A DNA stretch of 52,597 bases from an uncultured Pseudomonadales bacterium (GTDB taxonomy: Bacteria > Patescibacteriota > Microgenomatia > UBA1400 > UBA12108), in assembly GCA_964349305.1 (NCBI GenBank), contig CAYGFS010000003.1, forward strand, positions 1 through 52,597. Reading direction: 5' to 3'. Within the stretch, counting starts at the first letter, position 1; the number at the start of each line of letters is the position of its first letter. Both the position numbers and the translations under genes were made by a program. Below, piece by piece: positions 1-52,597 of this stretch. The notes below the pieces were generated by a model. The model had not been told where the DNA came from and searched no databases. It was given only the letters and a program-made list of their open reading frames with translations.

Positions 1-95
1 GATAAGGGGGTGGGTGAGGGACTGGGGGAAGCGGCGTGGACTGGTGCAAGAACCGAAAGTGCGATGACGGGGACTAAAAGTAATCTTTTCTGCAT
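1..95 (-). CDS. partial CDS: N-terminus of a secreted protein (continues beyond window start)
   Basis: Too short for the ORF track. ATG at 95..93 (minus) reads MQKRLLLVPVIALSVLAPVHAASPSPSPTPL.., a signal-peptide-like hydrophobic segment followed by a Ser/Pro linker. The frame stays open to the window edge. Confidence 0.3.
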   Translation of the reverse strand, partial: MQKRLLLVPVIALSVLAPVHAASPSPSPTPL

Positions 96-112
96 AGCAA
101 AGTGTGGTTATA

Positions 113-553
113 TCAAATTTCGGCGGTTGTGTATACCGCGCTTAAAGTTTTCTCGAGTTTTTTACCGTCAGCTTGATACACACTGATTTTGATGGTGTTG
201 GCGCCTTTGACCAAAGTGATCTCCTGACTAAAGCTACCCAGATCGTTGGGGACAATCAGATACTCCGCTTTTTCTCCCAGAATGGCAATATAGGTACCGG
301 GGAGTGTTTTGCCGGTCAACGTCATTTTGGCTTCCTGACTTACCGAATTGTCGGGAGTAGTGAGATCGAGGAAAAGCTCCGTGTTTTGGGCGGTCTTATC
401 CGTGTTCTTGGATATGTTAGAGCCGAGCGAGGGTAATTTTATGTTTTGTAGCGCATGGCGGGCCCGCAATACTCCCCCTGTGACAACGAGTGCAAGAATA
501 AGACCTATAACAACGGCTACAGTGGCTTCTTTTTTGACTTTCATCTTGGGCAC
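113..553 (-). CDS. hypothetical membrane-anchored protein
   Basis: 146-aa ORF with a basic N-terminus, one TM helix (VAVVIGLILALVVTGGV) and a beta-rich soluble domain. No family recognised. Confidence 0.55.
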   Translation of the reverse strand: MPKMKVKKEATVAVVIGLILALVVTGGVLRARHALQNIKLPSLGSNISKNTDKTAQNTELFLDLTTPDNSVSQEAKMTLTGKTLPGTYIAILGEKAEYLIVPNDLGSFSQEITLVKGANTIKISVYQADGKKLEKTLSAVYTTAEI

Positions 554-622
554 AGTTTAACCGATCAAGGCCTACACGTAAAGAGTACAAACTGGAGCGC
601 TCGTGTGGTACTATAGTGACCT

Positions 623-1114
623 ATGGATATAAGTTACCTCGGCAAAGAAAGCTATAAAATAAAGGCTAAAGGCGGGTCGGTGAGCGCCAGTCCAGCGGGA
701 CTGACGATCGTACACAAAAGCGGCGGCGAGGATTTTGTCATTACCAATCCTGGAGAGTACGAGGTAGAGGGGATCTCCGTATTTGGATACAAGGCAGAAG
801 AGTCAAATGTTTATGTGGTCCAGTTTGACGATATTAGAGTGCTTTATCTAGGGAACCTAAGTAAACCACTGAGTGAAAAAAATATTACTGAGCTGGAAAA
901 TATTGATGTGGTTATTGTTTCGACAGAAACAATGCCAATCAAAGATATTGTGGAGGTAGTTGCGAAGCTAGAGCCATACTACGTTTTGCCATATGGAGGC
1001 ATGGTCGAGAAGTTTGTGGCAGCGTACGAGCACAGCAGTCGCAGTGTCAAAAACCTCCCACTGAGCAAACTTTCGCTCCCCGACGATCTGACAGAAGTGA
1101 TTGTGTTTGAGTAG
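623..1114 (+). CDS. short MBL-fold-like (Lactamase_B_3-like) protein, canonical metal ligands not evident
   Basis: 163-aa ORF. The layout ..PGEYEVEGISV..VLYLGNLS..IDVVIVSTE.. resembles short UPF0173/MBL-fold proteins, but no HxHxDH motif is present. TACTAT at 609..614 lies just upstream of the ATG. Confidence 0.4.
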   Translation: MDISYLGKESYKIKAKGGSVSASPAGLTIVHKSGGEDFVITNPGEYEVEGISVFGYKAEESNVYVVQFDDIRVLYLGNLSKPLSEKNITELENIDVVIVSTETMPIKDIVEVVAKLEPYYVLPYGGMVEKFVAAYEHSSRSVKNLPLSKLSLPDDLTEVIVFE

Positions 1115-1129
1115 TGTTAAAATGTTGCC

Positions 1130-2440
1130 ATGGCAGTACAGAAAGTTCCTCCCCACAGCGATGAAGCGGAAAAAAGTGTCTTAGGATCGATCCTGATCGA
1201 TAAAGACGCCATCGTCCAGGTCAGCGAATTTTTACAAAGTGATCATTTTTATCAAAACAAGCATGGCGATATCTATCGTGCCATGATCATGCTGTTTGAA
1301 TCAAGAGAGCCAATTGATCTGGTGACACTGCCACAAAAACTCAAGTCGATGAAACTCTTGGACGCCGTGGGGGGAGTGAGCTATATCTCGACACTGGTGG
1401 AAGGGGTACCAAGCTCTGCCAATATCCGCCATTACGGGGAGATCATCCAAGGTTACTATACCAGACGCAAACTGATTGCCGATTCTTCGGCCATGATCGA
1501 GATGTCCTTTGACGAAGGCAGTGAGGTGGCCAATATCCTAGACAGCGCCGAGCAAAAGGTGTTCTCCCTGTCACAGTCCAGCATGAAGCAGGGCTTTACC
1601 CCGATCCGCAATGTGCTATCGGAGAGTTTTGATCGGCTGGATGAGCTATCCAAGAAATCGGGTAGCTTACGGGGAGTGCCCACTGGGTTTAGTGATCTCG
1701 ACAATTGTCTGGCTGGGATGCAAGACTCGAACCTGATCATCTTAGCGGCGCGGCCGGGTATGGGTAAGACGGCTTTTAGTTTGAATATTGCCCAGTTTGC
1801 CAGCGTGGTATCGAAGGTCCCCGTTGGCTATTTCTCACTTGAAATGAGTAAAGAGGAGCTGGTAGACCGTATGCTCGTGTCCCAGGCAGATATTGACGCG
1901 TGGCGGCTAAAGACCGGCAAACTGACTCCGACTGACTTTGAGAAGCTCTCAGAAGCCATGGGGGTGCTGGCCGAGGCGCCGCTCTATATCGACGACACTC
2001 CGGGTATTTCGGTGCTGGAGATGAGGACGAAAGCGCGCAGACTAAAATCTGAGCACAATCTAGGACTATTGTTTGTGGACTATCTCCAGCTAGTAAAAGG
2101 TCGCAACCTAGAGAATCGGGTACAAGAGGTGGCAGAGATCAGCCAGGGACTCAAAAACCTCGCGCGTGAGCTCAAGATCCCGGTCGTGGCCATGTCGCAG
2201 CTATCGCGCAATATTGAGCACCGCGGAGCCGGGAGTGCACCCCAGCTATCTGATCTGCGTGAATCGGGGAGTATTGAGCAAGACGCGGACGTGGTGATGT
2301 TCCTCTACCGCGAGGACGCGGAAGATCTCTCCAGTGTGAAACTAAATATTGCCAAGCACCGCAACGGGGCGCTGAGGACGATTGATCTAAGATTTAAAGG
2401 TGATAGAGTGCGTTTTTATGGGGTGGATAAAAGCAGGTAA
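1130..2440 (+). CDS. dnaB: replicative DNA helicase DnaB
   Basis: 436 aa. N-terminal DnaB domain (PPHSDEAEKSVLGSIL), Walker A ARPGMGKTAF, Walker B LLFVDYLQL, and a RecA-like C-terminus (ESGSIEQDADVV). Confidence 0.95.
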   Translation: MAVQKVPPHSDEAEKSVLGSILIDKDAIVQVSEFLQSDHFYQNKHGDIYRAMIMLFESREPIDLVTLPQKLKSMKLLDAVGGVSYISTLVEGVPSSANIRHYGEIIQGYYTRRKLIADSSAMIEMSFDEGSEVANILDSAEQKVFSLSQSSMKQGFTPIRNVLSESFDRLDELSKKSGSLRGVPTGFSDLDNCLAGMQDSNLIILAARPGMGKTAFSLNIAQFASVVSKVPVGYFSLEMSKEELVDRMLVSQADIDAWRLKTGKLTPTDFEKLSEAMGVLAEAPLYIDDTPGISVLEMRTKARRLKSEHNLGLLFVDYLQLVKGRNLENRVQEVAEISQGLKNLARELKIPVVAMSQLSRNIEHRGAGSAPQLSDLRESGSIEQDADVVMFLYREDAEDLSSVKLNIAKHRNGALRTIDLRFKGDRVRFYGVDKSR

Positions 2441-2517
2441 TCACAAGTCACAAATTCTCCAATTCTCAAATTGAGCTCGATTTTATTCTTGAGGATTTAT
2501 GATTTAAGATTTTTGCT

Positions 2518-2604
2518 TGGTGCCTGGGGAGAGACTCGAACTCTCAAGGTCATTACAACCACGAGTTTTTGAGACTCGCGCGTATACCATTCCGCCACCC
2601 AGGC
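2518..2604 (-). tRNA. tRNA-Leu (anticodon CAA), type II with long variable arm, CCA encoded
   Basis: The reverse complement reads GCCTGGG..CGAGT-CTCAAAA-ACTCG..GAGAGTTCGAGTCTCTC-CCCAGGC-A-CCA. It has a 7-bp acceptor stem, a 5-bp anticodon stem with loop CU-CAA-AA, a long variable arm and a T-loop TTCGAGT. Total length 87 nt. Confidence 0.85.
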
Positions 2605-2758
2605 TTGAGAATATTATATCCTACTTGTGGTCTGAGAGCTTGTCGTCATTCCAAGTCGAAAATCGGACATATTTTGCTGGTGCAAAATTCTCCTAGTTCT
2701 CGGCCTGCCCGGCCTGCGCAATTTTTTCTTTTGGAACGATCGGCAACCTCTCAATACA

Positions 2759-3226
2759 CTATCTAAAGATCCACAATACAATGAGTAAGATAAATTGCGG
2801 CGCGAGGCCATCCCAGATGCGGGGGATGGAGTGGTGGAAACCATGATGAAACCTATTGAGTGGGGCCAGCCACGCGGGCTCGTATTTCCAAAAATTGCGG
2901 GGGGCTTCGAGGAAATCTGGCAGCAGCCCGAAGATGGCACCCCAAATTTGAGGATCTTGTAGATGATAGACAATAGAAGATAGATGATAGGAGGACAGAG
3001 GGAAATATATAATAACCAATATTCCGGCGAGGGCGAGGTCAAAAACTTCGTGTTGGAGGGCAGTCCATGGAGATTTCACCCCTTTAGTTAGTCCTGTGCC
3101 GACGTCCCAGTGAGGGACGGCGTCTTCTAGGTAGTGAGAGAGGAGGATGAGGGGGATGGCGAGAAATGGGTTGCCTATTTTGACGGCAATAAAAGCTCCG
3201 GTGACTGCGTGACTGATTGAAAGCAT
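2759..3226 (-). CDS. multi-pass membrane protein, possibly DUF457/YdjM-like membrane hydrolase
   Basis: The ORF track gives 2759..3259. I prefer the ATG at 3226 (MLSISHAVTG..), because TATACT lies 7 nt upstream and this start avoids overlap with the lgt start. It has several TM segments and His-rich loops (SHYLEDAVPHWD, HHGFHH). Confidence 0.45.
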   Translation of the reverse strand: MLSISHAVTGAFIAVKIGNPFLAIPLILLSHYLEDAVPHWDVGTGLTKGVKSPWTALQHEVFDLALAGILVIIYFPLSSYHLSSIVYHLQDPQIWGAIFGLLPDFLEAPRNFWKYEPAWLAPLNRFHHGFHHSIPRIWDGLAPQFILLIVLWIFR

Positions 3227-3249
3227 AGGGTTTAGTATACAATATCTGT

Positions 3250-4056
3250 ATGCTACCAATCTTAGTCAATTTGGGACCAGTCAAAATTTATTCCATGGGA
3301 GTGTGTCTGGTAATTGGTCTATTTCTCTCGTTGTATTTCTGGTGGAAAATGGGGAGAGATGAACATTTTGACGAAATTGCGTTGTTTGATGGATACTTTT
3401 TATCGCTAATAACATTTCTCTTTGCTGGCCGACTCGGATATGTATTAACACACGCGAGTGATCTGGGGACTTTTTATCGGTCGATTGCTTTACTTGCTTA
3501 CCCCGGGATTAATACCGTGGTGGGGATTGTGGCAGCCATAATATTTATTATTTTGTTCGCCAGGTCGCACGGATGGGATGAGTGGAAGGTAGCGGACTCG
3601 GTAGCCGTGGCATTGTCGATAGTCCTGATATTTGGCAGCTTGGGTGGACTGTTGAACGGTAACAATCCTGGCATGCCCGCGAGCTGGGGACTAATCTACC
3701 CTGGCCAAGAAACGCCGAGAGTACCGCTCGATATCCTGATGATTGCGTGGTCGGTGATTACTTTTGGGGTCGTGTCACGGGTGCGGAAAAATTTTCGCTT
3801 TTACTCGTGGTACAAAGGCGAATCCAGTATGGCACAAGAGGGACTAGCCAGTTTGATTTTTGTCATGCTGGTGGGGATTTATTATCTGGGAGCACCATGG
3901 ATCGACCAAAACGTCTGGAAGGTGGGGGTAATGCCTGGACAATTTCTTGTAGGCTTAATATGTGTGGGGGTGAGCGGACTTTTGATATACAAACGAGTGG
4001 GTAGACGGAACGAGGGCTTATGGAGTAAGCTAAAGAGTGTTATAAGGAGAAAGTAA
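3250..4056 (+). CDS. lgt: prolipoprotein diacylglyceryl transferase-like
   Basis: 268 aa and polytopic. The N-terminal ..GPVKIYSMGVCLVIGLF.. and the AGRLGY motif are typical of Lgt. lspA lies two genes downstream. Confidence 0.75.
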   Translation: MLPILVNLGPVKIYSMGVCLVIGLFLSLYFWWKMGRDEHFDEIALFDGYFLSLITFLFAGRLGYVLTHASDLGTFYRSIALLAYPGINTVVGIVAAIIFIILFARSHGWDEWKVADSVAVALSIVLIFGSLGGLLNGNNPGMPASWGLIYPGQETPRVPLDILMIAWSVITFGVVSRVRKNFRFYSWYKGESSMAQEGLASLIFVMLVGIYYLGAPWIDQNVWKVGVMPGQFLVGLICVGVSGLLIYKRVGRRNEGLWSKLKSVIRRK

Positions 4057-4058
4057 TT

Positions 4059-4415
4059 ATGCAGTATCCAAGAAATGTGTTGCAGTCGGTGTGGGATTAT
4101 TTAAAGAAACTGGAGGGGGACTTGCTTAAACGCAGGAGCTCCCTCGCCAAAGAAGATCCGTTTGCGGATACCAGTAGACTCAATGACAATGCCAGTGACG
4201 ATACTGAAGCCGCTGAGCAGTTTGGTCACGCCCAAGCCGCGACCCTGTCGGCAGAAACCAGCGACGCACTCAAACGAGTACAGCAAGCAATGAAGCGGGT
4301 GGATGATGGGAGCTATGGTAAATGTACCAATTGTGGGAACATGATAGACACCGACCGGCTCGGAATAGATCCGACGGCGGCGCTGTGTATGAACTGTGCC
4401 AAAAAGAAGAAATGA
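4059..4415 (+). CDS. DksA/TraR-family C4 zinc-finger protein
   Basis: 118 aa with C-terminal CTNCGNMIDTDRLGIDPTAALCMNC (CxxC-x17-CxxC). AAGGAG at 4044..4049 serves as the SD. Confidence 0.8.
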   Translation: MQYPRNVLQSVWDYLKKLEGDLLKRRSSLAKEDPFADTSRLNDNASDDTEAAEQFGHAQAATLSAETSDALKRVQQAMKRVDDGSYGKCTNCGNMIDTDRLGIDPTAALCMNCAKKKK

Positions 4416-4768
4416 ACATTTGGCTTTTGCTGTGCTTGGATTTGTTGTTAAAATATTTCGCGGTGCGCGGGGATTATGCGGTAATTAATCAGGGATTTTC
4501 TTTTGGGGTGTTAATGGGATCGGAATGGGTGTTTTGGATTATATTATCCGTATTATTTGTTTGGCTGTATCGACATAAAATGTGGATGATTTTGGCTGGG
4601 GGAGCAGCCAACGTGGTATCTCGGATTGTGTGGGGCGGGGTGGTGGATTACTGGAATTTCTTTGGTATTTTTCATAATAATTTGGCGGACTGGATGATTG
4701 TGGGCGGGATGGTGATGTACGTCTCGCAACGAAAAAATTATCCGTCGGTGTCGGACGAAAATTTGTGA
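4412..4768 (+). CDS. lspA: lipoprotein signal peptidase II
   Basis: The ORF track gives 4322..4768. I use the ATG at 4412 (MNIWLLLCLD..), which forms an ATGA overlap with the preceding stop. It has four TM segments plus the NQGFSFGV and VVDYWNF..NNLADW motifs typical of LspA. Confidence 0.75.
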   Translation: MNIWLLLCLDLLLKYFAVRGDYAVINQGFSFGVLMGSEWVFWIILSVLFVWLYRHKMWMILAGGAANVVSRIVWGGVVDYWNFFGIFHNNLADWMIVGGMVMYVSQRKNYPSVSDENL

Positions 4769-4925
4769 GAACTGCCACTCTCGCTAACCATAATTTTGGT
4801 TTGCGGACTGATATTTCTTTCACGCCTCAGCGTAGTCCTTTGCTTCGCAAAATTACGCTTCAGCTTGAAGTGTCATATCGTATGCTCACAAAATTAGATT
4901 TTCGAGAGTGCTATATAATGACGTT

Positions 4926-5687
4926 ATGGATATTCCCATCATCTTTGAAGACAGTGAAATAGTAGTGATTGATAAGCCCAGCGGGGTGGTGTGCAACAGG
5001 GCCGAGACGGTGGAGGTAGAGACGCTGCAAGATTGGTGGGATGGGAGATACAAAATCTCAAATCATAAATTCTCCAATGCTCAAATTGAGGATGAGAAGT
5101 ACTTTATAGAGCGCAGTGGTCTCGTACACAGACTGGATAGAGAGACCAGTGGGGTGATGGTGATGGCCAAGACAGTCACAGCGTTTGTCAGTTTGCTGCG
5201 CCAGTTCAAGGAGCGAGGGGTGCACAAGCAGTATATGGCACTAACTCACGGGTACTGGGACAGCCGGGAGGGCGATATCAATCTGCCAATTGGGAGGCGG
5301 AGAGATGATCGAAAAAAGTTTGGCGTGCGGGAGGATGGGCGCGAGAGCGTGACCCACTACGAAGTAATCAAAGAATATACTAGCTGGGAGTTCCCCAAGG
5401 AACTCAAAGTGGATGATAGGGGATATGTCGGATTTACTCTGGTCAAATTTTTGCCGAAAACCGGACGGACCCACCAGATTCGAGTGCACGCCAAACAGAT
5501 GGGTCACCCGATTGTTGGGGACTTTGATTATGCGGGGCGCAAGCGCAATAGGGAGGATCGTAAGTGGTGTAACCGGGTCATGCTGCAGGCTCAAAGAATC
5601 GAGTTTGAGCACCCCCGTAACGGAAAAAGAATTCATTTTGAATCGAAGGGTGAAGAGTTGAATGAAGTATTGAAGTATTTTAAATAA
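4926..5687 (+). CDS. RluA-family pseudouridine synthase
   Basis: Catalytic motif HRLDRETSGVMV, plus IIFEDSEIVVIDKPSG and HQIRVH. The ATG at 4926 is preferred over the GTG at 4908 because TATAAT at 4914..4919 lies 6 nt upstream. Confidence 0.9.
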   Translation: MDIPIIFEDSEIVVIDKPSGVVCNRAETVEVETLQDWWDGRYKISNHKFSNAQIEDEKYFIERSGLVHRLDRETSGVMVMAKTVTAFVSLLRQFKERGVHKQYMALTHGYWDSREGDINLPIGRRRDDRKKFGVREDGRESVTHYEVIKEYTSWEFPKELKVDDRGYVGFTLVKFLPKTGRTHQIRVHAKQMGHPIVGDFDYAGRKRNREDRKWCNRVMLQAQRIEFEHPRNGKRIHFESKGEELNEVLKYFK

Positions 5688-6822
5688 TGAGCATCGCGTC
5701 GCCAAAAGAGAAGAAGCGATAGTTTTCTTGGATTGCGATCGCGTAAGCTTTACCCAAAAGTGAATCGGCAAAATTGGTAAATGTTTCGGGTGAGTTGGGG
5801 TAGGTACAGAATGCTGAGACGAGCATGAGGAGGGTGGAGCCGGGGAGGTGAAAATTGGTCAGGAGCGCGTCAACTTGCTGAAACTGATAGGGAGGATAGA
5901 TAAATATGGAAGTGGAGTGGGAGCCGGGCTGCAGAAGTTCCGAACACTCGCCTATAGTCGTGCAAGGTTCGGAACTTTGTAAAGCGGCAGATTCCAAGGC
6001 GCGCATGGTGGTGGTGCCGATCGAGAGTAATTTTTGACCTGATTGCTTGAGGGTGCGAATATGAGCAGCAGTAGTATTGGAGATGGTGTAGGATTCGGCG
6101 TGCATGTGGTGATCCTCGATATTATTATCTTTGACGGGGAGAAAAGTACCCAGTCCGACGTTCAAGGTGAGCTCGTTCCAGCTATGATCTTGTTTGATCT
6201 GTTTGAGTAGTTCTGGCGTGAAGTGGAGACCGGCTGTGGGAGCGGCAGCAGAAAAGCCATATTTGGCGTAGATGGTCTGGTAATCGGCAGAGTTGCCCAG
6301 GAGCTTTTTGATGTAGGGAGGAGTGGGCATGGTTCCGAGCTGAGACAGGGTTGTGCGCAGCGCTGACTCTTCTTGGTTGAAGTGGATGGTACGTTCGATG
6401 TCTGAAACTGCGATGATTTTTCCTATGAGGACTGTCCTTTCGTCTGCCGACGAGCCCTTCTCGGCTTGCAGCCGGGAATTCCTTTTAAGGACAGTCCTCT
6501 CAAAAAAGATGACATCGCCGACCTTGAGTCCGGGACGAGCAATGCAGCGATAGCGAGAGTGGCCAAGGGGAACGGTCAGTAAGATCTCGACTTTGCCGCC
6601 GCTAGGCTTATGACCCAAGAGCCGAGCAGGAAAAACTTTGGTGTTGTTGGCGACCACAAAATAATCACGAGGTAGGAGAGCGGGCAGATCGTAGATATGA
6701 TGATGGGTAATACTCCCAGTCTGGCGATTGATCAGCATGAGCCGAGCTGAGTCGCGGGGTACGGCGGCTTCTTGGGCGATGGCGTCCCCTGGCAAGCGGT
6801 AACTGAATTGTGAAAGAAGCAT
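5680..6822 (-). CDS. queA: S-adenosylmethionine:tRNA ribosyltransferase-isomerase
   Basis: 380 aa. Shows YxLP..IAQ, GTTTMRALESAA and TNFHLPGSTLLMLVSAF, all characteristic of QueA. Confidence 0.95.
   Translation of the reverse strand: MLLSQFSYRLPGDAIAQEAAVPRDSARLMLINRQTGSITHHHIYDLPALLPRDYFVVANNTKVFPARLLGHKPSGGKVEILLTVPLGHSRYRCIARPGLKVGDVIFFERTVLKRNSRLQAEKGSSADERTVLIGKIIAVSDIERTIHFNQEESALRTTLSQLGTMPTPPYIKKLLGNSADYQTIYAKYGFSAAAPTAGLHFTPELLKQIKQDHSWNELTLNVGLGTFLPVKDNNIEDHHMHAESYTISNTTAAHIRTLKQSGQKLLSIGTTTMRALESAALQSSEPCTTIGECSELLQPGSHSTSIFIYPPYQFQQVDALLTNFHLPGSTLLMLVSAFCTYPNSPETFTNFADSLLGKAYAIAIQENYRFFSFGDAMLII
5929..5982. repeat. inverted pair of the same REP-like element inside queA
   Basis: The right copy at 5961..5982 (TGCAAGGTTCGGAACTTTGTAA) has a 20-nt core identical to the RAYT-locus copies. 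The left copy at 5929..5950 (CTGCAGAAGTTCCGAACACTCG) is inverted and diverged. Confidence 0.85.
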
Positions 6823-6859
6823 GGTGCGTATTATACCTTGAGCGTGGTAGCATAGAGAA

Positions 6860-7762
6860 ATGAGAAAGCAGTATAGATGGGTTTATGCCCTGCTCGTAGG
6901 TTTGCTGGCTTCAATTGGAGTCGGGATGGGGGTACAAGAGTGGAAAACTAATCAAGTAGTGGGACATGAGCAATACCGATTTAATCTGGCTCTGATTACG
7001 ACGTCGGGGGGGATAACATTCGTGTCGTTTGATCCTTCGGAAAAGTCGGTTCTGTCGCTGACGTTCCCGAACGATTTAGCGATCAAATCGAGGACCAGCG
7101 GAGAATACTCGATTGCATCACTCTACAAATTGGGATCATACAAAGGCGAGGGGGGAAAGTTTGCCAGACAAAAAATCCAAGGTTTTATGCGCGTGCCTGT
7201 ACCTGGCTACGTCGTAGTAGATAAAGCAGGCGACAAAGTGGAGCGTAACTTGAGCAGCGGTCTGCTGAAGGTCATTTTTAGTCGGAGTGAGACGAGCCTG
7301 TCTAGATATGATGCTCTCTTGTTGTGGTATCGCCTGCGGCGATATAGCAGGAGGAGTGTACAAGAAGAGGAGCTAGTCAGGGCAGGGGTCATCGCCGACA
7401 ACACCTATCATCCGGAGCGTCTGCAAGAGTATGTTGGGTCGAGACTGTTTGACTGGGGGATAGGGGAGTCGCGAGTGACGGTCGCGATTGTCAATGCGAG
7501 CGGGGAGAATGGACTGGGGAGTGATATGGCGGATTTTTTGTCTAATCTAGGGATGGATGTCGTGATGGTGAGATCGTTAAACACAGGCAGTGAACTAGAT
7601 AAAAGTGAATGGCAGGTGGAGAGTGAAAGTGATGCTGACGAACTAGGATATGTTTTTCAGAACTTATTTAGTTATGACGGTGCTCAAGTGGAGCCGATTT
7701 CCGGTGAATTCCGAGCGAAAGTGCTGATCAGGGTAGGGAAAGACGCCAAGGAGTTGTTTTGA
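6860..7762 (+). CDS. LCP (LytR-CpsA-Psr)-like envelope protein with LytR_C domain
   Basis: 300 aa with an N-terminal TM segment. The C-terminal VTVAIVNASGENGLGSDMADFLSNLGMDVV is typical of the LytR_C domain. Confidence 0.55.
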   Translation: MRKQYRWVYALLVGLLASIGVGMGVQEWKTNQVVGHEQYRFNLALITTSGGITFVSFDPSEKSVLSLTFPNDLAIKSRTSGEYSIASLYKLGSYKGEGGKFARQKIQGFMRVPVPGYVVVDKAGDKVERNLSSGLLKVIFSRSETSLSRYDALLLWYRLRRYSRRSVQEEELVRAGVIADNTYHPERLQEYVGSRLFDWGIGESRVTVAIVNASGENGLGSDMADFLSNLGMDVVMVRSLNTGSELDKSEWQVESESDADELGYVFQNLFSYDGAQVEPISGEFRAKVLIRVGKDAKELF

Positions 7763-8392
7763 TTATTTAGTGCGCGATTTCTTCAAGACGCCGTTGCCGC
7801 GAGAAAAAGTGGGTCCGGCTGAGGGTTTTTTGGGACGTTTTACTTCACGGATAAAAATGGTGGCGGTATTGTCGCTGGCACCTTTGAGACAGGCAGAATA
7901 GATATATCCATCACCCATGAGTTCTTTGATTTTGAGCGAGAGGTCGTCGGGTAAACAGCCAATGCAGGCCTTGTCCTTTGTGATGACGGCAACCAAGTGA
8001 GTACGAGGTACTAGATCTAAAATTTGTTTGCAAGAGAGTGAAAGGAGAATGTCTCGGCTAGCTACTTTAATCAGCGTCGTGCTTTTAGTAATACCCGGGA
8101 GTTCGATAAAATCTTCTTCGGCGAGCTCGACGCTGGCGAGATTATTTTTTTGATGGGGGAGGAGCTTTAAATTTTTCGTGGCAATCACGTCGTACTTGTC
8201 GATTTTGAGGACTTGGCTGTAGGCGTCTCCGGCCGCTTCTTTTTGGCCTAGCTCGGTGTAGGCACGGCCTAAACGGTTGAGGGCGGCAATGTTTTGGGGG
8301 GATTCACTGAGGATTTCGAGGTTAATTTCGACGGCGTTTTCCCAATCTCCACTTAGGGCAGCTTTTATCGCTTTGTCGTGTAGGGCGTGCAT
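7763..8392 (-). CDS. TPR-repeat protein
   Basis: 209 aa. N-terminal TPR-like helices (ALNRLGRAYTELGQKEAAGDAYSQVLKID) and a basic C-terminus. Confidence 0.5.
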   Translation of the reverse strand: MHALHDKAIKAALSGDWENAVEINLEILSESPQNIAALNRLGRAYTELGQKEAAGDAYSQVLKIDKYDVIATKNLKLLPHQKNNLASVELAEEDFIELPGITKSTTLIKVASRDILLSLSCKQILDLVPRTHLVAVITKDKACIGCLPDDLSLKIKELMGDGYIYSACLKGASDNTATIFIREVKRPKKPSAGPTFSRGNGVLKKSRTK

Positions 8393-8449
8393 ATGATCGC
8401 CTCATTATCGGGATTATAGGAAGGTTTGTCAAGGTGTTAGAATATAGGC

Positions 8450-9154
8450 ATGTCAGGGCATAGTAAATGGAGTACGATCAAACACAAAAAAGCCGCCAAT
8501 GATGCTGTCAAAGGTAGTGTGTTTACCAAGATGGCCAAGGGAATCACGATTGCTGTAAAGAAGGGTGGCGGAGTAGGGGATCCTGATATGAACTTTTCGC
8601 TGCGTCTAGCGGTGGACAAAGCTCGCAGCGTGAATATGCCCAAGGAAAATATTGACCGAGCAATCGCCAAGGGGATGGGTAAAGGCGGGGTAGAGCTGGC
8701 CGAATTGACGATCGAGGCCTTTGCGCCCGACGGTGTTTTAGTGATTCTTGAAGTAGTCTCCGATAGTCGCAACCGAGCAGTGTCCGAGATCAGGACATTG
8801 ATCGAAAAGCATGGTGGTCGGATGGGAGAACCAGGGAGTGTTATGCACTCTTTTGAAAAATGCGGGATTGTTCATACTCAGCACAAAGTCGACGAGGGTC
8901 TCCAGTTGGAGTTAATAGATTTGGGGATGAGTGACATGGTAGAAGAAGAGGGTCAGACGACTATTTATACAGCGCCAGAAAGTATGCACGGCGTCACTAA
9001 ATATTTGCACAGCAGGGGAGTCACGGCTGGGGGGATGATAGGCTACCGACCTAAAAATACAGTGGAATTACCTGATTCTACGCGGGCTGAGGCATTCCTC
9101 GAAGCAATCGCAGAATACGAAGATGTACAGGAGGTGTATGCCAATTTGGGATAG
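8450..9154 (+). CDS. yebC: YebC/PmpR-family transcriptional regulator
   Basis: Shows the signature N-terminus MSGHSKWSTIKHKKA, and the 234-aa length is typical of the family. Confidence 0.9.
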   Translation: MSGHSKWSTIKHKKAANDAVKGSVFTKMAKGITIAVKKGGGVGDPDMNFSLRLAVDKARSVNMPKENIDRAIAKGMGKGGVELAELTIEAFAPDGVLVILEVVSDSRNRAVSEIRTLIEKHGGRMGEPGSVMHSFEKCGIVHTQHKVDEGLQLELIDLGMSDMVEEEGQTTIYTAPESMHGVTKYLHSRGVTAGGMIGYRPKNTVELPDSTRAEAFLEAIAEYEDVQEVYANLG

Positions 9155-9956
9155 AAAGAGGGTAAATACCAAGGGTGTTCTGCTCACTAAGCGGCGCAAG
9201 TTTCTTCTAGTATCGATTTTGCTGTCGTTTGGACTCCTGATCGTTCAGCGATTGCCGGTGGAGTCGCGGTACAGCGCAATTGCGTTTTTTGCCTTGGCGG
9301 CATACTTGCTGACGGCCTGGTCATTGCTCAAGGATTTGCATGGCAGCGGGTGGGTCGTAAACTTGATTTTGCCGACACTATACCCTGTGTCGGTGGCGCT
9401 GTTTTACTTTTTACTGCCGCAAGCTGCCATTACTCGGACGATAGTGCTACTTTTGTTTGCTGTCTCGATGTATGGCTTGCTCCTGACTGTGAATATTTTT
9501 GCAGTTGCCAGTATTCGTACCATCCAGCTTTTGCGGGCGGCGAGAGCGGTCGGATTTTTGCTGTCCATTTTGACTAGTGCTTTTTTGTTCCACGTCATTT
9601 TTTCGTTACGCTCGGCAGGATGGATCGTCGGCTTGTTGGTATTTGCCGTTTCTCTGCCTATTTTGTGGCAAGGAGTATGGTCGTATGTGGCCTCCACCAC
9701 AATCAAAAAAGAGTTTTACTACGCCTTGGTAGGCGCCCTGGTGCTAGCCGAGATGGCGATCGCGATGTCGTTCTGGCTGATCAGTGTGCCGCTGGCCAGC
9801 GTACTCTTGGCCATGGGGATGTATGTGACCCTCGGGCTTTTCCAGCATGATATGGAGGAGAGATTGTTTGCACGGACTATCCAGGAGTATTTGGGTTTTG
9901 CCGGGATCGTATTTGTGGTAGTCATTACGACGGTAATAGTTCGGTGGATGCGGTAG
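9138..9956 (+). CDS. polytopic membrane protein, unknown function
   Basis: The ORF track starts at 9123. The ATG at 9138 has AGGAGG 5 nt upstream. About 7-8 hydrophobic helices. Confidence 0.55.
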   Translation: MPIWDRKRVNTKGVLLTKRRKFLLVSILLSFGLLIVQRLPVESRYSAIAFFALAAYLLTAWSLLKDLHGSGWVVNLILPTLYPVSVALFYFLLPQAAITRTIVLLLFAVSMYGLLLTVNIFAVASIRTIQLLRAARAVGFLLSILTSAFLFHVIFSLRSAGWIVGLLVFAVSLPILWQGVWSYVASTTIKKEFYYALVGALVLAEMAIAMSFWLISVPLASVLLAMGMYVTLGLFQHDMEERLFARTIQEYLGFAGIVFVVVITTVIVRWMR

Positions 9957-10684
9957 TCGTAGGTGCAGAGTAGGGGAGTCCTATAGTTTTCTTAGTTATC
10001 CTATAATAATTAGAGGCTTTTCACGAATAGTCCTATAAGTTTTCACGAATGTGGATAAAAAGTATCCGATCCTTGCGCGAGAACGATGACATAATTTGAA
10101 CAGCTTTGATATAGTTTGCTCGTTTAGCATACTTAACCAGTGTGTGCCAGGGTTACTGCAAGGAAACACTAGGGGTAGACCTCTGGTAGAGGAGAGTTCT
10201 CTCCAGATCCGGATCTGGTAGCGCAAAGACGACGTGGGGAGTGGTGGAGAGTGCCGTGCATAAATAATTGTAGTGACAAATGATGTGAAGGGTGTGTTGC
10301 TGATCACAGTGGCATGAATTGGCGTGCACAGTTCACCTACAGCAATTGCCCTATTTTGAGCGATACCCAGACTGACAAGAGTAGATATCTAGCGTGTCGC
10401 ACAATATATCTTTTATGACGTAATACCTGAATTAAGTAGGGGGCTCGGATTATTTAGATTTTTATCTTTTATAAACTTTATTGCGCACTATTGCCGCTTA
10501 CGCACGAATTACTGTTTCTATTTGTCCCCCACTGGTCCAGGGGTCTCGTTTTTGCCCTTTCCGAATCAAACCCGTAAAAAATGAGCAATTGCCGCCGAGC
10601 CGTTGGTCATCTAACTCTGGAAAATGCCGTACAATCGATTCTACGGGCTCGTGATCTGGTAGCGTCGGTGTATAATGCCTGTAA

Positions 10685-10960
10685 ATGAACTCTAAAGAGC
10701 TGAGAGACAGGATTATTCAATTAAACGGGTATGATGGTTCCCCGAACGATCAAATCGCCCATGGATTGGCGAATTACATTTTTACGATACTGTCGCAGTC
10801 AGGAGATCATCCAAGACATATATTGGATATTTATGGCAGCAAGCTAGAGTGCGAAGACCTAGACGAATTGGTGGCGGCAGCAGCGTCGCTGCGTGAAGAA
10901 CTGAAATCAGAACTAAGTCCTGCAGATTGGAAAGAATATTTTAGCGGTAGAGCTGGTTGA
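10685..10960 (+). CDS. orphan hypothetical protein (91 aa)
   Basis: This is the only sizeable ORF in the 1.2-kb gap. TATAAT at 10671..10676 lies 8 nt before the ATG. The protein is acidic and helical-looking, and no family was recognised. Confidence 0.3.
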   Translation: MNSKELRDRIIQLNGYDGSPNDQIAHGLANYIFTILSQSGDHPRHILDIYGSKLECEDLDELVAAAASLREELKSELSPADWKEYFSGRAG

Positions 10961-11174
10961 CAGCGACGATTTAATGTCGCACAATGTGAGTAGACACTGT
11001 AGTTGAACTCCCCTGCCCCTAAGGAGTCAAAGACATCAAAACTATAGGATAGCTTAATTTACCACTATGGGGTGGGTAGTCGCACGACTATCGTGTGCGG
11101 TGGGTATGTATGTGCAAAATAGATGGATATATCCTTCCCAATTTTAATTCGCGTTACTTGGCAGTCGAAACTAT

Positions 11175-12137
11175 ATGAGTGCTAAGGGTAGTACGCCTAC
11201 ACTCCAGGCCTGCATTGAAGAGTACCTCGAGTATCTCACAATCGAGCGACAGGTCTCCCCTTTTACAATTCGCAATTACCGATTTTACCTTTTAAAGTTT
11301 GCGGCTTGGCTAGCAAAATATTATCCAGGGTTGGAGATGACCGAGGTGACCTCTAAGATGCTTAAAACCTATCGTGTCTATCTCGCACAGACGAAGGACA
11401 ACAAGGGTCAATTCTTGGCTCCCGTCACTCAGGGGTATTACGTGATTGCGCTGCGCTCCATGCTCCGCTACCTCATCCGCCAAGACTATGAAGTGGTGTC
11501 TCCCGAAAAGTTGGAGCTGCCTAAAGGAAAAGAGCATTCTCTCAAGTTTCTCGACTACAATCATATCGAGGCTATGATAGAAAAGGTGGATATATCCACC
11601 TTGCAAGGACTGCGTGACCGAGTGTTGATGGAGACATTGTTCTCGACCGGACTGCGGGTGTCGGAGCTGGTTTCTTTGAATAAAACGACGATCAACTTGG
11701 AATCGCGCGAGTTTGGGGTAACGGGCAAGGGGCGTAAGATCCGCGTAGTCTTCCTCTCCGACCGAGCGGCGCAGTGGATAGAGCGATATTTGCGCGAGCG
11801 GGATGATCATTACCACCCTGTCTTTATCCGCCACTCAGGTGCCAAGCCGCAGATCGATGACCCCAAAGCGGGAGAGAAGCTACGGCTCAATGTGCGCAGC
11901 GTGCAGCGGATTATCGGTAAGTACGGAAGACTTGCCCACCTGCCATATACCATTACCCCGCACGTGATGCGCCATAGTTTTGCGACTGACTTGATTAGCC
12001 ACGGGGCAGGACTGCGTGAGGTACAAGAAATGCTGGGACACAAAAATATTGCGACGACCCAAATCTATACTCACGTGACCAACCCACAGCTCAAGAGCGT
12101 ACACGAAAAGTATCACTCGGTGGGAGAGGTAGAGTAG
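11175..12137 (+). CDS. tyrosine recombinase, XerC/XerD-like
   Basis: 320 aa. N-terminal SAM-like domain (YLEYLTIERQVSPFTIRNY). Catalytic residues appear in GLRVSEL, HVMRHSFAT and LGHKNIATTQIYTHV. Confidence 0.9.
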   Translation: MSAKGSTPTLQACIEEYLEYLTIERQVSPFTIRNYRFYLLKFAAWLAKYYPGLEMTEVTSKMLKTYRVYLAQTKDNKGQFLAPVTQGYYVIALRSMLRYLIRQDYEVVSPEKLELPKGKEHSLKFLDYNHIEAMIEKVDISTLQGLRDRVLMETLFSTGLRVSELVSLNKTTINLESREFGVTGKGRKIRVVFLSDRAAQWIERYLRERDDHYHPVFIRHSGAKPQIDDPKAGEKLRLNVRSVQRIIGKYGRLAHLPYTITPHVMRHSFATDLISHGAGLREVQEMLGHKNIATTQIYTHVTNPQLKSVHEKYHSVGEVE

Positions 12138-13072
12138 AGCGCGCCCCTAGTATTGCCGAGCTTTTTGATGTGGCCATTTTTTTGTAGACTGAGGAGATCG
12201 TAGCGCAGTGTACTGGGTGGAATAGCCATGAAGCGGCGGTGGAGGAAGTCAAAACTACAAGGACTATGATCGGTAATAATATTGAGGATTTCTTGGCGGC
12301 GCGGCAGGAGGTGTGGTGTAGTAACCGCATCTGGCGTGCTGGTGATTTTGTCTAAGACATGGGAGGCAGCTTCGGTCATGATAGTCAGGAAATATTCAAC
12401 AAAGGGTGTGAGGTCTTTACCTTCATTTTGGAGATGGAAGTAATACTGGTTTCGTGTAGCGTCGAGCTGTTCTTCCAGTACAAGCAAGCCGGAAAAATCA
12501 AAGCCAGTGCTGCGGAGCTGTTGCGAGAGGATGAGTCGACCTACCCGACCATTGCCGTCGAGGAAAGGATGAATTTTTTCAAATTGATAGTGGGAAATAA
12601 TCGCCTGGACGACTGAATGTTGTTTGGACTTCATAATTTGCTGTTGCCAGGTAGTCAGGAGTGGTCGTATTTCTTGTGGGGGCGGCGTGATGTAGACGGG
12701 AACGCCGGCTGAATTGAAGATGGCGGATTGTTCGGTGCGAAATTGACCTGCATCACCACCGAGGTTGTGGTGGGACGAGCTATGAAGTAATTTGATGAAG
12801 TCTAGGTTAATCTCCACGCTGTCCTGTTGATGATAGAGCCAGATATAGGTTTTGACTAGATTTTGGATAGCTAGCTTGTTGGATCCTTTATCACCTGCGA
12901 TCCCTTCGATGCTCGCTGAAAAGCGCGCACTCCCCAGGAGGGAATGACGGCGAAGACTGAGACTAAGTTCTGGTTTTACGGGGATGAGATCAAACGCGGT
13001 CCTTTGTCCCTCGAGAGTGTTAAGTAGTGATTGGATTTTGGGGTTGATGAGACAGACCTGATTAAGCTTCAT
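12113..13072 (-). CDS. fic: Fic-family protein (AMPylase type) with N-terminal inhibitory motif
   Basis: Canonical Fic motif HPFLDGNGRVGR. A Fic_N SxxxEG motif (SASIEGI) is present. The C-terminus looks like a winged helix. Confidence 0.9.
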   Translation of the reverse strand: MKLNQVCLINPKIQSLLNTLEGQRTAFDLIPVKPELSLSLRRHSLLGSARFSASIEGIAGDKGSNKLAIQNLVKTYIWLYHQQDSVEINLDFIKLLHSSSHHNLGGDAGQFRTEQSAIFNSAGVPVYITPPPQEIRPLLTTWQQQIMKSKQHSVVQAIISHYQFEKIHPFLDGNGRVGRLILSQQLRSTGFDFSGLLVLEEQLDATRNQYYFHLQNEGKDLTPFVEYFLTIMTEAASHVLDKITSTPDAVTTPHLLPRRQEILNIITDHSPCSFDFLHRRFMAIPPSTLRYDLLSLQKNGHIKKLGNTRGALYSTSPTE

Positions 13073-13080
13073 GGATTGAT

Positions 13081-13130
13081 GTTAGCAGATATTGGTAGAT
13101 GTTGGCAAATGTTAGCAGATACTAGTAGAT
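13081..13130. repeat. two 20-nt direct repeats (18/20 identical, 30-nt period) in the fic/hydrolase divergent promoter region
   Basis: GTTAGCAGATATTGGTAGAT at 13081..13100 and GTTAGCAGATACTAGTAGAT at 13111..13130. Confidence 0.6.
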
Positions 13131-13151
13131 ATAAATCTGTATAATCATGTC

Positions 13152-13901
13152 ATGACACAAGTGGCGGTGGGAACCCAGATATGGAATTACCAGGAAATCG
13201 GGGGTGGGAGCGGGCGACCGCATGGGTCTCCACTACTAGTTTTGCATGGCTGGGGACGAAATGGAAACGAATGGATCCAGATGGCTAAAGACCTGTCGGG
13301 GTGGTGTGGACGCAAGGCTTATGTCCTAGATCTCCCTGGATTTGGCGGGTCGAGTCTGCCACGAGTCACCACGATACGTGAGTACAGTGAGTTGGTCGAG
13401 CAGTTTTGTCAGTATATGAAGATAGATAAAGCGGTAGTGGTGGGACACTCGCTCGGCGGTCGTGTAGGAATACTAATGGCAGCTAAAGGTAACTCTCGAG
13501 TGGAGAAACTAGTTCTTATCGATCCGGCGGGAGTGAAACCAAAATCCATAAAGAGAGTAGTACTCAAAAACGTGGCCAAACTGTTTGGGTGGGTGCCAAG
13601 TGGATGGCGGCAGAAAATGCTAGGTAGGGTAATGGATGAAGATTACCGCAATTCTCCTGCCCTGCGCAGCTTATACCGAGTCGTGGTCGGTGAGGATTTG
13701 CGTAAATACCTCCCCAAGATTGCTTGTCCGACTCTGGTGGTATGGGGTGAATATGACCAGATCCTCCCCCTTTCGTTGACTAAAGTGTACCGAGACAAAC
13801 TCATAAATGTCACTGTGCGGGTGGTGTGGGGAGCCGGACATGATCCCCATCTGACGCATTATGATCAGACCTTAGCAATATTGCAGGAGGCGAGCGAATG
13901 A
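13152..13901 (+). CDS. alpha/beta-fold hydrolase
   Basis: HGWG oxyanion motif, GHSLGG nucleophile elbow, and a C-terminal GAGHDPH. Confidence 0.85.
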   Translation: MTQVAVGTQIWNYQEIGGGSGRPHGSPLLVLHGWGRNGNEWIQMAKDLSGWCGRKAYVLDLPGFGGSSLPRVTTIREYSELVEQFCQYMKIDKAVVVGHSLGGRVGILMAAKGNSRVEKLVLIDPAGVKPKSIKRVVLKNVAKLFGWVPSGWRQKMLGRVMDEDYRNSPALRSLYRVVVGEDLRKYLPKIACPTLVVWGEYDQILPLSLTKVYRDKLINVTVRVVWGAGHDPHLTHYDQTLAILQEASE

Positions 13902-15067
13902 ACAGATTATCTAGTTTAGCAGTTTTGCAGTTAGAGCAGTATGACACGAAGCGATTTTTGGCGAGCAGCAAAAAAGTAGATGTAGATATAGTCAAACGAA
14001 TTAAGTGGACTGGGAGGCTGAAATTGACAAAGGCTTTGTCATACGGACTGGGAGTGGCCGGGGCAAATCGAGTAATTGGGGTGGGAACGAAGATGGCTGA
14101 GCGTGCGGTGTGGCGGTGGAGTCAGACGAGAATCAAACACTTACAGCGAGGCGGACTCAAGGTAGTAGGAATTGTCGGATCGTATGGTAAAACCTCGGTC
14201 AAGCACGCGGCGTACGAACTGCTCCGTCATGAGTACCGAGTGGTGGCCACGCCAGAGAGCTTTAATACCGTGCTGGGGATTGCAAAGTGTTTGAAATATG
14301 AAGTCGACGAGCAGACCCAAGTATTCTTGGTGGAAGTGGGGGCTTATCACGTGGGCGATATTACCGATCTACTCTACATGGTGAGTCCGCAGATTGGCGT
14401 GCTCACAGGGATCGCTAGACAGCATCTAGAGCGGTTTGGGAGCTACGCCAATATTGTCACCGCCAAACTGGAGATTGCCAAATATATGGAGGCGATGGGA
14501 GGAGTCTTCATCGCCAACGAGAGCGATAAAGCGGTCAAAGAAAATGTGGAAAAGTTGAGGATTATTCCCCTTTGGTATGGAGGGAAGTCACGCAGCGAGA
14601 TCAATTTGGAGGGCGGGCGAGCCATTGCTCAGGAAATAGGATTAACCGACTTTAGCGCGATCGTACGACCTACCAAGAATCGTTTTGAGATGACCACTGC
14701 GCGCTACGGAATGAAAGTGATTGACGATAGCTTTAGCAGCAATGACGTGGGGTTTGAAAGTGCACTAGAATACCTGAGTCAGCAAACTAAATATACCAGG
14801 GTTCTGGTGACCCCAGGACTAGTAGAGCTAGGTGACGAAAGCGATGAAATCCATAGAGCATTAGGGAAAATGATACCTGGTAAAGCAGATTATGTAATCT
14901 TGGTGGGTAAAAATGATCGTACGAAGAATCTAGAGACGGGAATGGGTGGCAAAATTCCGGTAATATATATCCAGAAAACGTTGGAGTTTATGCAGGTGGT
15001 GAAGGACTTAAAACTAAAGAAAGAACCACTAGTGTTGCTCGAGAACGATGTGACAGAAAATTATTAA
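13898..15067 (+). CDS. murF: Mur ligase family protein, MurF-like
   Basis: P-loop GIVGSYGKTSVK, with central and C-terminal Mur-ligase domains. It is short (389 aa). Its ATGA overlaps the hydrolase stop, and it lies next to ddl. Confidence 0.7.
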   Translation: MNRLSSLAVLQLEQYDTKRFLASSKKVDVDIVKRIKWTGRLKLTKALSYGLGVAGANRVIGVGTKMAERAVWRWSQTRIKHLQRGGLKVVGIVGSYGKTSVKHAAYELLRHEYRVVATPESFNTVLGIAKCLKYEVDEQTQVFLVEVGAYHVGDITDLLYMVSPQIGVLTGIARQHLERFGSYANIVTAKLEIAKYMEAMGGVFIANESDKAVKENVEKLRIIPLWYGGKSRSEINLEGGRAIAQEIGLTDFSAIVRPTKNRFEMTTARYGMKVIDDSFSSNDVGFESALEYLSQQTKYTRVLVTPGLVELGDESDEIHRALGKMIPGKADYVILVGKNDRTKNLETGMGGKIPVIYIQKTLEFMQVVKDLKLKKEPLVLLENDVTENY

Positions 15068-16260
15068 GATAATTTTGATCCTAATTTGCCACCGGCAGAA
15101 ATATTCTCGAGGATGGGTGAGGCAAAGTCGGTTTGCAACTTTTTGACTTCGTCGTGTTTCATGAGCGCGAGCTGGATGAGATGATCGAGGAGTTTGGGAT
15201 AGGTGTATCCGGATTTGTTCCAAAGATAAAAACTAAGCAGGCCGGGAATAGTGTTGATTTCAATGCAGTAGACCTCTTTGCCTTTGACGAGAAAATCGAG
15301 ACGGACCAGTCCAGAGCAATCAAAGAGATTAAAGATCAACTTTCCCACTTCTTGGATTTTGTCGCTGAGAGCTTTGTCGATTTTAGCGGGAACCACTTTG
15401 CCGGCGCTGGCCATACCTTCACTTTTGCTGCTTGCCAGACCCGTCTTGCCGCGAGGCAGGTACTTAACTGTAAAGTCCAAAAACTCAGATCCTTCGTGGA
15501 ACACTTCCTCACAAACCGAGACTTCCAGGTCGTGGCCAGCATTGCCCATGACAGAGATATTGATTTCGCGGGCTCCAGTGATCCCCTCTTCGACCACAAT
15601 CCTAGTATCCATGGCGGCAGCGAGGTCGATGGCGCGAATGAGCTCAACCTTGTTCTTGGCACATGTTGTGCCGATAGAAGATCCGCCCCGACTGGGTTTG
15701 ACGAAAATGGGGTATTTGAGCCGAGATGTGATTGATTTGACAAAGGTGGCTTGCTTGCTATACCAATCATGACGATAAAACCAGATATAGGGAGCTTGCT
15801 TGATATCGGCACCGTCAAAAACATTTTTCATGGCGATTTTGTCCATGCCCAAGGCCGCACCAGTTAGACCTGTCCCTACTAATGGGAGTCCGTAATACTC
15901 GGCCACCCCCTGGATCCAACCTCCCTCCCCTACCCCGCCGTGGAAACACGGGAAGATCACATCGAAAGGCCTCTCTGATTTTTTGAAGAGTGAAGCCTTG
16001 ACTGGGACTAGGGATGGATTGTTTGGCGAGCTGGGGAGGGCGACAGTTTCCGCCATTTTTTCCAGCAGGGGCATATTTTGATATGATGAGATAGATTTGA
16101 GGTGATCGCCAGTGAGGATCTCGCCCAACTTGGTGACGTAGAGTGGGATACACTCATACTGAGGCGGCACCTGGGCCATGGCCTGGACCGCGGTGATGAC
16201 CGAGACCTCGTGCTCAGGGCTCTTGCCCCCAAAGATCACTGCAACTTTGAGTTTGGACAT
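15064..16260 (-). CDS. ddl: D-alanine--D-alanine ligase
   Basis: The ORF track extends to 16392. I use the ATG at 16260 (MSKLKVAVIFGGKSPEHEVS), which has TACAAT 6 nt upstream and does not overlap the next gene. ATP-grasp motifs are present, including CIEINTIPG. Confidence 0.9.
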   Translation of the reverse strand: MSKLKVAVIFGGKSPEHEVSVITAVQAMAQVPPQYECIPLYVTKLGEILTGDHLKSISSYQNMPLLEKMAETVALPSSPNNPSLVPVKASLFKKSERPFDVIFPCFHGGVGEGGWIQGVAEYYGLPLVGTGLTGAALGMDKIAMKNVFDGADIKQAPYIWFYRHDWYSKQATFVKSITSRLKYPIFVKPSRGGSSIGTTCAKNKVELIRAIDLAAAMDTRIVVEEGITGAREINISVMGNAGHDLEVSVCEEVFHEGSEFLDFTVKYLPRGKTGLASSKSEGMASAGKVVPAKIDKALSDKIQEVGKLIFNLFDCSGLVRLDFLVKGKEVYCIEINTIPGLLSFYLWNKSGYTYPKLLDHLIQLALMKHDEVKKLQTDFASPILENISAGGKLGSKLS

Positions 16261-16279
16261 AGGGGTATTGTAGCAGTAG

Positions 16280-17500
16280 CTAGGGGTTGTAGGTAAGTCG
16301 ATAGACGGCACCGGCTTGGTCGTCAGAAATGAGGAGGGATCCGTCAGGGAGCTCGGCGACATCAACCGGGCGACCCCAAGAGTCTTTGCCATCCAGCCAA
16401 CCCTCGACTAGAGGAACGTAGTTGGAAGCTGAGCCGCCGGCAATATCTATGGTGGAGAGACGGTAGCCGATAGGCGTGGTGCGATTCCAGGACCCGTGTT
16501 CGGCGAGGATGACTTTGTTTTTATACTCTCGCGGGAACATGTCGCCCCGATAAAACTTCATGCCGAGGGCGGCCACGTGAGGCCCTAGTTCGATGGCTGG
16601 CCTAGTGTGGGTGTTGCAGGAGTCAGGTTTGCCTAGCTGGGGATCGACCACGCTAAACCCGTGGCAATAGGGAAAGCCAAAAAACAGACCGTTGCTTGGG
16701 GCGTGATTGAGCTCGTCTTTGGGGATATCATCTCCCAGGCTATCACGCCCGTTGTCGGTGAACCAGAGACTGTTGTCCCGCGGATTCCAGTCAAAGCCGA
16801 CCGTATTACGGATACCTGTGGCATAGGTTTCCATTTGTTTAGTCTCAATGTTGAGTCGATTGAGGCGGGCGTAGCGGCCGGTATCGACACAATTGTTACA
16901 GGGTGCGCCAATGGGGATATAGAGTAAACCGTCGGGGCCAAAAGCCAGATATTTCCAGCCGTGATGAGTGTCTTTGGGGAGGGTATCGAAGACGACTTCT
17001 GGCTGTGGATTTGAGGTGTAGGTTTGGTCGATGTTTTGGTAGCGGAGGATACGAGAGATTTCGGCCACATAGAGATCTCCGTCTTTGATGGCGACACCAT
17101 TGGGAGTGTTTAAATTAGTGACGATTTTGACGACTGACTCGGACTCGCCGTTTTGGTCGGAGTCGGTCACAGCATAGACCGTCTTGTCCCTGGTACCCAC
17201 ATAAATTACTTTCCCCTCCCCTCCTATCGCTAATGAGCGGGCACCGGGTACGTTTTTGGCAAAATACGCAATGGAAAAACCTGGCGGCAGCTGTAGCTTG
17301 GCTAGTTCTCCCTCGGCTGGTTTACTCGGCCGGACGAGTTTAGTAAGGGCTGGATCGGTGGGTTCCTCAGAGGATGAGTAGTTTTTGAGTGATTGCAGCA
17401 AGTAGCGATTGTTGACTAGCCACGCACCAGCGAAAACGAAAGTGATGATGAGCACGAGGCGGAAAACGCTTTTCATCATGACTTTACTATATACCATCAC
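16280..17500 (-). CDS. PQQ-dependent sugar (glucose/sorbosone) dehydrogenase-like beta-propeller, membrane anchored
   Basis: 406 aa with an N-terminal TM segment. Segments such as GFSIAYFAKNVPGARSLA, LYVAE, GLLYIPIGAP, RNTVGFDW and GFPYCHG are typical of the family. Confidence 0.7.
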   Translation of the reverse strand: MMVYSKVMMKSVFRLVLIITFVFAGAWLVNNRYLLQSLKNYSSSEEPTDPALTKLVRPSKPAEGELAKLQLPPGFSIAYFAKNVPGARSLAIGGEGKVIYVGTRDKTVYAVTDSDQNGESESVVKIVTNLNTPNGVAIKDGDLYVAEISRILRYQNIDQTYTSNPQPEVVFDTLPKDTHHGWKYLAFGPDGLLYIPIGAPCNNCVDTGRYARLNRLNIETKQMETYATGIRNTVGFDWNPRDNSLWFTDNGRDSLGDDIPKDELNHAPSNGLFFGFPYCHGFSVVDPQLGKPDSCNTHTRPAIELGPHVAALGMKFYRGDMFPREYKNKVILAEHGSWNRTTPIGYRLSTIDIAGGSASNYVPLVEGWLDGKDSWGRPVDVAELPDGSLLISDDQAGAVYRLTYNP

Positions 17501-17756
17501 GGACTGAGTTGTTTGGCGTAGCCTGATTCATCCTGTACTCGGTTAAGATGATGAGAAACAGATAGATTCCAAACCTGGCACAAACACGAAGTGTCAGAGG
17601 ACCATCCAGAGATAGCAATATTCCAGTAGAGATGGATAAAAGAGAGAAACCGCGAAACCAAATTTTAACCTTAGAATTGGGCAGATTCCAGACAGAAATT
17701 CCAGTGAAAAATGTGAGGATGGCTAGGGTGATGTGCGACAAAAGTAGTGTGGACAT
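17487..17756 (-). CDS. small membrane protein (3 TM)
   Basis: 89-aa hydrophobic ORF that overlaps the downstream gene by 14 nt. Confidence 0.45.
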   Translation of the reverse strand: MSTLLLSHITLAILTFFTGISVWNLPNSKVKIWFRGFSLLSISTGILLSLDGPLTLRVCARFGIYLFLIILTEYRMNQATPNNSVRDGI

Positions 17757-17764
17757 ACCGTTAT

Positions 17765-17790
17765 GTTACTATGTTTCGAAACATAGTAAC
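17765..17790. promoter_or_regulatory. perfect 26-bp palindrome, candidate operator
   Basis: GTTACTATGTTTC|GAAACATAGTAAC with no loop and no U-tract. It lies 9 nt upstream of the start at 17756. Confidence 0.4.
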
Positions 17791-17821
17791 AAGAAAAGTC
17801 TAGTCGGCTCGAACTATTGAA

Positions 17822-18274
17822 CTATTTGGAAAGTGAGAATCCCCAGGTTGAATCGGAGTAATTGGGTTCCGTGAGGAGCTGATTGATTTCTTTTTGGAGG
17901 CCAGCGATATCGGAATCTGTGAGATTTTGATACTCGTCTTTGTGGCCAGAAATAATGGGATCGCCGGCTTTTTGATATTTCGCGTTTACTGCCCGGCCGT
18001 AGAGATGGTAGTGTTGCTCATGGCGCCAGTTGCCGTTGTCCTGATAATTGACCCGAGCCAATTCGATCCCGATTGACATGTAGTAGCGTTTCATCGCTTC
18101 ACCTACCAAGATGGTTAGGCGCATGAGTTCTTTGGCTTGATCTGGAGTTAATTGTTGGCGGTCGACAATAGAGACCTTGGGATTGATGACGATGTGTCCC
18201 CCATCGAGCCTGTCTACCTCATTCCTTGGATGTGGCTCGACAATAAAATTTAGAGATTCAAAAATCACACTCAT
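17822..18274 (-). CDS. HIT-like (histidine triad) protein
   Basis: HEQHYHLYG is a His-triad-like motif. The ATG at 18274 is preferred over the TTG at 18280 because TAAAAT lies 6 nt upstream. Confidence 0.5.
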   Translation of the reverse strand: MSVIFESLNFIVEPHPRNEVDRLDGGHIVINPKVSIVDRQQLTPDQAKELMRLTILVGEAMKRYYMSIGIELARVNYQDNGNWRHEQHYHLYGRAVNAKYQKAGDPIISGHKDEYQNLTDSDIAGLQKEINQLLTEPNYSDSTWGFSLSK

Positions 18275-18340
18275 GGGCAAATTTTAACAGAATCAAGCGA
18301 ATCTAATGATAAATTGCATGAACTATTATTATAGGGTATC

Positions 18341-18676
18341 ATGTGGTGGATGAGCGAAGATGAATTTGGGTATTATATTTGGAGTCATGGATACAAGGTA
18401 GCTTTTTCGTCTGTGCCGCCAGAAATTTCTGCGACTACTTTTGATGTCAAAGGCGCAAGTGGCGATGTGTACAGTTTGATTAATGCACATTTTGAAGTTA
18501 TTGGGACTTTGCAGATAGCTCAAAACACTATTAACGTCTTATGTGAAGATCCTGCTCGTGATACAACTGCTTATTTTTATGAAGTTGGGGATGAAGCACA
18601 ATTATTGGGTGATGAGATAATGATTAGGTTATTAAAGCGTCCAATAGATGATGGCTATTCTTTGATAGACGATTAG
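18341..18676 (+). CDS. hypothetical acidic protein
   Basis: 111-aa ORF in an AT-rich stretch. No family recognised. Confidence 0.4.
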   Translation: MWWMSEDEFGYYIWSHGYKVAFSSVPPEISATTFDVKGASGDVYSLINAHFEVIGTLQIAQNTINVLCEDPARDTTAYFYEVGDEAQLLGDEIMIRLLKRPIDDGYSLIDD

Positions 18677-18685
18677 GAGAATGAC

Positions 18686-21451
18686 TCAGACTTCCTCTTC
18701 CTCGGCATCCTGTAGGGTAGTAACACTAGTGACGACGTCGCCGGCGGCGGGGCGCATAAGGATGACTCCCTGAGTGGAGCGGCCAAGAACCTTGATGTTT
18801 TTGAGCGGGAGTTTGATGACCTGGGCTTGTTTGGTGGTGATCACGACCTGTTCATCGTCCTCCGTCACCATGCGAACAGCGGCAATATCACCGGTGCGCT
18901 CAGACAGCTCAGCGACTTTGACCCCCTGCCCGCCTCGCTTTTGGTCAGGGTATTCGCCGACGTCGGTGCGCTTGCCCAGACCTTTTTCGGTGACTACCAA
19001 AATTTCGCGGAAGAATTTGCGGCGCTTGTCGTCGGGTTTAGGAGGGGTGATCTCGACTGTTTCCATCGCAATCACGGCATCATCCCCTTTGAGGGTCATA
19101 CCTTTGACACCCATGGTGTCGCGGCCGGTGGCGGTCACGTCAGTTTCTTTAAATTTGATCGATTTGCCGCCCTTGGTGACCAGGATCAAGTAGTTTTGGC
19201 CGTGGCTAATCTCGACTTTGATCAGCTGATCGTTATCGCGCAAAGCGATGCCGATCTTGCCGCTATTGCGGATGTTGGCGTATTCGGTGAGCGGGGTCTT
19301 TTTGATCATGCCATTGCGGGTGGCCATGGTAATAAAGTGACCCTTGTCATTGAGGAGATCTTTGGACAAGGTTAGGACTGCTTGGACCATTTCACCCTGC
19401 TGGATATCGAGGAGATTGATAATGGCTTGGCCTTTGGCGGTCCGACTGCCCTCGGGGAGCTCGAAAACGCGCATGCTATACACCTTGCCGGTATTGGTAA
19501 AGAAGAGCGCAAAATCGTGAGTATTGCCAACGGTCATGTGAAGGATCTCGTCGGTGTCTTTGGTGGTCATCCCCACTACCCCTTTGCCACCGCGGCGCTG
19601 GGTACGATAGGTTGAGAGCGGCATGCGCTTGACGTAACCGTCGCGAGTGATGGCTACCAAGTTGTCTTCGGCTGCCACCAGATCTTCTTCGCTAAACTCG
19701 CCGAGTTTACCTTTGATGACTTTGGTTTTGCGGGGATCGCCGTAGATGGCTTTAAGCTCGGCCAACTCTTTGACGATGGTAGACAGAATTGCCTTGGGAT
19801 CTTTGAGTAGTGCCAACAGTTCGTTGATGCGCACCATGAGGGCGTTGTATTCATCTTCGATCTTTTGGCGCTCGAGGGCACTGAGCCGGCGCAGCTGCAT
19901 ATCGAGGATGGCCACCGCTTGGATCTCACTAAAGCCAAACTTTTTGATTAAACTGGCTTTGGCGTCTTCGGTGTCTTTACTGGCACGGATCGTTTTAATG
20001 ACTTCGTCGAGGTGATCGAGGGCTATTTTTAATCCCTCCAAGATGTGGATGCGGGCGCGATTTTCTTTGAGTTCAAACTGGGAGCGGCGGACTATCACGG
20101 TTTGGCGGTGTTTGACGTAATGACTGAGGATGGTTTTGAGATTCATTAGGTGGGGGGTACCGACCTCATCAAGCGCCACCATGTTGGCGGGGAAACTATT
20201 CTGGAGCTCGGTGTGCTTGTAGAGATTGTTTAAGACGGATTTGGGTTTACTGGCTTTTTTGAGTTCGATCACGATGCGCATGCCTTCGCGGTCGGATTCG
20301 TCGCGGAGGTCAGAGATACCGTCGATTTTTTTGTCGCGAACCAGGTCGGCAATTTTTTGGATCAATTTGGCTTTGTTGACTTGATAAGGGATCTCGGTCA
20401 CCACTATTTGGAATTTCCCCGACTTGGTCTCTTCGATCTCGGCCACGGCGCGGGTGACTACTCTCCCCTTGCCCGTAGCATAAACTTCGCGGATAGCGAC
20501 GGCGTCGTAGATCACGCCCCCCGTGGGGAAATCGGGTCCCTGGACGTGCTCGAGGAGATCGTCTACAGTGGCTGCTGAGGTGAATTCTCCGGTTAGTTCT
20601 CCATATGGCCTAATCTCAATATCTTTGTCATCCGTGATTTCTTTGGCGCGAGGCGAGGTACCCATAGAGATGAGTTTGGTGGTGGCGTCGATGATTTCGC
20701 CAATATTGTGGGTGGGGATCTTGGTGGCCATACCGACTGCAATTCCGTCTGATCCCATGAGGAGGAGGTTGGGGAGACGGGCGGGCATGACGGTGGGCTC
20801 CTGGAAAGTGCCGTCAAAGTTGTCGATCCAGTCGACTGTGTCTTTGTCTAGATCAGCGAGGATTTCTCCCGTGATCTTGGCTAGTCTAGCCTCGGTGTAA
20901 CGCATGGCGGCAGGAGAATCTCCGTCAACCGAACCAAAGTTGCCTTGGCCGTCTACGAGCATGTAGCGCATGGAGAAATCTTGGGCGAGACGAGCTAGGG
21001 CGTCGTAGACTGCAGTGTCACCGTGGGGGTGGTACTTACCCAGTACTTCTCCCACAATGCGGGCGCATTTTTTGTATTTGGCTGGAGGTAAAAGAGCGAG
21101 CTCTTTCATGCCAAAAAGAATGCGGCGGTGAACAGGCTTTAAACCGTCGCGGGCATCGGGGAGCGCACGGGAGACGATGACGGACATGGCGTAGTCGAGG
21201 TAGGACTTTTTCATTTCATCGACCACTCCGACGGTCGCGATCTTGCCAAACTTGGTTTCTTCGATATCCCAGGGCTTTTGGGCACCCACAGTGAGGAAGG
21301 AGGTGCGGTCGGCAACAGGCTGCAAAGGTTCCGTTTGAGATTCAAGTTCGGAACTATCCTTCACTTCGTTGCGGACCGCTGGAAGTTCCGAACTTTCCAC
21401 CTTCGTTTCTTCATCAAGGTCCAATGGTTTCAAAATGCTCTCGTCAGCCAT
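18686..21451 (-). CDS. gyrA: DNA gyrase subunit A (with about 70-aa N-terminal extension)
   Basis: [28 protein letters not shown], the active-site segment [10 protein letters not shown], and C-terminal beta-pinwheel repeats. Confidence 0.97.
21321..21396. repeat. three degenerate REP-core copies inside the gyrA 5' extension
   Basis: TGCAAAGGTTCCG at 21321..21333, CAAGTTCGGAACT at 21343..21355, and GAAGTTCCGAACTTT at 21382..21396. Confidence 0.6.
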
Positions 21452-21949
21452 TTATTTCTGTCCTCTTTTCATATCGGCCTCTAATACTTTAGCTGCCTCG
21501 GCAGCACCCAGGAAGGCACCGGTTTTGACAAATTTACCAGGTTCGAGATCTTTATAATGATCAAAGAAGTGCTTGATTTTGTCTTTGGTGTGATCAGGTA
21601 CATCGGTAATATCATTCCATCTGCCAAAGAGCGGATCTACCTTTTGGATCGGGACGGCGATGAGTTTGGTGTCGACGCCTTCTTCGTCGGTCATCTCGAG
21701 CATGCCAATAAGCTTGGCTTTGATACCGACACCAGGAATAATAGCCTCTGAGGCGAGCAATATAATATCGGTCGGGTCGCCGTCCTCCCCTATTGAGTCT
21801 AAGACAAAGCCGTAGTTAGCGGGATAACCCATGGGTGTGTGGAGGATGCGGTCAGCCATAAGCATACCAGTTTTCTCATCCCGCTCGTACTTAACTTTCC
21901 CGTCTTCGGGAATCTCAATATAGACTTTGATTGTCATTGCATCTGCCAT
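21452..21949 (-). CDS. ppa: inorganic pyrophosphatase (family I)
   Basis: 165 aa with ..YERDEKTG..NYGF..GEDGDPTD.. motifs. Its stop abuts the gyrA start. Confidence 0.93.
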   Translation of the reverse strand: MADAMTIKVYIEIPEDGKVKYERDEKTGMLMADRILHTPMGYPANYGFVLDSIGEDGDPTDIILLASEAIIPGVGIKAKLIGMLEMTDEEGVDTKLIAVPIQKVDPLFGRWNDITDVPDHTKDKIKHFFDHYKDLEPGKFVKTGAFLGAAEAAKVLEADMKRGQK

Positions 21950-21960
21950 AGAGCCTCCTT

Positions 21961-23934
<1,974 letters not shown>

Positions 23935-23974
23935 CTATAGCACAAACGATTGTAGCAGGCTAAAACTAGCTAGT

Positions 23975-24625
23975 CTACTTGATAGATCTGGTGTGAGGTA
24001 GTAAGAGATAGAAGTTTTGGGTGGCGAGAGAGACGGAGCAATTGCTGGCGAGCTGTAAATGAAAATTTTGGGCTAAACGAGCAATTTTGGCCAGCGTGGC
24101 GGCGGTTTTGGCGGTGATTTGACGGTCCTGGAGATGAGCTGACAAAGCCGATTCTATCTCCCCTATCCATGAAAGCGACTCAGCTCGGTCCCGTTTGACG
24201 ATGTTGGCAAAGCGATCTCCGGGAGTAAGTGCCATCACCCTTTTGAGTTCTGTCAAAACTGTCGTATTGGTGACGGCGCTGGGTTCGCTAATGATAACGA
24301 TGGTGCAGCGAGAGCGAATGGTGGGGAGGAGAGAAGTGGCAGCCGTACAAGTCAAATAAAAAGTTGTGTCTACCGGTGGTTCTTCCAGCATTTTTAGCAG
24401 CGCATTTTGGGCGGGAGGGGTCAGCAAATTGGCTTCTTCGATCCACACGATTCTTTTGAGGCGGGGGGAGATGCTCAGGGGGATCCACAAATCTTTGACT
24501 TGTTTGATGGTGAGGGTGCTTTTTTCCGCCGTCAAGTGGATCAGCTCGGTTTGAGCACTAGCGATCTTAACAACGTATGTTTGGCGTGAATTTGAGTCGC
24601 CGCCTGCGAGGATGTAAGAGTTCAT
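23975..24625 (-). CDS. holB: DNA polymerase III delta-prime-like clamp-loader subunit
   Basis: 216 aa. NALLKMLEEPP and SRC (TIRSRC) motifs. Confidence 0.7.
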   Translation of the reverse strand: MNSYILAGGDSNSRQTYVVKIASAQTELIHLTAEKSTLTIKQVKDLWIPLSISPRLKRIVWIEEANLLTPPAQNALLKMLEEPPVDTTFYLTCTAATSLLPTIRSRCTIVIISEPSAVTNTTVLTELKRVMALTPGDRFANIVKRDRAESLSWIGEIESALSAHLQDRQITAKTAATLAKIARLAQNFHLQLASNCSVSLATQNFYLLLPHTRSIK

Positions 24626-24652
24626 GCGTTGATTTTATACCATAATAAGAAT

Positions 24653-24675
24653 TTACAAGGTTCGGAACTTTGTAA
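24653..24675. repeat. REP-like palindrome copy A (immediately 3' of the RAYT stop)
   Basis: TTACAAGGTTCGGAACTTTGTAA. 11-bp stem with one G-T mismatch. Confidence 0.9.
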
Positions 24676-25353
24676 TTACTGATCTTCGTTGACGTCGAGT
24701 GTTATTTTTTCAATATTGCCAACGTCCCCTCCATCTTCGACAAAACCTTTATATTCCTGAGGCGGATTTTTGCGGTACCTTCCTAGTAAAGTAGCCTTAT
24801 CGATCCAAGGAGTATCAATATCGTTAATATAGTTGTAATAAGACGAGTATTTATACTCAGATAATTTACAAGGTTCGGAACTTTGTAAATGCAGCGGATT
24901 TCTGTGAATATACTTCGAGAGGTAGAACCATTGATATTCGTTAGTTACGAGTACGTTTTTGTATTTTCCTTGGAAAATAGTGCCTGAGTGATGGTGTCTA
25001 TCGTTGAAATACATGGAGTATCCAATGCTCACTCTTCTCATGAGATCCGAAATGGTTAAGGTGTTGTTCTCTTGTTTAATCATGAAATGAAAATGATTTG
25101 GCATGAGGCAGTATGCCAGGAGAGAACAGCTGCGAGGTTCGACTGCAAGGTTCGGAACTTTGTAATCCTTGGGTTTTCGACTGAGAGTGCTTTGAGCGAT
25201 CCCCCGGGGATGGAGCAAATAGTAGCTTAGAATTTCTGTAAAAACTTGATAGTCTTCGGCATCCAGGAAGAGCTTTTGCTGGTGAGCCCCCCTGTTGTAG
25301 ATGTGATAATAACAACCTGGTACAAATATGCGCTGGTAATAAATACTGGGCAT
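24676..25353 (-). CDS. REP-associated tyrosine transposase (RAYT; IS200-like Y1/HUH family)
   Basis: YHIYNRG, HUH motif in AYCLMPNHFHFMI, QGKYK, and the SKYIHRNP tyrosine motif. 225 aa with no tnpB partner. Confidence 0.85.
   Translation of the reverse strand: MPSIYYQRIFVPGCYYHIYNRGAHQQKLFLDAEDYQVFTEILSYYLLHPRGIAQSTLSRKPKDYKVPNLAVEPRSCSLLAYCLMPNHFHFMIKQENNTLTISDLMRRVSIGYSMYFNDRHHHSGTIFQGKYKNVLVTNEYQWFYLSKYIHRNPLHLQSSEPCKLSEYKYSSYYNYINDIDTPWIDKATLLGRYRKNPPQEYKGFVEDGGDVGNIEKITLDVNEDQ
24866..24888. repeat. REP-like palindrome copy B (inside RAYT CDS, translated ..LQSSEPC..)
   Basis: Identical 23-mer TTACAAGGTTCGGAACTTTGTAA. Confidence 0.9.
25144..25165. repeat. REP-like palindrome copy C (inside RAYT CDS, translated ..YKVPNLA..)
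   Basis: TGCAAGGTTCGGAACTTTGTAA. The 20-nt core is identical. It is preceded by a partial duplication, GAGGTTCGAC. Confidence 0.9.
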
Positions 25354-25363
25354 GGATTCATTA

Positions 25364-25386
25364 TTACAAGGTTCGGAACTTTGTAA
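25364..25386. repeat. REP-like palindrome copy D (10 nt 5' of the RAYT start, in the RAYT/pilB divergent region)
   Basis: Identical 23-mer. Confidence 0.9.
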
Positions 25387-25430
25387 AGTGTCCTCTACAA
25401 ATGACAGTGCATTTAATGTACTATGAATGT

Positions 25431-27146
25431 ATGCAGGATCTTGCCCTCATCCTCAAAAAGGATGGTCTGTTGTCTGACGCCGATTTTTCGCGCCTGGAAC
25501 AGGAAAGTTATACCACTGGTAAAAGTTTGGATGAAATAGTGGAACAGTCGGGGGTGGTAGATACCCTGGGGATGACCAAGGCCAAGGCCAAACTTTATAA
25601 CGTGCCGTTTGTGTCGCTAGAGGAACTGGCCTCGGCCCCTGAAGCTCTCGCCAAATTCCCGGAGTCGGTGGCGGAGCATTACCAAGCCCTCCCCTTCGAG
25701 TTTGACACGAAAGCCAATCTCCTCTCGGTAGCGATGGCCAACCCGCTCGATTTGCAGGCAGTGGCATTCCTAGAGGCCAAATCCGGGACTAAAGTCAAAC
25801 CATTTATGGCACTAGCCGAAGAGCTAGTTGAGGAGATCCCCAAACGCTTTTCTCAGGGTTTGTCGGCCGAAGTATCGCAAGTGCTTAAAGAATCGGTGGA
25901 TTCGGAAGTTAACCGCAAAGTGTTTGACGTGCAAAAAATCGGTGACGTGATCCGCGAGGCACCGATTGCCAAAATCGTGGCGACGGTCCTCGAATTTGCG
26001 GTCAAAGCGCGGGCTTCGGATGTACACATTGAGCCATTGGAGAGTCATACCCGGGTGCGTTACCGGATCGACGGCATCCTTCAAGAAAAGCTGGTGTTGC
26101 CGCGCAAAGTGCACGAAGCGGTGGTGTCGCGTATCAAAATATTGGCGGAGCTCAAGATAGATGAGCGACGCTTGCCCCAGGATGGGCGTTTTAGTTTCCG
26201 CGCGGAGGACCAAGAGGTAGATTTGCGCGTCTCATCACTGCCCACGGTGGACGGCGAAAAAATCGTGATGCGGCTACTGCGTAAAACCTCGAACGTGCCT
26301 TCCTTGGGGGATTTAGGACTCCGTGGAATGGCGCTGAAAATTATTGAAGAATCGATCAAAGTTCCCCACGGCATTGTGCTGATTACCGGCCCGACTGGGT
26401 CAGGGAAAACGACCACGCTTTACTCGGTCCTGCATATCCTCAATACCTCGCGGGTGAATATTGTGACCCTAGAGGATCCCGTGGAGTACCAAATAGACGG
26501 TGTCAACCAAGTGCAAATTAATGTGAAAGCGGGGCTGACGTTTGCAACCGGACTGCGGTCTTTTTTACGGCAAGATCCCAACGTAATCATGGTGGGAGAA
26601 ATCCGAGACAATGAGACGGCCGACTTGGCGATCCAGGCCTCGCTCACTGGTCACTTGGTTTTTTCCACTCTCCACACCAACTCTAGTTCTGGTGCCCTAC
26701 CCCGGTTGCTGGATATGAAAGCCGAGCCATTCCTGCTGGCCTCATCGATGACTTGTGTGGTGGCTCAGCGCGTGTTGCGGAAAGTGTGCGATAACTGCAG
26801 TGAAAAATACGCTCCACCCGCGCAGGCCATCGAAGAAATCAAAAAAGTGCTCGGACCCCTGTACGATTCGTATGTGAGCCAGCTGAGCGGTAAACCTGTC
26901 ATGCTGACGCGGGGACGCAAATGCGAAAAATGTGGAGACACAGGATATCGCGGACGGATTGCCATTTTTGAGGTTTTGAAAATTACCGAAAAAATAGGTA
27001 AGCTGATCTTAGAGCGCGCGCCGGCGATCCAAATAGAACAGGCGTCGGTGGCTGATGGGATGGTGCTCATGGAACAAGATGGGTATTTAAAAGTCTTAGA
27101 AGGTGTGACAACATTAGAAGAAGTGATGCGGGTAGCAAAAACATAA
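25431..27146 (+). CDS. pilB: type IV pilus assembly ATPase PilB (GspE family)
   Basis: N-terminal MshEN/T2SSE_N-like domain, Walker A GPTGSGKTTT, a Cys tetrad (CDNC..CEKC). The ATG at 25431 is preferred (TACTAT 6 nt upstream); the alternative is 25401. Confidence 0.93.
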   Translation: MQDLALILKKDGLLSDADFSRLEQESYTTGKSLDEIVEQSGVVDTLGMTKAKAKLYNVPFVSLEELASAPEALAKFPESVAEHYQALPFEFDTKANLLSVAMANPLDLQAVAFLEAKSGTKVKPFMALAEELVEEIPKRFSQGLSAEVSQVLKESVDSEVNRKVFDVQKIGDVIREAPIAKIVATVLEFAVKARASDVHIEPLESHTRVRYRIDGILQEKLVLPRKVHEAVVSRIKILAELKIDERRLPQDGRFSFRAEDQEVDLRVSSLPTVDGEKIVMRLLRKTSNVPSLGDLGLRGMALKIIEESIKVPHGIVLITGPTGSGKTTTLYSVLHILNTSRVNIVTLEDPVEYQIDGVNQVQINVKAGLTFATGLRSFLRQDPNVIMVGEIRDNETADLAIQASLTGHLVFSTLHTNSSSGALPRLLDMKAEPFLLASSMTCVVAQRVLRKVCDNCSEKYAPPAQAIEEIKKVLGPLYDSYVSQLSGKPVMLTRGRKCEKCGDTGYRGRIAIFEVLKITEKIGKLILERAPAIQIEQASVADGMVLMEQDGYLKVLEGVTTLEEVMRVAKT

Positions 27147-27154
27147 GGAGATCT

Positions 27155-28216
27155 ATGGATATTAAACAGATTTTGGATATGTGTGTGCAATATCAGGCTT
27201 CAGACGTCCATATTATGGTGGGTGTACCACCAATGCTACGCTTACATGGCAAACTGCTGACAGTGCCCGAAACTACGGCGATTACTCCCGCTCAAGTTGA
27301 AGGGATGATTGCGCCACTCCTCAACGAACAGCAGCGCGAACTGATCAAAGTTGATCGTGAGCTGGACTTTTCATATATGCTACCCGGTGGCGCTCGGTTC
27401 CGAGCCAATGTTTATTATGAAAAAGGCAATATGGCGGCAGCGCTGCGCTATATTCCGGCCGAAGTGCGTACCCTCGAAGACCTCCACTTGCCGCCGATCA
27501 TCGGTAAATTGACAGAATTAAAGCAGGGATTGGTACTGGTGACTGGTCCCACGGGCCATGGTAAATCGACGACGTTGGCAGCCATGATAAAACGGATCAA
27601 TCAGGAGCGCAGTGAGCATATCGTGACGATTGAGGATCCGGTGGAGTACGTCCATACCCCGGCAATGAGTATTGTCTCTCAGCGGGAGCTGCACTCTGAT
27701 ACTCACTCATGGAGTGTGGCCCTCAAATCGGTGCTGCGCGAAGATCCAAATGTGGTGTTGATTGGTGAGATGCGGGATTACGAAACCATTGAAGCTGCCC
27801 TCACCATTGCCGAGACAGGACACTTGGTCTTGGCTACCCTCCATACCAATTCGGCAGCCCAAACGATTGACCGTATTGTGGATGTTTTTCCCGAAAAAGA
27901 ACAGCAACAAATAAGGGGACAACTATCCTTGTCCCTAGAAGCCGTGATTGCCCAGCGACTCATTCCATCGTCAGACGGAGCCCGCACAGCGATTGCCGAG
28001 ATTTTGATTGCTAGCTCAGCAGTGCGATCGCTCATTCGAGATGGTAAGACTCATATGCTGACCAATGTGATGCAAACCTCGACCGATATAGGAATGATGA
28101 CACTCGATACGGCTTTAGCGGAGGCATATAAGGCTGGAAAGATTAGCTTGGTCACAGCCAGAGAATATGCCCTAAATACTGAAGAACTTAATAGACTGGT
28201 GGGGAATAAGAGCTAA
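27155..28216 (+). CDS. pilT: twitching-motility retraction ATPase PilT
   Basis: 353 aa. ASDVHI, Walker A GPTGHGKSTT, TIEDPVEY, and GHLVLATLHTN. The SD AAGGAG lies at 27145..27150. Confidence 0.92.
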   Translation: MDIKQILDMCVQYQASDVHIMVGVPPMLRLHGKLLTVPETTAITPAQVEGMIAPLLNEQQRELIKVDRELDFSYMLPGGARFRANVYYEKGNMAAALRYIPAEVRTLEDLHLPPIIGKLTELKQGLVLVTGPTGHGKSTTLAAMIKRINQERSEHIVTIEDPVEYVHTPAMSIVSQRELHSDTHSWSVALKSVLREDPNVVLIGEMRDYETIEAALTIAETGHLVLATLHTNSAAQTIDRIVDVFPEKEQQQIRGQLSLSLEAVIAQRLIPSSDGARTAIAEILIASSAVRSLIRDGKTHMLTNVMQTSTDIGMMTLDTALAEAYKAGKISLVTAREYALNTEELNRLVGNKS

Positions 28217-28217
28217 T

Positions 28218-29414
28218 ATGCAGCGGTTTAGATTTAAAACGAGAACAAATGAAGGAGTGTTACGCAAAGGAGTGGTCGAGGCACAAAGTGAGCAGTCGGC
28301 CGTGCAGGTATTGCGAGACCAAAAAATGATTATCATCGAACTCCACGAGATAGGTAATACCAAATCGATGTTCTCGATGGGTCAAAAAGTCAAGTTTGAT
28401 GACGTGGTGAACTTTACTCGTCAGCTTTCCACCATGATCGGGGCGGGACTGCCTCTCACTGATGCTCTCTCGATCCTCCAGGTCCAGGTGCCGCCTGCCC
28501 TGCAAAACAAAGTGGCCGATGTACTGCGCAGTATCGAGGGAGGATCGACATTTGCAAATGCCCTAAAACATCACCCAGAAACTTTCTCGCGGGTATATAT
28601 AGCCCTGGTGAGCGCGGGTGAGGCGGCGGGTGTACTGGATACGATTTTGATCCGTTTGGCGGATACGCTCGAGAAACAACGTGAATTTCGGGAGAAAACA
28701 AAGGGGGCGATGATTTATCCGGTCATTGTGGTGATAGGAATGCTGCTGGTTGCGTCGGTGATGATGATTTTTGTGCTACCGAAGCTGACGGTAATGTACA
28801 AAGACTTTGATGTTGAGCTCCCCTTTGTGACCAAAGTTTTGATTAATACATCAACATTTATGAGCAAGTTTTGGTACATCATGGCAGTCTTTATTTTTAT
28901 CGGGGTTTACGCCTTTAAGCAATGGAAAAAAACAAAAATGGGATCTTTTCAGTTTGATGCGCTGGTGCTCAAACTGCCAATTTTTGGCAAGATCAAGTCG
29001 ATGGTGCTAATGGCAGAGTTTAGCCGGACACTCGCTTTGCTCGCATCGGCCGGCGTATCGCTGGTGGAAGCGCTAAACATTGTCCAAGAAGTGGCGGATA
29101 GTGAAGTGATGAGGAAGGCTCTGGGGGAAGTAGCCAAGGATGTGGAGAAAGGTAATTCATTGGCGACTTCGCTGGCCAAACATACCGTCTTCCCGATGAT
29201 AGTGTCACAAATGACGTCCGTGGGTGAACAGACGGGTAAACTAGATGAGATCTTGAACCGAGTAGCTGGATATTTTGAAAACGAGTCAGAGCACGCGATT
29301 AAAAACCTCTCCACCGCCATGGAGCCGATTATTATGGTGATCCTGGGGGCTGGGGTCGGGTTCTTGATTGTGGCGATCATCGTACCCATCTACAACTTGA
29401 CGAGTGCCTTTTAA
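28218..29414 (+). CDS. pilC: type IV pilus platform protein PilC (GspF family)
   Basis: 398 aa. Two GspF repeats (FTRQLSTMIGAGLPL.., FSRTLALLASAGVSL..) and three TM segments. Confidence 0.92.
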   Translation: MQRFRFKTRTNEGVLRKGVVEAQSEQSAVQVLRDQKMIIIELHEIGNTKSMFSMGQKVKFDDVVNFTRQLSTMIGAGLPLTDALSILQVQVPPALQNKVADVLRSIEGGSTFANALKHHPETFSRVYIALVSAGEAAGVLDTILIRLADTLEKQREFREKTKGAMIYPVIVVIGMLLVASVMMIFVLPKLTVMYKDFDVELPFVTKVLINTSTFMSKFWYIMAVFIFIGVYAFKQWKKTKMGSFQFDALVLKLPIFGKIKSMVLMAEFSRTLALLASAGVSLVEALNIVQEVADSEVMRKALGEVAKDVEKGNSLATSLAKHTVFPMIVSQMTSVGEQTGKLDEILNRVAGYFENESEHAIKNLSTAMEPIIMVILGAGVGFLIVAIIVPIYNLTSAF

Positions 29415-29457
29415 TATGATGTTATAGAGCTAGATACTATACGTTCAAAGGAGATCT

Positions 29458-30105
29458 ATGTTCAAAATAGTCAGCAGCATAAAGAAACTAGGTTTTACCA
29501 TGATCGAGCTTTTGATCGTGATTGCGGTCCTCGGGATCCTGGCCGTGGCTGTCTTGGCTTCGATCAACCCAATTGAGCAAATCAACCGTGGTCGTGACAC
29601 TGGTACCAGAAGTGACGCAGAGCAGTTTATCTCGGCCGTCGATCGATTTTATGCAGCCAAAGGCTTTTATCCGTGGATGACCAACGGAGCAAGTACAAAT
29701 ACGTGGACTGGTCCAGCTGTAAGTGACGGGCTTTTGACTGAGTTGAACAGTACTAACAGTATTCTTGGACGAGATGGTGTTGATGTGCTAAGTATAATGT
29801 CTGAAGGTGGGACCGCCGAGATTAAATCCTCATTTACCTCTAGGTTGATAGATCCTGACGCGGCTAACTATCTCTCTGTATACAATTCGGGAGTCTCTGG
29901 CGAGAGTACCTATGCCTGTTTTATCCCCAAGTCAGCCTCGTTTAGAGAAGAAGCTTGGACACGCTGTTCTACGGGTGGTGCTAGTGCCGACCTAAACCCT
30001 GCTTTACCATCTGATTTCCCCTCTAATACTGCATGTCCAACGGCTGCTTGTCGGAATGCAGCAACTTCTGATTTGGCAACTGGCTGCTATATTTGTTTGC
30101 CATAG
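29458..30105 (+). CDS. major type IV pilin (prepilin)
   Basis: Leader MFKIVSSIKKLG|FTMIELLIVIAVLGILA with G-1, F+1 and E+5. The C-terminal domain is Cys-rich. It has a strong SD (AAAGGAG) and a strong terminator downstream. Confidence 0.88.
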   Translation: MFKIVSSIKKLGFTMIELLIVIAVLGILAVAVLASINPIEQINRGRDTGTRSDAEQFISAVDRFYAAKGFYPWMTNGASTNTWTGPAVSDGLLTELNSTNSILGRDGVDVLSIMSEGGTAEIKSSFTSRLIDPDAANYLSVYNSGVSGESTYACFIPKSASFREEAWTRCSTGGASADLNPALPSDFPSNTACPTAACRNAATSDLATGCYICLP

Positions 30106-30144
30106 TTTAGAAGATAGATGTTGGACGTTAGAATCTAGTATAGA

Positions 30145-30179
30145 ATGTGAGGATGATGTATTTCATCCTCACATTTTTT
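30145..30179 (+). terminator. rho-independent terminator after the major pilin gene
   Basis: Perfect 11-bp stem ATGTGAGGATG / CATCCTCACAT, an 8-nt loop, then TTTTT. Confidence 0.8.
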
Positions 30180-30941
30180 ATGGGTAGTGCGGTCGGGAGC
30201 TTTGTGAATGTGCTGATTGATCGCACCATGGTAGGCCAAGACTGGGTGCGGGGTAGATCGCACTGTGATCACTGTCACAAAACTTTGGCGTGGTATGACA
30301 TGATCCCGGTGTTGAGCTTTTTGGTATATGGAGGCAAGAGCCGTTGCTGCCATACCCCACTCTCCTACCGCTATCCGATCGTAGAAATATTGGTAGGCCT
30401 GTTGTTTGTGTGGTGGCTAGGCATGGGGTTCTGGTTCTTCCGGCTGGTCTCTGCCCCTCTGAGTGTTGTGCAGCCAGCATTTTGGTTGGTGACGGGGGTG
30501 ACCTTGTCGATCTTGGCGCTGGCTGATCTATTTTACGGGGTCGTCCTGGTGGGAGTCGTGTGGTTTGCGAGCATCGTGGTTGTAGCGTACCGGTTCACGC
30601 TCATGTATTACGGTGCCCACCAACTAGAAGACCTAGTGAAGGCCTTGGGATTAGCGGCAATTTTTTATAGTTTATTTTGGTTACTCTACAAGATAACCAA
30701 GGGACGGGGGATGGCTGATGGCGATATGTACATCGCCATGTATATGGGGTTACTACTAGGATGGCCACGTGGAGTGATGGCCTTGCTGGGCAGTTTCATC
30801 CTCGGGGCGATAGTGGGATTAATTCTGATTGCGACGAGATTGAGAAGCCGCAAGGATACCCTCCCCTTTGTGCCGTTCATGGTGGGGGCGACGGTGATTG
30901 CTCTAGTGTGGGGTGAACAAATTATTCGTTACGTAAGTTGA
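30180..30941 (+). CDS. pilD: prepilin peptidase PilD (A24 family)
   Basis: GSAVGSFVNVLIDR, a CxxC pair (CDHC..CC), and the catalytic-Asp context GMADGDM. The ORF track starts at 30147, but that stretch is the pilin terminator hairpin, so the ATG at 30180 is preferred. Confidence 0.85.
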   Translation: MGSAVGSFVNVLIDRTMVGQDWVRGRSHCDHCHKTLAWYDMIPVLSFLVYGGKSRCCHTPLSYRYPIVEILVGLLFVWWLGMGFWFFRLVSAPLSVVQPAFWLVTGVTLSILALADLFYGVVLVGVVWFASIVVVAYRFTLMYYGAHQLEDLVKALGLAAIFYSLFWLLYKITKGRGMADGDMYIAMYMGLLLGWPRGVMALLGSFILGAIVGLILIATRLRSRKDTLPFVPFMVGATVIALVWGEQIIRYVS

Positions 30942-31419
30942 CCGAAGTTTCAAAGTGAAGTGAAGGGTTGCGCGTGGAAGTCTCTGATCCATTGTCCTGC
31001 AAATCGAAGGAGACTTTGACTAGAGTGGGTTCGGTATCAGAAGGAGAACAAGTGAGCACAAAACCGTTGACGGTAGTAGTGGCGGGAGTCAGATAGGTGC
31101 CGGAGTTGGAAGCGATACGGGTGATGCCGCTGACGCTGTCGATTTCGCTGAGCAGACGGGTTGATCCCCCGTCGGAGCCCACGATTTCGATAGCGTAACC
31201 GCTAGAGTCGCACTCGGTGACAGTTTTGGCGTTGCGGATCATGCTTTGGATTTGACCGAGCGCATAATTGCCCGCTTGCTTTACTTTGGTAGTTGTCCTG
31301 ATCCTCGTACTGGTGATCACACTCGTGAGCATGATGCTGGAGATAGCCAAGGTCAGTAAACTGAGCAGGCCAATTACGACAATGAGTTCGATAAGCGAAA
31401 AGCCCGAGTTTTTTACCAT
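30922..31419 (-). CDS. pilin-like protein (minor pilin)
   Basis: MVKNSG|FSLIELIVVIGLLS prepilin motif. The start moves to the ATG at 31419 (track: 31470). Confidence 0.75.
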   Translation of the reverse strand: MVKNSGFSLIELIVVIGLLSLLTLAISSIMLTSVITSTRIRTTTKVKQAGNYALGQIQSMIRNAKTVTECDSSGYAIEIVGSDGGSTRLLSEIDSVSGITRIASNSGTYLTPATTTVNGFVLTCSPSDTEPTLVKVSFDLQDNGSETSTRNPSLHFETSVNLRNE

Positions 31420-31892
31420 TGAGTGAGCTCCACTTCGAGAGAGGCATGACGCTCTTCTTTTTCTATCCAATCAACGACGATGGTGGCTTTTAATATGCCG
31501 CTGACTATGCCAGACGGATCAATAAATATTTCACGCTGGAAAATGGTACCTGGAATGAAATCGGTATCGTCGCAGGTAGTAGCTGCGAGGGTGGTAAAGT
31601 CGGTTGCGGTCAGGGTACTGGGAAGACTATTTAAACAATAAATGCTATCACCACTGATATTATCTTCTTCGACTTTGGCAGCCATTGTGGCCCAGCCAAG
31701 CTCGCTCCGCTGTGTCCGCAGCCAGTCAGCAACCTCTGTCGTGTACTTGGAGGCTTCGGCGAGGTCGCGGGCGTAGGTATTTTGTTTTTGTGAGTGATTG
31801 GAGAGGGAAAGCGCTGCAATGACCGACATACTGATCAGGGCGGCGGCAATGACGATTTCGATTATAGAGGTGCCACGATAGGTTTTGATCAT
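31413..31892 (-). CDS. pilin-like protein (minor pilin)
   Basis: MIKTYRG|TSIIEIVIAAALI, with G-1 and E+5. Confidence 0.7.
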   Translation of the reverse strand: MIKTYRGTSIIEIVIAAALISMSVIAALSLSNHSQKQNTYARDLAEASKYTTEVADWLRTQRSELGWATMAAKVEEDNISGDSIYCLNSLPSTLTATDFTTLAATTCDDTDFIPGTIFQREIFIDPSGIVSGILKATIVVDWIEKEERHASLEVELTQW

Positions 31893-31897
31893 AGAGA

Positions 31898-32380
31898 TTA
31901 TTGCATCCCCTGGTATTCGATAGTCCCTGAACTGGTGAGCTCAATTTGGTATGTCGTCCCATTCCCGGCAACAATATTGAGTAAATAGGGATTGGTGGGT
32001 AAAGTGATGCCCAGCGAGAGCGGATTAAAAGTGAGCGTGGCGGAGGATAATCCGGCAATGCCGGAAAAAGTGGTAGTAGTGGCAACGCCAGGGTCGTTTT
32101 CACACATGCTTTGTTGTTTGAAACTGTTAGGCGGGATAATTGTGACTTCTTGGCCTAGGAATTTGTTGGTGCAGTCGATTTTGCCGATGCTGGCAATTGT
32201 TTGATTTTCTTGGAGCAAGGAGAGCACCTCTTCAACCGCTGCCTGACCGGCTTGGCGGTCGCGAGCCTTGCCATAGGCGGAGACACCAAAACTAACAAGA
32301 ATCCCGACGATGGCCACAAGGATCATGAGTTCGACAAGAGTATAGCCGTGCTTCATAGGCTTTTTATGGCTCGGATACAC
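31898..32380 (-). CDS. pilin-like protein (minor pilin)
   Basis: ..MKHG|YTLVELMILVAIVGIL. The true start may be the ATG at 32356. Confidence 0.75.
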   Translation of the reverse strand: MYPSHKKPMKHGYTLVELMILVAIVGILVSFGVSAYGKARDRQAGQAAVEEVLSLLQENQTIASIGKIDCTNKFLGQEVTIIPPNSFKQQSMCENDPGVATTTTFSGIAGLSSATLTFNPLSLGITLPTNPYLLNIVAGNGTTYQIELTSSGTIEYQGMQ

Positions 32381-32762
32381 AGTACGACGGATCTACGGTG
32401 GTCTCGAGCTCAGCACATAGCTGGTAGGTGGTTGTGCCAGAGGGGGTGTAGGTATAGGTAAAATCAGGCGTTTTGGGGTCTTCTGGAACGGAGGTAATGT
32501 ATGCTGGTACTAAGGCGGATAGACCGGGTGAAAGATCGGGGTACTGCCGATTCTCGGACCTATATGTTTCGAGGGCTTGACGGATCTGCTCGAGATCGGT
32601 TTTGCGCTTGGAATCGCGCGACAGCCGAATAGCGCGCAGGTAACTGACAGAGCCCACAGTAATCAAAATGCCGATAATGGCGATGACGACGAGGAGCTCG
32701 ATGAGAGTGAAACCTCGCTTGAACTTAGATGTTAGATGATAGATTCTAGATGTTAGTTTCAT
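32364..32762 (-). CDS. pilin-like protein (GspG-like pseudopilin type)
   Basis: The track ORF 32364..33056 overlaps the next pilin gene. The ATG at 32762 gives MKLTSRIYHLTSKFKRG|FTLIELLVVIAIIGIL. Confidence 0.75.
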   Translation of the reverse strand: MKLTSRIYHLTSKFKRGFTLIELLVVIAIIGILITVGSVSYLRAIRLSRDSKRKTDLEQIRQALETYRSENRQYPDLSPGLSALVPAYITSVPEDPKTPDFTYTYTPSGTTTYQLCAELETTVDPSYCVSEP

Positions 32763-32766
32763 AGTG

Positions 32767-33177
32767 TTACTGTTGATTTTGGGCGCAATAATACGTACCA
32801 TCAGGTGCCCAGTCGCAAGAGGTGTTGAGCGGAACATTGGCATTGCCTGCGCTATTTTCCAGTGTAGCACAAACGCAATAAGTATCGGCGAGCACCATCC
32901 AGGTGAGCGGAGAATTGTCTTCGCGTGGATCTGTGGGGGCGACCCCGTTTTCAAAGGCTGAGCCGTAGCTACCCACGGGATATGCCCCAGTTTCGGCATA
33001 GTATTGCTCAAAAGCCGACTGGACATTGCTGATGATCTCCCTGCGGGCGGCGTCACGGGCCTGCTTTTGAGCAGTGATCAGATTGGCAACGCCGATACTA
33101 GTAATGATGGCGATAATGGCGATGACCACCAGGAGTTCGATAAGCGTAAATCCAAGCTTTAATTTTATTGTGCGCAT
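32767..33177 (-). CDS. pilin-like protein
   Basis: MRTIKLKLG|FTLIELLVVIAIIAI, followed by the QARDAARR segment typical of GspG-like pilins. Confidence 0.8.
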   Translation of the reverse strand: MRTIKLKLGFTLIELLVVIAIIAIITSIGVANLITAQKQARDAARREIISNVQSAFEQYYAETGAYPVGSYGSAFENGVAPTDPREDNSPLTWMVLADTYCVCATLENSAGNANVPLNTSCDWAPDGTYYCAQNQQ

Positions 33178-33683
33178 ATGACAAAGTCCTTTGTTTCATC
33201 AACTTTGTTACTGTCATACAGCGAAGCACAACGATCATGGGAATCCGTGATGTCAGAGTCGGAGAGGTTTTCAAGCTGGGCGATCAGGATAAATTGGTCG
33301 TCACTGGGAGAGACGTATTTGTAGGTGAGAGCAGTGAGATCGCTCGAGGATGGATCCATGGGGAGTGCTCCCATGTAGGTGGAGGTGTCGGTGGCAAAGG
33401 GGCTACCCCAATTGCACTCAGCCGGTATGGCAACAGTCCCACAGCCGACGATGGCGAAAGCTGGTCCGGTACCGGAGGCAGGAAATTGCTTGGCGTCGTT
33501 GTAATAGAGCCTGACGGATTGTTCGATGGCACGCAGATCAGATTTGCGACGAGTGTCCCTGGCACGAGAGCGGGCTCCCTGAAGATTGGTGGTAACGAGC
33601 GCAGTGAGAACTCCGATGATCGTAATCACGATTAAGAGTTCGATGAGGGTGAATCCTCGCCGGATCGTTGCAGTAAGTTTCAT
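33165..33683 (-). CDS. pilin-like protein
   Basis: MKLTATIRRG|FTLIELLIVITIIGVL, then ARDTRRKSDL. Confidence 0.8.
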   Translation of the reverse strand: MKLTATIRRGFTLIELLIVITIIGVLTALVTTNLQGARSRARDTRRKSDLRAIEQSVRLYYNDAKQFPASGTGPAFAIVGCGTVAIPAECNWGSPFATDTSTYMGALPMDPSSSDLTALTYKYVSPSDDQFILIAQLENLSDSDITDSHDRCASLYDSNKVDETKDFVICAQ

Positions 33684-34159
33684 TGGACGTTGCTCGAAGT
33701 GATTTGATAATTACATAAGACATTGGCTGCGCAGTAGGTATCGGTGATACTGGTATCGATTGAGTTGTCACCCGAGTTTTCGAGGCGCGCATAAAGCCGA
33801 TAATCGGTCCCATTGATAGAAGAATACCAGTAAGTAAAACCAGAGGAGTCAGCTGGGAGAGTAGCGGCATAGATGGTTCCATTGTCGTCCGTAAATGCTT
33901 CACCCCAAGGACATTCTGGAGGGTTGGTGGTTTTGCAGATAATTTCCCCGTCACTATTTGAGAGGGGGTATGAGCGGTGATCGTTGACATAGGCTTCGAG
34001 ACTCTTGGCAACGGTTTGGAGGTCGGATTTGCGGGAGAGATCGCGGGCTTTGATGCGCGACGATTGAAAATTGGCCAATCCGAGGGTGGAGAGGATGGAT
34101 AGAATAGCGATTACAACTAAGAGTTCGACGAGGGTGAATCCGCCTTTGATTGTTTGCAT
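33680..34159 (-). CDS. pilin-like protein (first gene of minus-strand pilin operon)
   Basis: MQTIKGG|FTLVELLVVIAILSIL, then ARDLSRKSDL. Confidence 0.8.
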   Translation of the reverse strand: MQTIKGGFTLVELLVVIAILSILSTLGLANFQSSRIKARDLSRKSDLQTVAKSLEAYVNDHRSYPLSNSDGEIICKTTNPPECPWGEAFTDDNGTIYAATLPADSSGFTYWYSSINGTDYRLYARLENSGDNSIDTSITDTYCAANVLCNYQITSSNVQ

Positions 34160-34177
34160 GTGTTCAGTATGGCGAGT

Positions 34178-34194
34178 TTGACGAATGACGTCAA
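34178..34194. promoter_or_regulatory. inverted repeat TTGACG-N5-CGTCAA containing TGACGTCA, between divergent pilus operons
   Basis: TTGACGAATGACGTCAA, flanked by direct AGTTTGA repeats. Confidence 0.3.
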
Positions 34195-34212
34195 GTTTGA
34201 TTTGATAGAGGC

Positions 34213-35022
34213 ATGCAAAATAAATATCCGCGCGGACAGGTAGGGTTGTTGCTCCTCGTGATTATGGGCGTGGTAGTGGCACTAGTTTTATCGGTGGCTT
34301 CCAGGAGTTTGTCAGATACCGTCTTGTCACGCCAAGAGCGTGAAAGCAGTGCGGCTTTTGCTGTGGCGGAGACCGGCATTGAGAGTGCCCTCAGTGCTCT
34401 CCAGGCTGGTGAAAGTCAAGGGATCGGTGGACCGCTTACTGATGTCGGCAACTTTGTTTCTGGTAATTACCAGGTTGCCAACTTGAGTAGTTATTCCCTG
34501 TATCTGCGTGAAGGCGAGACGGCGCATCTAGATTTGGTTGGATTTGGTGGTCCTACGATCACAATCGAATGGACCCGCAAAAATGACAATAGTGAAGACT
34601 TGGCTTGCGGAACTGAAGGCAGTGGTGGATCCGCCGCCGCGATTGAAGTAAATGCAATTAAAGAAACTACAGACACGGTAGTGCGGAGTTATTACAACGC
34701 CTCAAACTGCACGTTGTACGCGAACGGCTTTGAAGATGCTAATGATGGGGGCGATACCTATCGTAGTGCGGTGAGTTTGACGCTCGGTGATCCACTAGTA
34801 TTGCCGGCTGGAGTCACCGCGCTGAGAATTAAGCCTATTTATGCGGGAGCAACTGTCGCAGCCAGCGGTAATAACTTGCAGACTCAGCTGTATAAAATCC
34901 AATCTAAAGCCAGCGGAGGCGATGCTCAGAAAGAAATTGAAGTAAAACGCGGATTAGATGCCCCCTCTTCGATTTTTGATTTTGCCGTATTTACTAGTGG
35001 GACTATACAAAAAGGATCATAA
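34213..35022 (+). CDS. PilX-like pilus-associated protein
   Basis: The N-terminus RGQVGLLLLVIMGVVVALVLSVASRS..AFAVAETGIESAL resembles the PilX_N domain. Confidence 0.5.
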   Translation: MQNKYPRGQVGLLLLVIMGVVVALVLSVASRSLSDTVLSRQERESSAAFAVAETGIESALSALQAGESQGIGGPLTDVGNFVSGNYQVANLSSYSLYLREGETAHLDLVGFGGPTITIEWTRKNDNSEDLACGTEGSGGSAAAIEVNAIKETTDTVVRSYYNASNCTLYANGFEDANDGGDTYRSAVSLTLGDPLVLPAGVTALRIKPIYAGATVAASGNNLQTQLYKIQSKASGGDAQKEIEVKRGLDAPSSIFDFAVFTSGTIQKGS

Positions 35023-35026
35023 AAAT

Positions 35027-36052
35027 ATGACAGCGTATTTTGGACTCGACATCGGATCTTCTAGTCTAAAGGTTACTCAGTCCAGCTTGATGGGGGCCAA
35101 GGCGTATACGGTGGAGGCGATTGGGCTAGCGATGAATCCGGCAGGATCAGTAGATTTTACCAACCCTGATGTGGTAGCTAAACTAACTCCCGCTGTGAAG
35201 CAGTTGTTGAACGAAACTAAGATAAAGGAAAAACGAGTCGTGGTCTCGGTGGCAGAATCGAGAGTATATAGCCGCATTCTCAGTATGCCTACGATGTCTG
35301 AGGCTGAGCTATCGTCGGCCATTAAATGGGAAGCGGAGCAATTTGTGCCCGTACCGGTGGCGGAGGTAGAACTAGATTTTTCGATTGTGTCACAAAATTC
35401 TGGAGCAGGTCAGGATAAGAAGATGTTGGTCTATTTGGTCGCAGCTCCAAAAAAATATTTGCAGGCAATGGTAGATTTTTTGGTGGGTGTCGGCCTAGAG
35501 CCGATTGCGGTGGAAAGCGAGATGGTCGCCGTCACTCGAGCTCTAACTTTTGGAACCGAAGTAGGGACTAGTTTGATTGTGCATATTGGGGCCATGTCGA
35601 CAGTTTTAGCGATTGTGGATGCTGGCGCTCTGACATTTTCGTATGTGACGGAGTCGGGAGGCGTGGCGCTAACCAGGGCTTTGGCTCAATCTTTGTCACT
35701 CCCCCTCCCCCAAGCTGAAGAGTATAAACGGACTTATGGCTTGGATGTTGGCCAAATGGAAGGTAAAGTGCGATCGGGGCTCCTGATCATTTTGGATAGC
35801 GTGGTGGGGGAGATGCGTAAAGCCATGGAATTCCACTTGTCCTCGCGTAAAACGAGAGTGAATAGAATAATTCTCTCAGGCGGTGGTGCCTATTTACCTC
35901 AACTACCAGGTCACTTGTCGGAGGTGTTTGGGGGGATTGAGGTAGTTGTGGCAGATCCGCTTAGTACAGCCAAGGCTGGTCGGGGCGTAACCCTACCCAG
36001 AGAAAAAGCTGTTTATTCGGCTTCTATCGGGCTTTCACAGAGGGTATTTTAA
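35027..36052 (+). CDS. pilM: type IV pilus assembly protein PilM (actin-like ATPase)
   Basis: MTAYFGLDIGSSSLKV and a second phosphate motif ILSGGGA. The track ORF begins at 34958 inside the previous gene. Confidence 0.85.
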   Translation: MTAYFGLDIGSSSLKVTQSSLMGAKAYTVEAIGLAMNPAGSVDFTNPDVVAKLTPAVKQLLNETKIKEKRVVVSVAESRVYSRILSMPTMSEAELSSAIKWEAEQFVPVPVAEVELDFSIVSQNSGAGQDKKMLVYLVAAPKKYLQAMVDFLVGVGLEPIAVESEMVAVTRALTFGTEVGTSLIVHIGAMSTVLAIVDAGALTFSYVTESGGVALTRALAQSLSLPLPQAEEYKRTYGLDVGQMEGKVRSGLLIILDSVVGEMRKAMEFHLSSRKTRVNRIILSGGGAYLPQLPGHLSEVFGGIEVVVADPLSTAKAGRGVTLPREKAVYSASIGLSQRVF

Positions 36053-36615
36053 TGGTTAATGTTTCCACCAATTTACTGAAGAATCGGAGGACCCTGAGTG
36101 AAAAGGATTATCAACGGGAGCGAACGGCATTGCGTTACGCGATTATCGGCCTGGTTGTCGTGGTCGTCATCGTCATCTCTTTGTCGGCATGGAATTTGTT
36201 TTTGACCTCGAAGTTAGGGGGAATCGAGCGTGGAATAACTGCCGCGTCGGAGGAAATGAAAGGTTTGGCGCAGGCCAATGCACAGCAGGTCTATCTAAAA
36301 AGTAGATTGAGTTTGATAACCGACTTTTTGTCAAGCCGTGCCACCACCCGGCAGTCACTGCAAAAAGTGCTCTCGACAGAGATTCCGGGAACTCATATTT
36401 CGGGAGTATCATTTGTTGACGAATCTCTATTGTCGGTGCAATATACTGCTAACGAAAGCTCGGCGCTCACCGAACTCCTCAGTTATTACCAGTCCGATAC
36501 AGATTATTTTACCCAAGTAGTCAGCAATGGACTAACTAGATCGAAAGAGGGCAACTATCAATTATCACTGGCGTTGACACTACCCAAGGGAGATGCGAAA
36601 AATGTGGATCAATAG
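36052..36615 (+). CDS. pilN: PilN-like protein
   Basis: 187 aa. Short cytoplasmic N-terminus, one TM segment and a coiled coil. It sits right after pilM with overlapping stop and start. Confidence 0.6.
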   Translation: MVNVSTNLLKNRRTLSEKDYQRERTALRYAIIGLVVVVVIVISLSAWNLFLTSKLGGIERGITAASEEMKGLAQANAQQVYLKSRLSLITDFLSSRATTRQSLQKVLSTEIPGTHISGVSFVDESLLSVQYTANESSALTELLSYYQSDTDYFTQVVSNGLTRSKEGNYQLSLALTLPKGDAKNVDQ

Positions 36616-37351
36616 TCATAAAAACTTGGCGATTGCGATAGGCGCTGGTCTTTCGGCAGTTCTTTTGCTGTTTAGCGCGGTTTTGCCGATTTATCGAAAC
36701 GCGAGTACTATATTGGGTAAAATTGAGAAAAAATCGGTGGAGCTCGAATCACTAAATAACAAAGTGACAATCTTGACTCAACTAGACCCAAGCGTATTGC
36801 AGGAGCGGGTCAGTACTCTAGACAAAGCCTTGCCTCCTAAGAAAGATGTACTTTTATACCTTACTTCTGTCGATGGACTTTCCCGCGAACTCGGTTTGAC
36901 TTTTGGTGGTCTGTCACTCAATCCCGGTGAGATTAGCGAGGCGAGCTCGTCGGCAAAAAAAGTAACCAAGTCGACCAAAATCACCGGAGGATTGCAGGGG
37001 CTCGAAACGGAAATCAAGATAAACGGTGGCAAGGAAAGTATTTATACCTTTTTACGCACAATTGAAGAAGTTCTCCCCCTTATGCAAATCAAAGATATCA
37101 AAGTAACTGTTCTATCTGGCGAGCAGTATTCCCTGGCACTGACTTTAAGTATGTTGTGGGCGGAGCCGGCTACTCTCGACGTCAAAAGCAAAATTACTCT
37201 TTTTGGCGAAACTGAAGATAAATACTTTCAACAGCTGGCACAGTATAGACAATTTGAATCGGCGATTAATGTTGGAGCCAATCCTGAACCAAAGCTAGAT
37301 TTGTTTGCACCGTTTAGCGTCCAGACAGAGCCTGTTACACCTCAACAGTAA
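36593..37351 (+). CDS. pilO: PilO-like protein
   Basis: 252 aa. One TM segment followed by a coiled coil (KKSVELESLNNKVTIL). Supported by its position after pilN. Confidence 0.55.
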   Translation: MRKMWINSHKNLAIAIGAGLSAVLLLFSAVLPIYRNASTILGKIEKKSVELESLNNKVTILTQLDPSVLQERVSTLDKALPPKKDVLLYLTSVDGLSRELGLTFGGLSLNPGEISEASSSAKKVTKSTKITGGLQGLETEIKINGGKESIYTFLRTIEEVLPLMQIKDIKVTVLSGEQYSLALTLSMLWAEPATLDVKSKITLFGETEDKYFQQLAQYRQFESAINVGANPEPKLDLFAPFSVQTEPVTPQQ

Positions 37352-37667
37352 TGCTGCCGTCTTCTTCTGTCACGGGACTGGGAGTTTCGGTGGCAGGTGT
37401 TTCTGCTTCTTGAGAACCGGCAGGCTGTGCGTCGTTTTCTGAAACAACGGAGATGCGGACGTGGACACCGCGCTGGATGGCGATAACACGCATAATGGTG
37501 CGGATGGCCTTGATAACTTTACCTTCTTTACCAATGATTCGACCGACGTCGGCTGGGTTGACGGTGACGATGTAGTTGGTGGTACCCTCTACTTCCTCAA
37601 CATCGATTTTGATGTCGTCTGGGACGGTCGTGATATTCTTTAAGATAAACTCGAGTACGTCTTGCAT
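37335..37667 (-). CDS. KH-domain RNA-binding protein (KhpA/YlqC-like)
   Basis: VGRIIGKEGKVIKAIRTI is the GxxG KH motif. It lies downstream of rpsP, as in many bacteria. Confidence 0.8.
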   Translation of the reverse strand: MQDVLEFILKNITTVPDDIKIDVEEVEGTTNYIVTVNPADVGRIIGKEGKVIKAIRTIMRVIAIQRGVHVRISVVSENDAQPAGSQEAETPATETPSPVTEEDGSITVEV

Positions 37668-37685
37668 GAGAGCTCCTTCGTGTTG

Positions 37686-37931
37686 TTATTTAGTAGATTT
37701 TGAGTATTTCAGAGCGAGCGAGCGAACTGTGTCGGTTGGCCTGGCGCCTTTGGCTGTCCACTCCGCGTAGGCCTTAACATCGAGACGGAATTCTTTGGGG
37801 TTGGAAAGCGGATTGTAATACCCAATTTGAGAAACTGGTCTGGTACCGGAGTTCGTTTTATCTTCGACAACCACGATGTGATACTGGGGCTGAGCCTTTT
37901 TGCCGATCCGAGCTAGTTTAATTTTGAGCAT
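37686..37931 (-). CDS. rpsP: 30S ribosomal protein S16
   Basis: MLKIKLARIGKKAQPQYHIVV..YYNP. 81 aa. Confidence 0.93.
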   Translation of the reverse strand: MLKIKLARIGKKAQPQYHIVVVEDKTNSGTRPVSQIGYYNPLSNPKEFRLDVKAYAEWTAKGARPTDTVRSLALKYSKSTK

Positions 37932-37944
37932 AGGCGGTATTGTA

Positions 37945-38637
37945 TCAGGAATGGGTAATCATCTCAAGAGTGTTTTTGGCGGCGTCTTCTTGGGCAGCTT
38001 GTTTGCTTTTACCACTGCCCTGACTGTAGAGCTGGTTAGCAATGCTAACAACCATCACAAATTCTTTATCATGGTCTGGACCTGCCTCGGATAAGAGATT
38101 GTAAAGCGGGGTAGCTTTGTAGCGTGACTGGGCGATTTCTTGCAGGAGAGACTTGTTGTCTTTGTATGTAGCTGATTTGAGCACGACATCGGCTTTGGCA
38201 AAAAGATGCTGAGTGAGGATGCCTACACAAGCAGGATATCCCTGGTCTAAATAAATGGCTCCCAAGAAAGCTTCAAAAGTATCAGCGAGGATTGAGCGAT
38301 TTTGCCGACCGCCGGTGGCTTCTTCACCCTTGCTCATGAGGAGCAGCTTGGCAAAGCCGAGAGCTTCAGCCGTGTCTCCCAAGGATTCGGTACGCACGAG
38401 GGCGGCGCGGAGATTGGTCAACATGCCCTCCTGGAAATCTGGGTAGGTGTTGTAGAGAAAGTGCGAAGTGGCGAGCTCGAGAACGGCATCGCCTAAATAT
38501 TCGAGACGCTCGTTGGACTGGGCGAATTCCTTGGATTCGTTGAGATATGAGCGGTGAACGAAGGCGTTTTGAATGAGATGTTCGTCGTCTACCTTGAGAT
38601 CAAGGGCGGCGAGAAGTTTGACTAGATTGGTGTTCAT
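37945..38637 (-). CDS. rnc: ribonuclease III
   Basis: Signature NERLEYLGDAVLEL, with a C-terminal dsRBD (GPDHDKEF..GSGKSKQAAQEDAA). Confidence 0.93.
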   Translation of the reverse strand: MNTNLVKLLAALDLKVDDEHLIQNAFVHRSYLNESKEFAQSNERLEYLGDAVLELATSHFLYNTYPDFQEGMLTNLRAALVRTESLGDTAEALGFAKLLLMSKGEEATGGRQNRSILADTFEAFLGAIYLDQGYPACVGILTQHLFAKADVVLKSATYKDNKSLLQEIAQSRYKATPLYNLLSEAGPDHDKEFVMVVSIANQLYSQGSGKSKQAAQEDAAKNTLEMITHS

Positions 38638-38641
38638 ATAT

Positions 38642-38956
38642 TTATTGGTTCTTTAATATCGTACCAAGAACACCGTTGATAAAGCTAGCGGAGTTTTCGG
38701 CACCGTACTTTTTGGCGATTTCGACGGCTTCGTCGATCACGACTTTGGGAGGGGTATCGCTATACATGAGTTCATCAGTGGCTACGCGGAGGATGGCCAG
38801 GTCAATTTTGTTGATACTCCCCAGTGGCCACTCGGGGGCGGCCGTTGCGATAAATTCATCGACTTTGGTGGTAAAACCAGGAATAAAGCTCGAACCAAAA
38901 AGTTTGGCGACTTTTAACTCGCGTTTTTTGTGTCTCGGGTCAGTTGATGTTTTCAT
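38642..38956 (-). CDS. nusB: NusB-like antitermination protein (short)
   Basis: 104 aa with ..[31 protein letters not shown]...SFINGVLG. Confidence 0.7.
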
Positions 38957-39106
38957 TTATTGATTACAGTTGGTGCAGACTGTGTGGGACTTTTTCATCT
39001 GGCCACAGTTGGTACATTTGACCAGCTTGGGGAGAGCCAATTTGATACTGGCGCGTCTCTTACCTTGTCTAGCGGTGGACCATTTGCGTTTTGGTAGCGG
39101 TGTCAT
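38957..39106 (-). CDS. rpmF: 50S ribosomal protein L32
   Basis: Not in the ORF track (49 aa). Reads MTPLPKRKWSTARQGKRRASIKLALPKLVKCTNCGQMKKSHTVCTNCNQ, with two CxxC pairs. Its ATGA overlaps the recG stop. Confidence 0.85.
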   Translation of the reverse strand: MTPLPKRKWSTARQGKRRASIKLALPKLVKCTNCGQMKKSHTVCTNCNQ

Positions 39107-41043
39107 ACAGGGTGTATTCTAACAGCTTCGAAGCTGGCCCGCAATAACTCTGTATCATAGATGGAGGCGAAGCGCAGAGAGAAGAAGCCGTGCTGCGATT
39201 GTCCAAATAGCTCACCCGGTCCGCGATTGTCCAGATCATAGAGGGCCAATTTTTCTCCGTTTATTTCGTTTTTGAAGTAGGTGAGACGTTCTATAATTTT
39301 TGAAGAGTTTGATGAGGAGAACAAGAGACAATAACCCTGAGTCGATCCTCTCCCTACCCTACCCCGCAGCTGGTGGAGCTGTGCCAATCCAAACCGCTGT
39401 GCATCTTCGATAATCATGATGTTGGCTGCGGGTATATCAATCCCGACCTCCACCATGGAGGTGGCCACCAGGATTTGGGTGAGACCATCGCGAAATGCTT
39501 GGAGGTGCTGGGTTTTTTCAGTTTCTAACATGCGCCCGTGCATAATGTCGATAATCAGACTGGGAAAACGGGTTTTGAGATCTGACTCGAGCAGTTTGAG
39601 GGATTTTTGTGCGTTACCTTCATTATCTTCGGCTTCTTCGATCAGGGGGACAACCACAAAAACCTGATTGTGATTGGATACTACTTCGGACTTGATCCAG
39701 TCATAGGCCCTATCTCGCTTTTCTTCTCCCACTAAGTAAGTTTTAATCGGGAGTCGGTTTTTGGGTAACTCGTCCAGTCGTGAGATATCCATACTGGAGA
39801 AGATCGTCATGGCGAGGGTACGAGGGATAGGAGTGGCGGTCATCATGAGGACGTGGGGGGCAGGAGTGAGGGAGCTCAAGTATTCTCTTTGTTTGACACC
39901 AAATTTGTGCTGTTCGTCGACGACGACGAGACCAACGCTACCAAATTTTAATTTAGTAGAGAGTAGAGCCTGAGTACCCACTACGAGGTTGGCGGCCGTG
40001 TCGCCTTTGACACCAGCGGTCACAAGGGAGACTGTCAGCTGGCCACCGAGCAAGCTTTGGAAGGAAGCGTGGAGTTGCTCGGCTAAGATTTGGGTCGGTG
40101 CCATGACGAGGGTTTGGTGGTCAGAGAGATAAGTGGCGAGCGCAGCAGCAGCAGCAACTAAGGTCTTGCCGGACCCCACCTCGCCTGCCAGGAGGCGGTG
40201 CATGGCGATGGGTTGACAGAGATCGCCCAAAATCTCCCCGATCACTCGAGTTTGAGCACCTGTGGGAGTATAGGGTAGATTGGTAAGCCAGTTTTGCAGT
40301 TTAGCAGTGTCCCAGTGGAGCGGGGTGGTTTTGACTTTACGTAGTTCGGAGCTCTCTAAGCTCTCGAGCTGGAGAGTATAGAGCTCGTCAAAAGCCAGGC
40401 GACGGATGGCGGCATCAAGATCCGGACCTTCAAAGCCAGGCCTTGAAGGGTTGTGGATGGTGCGGATGGCCGTGTCGAGGTCAATGAGTTGGTGGGTTTG
40501 GCGAATCTTTATATCTAGGGGATCGGGGATGGGAGGAGTGACAGCTAACGCGGCAGCGATAATTTTACGTAAAACTCCTGATTTGAGAGTGCCGAGGCTG
40601 GGATAAATGGGCATGAGTTCATCCTGACTTTCAAAATCCGGTGCAATTTTGGTCAGTGAGGGTGAGACGACTTGTCTGGTATTTCCAAAAATTGTGAGTT
40701 GGCCACGCACTAGATAGGTGTCGGTCGGTGAGACTGAACGGGTGATATAGGGCATGTTGAACCAGCGCAGCGTGAGCGATCCACCTCCCCTTTCGGGAGT
40801 CTCCCGAAAGGTGGAGACTTGAGAAGTGACGTGGGCCCCGTGTTTGCTGATGGGGCGGGCGAGTGTTCCGACCAGGCTAACCCACTCCCCTACCTGTGCC
40901 TCGCGGGCGGTGGTAGCATGATAGGTTCGGTACGTGCGGGGGAAGTAGGTGAGGAGGTCGTGCGGCGTGGCAATTCCGTGTTTTTCCAGCAAGCTGAGGG
41001 TTTTTTCACCTATACCAGATATTGAAGCTAGAGTATTTGACAT
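39103..41043 (-). CDS. recG: ATP-dependent DNA helicase RecG
   Basis: 646 aa. N-terminal wedge/OB region, helicase motif I GEVGSGKT, motif II DEQH, and QLHQLRGRVGRG. Confidence 0.93.
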   Translation of the reverse strand: MSNTLASISGIGEKTLSLLEKHGIATPHDLLTYFPRTYRTYHATTAREAQVGEWVSLVGTLARPISKHGAHVTSQVSTFRETPERGGGSLTLRWFNMPYITRSVSPTDTYLVRGQLTIFGNTRQVVSPSLTKIAPDFESQDELMPIYPSLGTLKSGVLRKIIAAALAVTPPIPDPLDIKIRQTHQLIDLDTAIRTIHNPSRPGFEGPDLDAAIRRLAFDELYTLQLESLESSELRKVKTTPLHWDTAKLQNWLTNLPYTPTGAQTRVIGEILGDLCQPIAMHRLLAGEVGSGKTLVAAAAALATYLSDHQTLVMAPTQILAEQLHASFQSLLGGQLTVSLVTAGVKGDTAANLVVGTQALLSTKLKFGSVGLVVVDEQHKFGVKQREYLSSLTPAPHVLMMTATPIPRTLAMTIFSSMDISRLDELPKNRLPIKTYLVGEEKRDRAYDWIKSEVVSNHNQVFVVVPLIEEAEDNEGNAQKSLKLLESDLKTRFPSLIIDIMHGRMLETEKTQHLQAFRDGLTQILVATSMVEVGIDIPAANIMIIEDAQRFGLAQLHQLRGRVGRGSTQGYCLLFSSSNSSKIIERLTYFKNEINGEKLALYDLDNRGPGELFGQSQHGFFSLRFASIYDTELLRASFEAVRIHPV

Positions 41044-41108
41044 ATTTGGTCATTTGTTAGATCATATAGGTGGTCGCAAGGCAACTTGCGCCCATCGAAA
41101 GTAAGGTC

Positions 41109-41891
41109 TTATGAGTAAAATCTAAGGTCTTTTTTCGTTTTTTCGGGAAAATACTTAAGTCCTACTCCATCTATTTTTGAGTTGTAAGTAATAAATTTGT
41201 TCGTACAAATTTCGTCGTACCGCCAATATTCACCTGGTTTTTTATCATACTCAAACATGTGATAGATAGGGTAGCAGTATAAATCTGCGATTTGAATTCC
41301 AATCGTTTTATCAGACTGGGAGAATAGGAGCTTCTCGATGATCAGAGGGCACTGATGCCAAATTCCATTATTGTTCCAACGCATTTTGTCATGTAAATCT
41401 GATAGTTCGTTGCCTAAAAAGTGCTTTTCTACCTGACCTTCTCGTGGGTCGATAATACAAATACCTAGTTGTTTAACTTGCTCGAGATATTTTTGGAATC
41501 TTTCCAGTAGAAACATATAGGCAACTTCGTATGGATTTTGGGAAGGATATTGTTGCCAGTAATCATGTTTATTTATCGCTACGGATATTATTTTTACAGG
41601 AATGGTTTGTAAAAAACCTGTGATTTGATCTTCTAGTTCGTTATATTTCTGTCTATCGTGTAGCTTGAGTGGTGAGTCAAATGCGATATCGGGGTTGGCA
41701 TATCGTAAAAAATTTGATTTAATCTCTATTTCTGGTTTTTGATAATAATTGAATTTGATATCACGGAATTGTTGCTCTATGGCGTGTACATCTGATTCGT
41801 CAATAATACATCCAGTGATAACCAAATGATTTTTACCGTTTTGAGAGAGTGATATAGTATCACCAGATTCATCAATATACATTAGGTGCAT
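41109..41891 (-). CDS. DUF3800-family protein
   Basis: N-terminal YIDESGD and C-terminal IQIADL are the two hallmark DUF3800 motifs. The gene is markedly AT-rich compared with its neighbours. TACAAT lies 6 nt before the ATG. Confidence 0.75.
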   Translation of the reverse strand: MHLMYIDESGDTISLSQNGKNHLVITGCIIDESDVHAIEQQFRDIKFNYYQKPEIEIKSNFLRYANPDIAFDSPLKLHDRQKYNELEDQITGFLQTIPVKIISVAINKHDYWQQYPSQNPYEVAYMFLLERFQKYLEQVKQLGICIIDPREGQVEKHFLGNELSDLHDKMRWNNNGIWHQCPLIIEKLLFSQSDKTIGIQIADLYCYPIYHMFEYDKKPGEYWRYDEICTNKFITYNSKIDGVGLKYFPEKTKKDLRFYS

Positions 41892-41913
41892 GAAGAAATT
41901 GTAGCAGGTTTAT

Positions 41914-42015
41914 TTAGCGGATGAAAAATGGCGCGAACGACGTGGCGAGGAGCGCTAGGGTGGCGATAGCTGTGATGACGGTCCAGACCTTGCGCTGGCG
42001 TTTAGTCAGTGACAT
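41914..42015 (-). CDS. possible 33-aa hydrophobic peptide
   Basis: MSLTKRQRKVWTVITAIATLALLATSFAPFFIR. It overlaps the tyrS 3' end by 14 nt. No RBS was seen, so this is speculative. Confidence 0.2.
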   Translation of the reverse strand: MSLTKRQRKVWTVITAIATLALLATSFAPFFIR

Positions 42016-43162
42016 AGATTATTTTCCTAAATGTGCGTTTACCAAACTTTAGTGTACTCCCAGTGACTGGAGTTGTGGGGTCCTCGACGCGAACGCCGTC
42101 GATTTCTACCCCGCCCTGCTCGAGGGTGCGTTTAATGTCAGAGTTGCTGACGCCAAGATCGGCTGATTTAAGGGCTTCAAGGATGGGTGTTCCCTCTTTA
42201 ACACTCAGTTCGGGAGTAGTGTCTGGGGCGGTTTTGGTTTGGACAAAATCGTCGTAATACTTTTGTCCATTAGTCGCACCCGTGTCGCCGTGGAGCTGGC
42301 GAGTGATGTCGTAGGCCAAGCGCTTTTTGTTTTCGATAGGTTTGCTGGTGTCGAGGGATTTAATTTCGTCCATGGGGATATCGGTGAGTAATTCGTAGTA
42401 AGTAGTAATCATGCTGTCAGCCATAGCCATGATTTTGGGGTACATAACTTCGGGTTTGTCAGTGAGCCAAATGCAGTTGCCCATGGATTTGCTCATTTGT
42501 TTGCCGTCGGTACCGTTGATCATGGGAGTGGTGAGAACGAACTTTTCGCGGCCACTCATTTTCTTTTGGAGTTCCCGACCGATGAGCATATTAAACTCTT
42601 GGTCGGTGCCACCAATCTCGAGATCGACGTCCATGACGACCGAGTCGTAGCCTTGGAGGAGTGGGTACATGGTTTCGTGGTACCAAACGACGTCGCCCTT
42701 AGCGATCCGCCGAGTAAAACTCTCGCGCTTGAAAAGCTGGGTAGCACTGATGTTAGAGCCAATTTTAATAATGTCTTTTAGAGTAAGTTTGGTGAGCCAG
42801 TCACCATTTTGCCTAATCTTGATGAGATCAAAATCGACAATTTTACTGACCTGTTCTTTCCAGGTTTGGATATTGGCGTCAATTTCCTCCTGGGTAATTA
42901 GCTTGCGACCAGTGTCACGCTCGGAGGGGTCGCCAGCCAGGACGGTACCAGTGCCGAAGAGGAAAATGACTTCGTGACCTGCGCGGGCAAAGTCCATGAG
43001 CTTGCGGAAGCCAATAGTGTGGCCGAGGTGGAGATCTTTGAAGGTGGGATCAAATCCCTGGTAGAGACGGATTTTTTTGCCTGCAATGAGTTTTTCGAGA
43101 CCCTCTTTGGTAGGGAGAATTTTGGCTACACGACGAGTAAGTAAATCATTGTTTGTTTTCAT
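42002..43162 (-). CDS. tyrS: tyrosyl-tRNA synthetase
   Basis: HIGH motif (HLGH), KMSKS-like motif (KQMSKS), and a C-terminal S4 domain. The ATG at 43162 is preferred over the TTG at 43183 because AGGAG lies 5 nt upstream. Confidence 0.92.
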   Translation of the reverse strand: MKTNNDLLTRRVAKILPTKEGLEKLIAGKKIRLYQGFDPTFKDLHLGHTIGFRKLMDFARAGHEVIFLFGTGTVLAGDPSERDTGRKLITQEEIDANIQTWKEQVSKIVDFDLIKIRQNGDWLTKLTLKDIIKIGSNISATQLFKRESFTRRIAKGDVVWYHETMYPLLQGYDSVVMDVDLEIGGTDQEFNMLIGRELQKKMSGREKFVLTTPMINGTDGKQMSKSMGNCIWLTDKPEVMYPKIMAMADSMITTYYELLTDIPMDEIKSLDTSKPIENKKRLAYDITRQLHGDTGATNGQKYYDDFVQTKTAPDTTPELSVKEGTPILEALKSADLGVSNSDIKRTLEQGGVEIDGVRVEDPTTPVTGSTLKFGKRTFRKIIYVTD

Positions 43163-43179
43163 AAGACTCCTGTATTGTA

Positions 43180-44238
43180 TCAAATATTTTTAATCCAGTG
43201 ATCGAGCACTACTCGTACCCTCTCAATGCTATTAAGACTCACCCACTCGCCTTCTGCATGGAGGTTCTTCCCTCTGGGTCCAAAAACTATGGCTGGAATG
43301 CCGAGCGCAGTACAATGCCTTGCGTCAGAGCTACCGTGTTCAAAGCCAGAAATCGGGTTAATGACATTATTTTTTAATGATTTCACAAAAGATTTGCGTA
43401 ATTTACTCTCTTTGGGACAATTAATAGTTGACTCTAGCTTGGCTACTTCAACTGTGCAATTTACAAATATTTTTTCAATATCAGAAATTATTTGCCTTGG
43501 ATTATCCTGTGGATTCCACCTGATATCACACCACAAAGAGCCATCGCCTGGTATCTGATTAATCGCTTCTCCACTATTTATCAGTGAGAAATTGAATGTC
43601 GTGATTCTTGTCTCTTTTAGGGGGCTCGGATTAGCTTCTCTAAATTTGGTAAGGTTAGATGTTAACAACTCTAGTGCACTTTTTCCCTCCCATGGGCGTG
43701 AACCATGACAAGCCGCGCCCGAGGCGGTGATTTTGATCTGAATAATACCTTTAGCTTGTACAATCATCTTTTCACCAGTTGGTTCGAGAAATATGCCACC
43801 TTTTAGATTTGACATCCGAGAAAGGATTGCCTTGGTAGATTCTCCACCTACTTCTTCATCAGCCACTAACATAAAGGTAATGTGTTTGGTTCTAGCAAAA
43901 TTATTCCATGCAGTAGTATTGGCAAGCATAATTGCACAGCTACTTTTGGTATCGGCGGATCCCCTACCCCAAACTTTGCCTCTCTCGATTCTGGGGATGA
44001 ATTGATTGGGATTCCCTGGGACTACGTCGAGATGAGAGTTAATTAGCCACTTAGTTTTATCTAGGTCAAGCTCTCCCCAGATCAGAATTGGCCGTTTTGC
44101 GACCATGATTGTCTTTGGCTTAACTCCTTGTTCTTCGAGAATATTTTTTGATATTTTAATTATTTCTGTACAAGTCTTACGATCATCAGTGATAGAGTGG
44201 ATGTGAATAAGTTGTTTTAAGATCTTTATTTTATTCAT
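43180..44238 (-). CDS. M20-family metallopeptidase/deacylase (ArgE/DapE-like)
   Basis: ..INSHLDVVPG.., GRGSADTKS, LVADEEVGG, and GSSDARH. The ATG at 44238 has AAGGAG 7 nt upstream (track start 44274). Confidence 0.8.
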   Translation of the reverse strand: MNKIKILKQLIHIHSITDDRKTCTEIIKISKNILEEQGVKPKTIMVAKRPILIWGELDLDKTKWLINSHLDVVPGNPNQFIPRIERGKVWGRGSADTKSSCAIMLANTTAWNNFARTKHITFMLVADEEVGGESTKAILSRMSNLKGGIFLEPTGEKMIVQAKGIIQIKITASGAACHGSRPWEGKSALELLTSNLTKFREANPSPLKETRITTFNFSLINSGEAINQIPGDGSLWCDIRWNPQDNPRQIISDIEKIFVNCTVEVAKLESTINCPKESKLRKSFVKSLKNNVINPISGFEHGSSDARHCTALGIPAIVFGPRGKNLHAEGEWVSLNSIERVRVVLDHWIKNI

Positions 44239-44255
44239 ATAATATCTCCTTTTAT

Positions 44256-45296
44256 TTAGTATTCGCTTCCACAAAACCCACTATTAGGAAGCATGCTTTT
44301 TGGCTTTAGCGTATGAATAATTCGTTCAAACTCAGAACTGATTTCTTCAAGCTCTCTTTTCAATTTGAGTGGGACTATGTCGCTGATTTGACCAGGAGCC
44401 AGGAGTGCCCTATTACCATGGTTGTCCCACCCTGATCCAATTGATCCGATCAAAATTACTGGTTTGCCACTCTCTCCACTTACTCTATCGGTTCCACTTA
44501 TTACGACTTGTGGGTTGCTTGCAAACATGCCGATTAGTGGCATGTTTTGGTCAGTTGCTTCAACAACAAATAACGAGCTCCCAAGCCATCTTCTAGTTTC
44601 GTTGGTTAAGATAACGGCATCTTGCCCATCATCTGATGGGACGATTAGATTAAACGGTTTTTTCTGGATTATTTTCAGTCTGCGAATTTCACCTTTTGTT
44701 GACCTACCATTTAGAGCATCGCTAATTCTTCCTTTAATGGTAGAGTTGTCCTTGATGTCGCTTGATGCCAGAAGAAAAGGTTCATTCCTGAGTGGTTCCC
44801 CATGTGCAAATAGTGGTGCAATGGCGTGAGGAGTTAGTTCTAGTACTCCTAGACAGATTTTTTGAGTAGCTATCCCTGAAGGAATCCCTTCAAATTTATC
44901 TGCAGCACGAACTTCGGCTACTAAAGGGATATTCCCATGATTATCTATATGATGCAGAGCCGCAGATAACATGACTTGTTTACCTATGCCGTTACCTTGA
45001 TCTATCGATGCTCCACGGCCTAGTTCCCAGCTCCCATTTTGTTTGACAAGTGCTGCTGTTGCAACGAGTTTCCCATCTTTTGTAGCGAACCATGGTAGAA
45101 CTGAACCATCTCTAATGTCACTAATTAGTTTTTCCTCATTATTCGAGATTCCATGTTGAACATACATTTTTTCTAGCAGGTTAATCATTAGAGTGGCTGA
45201 TACACCAGGATCAAATCTATTTGGTGGAATAATTTTGACACCAGAACATTTATTTTCTGCGGCAGATAGGCTCGCTACTATTTTTTCTCGGTTCAT
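44256..45296 (-). CDS. GNAT-like acetyltransferase domain protein with unknown C-terminal domain
   Basis: The N-terminal half carries GNGIGKQVMLSAALHHID, which looks like a GNAT acetyl-CoA-binding (Q/R-x-x-G-x-G/A) motif. No family was recognised for the C-terminal ~170 aa. Confidence 0.5.
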   Translation of the reverse strand: MNREKIVASLSAAENKCSGVKIIPPNRFDPGVSATLMINLLEKMYVQHGISNNEEKLISDIRDGSVLPWFATKDGKLVATAALVKQNGSWELGRGASIDQGNGIGKQVMLSAALHHIDNHGNIPLVAEVRAADKFEGIPSGIATQKICLGVLELTPHAIAPLFAHGEPLRNEPFLLASSDIKDNSTIKGRISDALNGRSTKGEIRRLKIIQKKPFNLIVPSDDGQDAVILTNETRRWLGSSLFVVEATDQNMPLIGMFASNPQVVISGTDRVSGESGKPVILIGSIGSGWDNHGNRALLAPGQISDIVPLKLKRELEEISSEFERIIHTLKPKSMLPNSGFCGSEY

Positions 45297-45655
45297 ATTT
45301 TCCTTTTTTCAACAAATAAACCCCTGCCTACGCCCAAATTAGGAAAACCTAAATTAGGAATAGACAGGGGCCTGCAAGTGTAGCGATACCAACCCTGTGG
45401 TGTTATTTGGCTATAAAAAATCTCGCTCACGCGAGATCTGAAATAACCAAGGATAACCTTGTTTGTTCAGATGCTCTGTTTCTTTGTGACACATCTTAGT
45501 CTGATTACGGAGACAACCGTATCTGATTTTGTCAGATCTGCTTAGGAGAGTAAATTTCAATTAAAGTTTTGGATGTCTTGCAGCAAACGACATCTCTCTG
45601 ATTACCCACTTTAACTTACTAAGGCTCCTTCGACGCTTTCCTATTAACTTGTGGG
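45297..45655 (-). promoter_or_regulatory. long structured 5' leader of the GNAT-M20-tyrS operon (T-box-like Stem I motifs; possibly an sRNA)
   Basis: On the minus strand: AGUA (45620..45617), AGAGAG bulge (45599..45594), hairpin GAUGUC-GUUUGCUGCAA-GACAUC (45594..45572), then two terminator-like hairpins. Confidence 0.45.
45413..45439 (-). terminator. intrinsic terminator inside the leader
   Basis: The minus strand reads AUCUCGC-GUGA-GCGAGAU followed by UUUUUUAU. Confidence 0.7.
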
Positions 45656-45658
45656 GAG

Positions 45659-45688
45659 TTTATATCATGAAAGTATCGCGAGTGTCAA
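45659..45688 (-). promoter_or_regulatory. sigma70-type promoter
   Basis: The minus strand reads TTGACA, then 17-18 nt, then TGATATAAA (an extended -10). Confidence 0.6.
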
Positions 45689-45694
45689 TGCCTA

Positions 45695-46078
45695 CTATAG
45701 GCTAGTATGGCCGGCAAGGTGCGTATGAAGCAGAGTGTGATCAAGTTTGTGAGCTGATTTTTCGAGATCGTGAGTGGTTGTGGCTTTCATCCATTTATCC
45801 ATCTTTTTGTAAAATTGTTCTTTGGTGGGGAGGTGGGAAAATCGCTTAATCAGCTCTTCACGAAGATTAAGAATGTCCTGTTTGGTGGCCATGATTGAGT
45901 TAGTTTTTTTGATTGCGATATCTGTGAGTCGACTTAAAGCAATCTGATTATCTATTTTTGTTAGCCAGATATTTGCTTCATCTTGAACAATTTTTTTAAC
46001 ATCTTGTTTTGATGTAAAATTGTCATCGAGGTATTTGAATAGCGGAGTCCAATCCATTTTTTGAGGTAAAGTGGTCAT
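45695..46078 (-). CDS. hypothetical coiled-coil protein
   Basis: 127-aa ORF, helical and charged. No family recognised. Confidence 0.45.
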   Translation of the reverse strand: MTTLPQKMDWTPLFKYLDDNFTSKQDVKKIVQDEANIWLTKIDNQIALSRLTDIAIKKTNSIMATKQDILNLREELIKRFSHLPTKEQFYKKMDKWMKATTTHDLEKSAHKLDHTLLHTHLAGHTSL

Positions 46079-46107
46079 ATTTTGATTAAAGCATTATACT
46101 GTTGGGT

Positions 46108-48705
46108 ATGCAAGATTGGGCTGGGACATGGAAAAATCGCAGTATGGGCAGGACGCGACGCTTTGGCAAGATCAAATGGGACAAGCAAACCATCCTTAAA
46201 TATCTCGGGTTGACTGCCCTATTTGGGACGCTCGGCGGCCTTTTTCTCATGCTGATTATGTTTGCTTGGTTTGCCCGCAGCCTGCCGGATCCCAACAAAA
46301 TTGTGCGCCGGGACGGCTATTCCACCAAGATTGCCGATCGCGATGGTGGGACTCTATATGAGCTTTATACCGACTACAACCGGATCCCGATCAAGATCGC
46401 GGATGTGCCCAAGCAGCTGCAAGAAGCCACGATCGCGATCGAAGATAAAGAGTTTTATACCCACCAAGGTTTTAGCGTCTGGGGGATGATAAGAGGGAGT
46501 CTGCGGGGGATTACCCGGGGGCGCGCCCAGGGTGGTTCTACCTTGACTCAGCAACTTGTAAAGAATGTCTTACTAACTAGCGAGAGGTCGTTGCCGCGCA
46601 AGTTTAAAGAGCTGGTCTTGTCCATGCAGATCGAGCGCAAGTTTAGTAAAGACGAAATCTTGCAGATGTATTTGAACGAAGCTCCCTACGGTGGGACCGC
46701 AATTGGGATTGCGGCAGCCAGTGAGAGATACTTTGGGATAGAGCCCAAGGATCTCAACCTAACCCAATCGGCAATTCTGGCTGGCATGCCCCAAGCCCCT
46801 TCCCGCTACTCTCCTTACGGTAGTGACAAGCAGGCCTATGTGGCACGGTCGACGGCGGTACTGCGGCGGATGCGAGAAGATGGCTATATTACCAAGCAGC
46901 AAGAAGAAGAATCGCTTGCACAGCTCCCGACCATCGAGTTTAAGGAGCAAAATAGTGCCCTGAAAGCCCCCCACTTTGTGTTTTATGTTAAAGACCAGCT
47001 GGTCGATTTGTTGGGGGAGGCAGTTGTCGAACAGGGTGGCTACACCGTGACGACTACGCTAGACTCAGAACTCCAAGACTTTGCTCAGGAGACGGTCAAG
47101 GAAGAAATTGATAAACTCGAAAAAGTCCACGTGACCAATGGGAGTGCCATGGTGATGAATCCGGAAAACGGCGAGATCCTGGCCATGGTGGGATCGAAAG
47201 ATTATTTTGCGCCAGATTATGACGGTAAAGTGAACGTGGCGATGGCGCTGCGCCAGCCGGGCTCGGCAATCAAGCCTGTCACTTATGCCACGGCGTTTGC
47301 TAAAGGCTACGCCCCTTCTTCCATGCTCCTCGATGTACCTACCAAATTCCCCGGAGGTAAAGAGGGAGAGTTTTATGAACCGAAAAATTACGACGGCAAG
47401 TTTCATGGTCCCATCCAGCTGCGTTTTGCCCTAGGATCATCACTCAACGTTCCAGCGGTCAAACTGCTCTCTCTGGTTGGGCTCAAAGACATGTTACAGA
47501 CTGCCTATGACATGGGCTTTGACAGTCTCGAGCCCACGGCGGAAAACATGAAGCGGTTTGGGCTAGCAGTCACCCTGGGTGGAGGCGAGGTGCGTCTCTA
47601 TGACCTGGTGCACGCCTATTCGGCCTTTGCCAATGGCGGTGAGCGGGTGGAGCCTGTTTCAATCCTGAAAGTGGTGAAAGACGGCAAGACGCTGTATGAA
47701 GCGAAGCAAGCCAAGAAGCAGCGGGTACTGAGCGAAGATGTCGCCTTTCTGGTCAACCATGTTTTGTACGATAATAATGCCCGACTCCTCACTTTTGGCG
47801 CCAATAGTTTCCTCAATATGTCTGGCAAGTCGATCGCGGTGAAGACTGGTACAACCAACGACAAGCGTGACAACTGGACGATTGGATGGAGTACCAAGGC
47901 TGTTGTGGGTGTGTGGGTAGGTAATAACGACAACTCGGCCATGAAGGAAGTGGCCTCGGGTGTGACTGGAGCCTCCCCTATTTGGCGCAAAATCATGCTC
48001 AAAACCTGGGATAAATATAAAGGTGATGACTTTAAAGCACCGTCTGGGGTTGAAGCTAAGCAAGTTGACACAGTTTCGGGGTATCCCGAGCACGATGGCT
48101 ATCCTGCCAGAGCTGATTATTTTGTGAAGGGCACGGCCCCCACTGAACCTGACCCCATCCATACGAAAGTGAAGATTTGCCGTAGCGATAACAATAAACT
48201 AGCCAGTGCCATCGATATTGCGCGCGGCGAGTATGATGAGAAAGAGTTTTATGTACTCAAGCAAGAAAGTAATGCGTGGGAGAATGATATTTGGGCTTGG
48301 ATCGATAGCCAGGGAGAAGCCAAGTTCAAGGTCCCGCGGGAAGAATGCAGTGCCGATACCGACACAGTGATTGGGTTTGAAAAACCGGGTAATCACGAGA
48401 AATTGAGCAGCAATACTTTTGAAGTGAGACTGCGCATTACTACCAGCAAGGAAATCGAATGGGTGAAGCTATATGTGGACGGCTCCCAGCGAGAAACCTT
48501 TGGGGGTGAAAAACTGGTGAGTACCACGATCACAGTGGACAACAATAAGGCGTATGAGCTCAAAGGTGTAGTGCGGACCAAGGACGGACAAGAGAAAGAA
48601 AATGTCATTAGGATCGGAGTGAACGTCGACTGGGATTACGCTCCTTCCCCTAGCCCCTCACCTAGTCCGTCGCCAAGCCCAAGTGGAATAGTGGTATTAC
48701 CCTAA
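46108..48705 (+). CDS. class A penicillin-binding protein (PBP1A-type transglycosylase/transpeptidase)
   Basis: GT51 motifs (EDKEFYTHQGF, GGSTLTQQL, RKFKE), transpeptidase motifs (SAIKP, KTGTT). The C-terminal extension ends in (PS)n. The track ORF starts at the TTG at 46102; the ATG is at 46108. Confidence 0.92.
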   Translation: MQDWAGTWKNRSMGRTRRFGKIKWDKQTILKYLGLTALFGTLGGLFLMLIMFAWFARSLPDPNKIVRRDGYSTKIADRDGGTLYELYTDYNRIPIKIADVPKQLQEATIAIEDKEFYTHQGFSVWGMIRGSLRGITRGRAQGGSTLTQQLVKNVLLTSERSLPRKFKELVLSMQIERKFSKDEILQMYLNEAPYGGTAIGIAAASERYFGIEPKDLNLTQSAILAGMPQAPSRYSPYGSDKQAYVARSTAVLRRMREDGYITKQQEEESLAQLPTIEFKEQNSALKAPHFVFYVKDQLVDLLGEAVVEQGGYTVTTTLDSELQDFAQETVKEEIDKLEKVHVTNGSAMVMNPENGEILAMVGSKDYFAPDYDGKVNVAMALRQPGSAIKPVTYATAFAKGYAPSSMLLDVPTKFPGGKEGEFYEPKNYDGKFHGPIQLRFALGSSLNVPAVKLLSLVGLKDMLQTAYDMGFDSLEPTAENMKRFGLAVTLGGGEVRLYDLVHAYSAFANGGERVEPVSILKVVKDGKTLYEAKQAKKQRVLSEDVAFLVNHVLYDNNARLLTFGANSFLNMSGKSIAVKTGTTNDKRDNWTIGWSTKAVVGVWVGNNDNSAMKEVASGVTGASPIWRKIMLKTWDKYKGDDFKAPSGVEAKQVDTVSGYPEHDGYPARADYFVKGTAPTEPDPIHTKVKICRSDNNKLASAIDIARGEYDEKEFYVLKQESNAWENDIWAWIDSQGEAKFKVPREECSADTDTVIGFEKPGNHEKLSSNTFEVRLRITTSKEIEWVKLYVDGSQRETFGGEKLVSTTITVDNNKAYELKGVVRTKDGQEKENVIRIGVNVDWDYAPSPSPSPSPSPSPSGIVVLP

Positions 48706-48710
48706 CTAAG

Positions 48711-50579
48711 CTAAGATTTTGAGTCGATATTTAATTTGTCTTTGAGGGTTTTGAGGATGAGGTCTTTTTCAACATTGATAGCAGGAGTGTCTTGAGCCCA
48801 AGTGATTCTAAGTAGATAATTATTTTTTCCACTAATTTCGCTCGGTGTGCCAACTGACTCCATCTTATCCCAAGTATTTGGAAGACTAGATATACAGGTT
48901 ACTATATCAAAATATTTTATTCCGTTGGGTGCTAACAAAGAAAGATCTCGGGAAGTGGGGTGAGAAAATTCTGAGACTATCCCAGTGTATGATTTGGTTA
49001 GTGGCATAAGGGCGTCAGTGACGAGCGTGTAGCTGTTGGCTGCGACAGTACCCACTAGCGCATCGCTCACAATGATTTCGTTTTTTTGGTTGATTTGATA
49101 GCTTTCGATACCGAGGGAGCTGAGAAGTGTTGAGAGAGAGTCTGCTACTCCAGAATGCGACGGGAACATGACGGTGAGCAGACGACCCTCAAGATATTTG
49201 TCCGCTGACTGACGGAAAACTTTGCCGATTTCAAAAACGGCGGTGTTTGTTTGTTTGTGTTTTTTGTAGGTAGAGTGAACGTGAGTTAGACCACCCAGGA
49301 GATCGTGGCGCAGCGCGTTTTGATCGCTGGAGAGAGCATTGGCCAGCACGACTTCGTCCTTTTGGCCGGTTGCGGCAGTCAGCGAGCTGGTAATGTGTTC
49401 GTGTGCTCCTTGCGCTACCATGAGGTCACGCAGGCGATCTTCAAGGCGGTAGATAGGGGGCGTGATATCACGGGGAACAGGAGTACTCAAGGAGATTTGG
49501 GGGATACCAGTGTAGTTGTGGATGCGCAAAATGTCCGAGATGAGATCGTCTTCCACCTCGACGTCGGTGCGAAAATAGGGTATCTCCAGTGTCAGCTCAC
49601 TATCATTTTCCTCAGTGATCACGTATTCGAGGGATTTGAGGATTTTTTTGGCGGTTGAGAGTGGGATGTCCATGCCGGAGAGGAGGTGGAGACGACTCAA
49701 GCGCAAAGTCATAGTTTTGGGTACAACAGGAGTGGGATAATAATCACCGTTCGCGTAATAGGTCCCGCCGGCGATTTCCAGGATCAAATCTGTTGCTCGT
49801 GCAAGTGCTAGGTCGATGGCGCGGGGGTCAAGGAATTTGTCGTTGCGACTGACCGATTCGTTTAAAATCTTGAGCTTGCGCGATACGGCGCGGATGGTGC
49901 GGGAGTCATAGCTGCCGGAATCGAGCACGATGTCGGTAGTACTATCTGTGACACCGGTGTTTTTACCACCGACAATCCCGCCGATCACGGTGACTTCACC
50001 GCCTGAGGTGAGAACAAACGCATCGCTATTTAGTTTGACTTCAGTACCGAGCAAGGTGGTGAGTTTTTCGCCGTTTTTGGCCAGGCGAATAGTAATATCT
50101 CGTCCTTTTAACTTGGCGATATCTTGGGTGTGCAATGGTTGGCCGTACTCGATCATGACAAGATTGGTGATGTCGACGATGTTGTTGATGGACTCCATAC
50201 CATAAGTGGTTAAGCGATCGATGATCCACTGGGGAGATTTGCCCACTTTGATGCCCTTGAAAACACGGGTCTGGAAACGTTTGACGGCGGGCGTGTCGAC
50301 GGTGACTTTGATATGCTCGGCAGCAGGAAGTGACTTACCCGGTTTCGTCGAGAACTTTGGGAGTTTGAGAGGGATGTCTTCAAAAGCTGCTAGGTCACGA
50401 GCGCAACCAATCATAGAAAGCCAATCGGAGCGATCCATACGGTGCTCTAGGTCGAGGACATTTTTGTCGTCCAGTGGTTTGTCTAACATAAGACCGAGCT
50501 GAGTAAAACTAGCCGCTACTTCTTTAGCCGACTTGCTGGTTTCGACGTAGTCTTTGAGCCACACGAGAGGAATTTTCAT
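48711..50579 (-). CDS. pheT: phenylalanyl-tRNA synthetase beta subunit (short form)
   Basis: Starts MKIPLVWLKDYV. A B3/B4 domain is present (NNIVDITNLVMIEYGQPLHTQD), followed by B5 and a C-terminal FDX-ACB-like domain. At 622 aa it has no room for a B2 OB-fold. Confidence 0.9.
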   Translation of the reverse strand: MKIPLVWLKDYVETSKSAKEVAASFTQLGLMLDKPLDDKNVLDLEHRMDRSDWLSMIGCARDLAAFEDIPLKLPKFSTKPGKSLPAAEHIKVTVDTPAVKRFQTRVFKGIKVGKSPQWIIDRLTTYGMESINNIVDITNLVMIEYGQPLHTQDIAKLKGRDITIRLAKNGEKLTTLLGTEVKLNSDAFVLTSGGEVTVIGGIVGGKNTGVTDSTTDIVLDSGSYDSRTIRAVSRKLKILNESVSRNDKFLDPRAIDLALARATDLILEIAGGTYYANGDYYPTPVVPKTMTLRLSRLHLLSGMDIPLSTAKKILKSLEYVITEENDSELTLEIPYFRTDVEVEDDLISDILRIHNYTGIPQISLSTPVPRDITPPIYRLEDRLRDLMVAQGAHEHITSSLTAATGQKDEVVLANALSSDQNALRHDLLGGLTHVHSTYKKHKQTNTAVFEIGKVFRQSADKYLEGRLLTVMFPSHSGVADSLSTLLSSLGIESYQINQKNEIIVSDALVGTVAANSYTLVTDALMPLTKSYTGIVSEFSHPTSRDLSLLAPNGIKYFDIVTCISSLPNTWDKMESVGTPSEISGKNNYLLRITWAQDTPAINVEKDLILKTLKDKLNIDSKS

Positions 50580-52318
50580 AGGTAGACTATTTCACCTCCG
50601 TAAAGCTTGCGGATGTCCGTGATGCCGTATTTAGACATGACGAGGCGGTCGAGGCCAAGGCCGAATGAATAACCCGTGTAGATTTCCGGATCGATTCCGC
50701 ACGATTTATAGCAGTTGTAATGGGTCATGCCAGATCCCAGTGTTTCAATCCAACCACGATATTTACATACCTGGCAGCCTTTGCCGCCACAAAATCTACA
50801 TTGCATATCGACTCCCATGCCGGGACTCACCTCAGGATAATATTTGTAGCGGAAGCGGAGTTTGACGTCGGCGCCAAATAAAAACTGATGTAATCCCGTG
50901 AGCATGTCTTTAAGGTGGCCGATGGTAACTCCCTTGTCTACCACAAATCCCTGGTATTGGTAGAAGAAAGCGCTGTTGGTGGAGTTGGTAGTTTCATTTC
51001 GATAACATTTTCCAGGAACAACGACGCGGAGAGGTGGTTTGTAGTTGGAAAGCACCCGCGTTTGGATCGAGGAGGTGTGTGTACGAAGAAGTAAATTTGG
51101 TTCTTGGATAAACAGTGAGTCCTGTAGATCGGTGGCGGGGTGGCCCTCAGGGAGGTTGAGACGGCGGAAGTTATACTCGACGTCCTCAATCTCTGGTCCT
51201 TCGCCAATAGAAAAGCCTTGGTAGCGGAAAAATTCGTTCATTTCGCGGATAATGACGGTGGTGGGGTGGAGGCGGCCGATCGGGTGAGGGGTACCAGGGA
51301 CAGTTAGATCTAGACCACTGATTTGAGACGAGGCGGCAAGCTCGCTTTTTTTGTTGGCGATTTGCTCTTCTTGGGATTTTTTGAGTTCGTTGAGCAGTGG
51401 GCCGAACTTTTGTTTGTCCTGCAGGGCCAGGCCCTGCAGGCTCTTGAGTAGCTGGGTAGTACTCCCCTTTTTGCCAAGGTATTTGAGATATAGTGAGTCT
51501 AGATCAGTTTGATTTTTAATCGATTCGAGATCAGCTGTGAACTGCGGACCAATTTCAGATATTTTTTCTGGAATATTTACAGCACTACGATAATTCGAAT
51601 TATCGTAGTGTTTGGCCATTGGTTGCGTGGTCGTGTAGTGGACAAGTGTGGAATTGTTTGTGTGTTCGATGTTGGAAACGGTAATGGGCCAAATATCATC
51701 GCCGGTCTTGAGCTGGGTACCGCCGTCGGGGATATGATAATCCTGACCAATGCTCAAAACACGGAGTTTTTTGCTGGTGGGGAGCTTGGCGGGGAGCCAA
51801 TTGGACAGCTTTTTAAGTTCTTCGAGAGTCACAAATTGAGTTTTGATCTCGGGTTTAGCGGTGACAAGCTTGGTGAGCTCTGTGTTTAACTGGTCTAGAT
51901 CTAAATTTTGTATTCCTTCGAATTCGATAAACAGCTTTTTGCCAATGCCGTGCATCCCGCGAATGGGAATAAGTTGTGGATAGATAGTCCGCGTGACCAG
52001 ATCTACCAGGTGGCCGGCAGTGTGCCACTGCATATGTTTGAGGCGAAGAGGCCAGTCGATGGTAAGCTCGACGCTTTGACCGACAGTGAAATCACCCTTC
52101 ATGGTGCCTAAGTGTTTGATTTGCCCACCGTTGTATTCGACAGACTTGACGCTTAACTCACCCGAGGCTGATTTAATTGTGCCCTTGTCTGACTGTTGGC
52201 CGCCACCCTGGGGGTAAAAGATGGTTTGGTCGAGGATTGCGTAGGTATTCCCTACTGCAATCACCTTAGCCGTAGCTTTGGATTGATACGAATTGGTTAA
52301 ATAAAGTGCTTCGGTCAT
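50576..52318 (-). CDS. pheS: phenylalanyl-tRNA synthetase alpha subunit fused to an N-terminal AlaX-like domain
   Basis: The C-terminal ~340 aa is a full PheS (LGKKGS.., HPTTVIIREM, class II core GFGLGLDRL). The N-terminal ~240 aa matches the AlaX-M pattern (LYLTNSY.., ILDQTIFYPQGGGQQSDKG, HTAGH). Confidence 0.9.
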   Translation of the reverse strand: MTEALYLTNSYQSKATAKVIAVGNTYAILDQTIFYPQGGGQQSDKGTIKSASGELSVKSVEYNGGQIKHLGTMKGDFTVGQSVELTIDWPLRLKHMQWHTAGHLVDLVTRTIYPQLIPIRGMHGIGKKLFIEFEGIQNLDLDQLNTELTKLVTAKPEIKTQFVTLEELKKLSNWLPAKLPTSKKLRVLSIGQDYHIPDGGTQLKTGDDIWPITVSNIEHTNNSTLVHYTTTQPMAKHYDNSNYRSAVNIPEKISEIGPQFTADLESIKNQTDLDSLYLKYLGKKGSTTQLLKSLQGLALQDKQKFGPLLNELKKSQEEQIANKKSELAASSQISGLDLTVPGTPHPIGRLHPTTVIIREMNEFFRYQGFSIGEGPEIEDVEYNFRRLNLPEGHPATDLQDSLFIQEPNLLLRTHTSSIQTRVLSNYKPPLRVVVPGKCYRNETTNSTNSAFFYQYQGFVVDKGVTIGHLKDMLTGLHQFLFGADVKLRFRYKYYPEVSPGMGVDMQCRFCGGKGCQVCKYRGWIETLGSGMTHYNCYKSCGIDPEIYTGYSFGLGLDRLVMSKYGITDIRKLYGGEIVYL

Positions 52319-52349
52319 ACTATTTTCCTATTTTATACTAAACAACTAC

Positions 52350-52373
52350 AAAAAACCCCGCTTGTGGGCGGGG
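52350..52373 (-). terminator. intrinsic terminator in the pheST leader
   Basis: The minus strand reads CCCCGC-CCACAA-GCGGGG followed by UUUUUUG, about 30 nt before the pheS ATG. Confidence 0.7.
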
Positions 52374-52597
52374 ATTCGTAAGTTGCTATTTGTAAAAATT
52401 ACGCAACAAACGCCCCGCTGGTAAAGTGGGTAAACCCGCCTGCAACAGCTGTGCCGTAAGCACTGCGGGCAGGTGAAAATTGCTTTGTTTGTATGTGTGA
52501 CATTATTTTGAAGTATATACCCCTAGATACGCCAAAAGCAACCTTCCAGTCAGCAAACCCTTATTAGTGGGAATGTGCGGATGGTTGCTTCTCGCAA

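Follow-up and report, generated by a model that had tools for sequence, protein, structure and literature searches.

In a CPR bacterium (Woesebacteria/Microgenomates), a 54-nt segment of the queA gene is, with a probability of about 0.8, a doublet of the genome's own REP sequence, which is cognate to a RAYT transposase and is translated here within a tolerant loop of the QueA protein. Directly observed are the sequence identity, the in-frame reading, the absence from baseline orthologues, the loop location, and the linkage and co-variation of REP and RAYT. The window denotes the whole 52.6-kb stretch of DNA that was analyzed. Within it, queA and its REP pair comprise the following features.

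5680 to 6822, minus strand: queA ORF, 380 aa, intact, carrying two in-frame palindromic elements.
5929 to 5982, minus strand: REP pair (REPIN-like doublet) in queA, read in frame as LQSSEPCTTIGECSELLQ, QueA residues 281-298.
5960 to 5982, plus strand: full-length REP arm GTGCAAGGTTCGGAACTTTGTAA, oriented like the RAYT-locus copies (plus strand).
5929 to 5950, minus strand: diverged inverted REP arm, keeping just the AGTTCCGAAC core and a few flanking bases of the REP consensus.
QueA peptide stretch spanning the insert: RALESAALQSSEPCTTIGECSELLQPGSH.

The original prediction of an exact repeat at positions 5963-5982 was right in both coordinates and letters. The 20-mer at this site, CAAGGTTCGGAACTTTGTAA, is found without mismatch in all four REP copies of the RAYT locus, 19 kb away. 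The inverted copy at 5929-5950 is also present (window letters CTGCAGAAGTTCCGAACACTCG), but it is separated by a spacer of 12 nt and not by the 10 nt that had been given. The in-frame reading on the minus strand, flanked by RALESAA and IFIYPPYQF, was likewise described correctly. Of the 23 positions in the consensus of the RAYT-locus REPs, the full queA arm matches 21. A search for the 20-mer with up to three mismatches yielded five matches in the window and none in 100 dinucleotide-preserving shuffles. The 9-nt core GTTC[C/G]GAAC was observed eight times in the window against an expectation of 0.45, and it is confined to REP contexts, namely the queA pair, a pair in gyrA and the four RAYT-locus copies. 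As single-stranded DNA, the queA pair folds into one long hairpin (-13.4 kcal/mol, z = -4.1). Outside the RAYT locus, REP sites were located at three places in the window, queA, gyrA and, weakly, recG. The REP-like site in recG (40337-40359) shows six mismatches over 23 positions.

The RAYT locus contains one gene and four REP copies.

24676 to 25353, minus strand: RAYT-like Y1 (HUH) transposase gene, 225 aa, one copy in the window.
25364 to 25386, plus strand: REP copy ahead of the RAYT start codon, at -33, a site occupied in six genomes.
25143 to 25165, plus strand: RAYT-internal REP copy near aa 63, translated in frame 2 to DYKVPNLAV.
24866 to 24888, plus strand: RAYT-internal REP copy near aa 155, translated in frame 1 to HLQSSEPCKL, directly after the catalytic YIHRNP.
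24653 to 24675, plus strand: REP copy adjoining the RAYT stop codon, with a like arrangement in L007, L008 and L009.

The REP is a 23-nt imperfect palindrome, TTACAAAGTTCCGAACCTTGTAA, with the layout TTACAAAG-TTCCGAA-CCTTGTAA, and all four copies at this locus are co-oriented in the window. In six genomes, REPs occupy the same four positions relative to the RAYT gene (-33, +188, +465 and the stop codon). No GTAG or CGTC guide tetranucleotide was seen in the REP or its flanks when the RAYT-locus copies were inspected. The encoded protein matches Pfam Y1_Tnp with 32.4 bits (cut-off 23) and NCBIfam NF047646 REP_Tyr_transpos with 47 bits, which is under the 80-bit cut-off of that model. The HUH motif NHFHF and the tyrosine of YIHRNP are retained, and none of 26 homologues (alignment A2) departs from H87, H89 and Y148. 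The putative transposase is a divergent branch relative to the curated REP_Tyr_transpos model. Some of its homologues carry the JGI name 'REP element-mobilizing transposase RayT'. A search of the RAYT sequence against solved structures gave no significant match, and tblastn revealed no second RAYT copy in the 52.6-kb window. The gene order pilB-RAYT-holB-gyrB is kept in several relatives.

Among the genomes compared, the REP core occurs in five variants (GTTCCGAAC, GTTACGAAC, GTTACGATC, GAACGGATC and GGACGGATC), all of which keep their hairpin potential. The core is uniform inside each genome and each variant is essentially private to one genome. Both the queA and the gyrA copies in the window use the window's own core GTTCSGAAC. 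The queA insert of L013 has the same GATC change as the RAYT REP of its species, and L016 contains a perfect copy of its own REP variant in intergenic DNA (L016:20395). L011 harbors three dispersed copies, consisting of a perfect back-to-back inverted pair only a few bases apart and a further single copy that is read in frame within a 699-aa ORF. The copies in queA and gyrA, those internal to RAYT and those of L011 are all intragenic and in frame. Segments 1 and 2 of RAYT could be encoded by one common string of at least 15 nt in 85 of 115 RAYT homologues, compared to 27% of mismatched protein pairs. A 12-nt version of this test was uninformative, as 73% of the mismatched pairs passed, and the threshold was raised to 15 nt. 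The assignment of the REP to the RAYT locus is supported by these sequence comparisons; from genome to genome the REP changes in step with the RAYT locus, and this makes the link to RAYT stronger than the original prediction could know. The exact 20-mer was matched once among 185,579 species-representative genomes, in an unrelated Chloroflexia MAG, which is about the chance level for 596 Gb. Viral contigs showed no exact match to either the REP or the 72-nt element described below, so that a phage vector is without evidence.

The co-variation also bears on the idea that the palindrome formed in situ through template switching or mutation templated by a hairpin, or that it reflects coincidence or an assembly artefact. 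Palindromes can form by template switching, and loops accept arbitrary sequence. Such an origin would nevertheless have to account for an exact 20-nt match that is absent from all shuffles and for a REP variant that changes together with the RAYT locus from genome to genome. The same architecture is moreover present in independent assemblies of other samples (L001, L004/L005 and L013/L014). In-situ origin, coincidence and artefact are hardly credible on this evidence and are effectively refuted already. An intein or intron was excluded as well, as the segment is too short, palindromic and devoid of splicing motifs. A repeat motif at the protein level was rejected, since translation of the repeat uses two different frames and copies of it also lie in non-coding DNA.

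The queA product matches Pfam Queuosine_synth (PF02547) from end to end (E 2.7e-104) and exceeds the cut-offs of two NCBIfam equivalog models (NF001140, 365.8 with a cut-off of 324; TIGR00113, 316.3 with a cut-off of 267). It has the expected residue at every invariant column of a 120-sequence alignment. The intact ORF, the scores above the equivalog cut-offs and the invariant residues show that the insert has not turned queA into a pseudogene, a possibility raised with the original prediction. The description of queA as essential was overstated, since the gene is non-essential in model bacteria. The AlphaFold model of QueA, which is based on 120 sequences, reached a mean pLDDT of 82.9; a model from 33 sequences was dropped as too poor (pLDDT 60.9). 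The best fold matches of the 120-sequence model in the PDB are 1YY3, 1VKY and 1WDI (E 1e-24 to 1e-26). Residues 282-299 are modeled as coil with a pLDDT of about 63-69, between a helix (270-281) and a strand (300-303) that are both confident. In the solved QueA structures 1VKY and 1YY3, the insert site falls in a gap of variable length that is bounded by LE(T)IA and (T)DLFIYPP. Model and structures support the placement of the REP pair in a permissive, length-tolerant surface loop, in line with the loop position that had been envisaged, and the peptide is presumably neutral for QueA.

Baseline QueA consists of 344 aa compared to 380 aa in the window, and the 36 extra residues comprise 15 from the REP pair and 21 from the 72-nt element. 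The loop itself measures 11 aa in baseline Woesebacteria and 26 aa in the window. The net gain is therefore 15 aa, and of the two parts of the earlier claim the lineage-specific insert stands whereas the gain of 18 aa does not. The short baseline loop SNPxLxPGxHS is present in 59 of the 120 Woesebacteria/Microgenomates QueA homologues. In codon alignments P0004 and P0016 lack the entire palindrome-encoded segment, leaving a clean gap. Relatives without the palindrome are also without the peptide, as expected for a lineage-specific segment. The SSEPC...SEL peptide occurs in P0002 and P0010, and both contain the GTTCSGAAC palindrome pair in their DNA; thus no close relative was found that encodes the same peptide without the palindrome. 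In 44 of the 120 homologues the loop bears an insert peptide of one of seven recognizable classes, and the distribution requires 41 Fitch changes on a neighbor-joining (NJ) tree. At the sequence level, this loop is a hot spot throughout the clade, and its peptides fall into at least seven classes. The loop of P0014 appears to hold a decayed remnant of an insert.

A different reading of these data assumes that one insertion took place long ago, or that the long loop is ancestral, and that the loop or peptide was kept as useful to QueA; the likeness to the RAYT copies would then reflect protein or structural constraint, and the baseline form would have arisen by repeated deletion. The window and P0002 do share the insert, with identical site and orientation. 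All alleles with an insert of any class have N[AV][AST]L before it where baseline alleles have NPxL, and this common flank might mean that a single old insertion, rather than several, was later turned over or lost. In addition, third-codon-position identity between the insert and those of P0002 and P0010 is just modestly raised (67-69%, compared to 46-48% in the remainder of the gene). However, the same REP is read in another frame (KVPNL) and is non-coding at the RAYT locus, which indicates that the conserved unit is the DNA and not the peptide. The peptides at the loop fall into at least seven unrelated classes, and an 11-aa loop suffices in half of the clade. This reading as a whole is unlikely. 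As the insert is common to the window and its sister P0002, and also to P0010, the site is old rather than recent. The window arm agrees with the REP of its own genome at 21 of 23 positions whereas the orthologous arm of P0002 lacks the TTACAA outer stem, which points to homogenization or re-insertion of the queA arm in the window genome. The interpretation given with the original prediction is supported, and its two alternatives, recent mobility and strong sequence constraint, are both candidate explanations.

A second in-frame REP pair is located in gyrA.

21317 to 21415, minus strand: 99-nt segment in the N-terminal extension of gyrA that contains an in-frame REP pair, with cores at 21344-21355 and 21384-21395.

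Its arms form a 12-nt perfect inverted repeat (I16), and the segment folds with -13.0 kcal/mol (z = -3.8). In the close relative L018/P0287, only 24 nt are present at the gyrA site, and the downstream gyrA sequence is about 88% identical at the nucleotide level. A GyrA search, which returned mostly matches to the conserved core, gave only four sequences with an N-terminal extension of more than 25 residues before the conserved DEMK motif. Judged by its sequence, the gyrA pair is an independent second case of an in-frame REP.

The reading as a translated REP doublet suggests the following mechanism. By analogy with TnpA_REP and IS200/IS605, RAYT would be the mobilizing enzyme, recognizing the REP hairpin on single-stranded DNA and now and then copying REP units elsewhere. 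As the genome is about 92% coding (the mechanical ORF coverage of the window is 92%), most landing sites would be genes. Insertions would survive only where they preserve the frame, introduce no stop codon and hit loops or termini that are permissive. Whichever way round it lies, the REP has two open frames out of three (LQSSEPC/YKVPNLV or LQGSELC/YKVRNFV). An inserted copy would then either stay near the REP population of its genome, by homogenization or re-insertion, or decay to an ordinary loop. Alternatively, the REPs in queA, gyrA and the RAYT gene itself might be exapted cis sites or hairpins that selection maintains because RAYT or a host factor uses them; replication, supercoiling, pausing of transcription and mRNA stability are examples of processes they might serve. 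The fixed REP positions within the RAYT ORF across the whole clade, their concerted evolution and the hairpin potential kept across variants would fit such a role, as would gyrA and recG, given the reported enrichment of intragenic REPs in genes for replication and repair (PMC3733652). Among close relatives, however, the queA and gyrA copies have a patchy distribution, and one queA arm is decaying. Exaptation as the explanation of the intragenic copies is very unlikely, and it is compatible with a mobile origin rather than exclusive of one.

The system resembles the REP/REPIN-RAYT systems (TnpA_REP, REPtron) of Proteobacteria in its Y1/HUH transposase gene flanked by cognate short imperfect palindromes, in a REP sequence specific to the genome or RAYT, and in inverted doublets that fold to a long hairpin, as do the queA and gyrA pairs. 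In those systems the transposase gene is inherited vertically as a single copy and cognate REPs are scattered over the genome in large numbers; the one RAYT copy in the 52.6-kb window with its kept synteny, and the dispersed copies in queA, gyrA, L016 and L011, suggest that the same may apply here. It differs in its CPR host, in the two REP copies at conserved positions within the RAYT ORF, in a protein under the NCBIfam RAYT cut-off and in a doublet of about 54 nt compared to about 100 bp for typical REPINs. Furthermore, the 5' guide tetranucleotide that canonical REPs carry at the base of the hairpin, GT[AG]G or CGTC (PMC6006769, PMC3733652), is lacking in this REP. REPINs were described as 'almost exclusively' extragenic (bioRxiv 10.1101/2021.07.10.451892), whereas most of the dispersed copies in the present data lie within genes and are translated.

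The parallel to Rickettsia palindromic elements (RPEs) drawn in the original prediction holds as an analogy but not beyond it. Both cases involve in-frame palindromes in genes that are still functional, usually at surface-exposed, structurally permissive positions, in hosts with reduced genomes. RPE-1 elements are longer, about 100-150 bp. The phylum and the sequence family differ, the REP being unlike CGTC-type repeats by inspection. RPE/CGTC repeats are linked to no transposase of their own (PMC3733652), unlike the REP described here with its evident cognate RAYT locus. Di Nocera et al. (2013) found REP monomers and dimers wholly within ORFs, encoding about 20-30 aa, and many of the intragenic GTAG/CGTC REPs resided in replication and repair genes (PMC3733652). 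The host genes in the window are of a similar kind (gyrA, possibly recG). The REP described here differs in having no tag, its phylum lies outside that survey, the same loop of a single protein serves as a hot spot throughout the clade, and REPs also lie inside the RAYT gene. Like IS200/IS605 elements, the locus combines a Y1 HUH transposase gene with sub-terminal hairpins that lie at either end of the gene and share one strand. In contrast to these elements, hairpins also occur inside the ORF and dispersed without the gene, and RAYT is single-copy in the window with conserved synteny and thus not transposing as a unit.

In-frame REPs are therefore already known, as RPEs and as intragenic GTAG/CGTC REPs, and what appears to be new is a CPR REP-RAYT system residing largely in coding sequence. 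The odds are about even that Woesebacteria and related CPR possess an undescribed style of REP-RAYT system that suits genomes nearly devoid of intergenic DNA, characterized by a coding-compatible hairpin, colonized surface loops and termini of housekeeping proteins, and a RAYT with four fixed REPs, two of them in its own ORF, that evolve in concert within each genome. If so, the concerted RAYT-locus REPs imply an active homogenizing process or an enzyme co-evolving with sites in its own gene, and the REPs internal to RAYT could be autoregulatory or act as master copies. REPINs and RAYTs have been discussed as long-lived, vertically inherited extragenic replicators, and in-frame palindromes have been regarded as a rickettsial curiosity. 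In ultra-compact genomes, 'extragenic' repeats would reside within proteins. QueA loops and the GyrA N-terminus, which gain 15-25 residues each time, would offer a natural system for how selfish DNA shapes proteins. The five REP core variants, which follow RAYT lineages, would open the co-evolution of enzyme and site specificity to study. Such insertions would also explain frequent lineage-specific insertions in CPR proteins; they inflate apparent divergence and could pass for novel domains.

The second palindromic element of queA is unrelated to the REP.

6427 to 6498, minus strand: 72-nt palindromic element, read as RTVLKRNSRLQAEKGSSADERTVL, QueA residues 109-132.

A comparison with Rfam returned nothing at threshold; the best hit for the 72-nt element was RAGATH-21 (21 bits, gathering score 70 bits), of which no mention was found in the literature searched. 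The element folds with -21.8 kcal/mol (z = -6.1) and is absent from baseline queA. Three other queA genes contain copies at the same site, which are identical at 72, 71 and 65 of 72 nt, although outside the element these genes agree with the window's queA at only 60-69%. The element is 89-100% identical across queA genes that share only 59-71% identity elsewhere.

The inverted pair at 5929-5982 is a doublet of the window's REP, a 23-nt imperfect palindrome, and it is shown here to be cognate to the RAYT-like transposase gene about 19 kb away and to lie in frame, as a lineage-specific insert, in a permissive loop of QueA. Re-reading confirmed the sequence at these positions. As the original prediction held, the 20-mer at 5963-5982, CAAGGTTCGGAACTTTGTAA, repeats the RAYT locus exactly: four copies at 24.65-25.39 kb match it in full. 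With up to three mismatches tolerated, five matches were obtained in the window and none in 100 dinucleotide-preserving shuffles; the 9-nt core GTTC[C/G]GAAC was seen eight times, in REP contexts only, against 0.45 expected. The diverged inverted arm at 5929-5950 is also present, but the spacer is 12 nt and not 10 nt as predicted, and only the core AGTTCCGAAC with a few flanking bases is preserved in this upstream arm. The pair folds into a single hairpin on either strand (coding strand -13.4 kcal/mol, z = -4.1).

The host is an intact minus-strand ORF of 380 aa (5680-6822), which agrees with the claim of an unbroken, in-frame queA. It represents full-length QueA according to Pfam and to two NCBIfam equivalog models whose cut-offs are exceeded, and the pair is translated within it as LQSSEPCTTIGECSELLQ. 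The proposed mapping onto QueA structures placed the segment in a length-variable gap of the solved structures and in low-confidence coil of an AlphaFold model (120 sequences, mean pLDDT 82.9, pTM 0.79), whose top hits in the PDB are the three QueA structures. Residues 282-299 of this model form the coil with a pLDDT of about 63-69; on its two sides lie a helix (270-281) and a strand (300-303), both modelled with confidence. The alternative that queA is a pseudogene is unsupported, as the protein carries the expected residue at all invariant columns of the family alignment.

The closest QueA homologues belong to Woesebacteria/Microgenomates (CPR) and share at most 76% identity. An 11-aa baseline loop, SNPxLxPGxHS, lies between RALE and STSIFIYPP in 59 of 120 homologues, whereas the window's loop has 26 aa at this site. 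In codon-level alignment the segment is cleanly missing from two homologues (P0004 and P0016), while P0002, from the sister lineage, and P0010 have a homologous SSEPC...SEL segment whose DNA contains the same GTTCSGAAC pair. Peptide and palindrome thus travel together; no relative compared encodes the same peptide without the palindrome, which supports the interpretation as a lineage-specific insert. Third-position identity to P0002 and P0010 is 67-69% in the insert and only modestly lower, 46-48%, in the rest of the gene. The orthologous arm of P0002 lacks the TTACAA outer stem. Since the window and P0002 have the insert site in common, the site is old, yet the full arm is nearly identical to copies in its own genome.

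Across the clade, seven recognisable peptide classes occur at this single loop: SSEPC..SEL, SSDLRAV..KDRSEL, TGTLENRKTGIL, YNPRGYKSLISPGV, CHRVTAG, LQRTxPC and DSRIHG. The inserts are palindromic wherever their DNA was inspected, as in the queA of L013 with perfectly inverted 11-nt arms, and their distribution is very patchy (41 Fitch changes on an NJ tree). The insert of P0091, LQGSVLC...LQRTDPC, is the counterpart of a REP variant at other RAYT loci. A single ancient insertion followed by turnover may also account for the loop, because insert-bearing alleles have N[AV][AST]L in common ahead of the insert, where baseline alleles have NPxL. Lineage-specific palindrome-like inserts were also seen at further QueA positions in relatives (alignments A1 and A3), for example LKLQSYEPCNKLL or QRSDLCLKLL ahead of KLLSIGTTT (L013 DNA CAAAGGTCGGACCTTTG), GDLPAGKAGHSW, TGPARNATHSVAGG and DLPAQAGSLLG.

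The RAYT-like gene is present once in the window, flanked by pilB and by holB-gyrB; this gene order is conserved in relatives. The window and five other genomes (one represented by L008/L007) have REPs at the same four positions, namely -33, +188 (aa 63), +465 (aa 155, directly past YIHRNP) and the stop codon; the RAYT proteins of these five are 50-77% identical to that of the window.

RAYT-like ORF and RAYT loci with four REPs
Window 24676-25353, minus strand, RAYT-like Y1/HUH transposase ORF, passing Pfam Y1_Tnp
Window 24653-25386, RAYT locus
L008:9769-10505, RAYT locus
L012:2480-3225, RAYT locus
L015:8515-9260, RAYT locus
L016:9970-10715, RAYT locus
L017:9970-10720, RAYT locus

The REP core varies from one genome to the next (GTTCCGAAC, GTTACGAAC, GTTACGATC, GAACGGATC, GGACGGATC), with one variant in all or nearly all copies of a genome and each variant essentially private to its own genome among the DNA compared. 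Every variant keeps the hairpin and the conserved outer stem TTACAAAG/CTTTGTAA, and single copies at these loci can be flipped. Protein constraint was considered as the cause of the RAYT-internal REPs. Against it stand the two different reading frames (KVPNL... and LQSSEPC...), the genome-uniform cores, and the finding that, at protein level, RAYT segments 1 and 2 could both be encoded by a common string of 15 nt or more in 85 of 115 homologues, compared with 27% of mismatched pairs. Judged from these sequence comparisons, the REP at RAYT loci is a DNA element in concerted evolution. All five full-length copies in the window share the same orientation (plus strand). The GC skew is strongly positive throughout the window, at 0.05-0.27 in each 4-kb bin.

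Dispersed copies are tied to the REP of the same genome. The full arm in queA matches it at 21 of 23 positions, in the orientation of the RAYT-locus copies; the queA insert of the L012/L013 species has the same GAAC-to-GATC change as the RAYT REPs there, and an intergenic copy in L016 matches that genome's own variant perfectly. Further in-frame copies were located as follows.

In-frame REP copies outside queA and the RAYT gene
L011:1029-1075, perfect back-to-back inverted REP pair, read SLQGSELCNSQSSEPCN, in a 699-aa ORF
L011:2041, single REP, in the same 699-aa ORF
Window 21317-21415, minus strand, second in-frame REP pair, 99-nt segment in the gyrA N-terminal extension

The gyrA segment measures 99 nt in the window versus 24 nt in the close relative L018, and the adjoining gyrA is about 88% identical between the two. 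On sequence grounds, the queA insert is accordingly classed as a member of the genome's own REP population. The L011 ORF has no assigned function and adjoins a type IV pilin-like gene. A weak match in recG (39103-41043, minus strand) at 40337-40359, with 6 mismatches in 23 and read LESSELRKV, may be either a degenerated copy or a chance match. In L018, gyrA is broken into three consecutive ORFs (180-2906), a split that frameshifts or assembly errors may explain.

In both orientations, two of the three reading frames of the REP are open, and a mechanical count gives 92% ORF coverage of the window. The Y1 enzyme would mobilise REP hairpins on single-stranded DNA, comparable to TnpA_REP and IS200/IS605 transposases. 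With little intergenic DNA, selection would filter for frame-preserving, stop-free insertions located in loops, and inserted copies may afterwards be homogenised, re-hit or decaying. Both Rickettsia RPEs and intragenic GTAG/CGTC REPs are established cases of in-frame palindromic repeats (PMC3733652), REPINs are described as almost exclusively extragenic (bioRxiv 10.1101/2021.07.10.451892), and RAYTs as single-copy genes with REPs on their flanks (bioRxiv 10.1101/2021.07.10.451892; PMC6006769). In the literature searched, whose coverage was incomplete, neither RAYTs or REPINs together with CPR taxa nor REPs within a RAYT ORF were found. The system works like REP-RAYT but is filed as a divergent, not canonical, member because its REP lacks the GTAG/CGTC tag of canonical REPs and its protein falls below the cut-off of the curated NCBIfam RAYT model. 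The observation behind the original prediction is confirmed and its interpretation supported; the interest comes mostly from the clade-wide pattern and the REPs embedded in the RAYT gene.

A second palindrome was found in queA.

Second queA element (element 2)
6427-6498, minus strand, 72-nt palindrome, in frame in queA, encoding RTVLKRNSRLQAEKGSSADERTVL

It is strongly structured (-21.8 kcal/mol, z = -6.1) and single-copy in each locus. Same-site copies in three queA genes are identical at 72, 71 and 65 of 72 nt (89-100%), whereas elsewhere these genes share only 60-69% identity with that of the window (third positions 36-48%). Comparison with Rfam gave no significant match, only a sub-threshold resemblance to RAGATH-21. 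In other lineages the site is occupied by GSDLEGRAQPPDSKAGRSDP or SLLDRRPGEQPSRDAEGGRRLP.

Two perfect 28-nt palindromes unrelated to the REP, TGTTACTATGTTTCGAAACATAGTAACA at 17764-17791, inside one of the few ORF-free stretches, and CACTACGATAATTCGAATTATCGTAGTG at 51583-51610, may be operators or other sites. Four to six direct repeats of 32-82 nt at 31373-34153 (61-81% identical, spaced about 370-940 nt) are probably conserved ends of tandem paralogous genes. A relative's DnaB (L013:14296-17067) contains an intein including a LAGLIDADG domain (Pfam).

Follow-up and report, generated by a model that had tools for sequence, protein, structure and literature searches.

A RAYT-like gene with flanking and in-frame palindromes that evolve in concert

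Why should the gene of a presumed hairpin-processing enzyme carry, inside its own reading frame, copies of the palindrome that flanks it, and are these segments kept as protein or as DNA? The question is raised by a RAYT-like gene in a stretch of 52,597 nt (hereafter the window, meaning the whole of the DNA analysed), for which a preliminary description had reported four identical hairpins, two of them within the open reading frame. That description missed the main point, namely that the palindrome layout is found across the family and that the copies evolve in concert.

The gene and its palindromes

An exact-match search recovered the four identical 20-mers CAAGGTTCGGAACTTTGTAA on the + strand at 24656, 24869, 25146 and 25367, with the spacings of 213, 277 and 221 nt that had been described, and counting beyond the gene added a fifth exact copy at 5963-5982 (+), inside the QueA ORF, as well as diverged core copies at 5937, 21346 and 21385. 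Dinucleotide shuffles of the window gave no match to the 20-mer even when 3 mismatches were allowed, and no copies are expected by chance. The features are as follows.

24676..25353, - strand: RAYT-like Y1/HUH enzyme gene (225 aa; HUH = H87-F-H89; catalytic tyrosine Y148 in YIHRNP)
24653..24675, + strand: downstream palindrome copy, adjoining the stop codon of the RAYT-like gene
24866..24888, + strand: internal copy at site B, codons 156-162 (LQSSEPC), in the coil right behind the catalytic tyrosine helix
25146..25165, + strand: internal copy at site A, codons 64-70 (YKVPNLA), in the loop preceding the HUH strand
25364..25386, + strand: upstream palindrome copy, TTACAAGGTTCGGAACTTTGTAA, with the start codon 10 nt away
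25360..25387, - strand: promoter-like site around the upstream palindrome (-35 TTTACA, 16-nt spacer, TG-extended -10 AATAAT)
5937..5982, + strand: dispersed inverted doublet in QueA, made of the exact 20-mer (5963-5982) and a decayed partner core (5937-5945)
21346..21393, + strand: inverted pair of diverged cores, in-frame within the GyrA N-terminal extension

The enzyme had been called a RAYT of the Y1/HUH type, and both a profile search and fold comparison bear this out. Its frame is uninterrupted over 225 aa and contains PNHFHFM, YIHRNP and the two internal translations LQSSEPC and YKVPNLA, all as described. The Pfam profile Y1_Tnp (PF01797) matches at 32.4 bits (cut-off 23, E 1.1e-7), and the NCBIfam model REP_Tyr_transpos (NF047646) matches at 47 bits, under its equivalog cut-off of 80. 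The AlphaFold model (pLDDT 83) has as its best PDB match in Foldseek the E. coli RAYT with a REP hairpin (4er8_A, E 1e-7), followed by the ISDra2, IS608 and IS200 transposases; a comparison of the family profile with PDB sequences found no solved structure, so that the link to RAYTs runs through fold comparison only. In the model, the HUH residues H87-F-H89 are part of strand 87-94 and Y148 belongs to helix 139-155; both motifs are invariant across the homologue alignment. The protein ends in a C-terminal extension of ~70 aa. A database search returned 4468 homologues, mostly from Patescibacteria.

The stem had been given as 11 bp, which holds for the three extended copies (24653-75, 24866-88 and 25364-86), all running TTACAAGG..TTTGTAA, but not for those at 25146 and 5963, which have 8-bp arms. 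As the palindrome is near-perfect around a single central base, the real hairpin would be a weak one of ~10 bp with a 3-nt loop. Folded as ssDNA, the + strand is predicted at -4.5 kcal/mol (z -4.2) and the - strand at -3.5, and the copy at 25146 reaches -2.2 kcal/mol, which is indistinguishable from shuffles. The unit reads TTAC-AAAG..CCTT-GTAA in the window, other loci having AAGG..CCTT-type arms; the GT[AG]G tag at the 5' hairpin foot is absent from the window palindrome, and GTAG is absent at the other loci too. In all five exact copies it is the + strand that has the G.T form, and GC skew stays positive throughout the window. The sole imperfect stem position in the window's clade is an A.C mismatch on one strand and a G.T pair on its complement. 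An Rfam scan of 24300-25800 returned no known RNA family. Mis-assembly, which would be an obvious concern with such repeats, is excluded because different samples, independently assembled, show the same four copies in the same arrangement (loci L082 and L083; L085 and L086).

The putative promoter scores 10/12 against consensus in a consensus scan, and its -10 hexamer ends 6 nt ahead of the ATG. Both hexamers are retained in four related loci (L082, L084, L085 and L001) while the remaining leader has diverged, a sequence pattern that suggests promoter function.

Layout and constraint across the family

We surveyed 84 homologous loci against 241 displaced control windows. A genome-specific palindrome lies upstream, at -20 to -90, in 64 of the 84 loci, and palindromes occupy both flanks in 55, compared with none of the control windows. 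Internal copies are present in 31 loci, and internal repeats in 4 of the 241 controls. Site A comprises the internal palindromes of 17 loci (+155..+214 nt, query residues ~52-72) and site B those of 21 (+422..+520 nt, query residues 157-163). The concentration at the gene is strong: 108 copies fall inside the gene ±150 nt, as opposed to 24 in 517 kb of flanks, or about 0.05 copies per kb of flanking DNA. Within one genome the palindromes are identical or nearly so, and between genomes they differ; even in a single MAG, DS4.bin43, three divergent paralogues (L006, L026 and L112) each have a separate palindrome.

The internal copies had been placed in variable linkers. This holds insofar as they sit in poorly ordered surface loops that are longer where a palindrome is present: the site A loop (residues 48-75) precedes the HUH strand and has low pLDDT in the model, and the site B loop measures 3-5 aa in two loci without the palindrome (L041 and L009) as opposed to 9-18 aa in their sister loci. 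That palindrome-bearing loops are longer across the family makes an origin by insertion plausible. The stronger claim that the segments are insertions fails relative to near homologues, all of which carry equivalent peptides there, because each has its own palindrome at the same place. Three shorter homologues (P0046, P0051 and P0038) were considered as deletions between palindromes and rejected, since they look like truncated calls or frame variants rather than recombination products. An on/off switch by recombination between copies was likewise set aside, as only the 213-nt spacing among the three (213, 277 and 221 nt) is in-frame and contigs with such a variant did not turn up.

The constraint on the internal copies is one on DNA and not on peptide. 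Between clades, the copies are read in any of the three frames and give unrelated peptides (QGYEPC, PKGPGPVG, LTKGRTLSK, KGQAL, HPFKGS and others), and the internal DNA always agrees with the non-coding flanking copies of the same genome. Between the window and the syntenic locus L082, 49 of 51 nt and all 17 third positions match in the palindrome codons, compared with 72% of nucleotides and 50% of third positions in the remainder of the gene. Additionally, in 28 of 46 proteins a single 17-mer, read in two frames, suffices to encode both loop peptides, with at least 11 palindrome variants; the same holds for 7 of 1306 mismatched control pairs. Replacements at sites A and B are paired, each pair reflecting a single nucleotide change as read in the two frames (P->T with S->Y; N->I with E->D). 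Taken together, the frozen synonymous positions and the two-frame 17-mer place the constraint on the DNA rather than on the peptides.

The copies also evolve in concert, in that a base change in one copy of a syntenic relative recurs in its other three: all four read TTACAAAGTTCCGAACCTTGTAA in the window, ..GTTACGAAC.. in L082 and ..AAAGGACGGATCCTTG.. in L085. Such homogenisation would equally result from ordinary gene conversion over short tracts or from selection acting site by site.

The gene itself appears to be low in copy number and vertically inherited, with divergent paralogues. It lies between pilB and holB in the window, in L082/L083 and in L084, so that one chromosomal position is held in three lineages at 70-77% protein identity; in the 63%-identical L085 it is found elsewhere in the pilus cluster, and the holB-pilB junction there is without it. 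The palindrome, too, has a low copy number, about 5-10 per genome. We counted about 10 exact copies in MAG070, 4-5 in a Woesebacteria MAG, all of them near the gene, and 5 in a third MAG, counts which are lower bounds given that MAGs are incomplete; the abundance typical of REPs (>100 per genome) was not reached in these three. With so few copies, any 'repeat dissemination' is barely visible.

What dispersal there is can be seen inside other genes. In-frame copies occur in QueA, in GyrA and in an ORF bearing an arginyl-tRNA-synthetase-like motif. The QueA doublet is read in-frame as LQSSEPC...ECSELLQ and forms an insertion of 10-12 aa relative to the solved QueA structures 1VKY and 1YY3. In JGI metagenomes the 20-mer was found on 5 contigs, as single matches, of which L091 alone was informative, with an inverted doublet in a large ORF. 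Other candidates were discarded. The one exact match in 596 Gb of reference genomes, in the RpoN gene of a Chloroflexi MAG, is about what chance predicts (2 x 5.96e11 / 4^20, in a collection that lacks the source genome); a degenerate 17-mer scan of MAGs gave mostly chance matches (about 70 expected); and two of its peptides, KVRNL of an EF-P-like ORF and RFGTL of an ORF carrying a 5'-nuclease-like motif, are natural coding matches to conserved motifs rather than signs of mobility.

A proposed REPtron-like unit and its alternatives

We consider it probable that the region is a REPtron-like unit of a large Patescibacteria (CPR) clade of RAYT-like enzymes, in which a low-copy, vertically inherited gene is paired with the palindrome recognised by the encoded protein. 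If E. coli TnpAREP and IS608 TnpA are a guide, this protein would bind the palindrome as an ssDNA hairpin at the replication fork. The better-pairing (G.T) strand here is the G-rich + strand, which we take to be the lagging-strand template. Cutting and rejoining beside the hairpin may spread a few copies, singly or as inverted doublets, and in compact genomes such copies would often land in-frame in loops of housekeeping genes, as in QueA, GyrA and the arginyl-tRNA-synthetase-like ORF. The same activity could update the copies at the enzyme's own gene, so that a change in the recognised sequence would appear in all four. The internal copies would have started as insertions into two tolerant loops and then persisted, and they probably did so several times independently, because frame and orientation differ between clades. 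In the window's clade the upstream copy would fill the spacer of the gene's own promoter, where binding or extrusion could repress the gene and result in autoregulation.

This model has its weak points. A near-perfect palindrome around one base suits a dimeric binder of double-stranded DNA equally well, the predicted hairpins are weak (-2 to -4.5 kcal/mol), and they lack the 5' GT[AG]G tag of canonical REPs. The strand argument draws on a single window with five copies, of which one gene supplies four, and the family-wide count of wobble asymmetry (G.T versus A.C) is noisy at 14 versus 6. As for the in-frame copies, we lean towards their being tolerated but actively homogenised, rather than functional in their own right. 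It is possible, if somewhat doubtful, that they are working cis-elements and that the enzyme acts on the hairpins in its own gene, either for replication-coupled dosage control or for refreshing and re-templating its recognition sequence; in that case gene and target could not be physically parted and would co-evolve as one unit.

Among the alternatives, the one that survives best is that the palindromes are double-stranded operators, forming a purely transcriptional control array for a dimeric regulator or for the C-terminal part of this very protein, with the upstream copy occluding the promoter and the internal copies acting as roadblocks. Near-perfect symmetry around a single central base is typical of dimer-binding sites, the upstream copy lies exactly between the promoter-like -35 and -10 hexamers, very few copies occur per genome and these cluster at the gene, and the ~70-aa C-terminal extension has no assigned role. 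On the other hand, the fold and motifs are those of HUH enzymes that process ssDNA hairpins, the best structural match being a RAYT-hairpin complex, and inverted doublets in unrelated housekeeping genes are the behaviour of mobile REP/REPIN-type elements and not of operators. The imperfect stem position, which reads A.C or G.T depending on the strand, hints at pairing within a strand. We therefore regard operators as an unlikely explanation of the array.

A second alternative, that the 734-bp unit is an autonomous IS200-like insertion sequence which transposes as a whole gene, with the outer palindromes as left and right subterminal hairpins, appears more improbable still. Its size and layout would fit (tnpA alone, with hairpins close to start and stop), as would the relocated gene of L085 and the junction lacking it. 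Against this stand the one copy of the unit in 52.6 kb, a position unchanged in three lineages, within-genome paralogues that are divergent, each with its own palindrome, rather than identical copies, a tyrosine motif of the form Y---NP instead of Y---Q, and left and right palindromes that are identical rather than distinct. Finally, that the internal matches are incidental and that LQSSEPC and YKVPNLA were selected as protein is hardly credible: similar peptides do occur at both sites in near homologues, but the reading is already refuted by the complete change of peptide between clades while the DNA still equals the non-coding flanking copies, by the frozen third positions (17/17), and by the two-frame 17-mer test with its paired amino-acid changes.

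Relation to known systems and wider meaning

One of the closest known counterparts of the REPtron-like unit proposed here is the E. coli TnpAREP/RAYT REPtron (subclass 2.2, 4ER8), which shares the Y1/HUH fold, the Y---NP motif and a low-copy gene between cognate palindromes. In contrast, the window protein has no profile-level sequence similarity to E. coli TnpAREP, falls below the NCBIfam equivalog cut-off and possesses the extra C-terminal region of ~70 aa; its palindromes have neither GT[AG]G foot nor bulge and number tens of copies at most, as opposed to hundreds, and two cognate copies are in-frame within the gene. YIHRNP agrees with Y---NP, the tyrosine motif by which class 2 (RAYT/TnpAREP) is defined by Quentin et al. 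2018 (PMC6006769), and not with the Y---Q of IS200 transposases. A further trait common to the E. coli system and the present one is that every paralogue comes with a separate palindrome family, which co-evolves with the protein (PMC6006769, PMC8266576).

In-frame copies of a transposase's own presumed substrate had been thought undescribed, which is not the case: Quentin, Siguier, Chandler and Fichant 2018 report REPs inserted in-frame in tnpAREP genes of subclass 2.4 (PMC6006769). This subclass (Bertels group 4; Cyanobacteria, Bacteroidetes), with in-frame cognate REPs in a peripheral variable region in addition to flanking REPs, is the only case of the same phenomenon known to be described. 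In the sections consulted, the insertions are treated as variable and probably neutral, with no mention of concerted evolution or frozen synonymous sites. The two cases also differ in several respects. The internal REPs of subclass 2.4 lie at another position, whereas here they are at ~64-70 (before H87) and 156-162 (after Y148); its REPs are long and GTAG-tagged or 'double foot', in place of short AAGG..CCTT-type palindromes; its motifs are WQ and YIxNNP, in place of FQ and YIHRNP; and its taxa are different, CPR being outside the 2018 sample (PMC6006769).

By motifs (NHFH, FQ and YIHRNP) and length (225 aa), the closest pattern is that of subclass 2.1 (TnpAY1/TIRYT), for which Di Nocera et al. 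2013 and Quentin et al. 2018 (PMC6006769) give NH[YF]H, FQ, Y[IV]HLNP and ~238 aa, including a C-terminal extension. The window protein agrees in NHFH, FQ and length, and its YIHRNP is one position off. Subclass 2.1 reportedly has no REPs, some members being flanked by long terminal inverted repeats GGGGWSAS (PMC6006769), unlike the short cognate palindromes found here. REPs inside other genes, including replication/repair genes and tRNA synthetases, are likewise on record (Di Nocera et al. 2013, PMC3733652).

IS200/IS605 TnpA proteins (IS608, ISDra2) share the HUH/Y1 catalytic core and subterminal hairpins on one strand. They differ from the present case in having Y---Q, multi-copy mobility and distinct ends, as opposed to Y---NP, a single syntenic gene and identical copies. 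Their activity is tied to the lagging-strand template, in keeping with the strand on which the G.T hairpin would form in the window. Short palindromic repeats in-frame in loops or termini of functional housekeeping genes are also a trait of Rickettsia palindromic elements and intragenic REPs. The Rickettsia elements, reportedly set out by Ogata and colleagues in 2000, are said to be 100-150 bp long and without a dedicated transposase, unlike the window unit of about 20 bp, or about 45 bp as a doublet, which is tied to a RAYT-like gene.

While in-frame REPs were thus already known from subclass 2.4, they appear here in another branch and at other sites. How domesticated transposases of the RAYT type stay matched to their palindromes over long times is an open question of REP/REPIN biology, for which this clade offers unusually clean material and a way to time the turnover of specificity. 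With four cognate copies in 0.75 kb, two of them in-frame, even a 1-kb metagenomic contig captures both enzyme and site. Moreover, wherever in-frame copies are present, a protein sequence by itself gives away part of the enzyme's DNA specificity through two-frame back-translation, as both loop peptides derive from one 17-mer; this follows from the copies alone, whether they function or not. The more than 4000 homologues, many on short contigs, thereby form a large natural dataset for the hairpin-recognition code of HUH enzymes, which is of interest to HUH-tag and ssDNA-editing tools. The repeat that overlaps the enzyme's putative promoter gives a testable model of autoregulation. Finally, where intergenic space is almost lacking, as in the compact genomes of CPR, palindromic repeats would survive mainly in the coding loops of housekeeping genes.

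The RAYT-like gene and its palindromes

Exact matching places the 20-mer CAAGGTTCGGAACTTTGTAA on the + strand at 24656, 24869, 25146 and 25367, with the spacings of 213, 277 and 221 nt given in the preliminary description, and adds a fifth exact copy at 5963. No match to the 20-mer, even with three mismatches permitted, arose when the window was shuffled with its dinucleotide counts preserved.

Features of the window
24676..25353, minus strand: RAYT-like ORF, open, 225 aa
25360-25387, minus strand: promoter-like site (TTTACA, 16-nt spacer, TG-extended AATAAT), the spacer being the upstream palindrome
5937-5982: inverted doublet (one exact copy, one decayed), read in frame in the QueA ORF (5680..6822, minus strand)
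21346-21393: decayed doublet of two diverged cores, GTTCGGAAC and GTTCCGAAC, in the GyrA ORF (18686..21451, minus strand)

Three of the four gene-associated copies form a 23-nt palindrome, TTACAAGG TTC G GAA CTTTGTAA, with one stem position that is G.T on the + strand and A.C on the minus. In the copies at 25146 and 5963 the arms reach just 8 bp, so the 11-bp stem described earlier applies to the other three. As single-stranded DNA, a folding proposed at the outset, the palindrome hairpins are weak: -4.5 kcal/mol on the + strand (z -4.2) and -3.5 on the minus strand, with the 25146 copy (-2.2) no better than shuffles.

The ORF is indeed open and retains its HUH and YIHRNP motifs, as first described: H87-F-H89 and Y148 (YIHRNP) are invariant in 27 homologues of 39-77% identity, and the internal copies are translated as YKVPNLA before HUH (25146, site A) and LQSSEPC after the catalytic tyrosine (24869, site B). 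A profile search, suggested earlier as a check for a Y1/HUH enzyme, matched Pfam Y1_Tnp above its cut-off and fell below that of the NCBIfam RAYT equivalog (47 bits, cut-off 80). The AlphaFold model (pLDDT 83) has HUH in strand 87-94, the tyrosine in helix 139-155 and both palindrome loops as coil, site A at low confidence. Its best PDB match is 4er8_A, the E. coli RAYT with a REP hairpin (E 1e-7), and the next fold matches are ISDra2, IS608 and IS200 transposases; a search of solved structures by sequence gave no match to the protein family. The database holds 4468 homologues, the named ones being Patescibacteria/CPR.

Palindromes across homologous loci

We took the DNA of 80 homologous loci from reference genomes and sought repeated 11-mers around each gene. 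Nearly every locus has its own palindrome, mostly of the form ..AAGG NNN N NNN CCTT.., located -20 to -90 nt upstream and directly past the stop codon, and at many loci also within the ORF.

Palindrome layout at RAYT loci and in displaced control windows
Upstream copy: 64/84 RAYT loci, 1/241 controls
Both flanks: 55/84 RAYT loci, 0/241 controls
Internal copy: 31/84 RAYT loci, 4/241 controls

Internal copies fall into two clusters, with 17 cases at +155..214 nt and 21 at +422..520 nt, corresponding to residues ~52-72 and 157-163 of the window's protein. Within the gene ±150 nt, 32 loci together have 108 copies; 517 kb of flanking DNA has 24. Some relatives have an inverted downstream copy that overlaps the ORF end (locus L084, 4172-4188; C-termini of proteins P0010, P0017, P0019 and P0046) and encodes the final residues and stop codon (..ELQGS*, ..NGSL*). 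The downstream palindrome of a further locus, L001, differs (TTTACAACGAACGGTTCTTTGTAAA, inner arms swapped).

The promoter-like hexamers around the upstream palindrome are kept in L001 and in the close relatives L082, L084 and L085, and the remainder of the leader is not, which suggests that the palindrome in the spacer could serve autoregulation of the gene. Since the AATAAT (-10) ends 6 nt ahead of the ATG, the mRNA would be nearly leaderless. Some 13 nt past the downstream palindrome, TATAAAAT is conserved in the window (24626-24652, before the holB start at 24625) and in L082 (after 8945); it is a candidate -10 for a holB promoter, seemingly too close to the -35-like TTGTAA of the palindrome arm.

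GC skew is strongly positive (0.10-0.25) in every 5-kb block of the window, irrespective of gene orientation; we take the + strand as leading-strand sequence, and therefore as lagging-strand template. All five exact copies carry the G.T form on this strand, which would agree, weakly, with the established preference of IS608-type enzymes for the lagging-strand template. A family-wide count of G.T strand bias gave no clear direction.

Constraint on the internal copies and their origin

The two internal segments had been proposed to be insertions relative to homologues. This fails for close relatives, because near homologues have peptides resembling them at both sites (HLQSYEPCK, KDYKVTNLV and others), and these shared peptides are a family feature because the palindromes are. 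Across clades, internal copies occur in all three reading frames and both orientations of the central base, giving unrelated peptides (QGYEPC, PKGPGPVG, LTKGRTLSK, QGDAL, KGQAL, TRSDLV, PSQAW, HPFKGS, FKRLNLL and others). The window's closest relatives come from independent assemblies, and the four copies change jointly.

Palindromes of the window and its close relatives
Window: TTACAAAGTTCCGAACCTTGTAA, four identical copies
L082: TTACAAAGTTACGAACCTTGTAA, four identical copies
L084: ..CAAAGTTACGATCCTTG.., four copies, one mismatched, one inverted
L085: ..CAAAGGACGGATCCTTG.., four identical copies and one dispersed

A single nucleotide change in all copies thus causes P->T at site A together with S->Y at site B. 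When the window is compared with L082, identity over the palindrome codons is 49/51 nt, including 17/17 third positions; over the remainder of the gene it is 72% for all nt and 50% for third positions. From protein sequences only, 28 of 46 proteins allow one identical 17-mer to encode the site-A heptapeptide in one frame and the site-B hexapeptide in another (7/1306 for mismatched control pairs), with at least 11 distinct 17-mer variants; in a further nine proteins the two 17-mers are a single nucleotide apart. These comparisons show that constraint on the internal copies acts at the DNA level.

The gene occupies the same position in the window, L082/L083 (77% identity) and L084 (70%), between a divergently transcribed pilB-like ATPase gene and holB, with gyrB-ppa-gyrA beyond holB, and is thus vertically inherited. 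In L085 (63% identity; 3803-6242) it follows a prepilin peptidase gene instead; at that locus's holB-pilB junction, where the pilB call is split into two ORFs of 297 and 292 aa, no palindrome remnant was seen.

When the 84 proteins are arranged in a neighbour-joining tree, the internal sites prove clade-specific. One clade has a site-A loop fixed at 36 aa without palindrome, and a site-B loop of 3-5 aa without palindrome (L041, L009) or 9-18 aa with it; in another, site B is short and the site-A palindrome keeps to one frame (K-G-x-x-F); in the window's clade both sites have palindromes. The clade-specific sites and differing frames point to insertion into two tolerant loops on several independent occasions, with long persistence afterwards.

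Dispersed copies and known REP systems

Scans for the 17-mer CAAGGTTCSGAACCTTG gave low genome copy numbers.

Copies of CAAGGTTCSGAACCTTG in scanned genomes
MAG070: 10, 3 at the gene and 7 elsewhere
Woesebacteria MAG: 4-5, all close to the gene
DS4.bin43: 5, 3 at the third paralogue

The three paralogues of DS4.bin43 (JAJYQQ01; L006, L026, L112) have a distinct palindrome each, two with flanking inverted doublets only and the third with upstream, site-A and downstream copies. All window copies beyond the RAYT-like gene are in coding sequence (QueA, GyrA). The QueA doublet encodes mirror peptides (LQSSEPC..ECSELLQ) and, set against the solved QueA structures 1VKY and 1YY3, amounts to an insertion of 10-12 aa; the doublet in GyrA is translated as 21 residues of a ~60-aa N-terminal extension. 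Metagenome contig L091 (1029-1065) has an exact inverted doublet of the 20-mer with 4-nt spacing, in frame (HSLQGSELCNSQSSEPCN) within an ORF spanning 710 aa or more, and one of the dispersed MAG070 copies, also an inverted doublet, is read in frame in an ORF having an arginyl-tRNA-synthetase-like motif.

At L101:401 and L158:4658, CAAGGTTCSGAACCTTG encodes KVRNL (EF-P-like ORF) and RFGTL (5'-nuclease-like motif), the ORFs being named by motif reading; the MAG070 EF-P-like copy matches even the genome-specific extended arms. Coding motifs of this kind might act as seeds for palindrome copies or capture them. The Bacteroidota isolate Aquirufa nivalisilvae (NZ_SEWX01) has at least five exact CAAGGTTCSGAACCTTG on separate contigs (L110, L119, L120, L143, L149), exceeding chance for a single genome; these may belong to an unrelated family of repeats that shares the core.

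The observation in the preliminary description stands, and its interpretation was right in part. Earlier studies establish that RAYT genes are flanked by REPs (REPtrons), that each paralogue has its own REP family, and that enzyme and REP co-evolve (PMC6006769, PMC8266576). A transposase with in-frame copies of its presumed substrate had been thought undescribed; Quentin et al. (2018, PMC6006769) already place REPs within tnpAREP of subclass 2.4, frame intact, as in the window's clade, and Di Nocera et al. (2013, PMC3733652) report REPs within replication, repair and tRNA-synthetase genes, so the phenomenon as such is described. By motifs (NHFH, FQ, YIHRNP) and its 225 aa the protein looks closest to subclass 2.1, a subclass reportedly without REPs. 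A search of the RAYT/REP literature on CPR/Patescibacteria found nothing relevant. Against those studies, whose samples lacked CPR, four points are new: the CPR clade itself, the location of the internal copies (before HUH and after the tyrosine), the repeat type (short, low in copy number and with no GTAG foot), and the direct evidence that the in-frame copies are under DNA-level constraint and vary together with the flanking copies. In sum, this locus is a REPtron-like unit: a RAYT-like gene from a CPR clade, with in-frame cognate palindromes that co-evolve.

Follow-up and report, generated by a model that had tools for sequence, protein, structure and literature searches.

The leader of a three-gene operon ending in tyrS is probably a transcription-attenuating T-box riboswitch specific for tRNA-Tyr, an assessment that covers the explanation as a whole, including the model for a 70-nt insert that separates Stem III from the T-box sequence. 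The host is an uncultured groundwater CPR bacterium of the Microgenomates/Woesebacteria type. Because Stem III does not directly adjoin helix A1 of the antiterminator (70 nt, 45468-45399, lie between them), the leader is classed as a T-box variant. Its elements are listed in Table 1, where positions refer to the window, i.e., the whole stretch of 52,597 nucleotides that was analyzed.

Table 1. Features of the tyrS operon leader and of the operon (all on the minus strand)
Feature	Position	Description
Sigma-70-type promoter	45659..45688	-35 TTGACA 45688-45683, 18-nt spacer, extended -10 TGATATAAA 45667-45659
Leader	45688 to 45297	Upstream of the three-gene operon
Stem I	45540..45636	Rfam alignment with high posterior probabilities; MFE fold
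K-turn, GC/GA motif	45636-45625 with 45548-45540	GAAGGAG at 45631-45625
Specifier loop (S-turn)	45620-45617, 45558-45556	AGUA and GAA, respectively
Stem I helix	45614-45608 with 45567-45561	UUAAAGU paired with ACUUUAA
AG bulge	45599-45594	AGAGAG
Distal hairpin and loop	45594-45572	GAUGUC / GACAUC
Stem I 3' strand	45558-45545	GAAAUUUACUCUCC
Specifier	45550..45552	UAC (Tyr), then U and stem closure CUCC
Stem II	45521..45537	AUCUGA / UCAGAU; Rfam alignment and fold
Stem IIA/B hairpin	45499..45520	ACGG-UUGUCU-CCGU; F-box CCGUAA 45510-45505
Stem III	45469..45496	Flanked by purines (5' UAAG, 3' GAA)
P-alt partner	45472-45466	GAA and Stem III 3' tail
Insert between Stem III and T-box sequence	45399..45468	Lineage-specific
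Early hairpin H	45448..45461	CAAGG-UUAU-CCUUG; loop and 3' strand reused as 5' strand of L
UUUC and pre-T1 segment AGAUC	45435..45443	Alternative partners: P-alt or U-tract (T1 base)
T1	45415..45439	Intrinsic-terminator-like hairpin, AGAUCUCGC-GUGA-GCGAGAUUU and U6 (45420-45415)
L 3' strand	45402..45414	AUAGCCAA-AUAAC; pairs with 45457-45453 and 45450-45443; encloses T1
Antiterminator	45364..45398	A1 ACAGGG 45398-45393 with CCCUGU 45369-45364; weak A2
T-box sequence	45395-45383	GGGUUGGUAUCGC; aligns with canonical GGGUGGUACCGC of homologues
UGGU	45391-45388	Within 8-nt bulge UUGGUAUC of the antiterminator
T2	45373-45311	~24-bp hairpin 45373-45318, U-rich tail UUUAUUUGUU 45320-45311
RBS and start codon of gene 1	45294..45306	AAAGGA and ATG (45296); from the sequence
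Operon	42002..45296	Gene 1, M20 deacylase, tyrS
Gene 1	44256-45296	346-aa protein, N-terminal region weakly GNAT/FeeM-like
M20 deacylase gene	43180-44274	ArgE/DapE type
tyrS	42002-43183	291 bits on TIGR00234

More than 15 related leaders have TTGACA, unaltered, in the corresponding position, which bears out the sigma70 promoter proposed in an earlier, sequence-only reading of this DNA. Transcription is predicted to start near 45652. The promoter escaped a generic promoter scan because its -10 hexamer has a final A. The leader fold was compared with those of shuffled sequences (z = -4.6), and none of 100 shuffles was equally good. Relatives keep the same gene order of gene 1, M20 deacylase gene, and tyrS. 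A direct search of the reference genomes identified no close relatives of gene 1, which were found once the family alignment was used. The GNAT assignment made earlier for its product is weakly supported, with sub-threshold matches to Acetyltransf_1 in 20 and to FeeM in 16 of the 34 family members.

The Rfam T-box model RF00230 was aligned to the leader over its full span, with an E value of 8.7e-16 locally, or 7.6e-14 when the whole window is searched. With the 70-nt insert in the way, the 3' positions of the model had to align with hairpin H, and the score of 72.5 bits is under the gathering score of 93; the Rfam check suggested in the sequence-only reading thus gave an end-to-end match, but one below the threshold. 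Four homologous leaders of the same operon exceed the gathering score (L043, 103.5 bits; L041, 100.9 bits; L007, 94.4 bits; and L011, 94.2 bits). When positions 45300-45404 were searched alone, Rfam gave no T-box match, just generic long-hairpin ones (miRNA precursors and bglG-cis-reg, 25 bits). A bglG RAT-like match was dismissed (27 bits versus a gathering score of 80). The sub-threshold score of the window and the isolated 3' part without a T-box match are what could be expected of a different riboswitch, as had also been suggested, or of a chance resemblance, a reading to which we attach almost no credence. The E value of ~1e-14 over the full-length model, the homologues above the gathering score, and the presence and conservation of every T-box element, including the specifier and UGGU, all argue against it, and together with the antiterminator folds and the homologue alignment they effectively refute it.

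Almost all of the motifs listed in the sequence-only reading were recovered at the same minus-strand positions in the sequence and the fold, and its Stem I motifs (K-turn, AGUA/GAA S-turn, AG bulge, and distal loop) and F-box were also placed by the Rfam alignment. It had left the specifier as either UUU-A or UAC. In every T-box-carrying leader, UAC and one further base immediately precede the stem closure, so UAC stands and UUU does not. The base after UAC is a pyrimidine, except that L042 and L010, whose Stem I is short, have A here, and the spacer between GAA and the codon varies from 1 to 3 nt among the leaders. Homology and covariation show Stem I to present the codon UAC, matching tyrS downstream; the conserved specifier and the identity of tyrS uphold the link to tRNA-Tyr made earlier. 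In Stem IIA/B, loop nucleotides GUCU (45514-45511) can pair with AGAC (45502-45499), which would form the pseudoknot. Stem III is paired in 100% of the cells in 13 leaders, with compensatory changes in six of its eight pairs, and GAA follows it in 12 of these leaders.

The T-box/antiterminator sequence, which had been reported as absent, is present 70 nt further downstream (45398-45364) with the variant bulge UUGGUAUC; it was overlooked at first because the insert displaces it within the sensor. Relatives have the canonical GGGUGGUACC or UGGUACC aligned opposite the T-box sequence of the window, and the 8-nt bulge is common to the window and to leaders L009, L023, L025, and L026. Folds of the individual sequences contained A1, a 7- to 8-nt bulge, and A2 in nearly all leaders. 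In the window, A2 is weak (three to four pairs with an A.C mismatch) and the bulge is 8 nt long, not UGGNACC. The UGGU is complementary to the A73-CCA end encoded by the tRNA-Tyr gene of relative L046, and the window contains no tRNA-Tyr gene. T2 overlaps the 3' strand of A1, and because the antiterminator thus shares sequence with the 5' strand of this second hairpin, T2 is the putative regulated terminator, with which the T-box sequence/antiterminator is predicted to compete. In the T2 consensus fold, 10 of 19 pairs show compensatory changes. The hairpin and its U-tract had been noticed before, together with two tandem palindromes in its loop; the palindromes are, however, not elements of their own but form the upper stem of T2, each supplying one strand, and 45358-45354 pairs with 45337-45333 and 45352-45348 with 45343-45339.

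Among the homologous leaders, the insert is present in 14 distinct CPR leaders and absent in 6, and in 3 outgroup leaders (L010, L011, and L037) its site is occupied by a plain hairpin that lacks a U-tract. The gene 1 proteins of the insert carriers are just 40 to 51% identical. All 14 leaders with the insert have hairpin H in the same position, with compensatory changes. T1 has hairpin energies of -11 to -17 kcal/mol, and 98% of its cells are paired, with compensatory changes in 6 of 10 pairs while the stem sequence varies freely; the U-run is five or six nucleotides long in 13 of the 14 leaders and four in L047. A GC-rich hairpin followed by a U-tract, with structure kept over sequence, is consistent with an intrinsic (Rho-independent) terminator. 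The GC hairpin with U6 had previously been described as a canonical terminator at 45439-45413, and it is indeed present, but as a part of the conserved insert and not as the T-box terminator.

Covariation supports two mutually exclusive folds of the insert, an early one composed of P-alt, H, and the T1 core and a late one composed of Stem III, L, and T1. The underlying alignment, A3, contains 13 sequences from ~7 independent lineages and was hand-curated with pairing in mind, only the columns of Stem III and of the P-alt extension being independent of pairing; on this basis, the late fold had 88.7% of cells paired and both-side changes in 26 pairs, and the early fold had 84.8% and 15, respectively. 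The covariation score of the late fold was 0.572 (at most 0.116 with slid partners; 0 of 500 shuffles as high) and that of the early fold 0.50 (at most 0.097 with slid partners). In P-alt (A3 columns 28-35 with 63-70), both-side changes were found in four extension pairs; columns 28-31 with 67-70, anchored by the invariant GAA and UUUC, showed such changes in 4, 3, 4, and 5 sequences. Helix L is the MFE fold in 13 of 14 leaders, where it is 6 to 12 kcal/mol more stable than the H fold. It also differed from shuffled duplexes at p < 0.05 in 12 of 14 leaders and has both-side changes in 14 of 20 pairs. Stem III and A1 can be brought back together solely through the L fold.

In the sequence of events that we propose, the nascent insert would fold first as hairpin H and T1. 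The latter, a strong GC hairpin with U6, would be the first obstacle, a leaky terminator or pause that does not depend on tRNA and precedes the tRNA-sensing step. At this stage, the base of T1 would compete with P-alt, which borrows the 3' strand of Stem III. Past T1, the next 13 nt would invade H via its UUAU loop, and the insert would zip up as one long hairpin, L, whose tip is T1. Such a refolding could restore Stem III and set it beside the T-box sequence, making a normal charge-sensing decision at T2 possible: by analogy with T-boxes that have been characterized, the ACCA end of uncharged tRNA-Tyr would pair with UGGU and stabilize the antiterminator, and RNA polymerase would pass T2. A further-reaching reading, which we hold to be unlikely, makes the insert a second point of decision within the discriminator, composed of T1, whose base competes with the Stem III 3' strand, and a programmed, toehold-driven refolding of H to L that rebuilds the sensor solely in transcripts past T1; the leader would then be a two-step or timed (kinetic-proofreading-like) T-box, possibly one that arose from a duplicated expression platform.

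Low-depth contigs of relatives from RNA-labelled libraries, some with ambiguous labels, run across T1; T1 would therefore be at most leaky, provided that these contigs are RNA. No conserved structure that removes the T1 core hairpin was found among the leaders, and since the core always remains, a strong constitutive terminator before what is probably the sole tyrS would be costly. A leader-peptide ORF over T1 (UUG at 45450) was considered and rejected, the leaders having no conserved start codon for it. The insert was also compared with a degenerate T-box copy (AAGGUUUACC in L008 versus AAGGUGGUACC); local alignments against shuffles gave p values of 0.03 to 0.9, mostly non-significant, which leaves this origin as no more than a lead.

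T1 might itself be regulated, with P-alt as its antiterminator, in which case a signal would choose between Stem III and P-alt ahead of T2, giving a T-box with two checkpoints; the signal could be the docking of tRNA on Stem I/II, the speed of the polymerase, or a protein. This is a possibility that we hold to be unlikely. It is favored by the covariation of the pre-T1 segment with the Stem III 3' tail, in columns not anchored by pairing, and by the energies in the clade of the window, in which P-alt is the minimum-energy fold until the U-tract emerges and is then within 1 to 2 kcal/mol. In the L001-type clade, however, the Stem III fold is favored over P-alt by 5 to 7 kcal/mol. P-alt opens just the lowest four pairs of T1, and the 5-bp GC core by the U-tract stays in every leader. 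The insert has no tRNA-complementary element conserved among the leaders either; the UGGU at 45451-45448 occurs in the window alone and was rejected as a first tRNA-acceptor site because relatives do not conserve it. The logic would also be awkward, because the later sensing step needs Stem III. The plain hairpin at the insert site in the three outgroup leaders suggests another reading, a purely architectural insertion in which L is a lineage-specific appended stem, much like stem Sa or L I-III in staphylococci, that influences tRNA binding or is cut by RNase III, T1 being a mere tip without termination or pausing. Appended stems are documented in other T-boxes (PMC9177973 and PMC7913692), and both L and T2 are long near-continuous duplexes, like the RNase III target in the Staphylococcus aureus met leader (PMC7913692). 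Such a role would not account for the U-run right after a GC-rich stem that is kept in the leaders despite variation of stem and loop, nor for the two to three U's of T1 that sit in an internal loop of L and are structurally unrequired. Perfect-stem GC hairpins followed by U5 are also rare here, T1 being one of three such sites between called ORFs in the 52.6-kb window, and we judge this reading rather improbable.

It is very unlikely that the main product is a free-standing RNA of ~235 nt from Stem I to T1, ending at 45415 and acting in trans, e.g., as a tRNA-Tyr decoy, with the T-box module further downstream being of secondary importance. A strong promoter, a complete tRNA-binding domain, and a terminator-like hairpin do follow one another as such an RNA would require, but the leader continues, with no second promoter in between, to a canonical antiterminator/terminator pair and the operon, the same operon is also regulated by leaders without T1, and L covaries with sequence downstream of T1, which is sensible for read-through transcripts only. 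The free-standing sRNA of ~220 nt considered in the sequence-only reading would survive merely as a by-product of termination at T1.

[quoted passage not shown] It differs in having the bulge UUGGUAUC instead of UGGNACC, a pyrimidine instead of a purine after the specifier, an unusually long T2 (~24 bp), and a CPR host. In solved T-box complexes, Stem III and the antiterminator form one compact discriminator (PMC7583486), whereas here the insert with its terminator-like hairpin parts Stem III from A1. Conserved clade-specific stem-loops are likewise added to standard staphylococcal T-boxes, namely stem Sa in glyS (PMC9177973) and, in the metI leader, L I-III (PMC7913692, which also gives a 23-bp terminator stem, akin to T2, for the S. 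aureus met leader). The insert described here, in contrast, is located between Stem III and A1, and the consulted text of these two papers describes neither a GC hairpin with a U-tract nor two covarying folds for Sa or L I-III.

Double or triple (tandem) T-boxes, among them that of B. subtilis thrZ (Vitreschak 2008, cited in PMC9413887), also have more than one terminator in series per leader. Those repeat the whole unit including Stem I, whereas the leader studied here has one tRNA-binding domain and its first terminator lacks a UGGN sensor; the window gave a single Rfam T-box match, with no second Stem I and no second T-box unit. A similar arrangement emerged from a genome pattern scan in Firmicutes leaders that combine a single aptamer with two copies of the expression platform (L051 and L142 [both Clostridium], L082 [B. 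cereus], and L148), in which one Stem I is likewise followed by two terminators in series. By our reading of the L051 sequence, a long-range helix of the Stem III 5' strand and a second copy of the 3' strand can leave the first terminator in a loop, in the manner of L. However, GGGUGGUACC is intact in both Firmicutes platforms, whereas the first module of the CPR leaders lacks UGG and resembles a T-box sequence only to a non-significant degree. A genome scan for the pattern of T6, 10 to 40 nt, and AGGGTGGTAC gave no further CPR example among the matches listed, which were mostly random. Our literature search found neither a published description of a T-box with a terminator-bearing insert in the middle of the sensor nor literature on T-box regulation in CPR (Woesebacteria/Microgenomates) genomes.

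T-box riboswitches are the textbook RNA sensors of tRNA identity and charging state. Leaders of the kind described here score under the Rfam threshold and will be missed by routine annotation; their recognition would widen the reach of T-box regulation to CPR (Woesebacteria/Microgenomates) genomes. In this natural and conserved variant, the discriminator is split by a 70-nt cassette that has a terminator-like hairpin and two covarying folds, suggesting that the discriminator can assemble across a long insertion. The variant could therefore serve as a system for studying the order and timing of co-transcriptional folding in a tRNA sensor.

The minus-strand leader of the gene 1-M20-tyrS operon is a T-box for tRNA-Tyr. 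No family was reported in an Rfam scan of the leader at the gathering threshold. When matches were reported by E value instead, RF00230, the T-box model, aligned over its full length to positions 45642 to 45446 with 72.5 bits (E = 8.7e-16 on the region and 7.6e-14 on the whole window). The K-turn, S-turn, AG bulge, distal loop, Stem II, IIA/B hairpin with the F-box, and Stem III were aligned with high posterior probability, and the antiterminator positions were forced, in the window alignment, onto a small hairpin, CAAGG-UUAU-CCUUG. Four homologous leaders exceeded the gathering score (L043, 103.5 bits; L041, 100.9 bits; L007, 94.4 bits; and L011, 94.2 bits). Compared with its shuffles, the whole leader has the better fold (z = -4.6), and the promoter, Stem I motifs, CCGUAA segment, and two hairpins listed in the sequence-only reading are all present on the minus strand.

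In the 23 distinct upstream leaders collected, both TTGACA, invariant and at the same position, and Stem I are present throughout. All 23 carry UAC plus one further base directly 5' of the stem closure, and 1 to 3 nt separate GAA from this codon; this identifies the specifier as UAC (Tyr) rather than UUU, previously a candidate. The base following UAC is the usual purine in L042 and L010. The leaders of L042 (about 2640 to 2720), L010, L011, and L037 have an ultrashort Stem I without the AG bulge or distal loop platform and retain terminator-type expression platforms. Elsewhere, a short Stem I is a feature of translational actinobacterial T-boxes.

A T-box sequence is located just upstream of the last hairpin in every relative, as the canonical GGGUGGUACC in most and as the variant GGGUUGGUAUC in the window, L009, L023, L025, and L026. 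The sequence-only reading was partly right, as regards the T-box and tRNA-Tyr; the T-box sequence that it missed exists and had escaped notice because a conserved insert displaces it. When the 5' part was folded without constraints, nearly all leaders gave helix A1, the bulge, and helix A2 (weak in the window), and the 3' strand of A1 lies within the 5' strand of the long hairpin T2. Covariation supports 10 of the 19 T2 pairs in an unedited MAFFT alignment, and a tRNA-Tyr gene in relative L046 has the 3' end A-CCA, which is complementary to UGGU. The canonical switch is therefore intact, and T2, not the hairpin at 45439 to 45413 first taken for the terminator, is the tRNA-regulated terminator. 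The two tandem palindromes described earlier do exist in sequence, as opposing strands of T2 in its upper part rather than as separate elements.

Features of the leader, of flanking regions in the window, and of Firmicutes leaders with duplicated platforms
Feature	Position	Strand	Basis or remark
Promoter, TTGACA	45688-45683	-	sequence; 18-nt spacer
Promoter, TGATATAAA	45667-45659	-	sequence
GAAGGAG, AGUA, UUAAAGU/ACUUUAA helix, AGAGAG bulge, GAUGUC/GACAUC hairpin		-	sequence
GAAAUUUACUCUCC and CCGUAA		-	sequence; between distal hairpin and T1
T1, GC hairpin + U6	45439-45415	-	sequence
Helix A1, ACAGGG with CCCUGU	45398-45393 with 45369-45364	-	pairing
T-box sequence	45395-45383	-	aligned with relatives; downstream of insert
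Bulge UUGGUAUC, containing UGGU	UGGU, 45391-45388	-	fold
T2, long hairpin, U-rich tail	45373-45318	-	sequence and fold
DUF3800 gene	41109-41891	-
127-aa ORF	45695-46078	-
Perfect hairpin CCCCGC-CCACAA-GCGGGG + U6	52350-52373	-
L051 duplicated platform	about 5700-5980	-
L142 duplicated platform	about 330-630	-
L082 duplicated platform	about 4200-4510	-
L148 duplicated platform	about 3330-3640	+

The leaders sort into three types by the sequence between Stem III and the T-box sequence: (i) a short linker rich in purines, the standard T-box arrangement, in six (L005, L019, L020, L041, L043, and L045); (ii) a plain hairpin in the three with the most divergent gene 1 proteins (L010, L011, and L037); and (iii) a 70- to 100-nt insert with T1 in 14 (the window, L001, L004, L007, L008, L009, L018, L021, L022, L023, L040, L042, L046, and L047). 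In the last type, T1 consists of a GC-rich hairpin and an adjoining run of U5-6 (U4 in L047). A scan of the window found only three perfect-stem GC hairpins with U5 between called ORFs; T1 is thus not compositional noise.

Each leader was folded at two lengths, up to T1 and with the next 13 to 20 nt. Up to T1, all clades form Stem III or its competitor, then an early hairpin, H, which GAA(A)/UUUC closes, and finally T1. The next 13 to 20 nt base-pair to the loop as well as the 3' strand of H; in all clades the result is a single long hairpin, L, which carries T1 at its tip and leaves Stem III intact. L is the minimum-energy fold in 13 leaders, where it is more stable by 6 to 12 kcal/mol; the exception is L023, which has an extra hairpin. 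A duplex test with regions set by conserved anchors only beat shuffles (p < 0.05) in 12 of 14 leaders.

For covariation, 13 leaders were aligned block-wise (alignment A3), checked to reproduce the sequences, and padded with N so that MAFFT kept the columns; the invariant GAA and UUUC, not pairing, set the positions of columns 28 to 31 and 67 to 70. With pairing considered in placing the other columns and with about 7 lineages among the 13 rows, the late fold (Stem III, L, and T1) had 88.7% of cells paired, 26 pairs changed on both sides, and a covariation score of 0.572 (best with slid partners, 0.116; reached by 0/500 shuffles), and the early fold (H, the T1 core, and P-alt, a helix of the pre-T1 segment with the Stem III 3' tail and GAA) had 84.8%, 15 pairs, and 0.50 (best slid, 0.097; 0/500 shuffles). 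The H 5' strand, H 3' strand, and L 3' strand vary jointly (for example, C/G/C in the window but U/A/U in L009). The covariation analysis suggested earlier supports T2 and also the insert folds. Homology and covariation together show a complete Tyr T-box whose insert is conserved, as is its terminator-like hairpin, and has two covarying folds that exclude each other.

If the leader behaves like characterised T-boxes (PMC7583486), uncharged tRNA-Tyr would bind UAC and the Stem I platform. T1, an internal terminator-like hairpin of putative function, would be the first element to act, either as a leaky terminator independent of tRNA or as a strong pause, with H sequestering the future L strand. 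After read-through, the AUAA segment may use the exposed UUAU loop of H as its toehold; L would then zip up, which would free Stem III together with the GAA purines, and the T-box sequence would emerge 4 to 6 nt later, adjoining Stem III. Alternatively, T1 itself may be a regulated terminator, as the 4 to 5 nt just before its core covary with the Stem III 3' tail (A3 columns 28 to 31 with 67 to 70). However, the P-alt fold is less stable than the minimum, by 1 to 2 kcal/mol in the window's clade and 5 to 7 kcal/mol in the L001 clade. We rank a constitutive but leaky terminator or pause above regulation at T1, because Stem III with the full T1 stem (hairpin, -11 to -17 kcal/mol) is the minimum at the T1 decision point in 13/13 leaders and the 5-bp GC core survives in either fold.

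Published accounts include lineage-specific appended stems (Sa, inside helix A2 of staphylococcal glyS, PMC9177973; and L I-III of the staphylococcal metI leader, PMC7913692), a 23-bp, RNase III-cut terminator in the latter leader (PMC7913692), and tandem T-boxes that repeat whole units (PMC9413887, citing Vitreschak 2008). In the T-box literature searched, with Vitreschak 2008 represented by the citing paper, we found no description of a terminator-carrying insertion between Stem III and A1, and a literature search for T-boxes in CPR bacteria found no paper. Among the matches listed in a genome pattern scan, the nearest architectural analogues are Firmicutes leaders (Clostridium, Bacillus cereus, and one other) with one Rfam T-box match but two successive copies of T-box sequence plus terminator, 35 to 45 nt apart behind a single Stem I. 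L051, L142, and L082 each gave a single match, and L148 gave none at the gathering score; the second copy in L051 also repeats the Stem III 3' strand. Descent of the CPR insert from such a duplicated platform by decay was without statistical support. Architecturally, the CPR leader is a new variant within a known class, the T-box.

Gene 1 (346 aa) has no significant Pfam or NCBIfam match, and its family comprises 34 clusters, every one metagenomic. The reference-genome matches are to "Candidatus Woesebacteria" GW2011_GWB1_39_10 and a Microgenomates-group MAG; the window is therefore from a CPR bacterium. The second gene encodes an M20 ArgE/DapE-type deacylase and the third is tyrS (TIGR00234, 291 bits), followed by a DUF3800 gene and recG. 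Most relatives examined have the order PBP1A (opposite strand), a ~350-nt gap, gene 1, M20, tyrS, and recG; the DUF3800 gene looks like a recent insertion, since tyrS and recG are adjacent in relatives examined. Just upstream of the T-box promoter is a 127-aa ORF with no family match and no terminator before the promoter; several relatives have a small ORF at the equivalent position (100 to 114 aa in L001 and L005). Elsewhere, the perfect hairpin ~30 nt upstream of the gene at 50576 to 52318 could either terminate the gene past the edge of the window or serve as an attenuator.

The N-terminal third of gene 1 shows subthreshold similarity to GNAT in 20/34 family members and to the FeeM N-acyl amino acid synthase in 16/34. 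Gene 1 is invariably partnered with the M20 deacylase; the additional genes in relatives encode a PLP-dependent decarboxylase or EamA transporter, with prephenate dehydratase adjoining. This gene content suggests metabolism of a tyrosine or aromatic amino acid derivative under Tyr control. In L046, a tRNA-Tyr (GTA) gene (269 to 356), encoding A73 and CCA, lies directly after the T-box terminator U-tract and before gene 1; the sensed tRNA would thus be produced only upon read-through, jointly with TyrRS.

Follow-up and report, generated by a model that had tools for sequence, protein, structure and literature searches.

The pheS gene of an ultra-small, Woesebacteria-like bacterium encodes, in a single open reading frame, an AlaX-M-type domain followed by a complete phenylalanyl-tRNA synthetase alpha subunit, an architecture for which searches of the literature on AlaX and PheS fusions, Patescibacteria, phenylalanyl-tRNA synthetase and CPR PheRS editing gave no description. 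The added module is optional in this genus: pheST operons that are almost the same in other respects may have it or lack it. A second proofreading module remains the best reading of it: we put at roughly 45% the probability that it would be a working, Cys-free deacylase held by the PheRS active site for accessory post-transfer proofreading, with a wrong residue on tRNA-Phe as the likeliest target.

An AlaX-M-type domain fused to a complete PheS

Within the window, i.e. the whole 52,597-nt stretch of DNA that was analysed, the pheST locus comprises the following features.

50576..52318, minus strand: fused pheS gene, 580 codons plus stop
51623..52318, minus strand: AlaX-M-like module, residues 1-232, beta-barrel subdomain plus editing core (NCBIfam AlaXM, AF2, Foldseek, dN/dS)
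51533..51622, minus strand: linker, residues 233-262
51320..51532, minus strand: PheS N-terminal helical arm, residues 263-333 (Pfam Phe_tRNA-synt_N; long helices in the AF2 model)
50579..51319, minus strand: PheS class II catalytic core, residues 334-580 (Pfam tRNA-synt_2d)
52319..52373, minus strand: upstream region (leader) common to fused and unfused alleles
48711..50579, minus strand: pheT, 622 aa, with an ATGA overlap with pheS; B3/4, B5 and CLM domains

Translation of the 580-aa open reading frame revealed no internal stop or frameshift, and the genome (G000) has no other pheS. Between the AlaX-M-like domain and the complete PheS lies a disordered stretch of about 30 residues, the linker; the domain as first delimited in an earlier note on this DNA (51599-52318, residues 1-240) corresponds to the domain plus the initial part of the linker. 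Pfam searches placed the C-terminal beta-barrel part of tRNA-synt_2c (PF01411 positions 472-550) at residues 12-89, Phe_tRNA-synt_N (PF02912) at residues 269-330 (E 2.4e-13) and tRNA-synt_2d (PF01409) at residues 336-577 (E 1.9e-71), and the PheS family model TIGR00468 scored 215 bits, a little under its cut-off of 237. The protein has the class II core, N-terminal helical arm, pheT partner and single-copy status of a bacterial PheS. The same architecture recurs in 120 protein clusters (>115 independent), with open frames of 575-640 aa in independent genome assemblies from the same order; clusters with an uninterrupted frame were drawn from NCBI, JGI, ENA and Logan assemblies, and the frame is also unbroken in the DNA of seven relatives. 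A search of the fused forms for a conserved internal Met able to start a short PheS found none, position 249 being L, F or I. The in-frame fusion proposed in the earlier note is thus real, and the frameshift or stop that might have separated two genes is absent from the assembled frame. Upstream of the ATG, the leader carries a GC hairpin (52356-52373) and a T-run (52350-52355), followed by TATAAAAT and an AGGA-like site, and Rfam searches of this leader returned sub-threshold chance matches only.

The N-terminal module matched NCBIfam AlaXM (NF040865) over residues 2-219 (model positions 1-221 of 234, E 9e-36), with a score of 123.8 bits that is far under the family cut-off of 300. In the AlphaFold (AF2) model, residues 1-240 reached a pLDDT of 95.8, and Foldseek aligned them with a TM of 0.85 to archaeal AlaRS editing domains; the structures matched include 2zzf (E 8.6e-17, TMq 0.85), 3kew (TMq 0.79) and the AlaX-M structures 9iuw and 2e1b (TMq about 0.70). 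We are therefore confident that the modelled fold is AlaX/AlaRS-editing-like. The AlaX-like pattern originally read from the letters was thus recovered by the AlaXM and tRNA-synt_2c profiles, though not by Pfam tRNA_SAD (cut-off 24 bits), which gave no match to the module at E values up to 0.1. The full-length AF2 model had a pTM of 0.46 with a disordered linker, which suggests a module that is tethered rather than docked. The module shares with AlaX-M proteins (type II AlaXp; Pyrococcus horikoshii PH0108, 2e1b; P. furiosus, 9iuw; NF040865) an organisation into two subdomains, a beta-barrel bearing an FYPxGGGQxxDxG loop and an editing core, as well as the HxxxH motif, and its match to the NCBIfam model runs from one end to the other. 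It differs from them in having Asp and Gln for the Cys and His of CxGxH, in the additional Met96 and Trp89, and in being covalently joined to PheS.

An Asp-type pocket under purifying selection

The positions that define the pocket are listed below.

52196..52207, minus strand: Gly-rich pocket motif G38-G-G-Q41, also in canonical AlaX-M and AlaRS, family-invariant
52052..52054, minus strand: Trp89, clade-specific (92% of the Asp-type clade)
52031..52033, minus strand: Met96, one helical turn before H99
52010..52024, minus strand: first metal/active-site motif H99-T-A-G-H103 (HxxxH), invariant; coordinates checked by translation
51713..51730, minus strand: second motif P197-D-G-G-T-Q202, replacing P-C-G-G-T-H; coordinates checked by translation

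The Gly-rich loop reads IFYPQGGGQQSDKG (residues 33-46), with G38-Q41, D44 and G46 invariant, and H99 and H103 align with H99 and H103 of 2e1b. Apart from the second motif and the added Met96 and Trp89 beside the site, the AlaX-M pocket is retained in full, with T32, G38-Q41, D44, H69, R92, H99, H103, H123, R186 and Y228 common to the module and canonical AlaX-M. Every member of the Asp-type clade (100%) has Met96, at a position where canonical AlaX-M has Ala or Ser. In alignments with canonical AlaX-M-like proteins, D198 and Q202 take the places of the CxGxH Cys and His, respectively, leaving the module without the canonical motif; these two columns hold C and H in 120 of 120 canonical neighbours. 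D198 is found in 100% of the Asp-type clade, Q202 is nearly invariant, and PDGGTQ is kept in about 118 of the 120 fused homologues, even where identity falls to 37%. The earlier note had correctly read both the intact HxxxH and the replacement of the two ligands of the second motif. Its description of the zinc site as half-degenerate did not hold up: dN/dS is about 0.10 in the module, 0.08 in the PheS core and about 0.45 in the linker, which indicates that purifying selection acts on the module as strongly as on the PheS core. Judged by its conservation, the second motif is not degenerate, and PDGGTQ defines a large, CPR-wide Asp-type AlaX-M subfamily.

The HxxxH/CxGxH motif has been described as invariant across life, with a Cys crucial for editing and a Zn that is dispensable for AlaRS-type editing (PMC12003907). 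Because the Cys called crucial by mutagenesis studies is absent here, catalysis may have been lost in the module. A large, naturally occurring subfamily that is subject to strong purifying selection, and in which Asp stands for this Cys and, in most members, Gln for the His, represents a ready-made test of the roles of Cys and zinc.

Repeated links between the subfamily and PheRS

Members of the Asp-type subfamily were found in four arrangements: as free-standing genes, as a gene of its own that lies 19 nt ahead of pheS within the same thrS-infC-rplT-pheST operon, as PheS N-terminal fusions, and as PheT C-terminal fusions (P0195/P0339, from named Shapirobacteria, P0201, P0208 and P0253). In one genome (G408), such a separate gene lies 580 nt upstream of pheS. 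PheT fusions occupy at least two positions in the domain tree (moderate branch support), and a canonical, Cys-type AlaX-M is independently joined to PheS (P0340), adjoining a full-length PheT with tRNA_bind and FDX-ACB domains. This repeated attachment to both PheRS subunits suggests an undescribed proofreading step on tRNA-Phe. Other Asp-type genes stand free in contexts unrelated to PheRS, namely between rpsG and fusA, beside a tyrosine decarboxylase, and beside a WelO5-like 2OG/Fe(II) oxygenase with HTH regulators (P0203), and the substrate of these free-standing genes therefore need not be tRNA-Phe.

Such free-standing genes away from pheST lend some weight to a doubtful, if credible, alternative, in which the module is an ordinary AlaX that clears Ser-/Gly-tRNA-Ala in trans, its link to PheRS is only genomic, and Asp is a tolerated substitute for Cys. 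The nearest characterised relatives are indeed AlaX-M and AlaRS editing domains, and AlaRS is reduced in CPR (here 595 aa, lacking the beta-barrel subdomain and the C-Ala domain). PheS fusions could also have arisen merely from operon adjacency, as an alaX-like gene directly upstream of pheS eases fusion mechanically. This alternative is at odds with the fusions at both ends of PheRS (PheS N-terminus and PheT C-terminus), with the separate Cys-type fusion, and with the 150 nearest representatives, among which fusions to PheRS only were seen and none to AlaRS or any other synthetase. It is also countered by AlaRS itself, which here retains its own HTATH and CGGPH editing core, the same with or without the module. 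Nor did AlaRS otherwise differ with the module, the short form (query residues 1-592 matched) being found in 5 of 5 genomes without it and in 4 of 5 with it, the fifth module-bearing genome (G534) having its AlaRS interrupted by a contig end.

Presence and absence of the module in near-identical operons

Among close relatives, pairs of one fused and one unfused form share 99.7, 99.3 and 99.0% identity across PheS residues 280-580, and the PheS-core tree requires at least 18 switches between the fused and unfused states. Synteny is identical in fused and unfused relatives, and in DNA alignments the two alleles differ by a clean in-frame block of 744 nt, which begins at the start codon and ends shortly after a dispersed palindrome. 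Searches of the whole genomes of three congeneric species yielded no match to the module. Because the module is dispensable among close relatives, it is not needed for PheRS function. Its presence or absence among 99%-identical enzymes provides natural isogenic pairs with which to probe its role, and illustrates that even a core synthetase gene can bear an accessory cassette in such tiny genomes.

The short PheT to which PheS is coupled in translation retains B3/B4 (E 2.4e-50) and has no tRNA_bind (B2) or FDX-ACB match in domain searches, in line with what the earlier note had recognised for B3/B4 and B2. Many CPR PheT proteins lack B2 (PMC5370408). The module could accordingly be imagined as a non-catalytic tRNA handle that helps a reduced PheRS, without B2 or a recognisable B8, to hold tRNA-Phe, a reading that we consider improbable. 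Its precedent is apicomplexan TrpRS, which likewise carries an AlaX-derived N-terminal domain and a long linker on a non-alanine synthetase; that of Plasmodium resembles AlaX-S, retains none of the four motif residues, and is taken to be an aid to tRNA binding on which activity depends (PMC3680381). The absent catalytic Cys would fit such a role. In contrast to the Plasmodium domain, however, the module has an invariant HxxxH, GGGQ and whole pocket, with conservation concentrated at active-site positions, and it is dispensable, being absent next to PheS cores of 99.0-99.7% identity. In the sole pair with both PheT genes in the listed contexts (P0147/P0045), one member has the module and the other lacks it, and PheT is the same short form of 616 aa in both. 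These comparisons, together with the canonical-motif fusion beside a full-length PheT, contradict the idea that the module stands in for the missing B2.

The PheT B3/B4 site departs from the E. coli consensus at 4 of 7 key positions (R244E, E334D, T354N and A356S, E. coli numbering). Since the same departures occur with and without the module, its presence does not track the state of this site, which gives no support for a hand-over of editing from B3/B4. tRNA-Phe was not among the 29 tRNAs found by ARAGORN in the assembly, and a pattern search for it across 24 genomes of the family returned tRNA-His and unclear matches only.

A candidate second proofreading site on PheRS

The floppy linker of about 30 residues tethers the folded domain to the base of the PheS helical arm. 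If the module is a second proofreading site, a deacylase held beside the PheRS active site would add an accessory post-transfer step. Being Cys-free, its active site would be insensitive to oxidation and possibly still metal-binding. The likeliest target would be a residue wrongly attached to tRNA-Phe and dealt with poorly by the B3/B4 site, and could be a beta-hydroxylated or other non-canonical Phe or Tyr analogue. The benefit would vary with the environment, which would explain the gain and loss of the module between strains.

The suggested type of substrate rests on an analogy with AlaX-family deacylases that act on non-canonical, beta-hydroxy aminoacyl-tRNAs of tRNA-Thr and tRNA-Met, and probably on a hydroxy-arginine (PMC13149037). 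These enzymes, BesG (tRNA-Thr), AlfB (tRNA-Met) and FuzB (proposed, hydroxy-arginine), have an AlaX fold outside the main Ser/Gly-tRNA-Ala cluster (PMC13149037), and resemble the module as accessory, strain-variable protection genes. They are encoded in biosynthetic gene clusters, whereas the module is fused within the pheST operon. No enzyme for a non-canonical amino acid was found beside pheS here (neighbours rplT, leader and pheT), a WelO5-like one being seen only at the free-standing P0203 locus. The PheRS B3/B4 domain and its free-standing relative CtdA likewise tie post-transfer proofreading to PheRS or a PheRS-derived fold, and CtdA illustrates how an editing module can be redirected towards non-protein amino acids (PMC8599791, PMC12268091). 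Their fold and chemistry are unrelated to those of the module, and B3/B4 is also present here. A broader proposal, which goes further and which we regard as unlikely as it stands, is that many CPR PheRS carry a second, AlaX-derived and Asp-based proofreading site, as a swappable cassette clearing a specific non-canonical aminoacyl-tRNA-Phe, for example one charged with beta-hydroxy-Phe (phenylserine), m-Tyr or another environmental Phe antimetabolite. If true, it would mean that a strain-variable antimetabolite defence is built into a core synthetase.

The linker and the junction palindrome

The codons of the linker include one further feature.

51583..51610: perfect 28-nt palindrome with a 12-bp stem, in linker codons

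Sequence conservation in the linker is low, with a mean identity of 30%, and its residues 236-245 have a pLDDT below 50. Positions 51584-51610 encode HYDNSNYRS (residues 237-245), and the palindrome sits at the downstream end of the 744-nt block by which fused and unfused alleles differ. Although a split arrangement with a 19-nt gap is known in another lineage, and assembly or polymerase errors are conceivable where a junction holds a perfect palindrome, it is scarcely credible that adjacent alaX-like and pheS genes were merged here by such an error, given the uninterrupted frame in more than 115 clusters and in seven relatives and a linker that is in frame throughout, whether either palindrome variant or none is present. 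The palindrome was compared with the RAYT-associated hairpins at 24650-25386 of the window and is not the same element, since the two have different stems and resemble each other only at the TTCG(G)AA apex. The palindrome belongs to a dispersed family of this genus, of which this genome has 5-6 copies and the four congeners searched have 3-9 apiece.

A conserved AlaX-M-like module at the N-terminus of PheS

In the window, pheT directly follows pheS with an ATGA overlap:

50576..52318, minus strand: fused pheS, an uninterrupted open reading frame of 580 codons
48711-50579: pheT, with domains B3/4, B5 and a catalytic-like module by profile search

The frame contains no stop or frameshift, which bears out the in-frame AlaX–PheS fusion proposed in the earlier note, and pheS is single-copy in G000, the window's own genome assembly. 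By Pfam, residues 12-89 match the AlaRS model in its C-terminal beta-barrel portion, residues 269-330 are the N-terminal helical domain of PheS, and residues 336-577 are its class II core. The suspected AlaX relationship also held in profile searches: NCBIfam AlaXM aligned end to end (residues 2-219 on model positions 1-221 of 234, E 9e-36), with a score far under the equivalog cut-off, and the Pfam tRNA_SAD profile had no match in the fused PheS. The best PDB sequence match was Pyrococcus horikoshii AlaX-M (2e1b), whose HxxxH aligns with H99/H103, a motif that is intact as first described and invariant in our alignment of fused homologues. AlphaFold modelled residues 1-240 with a pLDDT of 95.8, and the module model resembled archaeal AlaRS editing domains (TM 0.85) and AlaX-M structures (~0.70). 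Both halves of the full-length model are confident, but a pTM of 0.46 and disorder over residues 236-245 point to a module (residues 1-232) that is tethered to PheS, not docked onto it.

With residues 1-245 as the query, 120 clusters were recovered, almost all 575-670 aa long and with a common three-part Pfam architecture, whose sources included a Microgenomates group bacterium and Gottesmanbacteria. The second zinc motif reads P-D-G-G-T-Q in all homologues except two (PDGGTH), down to 37% identity. Hence the Cys and His ligands are indeed replaced, but "half-degenerate" does not describe a motif this close to invariant. Positions invariant in 73 diverse members include T32, G38-Q41, D44, G46, H69, R92, H99, G102, H103, H123, R186, D198-T201 and Y228. 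Pairwise dN/dS among seven relatives was ~0.10 in the module and 0.08 in PheS, and reached 0.45 in the linker (residues 233-262), values that are rough because dS is near saturation.

The Asp-type subfamily

We aligned 156 domains, namely the 150 nearest 50%-identity representatives and a few extra family members. Asp occupied the Cys column in 36 of these, with Gln (27), His (5) or Leu/Ile (4) in the His column, and the other 120 carried Cys and His without exception. Only two other systematic differences were seen, both in the HxxxH helix or immediately ahead of it: Met96, found in 100% of the Asp-type clade where canonical proteins have Ala or Ser, and Trp89, found in 92% of the clade. All remaining conserved pocket residues are common to both types. 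In a FastTree-only phylogeny, 35 of the 36 Asp-type proteins fell into one clade (39 rows, support 91), together with three Cys-type proteins.

A second search, with a free-standing member as query, recovered 98 relatives, some named Dojkabacteria and Parcubacteria, of which 94 were Asp-type (46 D..Q, 46 D..H, 2 D..I); one C..Q intermediate came from an Anaerolineaceae bacterium. Matching open frames in a 400-genome phylum sample were ~210-250 aa long, or 690-1050 aa for AlaRS-sized ones, with none of PheS-fusion length (575-640 aa), and the six free-standing genes extracted from it and aligned were all Cys-type. Among 201 genomes of the window's own order, 31 carried the module, about two dozen of them as PheS fusions.

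Recurrent association with PheRS

The Asp-type module occurs in four arrangements. It is fused to the PheT C-terminus in the homologues P0195/P0339, P0201, P0208 and P0253, in at least two places of the domain tree; P0339 (838 aa, named Shapirobacteria) has the window's neighbourhood, thrS-infC-rpmI-rplT-pheS-pheT-PBP1A-recG. It is a separate gene upstream of pheS in two cases, one of 229 aa located 19 nt upstream in the same operon as the window's and one 580 nt upstream in another genome (G408). The third arrangement is the PheS N-terminal fusion of the window, and the fourth a free-standing gene elsewhere, for instance between rpsG and fusA. The other half of the domain tree holds P0280/P0340, a PheS fusion whose AlaX-M has the canonical Cys and His, encoded next to a full-length 860-aa PheT.

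Other neighbourhoods were also observed. Free-standing Asp-type genes neighbour a WelO5-like 2OG/Fe(II) enzyme and HTH regulators in one contig (L030:3829-5723) and, in another (L029:3441-9236), a radical-SAM gene and a tyrosine decarboxylase of 821 aa; these contexts hint at amino-acid-analogue metabolism. In P0337 (320 aa) the Asp-type domain precedes a PDZ domain, another fusion partner of the subfamily. An M20 peptidase/deacylase gene lies 10 nt upstream of fused pheS in one relative (L016:1966-2991), and a GNAT and M20 pair lies upstream of tyrS in the window (42002-45296).

The module is optional and does not compensate for a reduced PheT or AlaRS

Fused and unfused proteins, one of the latter named Woesebacteria, were intermixed along the identity ranking of a PheS-core search. 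A FastTree phylogeny of 186 cores (residues 265 onward) required 33 switches between the two states, at least 18 of them forced by well-supported branches. Across residues 280-580, 24 of 68 unfused proteins had a fused partner with 90% identity or more, and the closest pairs reached 99.7, 99.3 and 99.0%. Both forms share the context thrS-infC-rpmI-rplT-[spacer]-pheS-pheT-PBP1A. Three congeneric species, with genomes 91-95% complete, encode a pheS ORF of 330-334 aa, and the module had no six-frame match anywhere in their genomes.

The tRNA_bind (B2) and FDX-ACB profiles did not match pheT, consistent with the earlier note's account of a PheT that keeps B3/B4 and lacks B2. Its suggestion that the module makes up for this loss is contradicted by the near-identical PheS proteins without the module and by one fused/unfused pair in which each member has a short PheT of 616 aa. 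The B3/B4 site (E. coli numbering; residue roles from PMC8599791) keeps N254, H265 and G318, with R244 changed to E or D, E334 to D, T354 to N and A356 to S (R244E, E334D, T354N and A356S in the window), and relatives show this pattern whether or not they carry the module. Likewise, genomes of either kind share the short AlaRS form (~600 aa), which has an HTATH and CGGPH core of its own. On this evidence, the module compensates neither for a reduced PheT nor for a reduced AlaRS.

In the G000 AlaRS (contig C27, L003:1078-2865, minus strand, 595 aa), the aminoacylation and tRNA-recognition domains are followed immediately by an AlaX-S-like editing core (HTATH, CGGPH); like its relatives, this protein has neither the beta-barrel subdomain nor C-Ala. 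ThrRS (contig C53, L002:216-1976, 586 aa) begins roughly at the HxxxH motif of N2, its editing domain, and has no N1/TGS domain. The C-terminal 150 residues of the pheT product matched no Pfam domain. ARAGORN detected just 29 tRNA genes in the whole 96%-complete G000 assembly, with tRNA-Phe among those missing.

Possible function

Our results show a folded, selected and pocket-intact AlaX-M-type module that a tether joins to the base of the PheS arm. We tentatively propose (probability roughly 0.45) that it is a putative active, Cys-free deacylase that would equip PheRS with accessory proofreading whose value is conditional. In AlaRS-type editing, zinc is dispensable and mainly shields a catalytically important Cys against oxidation (PMC12003907). 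Members of the AlaX family have acquired new targets as self-protection, namely non-canonical, beta-hydroxylated residues carried by tRNA-Thr and tRNA-Met, with hydroxy-arginine a probable further target (PMC13149037). An ordinary AlaX acting on Ser/Gly-tRNA-Ala and merely co-located with PheRS is less likely. Among the domain-scanned long proteins of the representative list, PheS and PheT were the only synthetase partners. A non-catalytic handle is improbable: the AlaX-like domain of Plasmodium TrpRS serves tRNA binding and has lost all motif residues (PMC3680381), whereas the PheS-fused module is pocket-intact. Judged from sequence, the fusion is no artefact, an explanation with next to no likelihood given the uninterrupted 580-codon frame and the same architecture in 120 clusters.

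Public annotations name these proteins PheS, "alanine--tRNA ligase-related" or AlaX, and our literature search found no paper on the AlaX–PheS architecture or the Asp variant. New here are the near-isogenic presence/absence evidence, the explicit refutation of compensation, and the exact indel boundaries with a junction palindrome identified as a dispersed repeat.

Indel boundaries, leader and junction palindrome

Two fused loci were aligned at the DNA level with two unfused ones. All four have a terminator-like hairpin and T-run followed by the TATAAAAT/RBS region as far as the ATG. In the fused alleles an in-frame block of 744 nt comes next, after which homology returns at PheS codon 2-3. 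The unfused start corresponds to residue 249 in 57 of 68 proteins, a position without a conserved Met in fused forms. Two old alleles swapped by homologous recombination would fit better than many independent deletions, because boundaries are identical across lineages and cores are near-identical.

Farther upstream, a conserved ~78-nt leader was present in three of the four loci, the fourth stretch being too short to reach it. The corresponding window features are:

52520-52597 and past the window end, minus strand: ~78-nt leader element, almost unchanged between relatives with fused and with unfused pheS (L007, L011)
52399-52503, minus strand: leader ORF of 34 codons
52350-52373: GC hairpin and T-run, downstream of the leader element
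51583-51610: perfect 28-nt palindrome with a 12-bp stem, the final 28 nt of the 744-nt block

The leader element matched no Rfam family at threshold and may be a pheST attenuator or protein-binding leader. A Phe-codon leader-peptide reading is weakened because the 34-codon ORF resembles a truncated version of the 73-aa ORF that L007 has in this position, with a similar C-terminal end (...AFVA-stop) that unfused L013 keeps at the DNA level.

The palindrome is one member of a dispersed REP-like repeat family (core T[TA]CGATRRTTCGAAYYATCG[AT]A), with 5-6 copies in G000, 3-9 in each of four congeners searched and 0 in reversed-pattern controls. In G000 coordinates, copies lie at C1:56923, C1:107152, C1:107635, C15:7101, C5:22930 and C27:10631. 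The palindrome may drive module gain and loss, or it may simply occupy a tolerant linker derived from a former intergenic spacer. Stem differences between copies are better accounted for by membership of this repeat family than by compensatory conservation of a hairpin in the linker. One G000 copy lies in frame within a 297-aa ORF, a degenerate copy lies inside alaS, and either of the two stem variants, AATT and GGCC, is found in the pheS linker.
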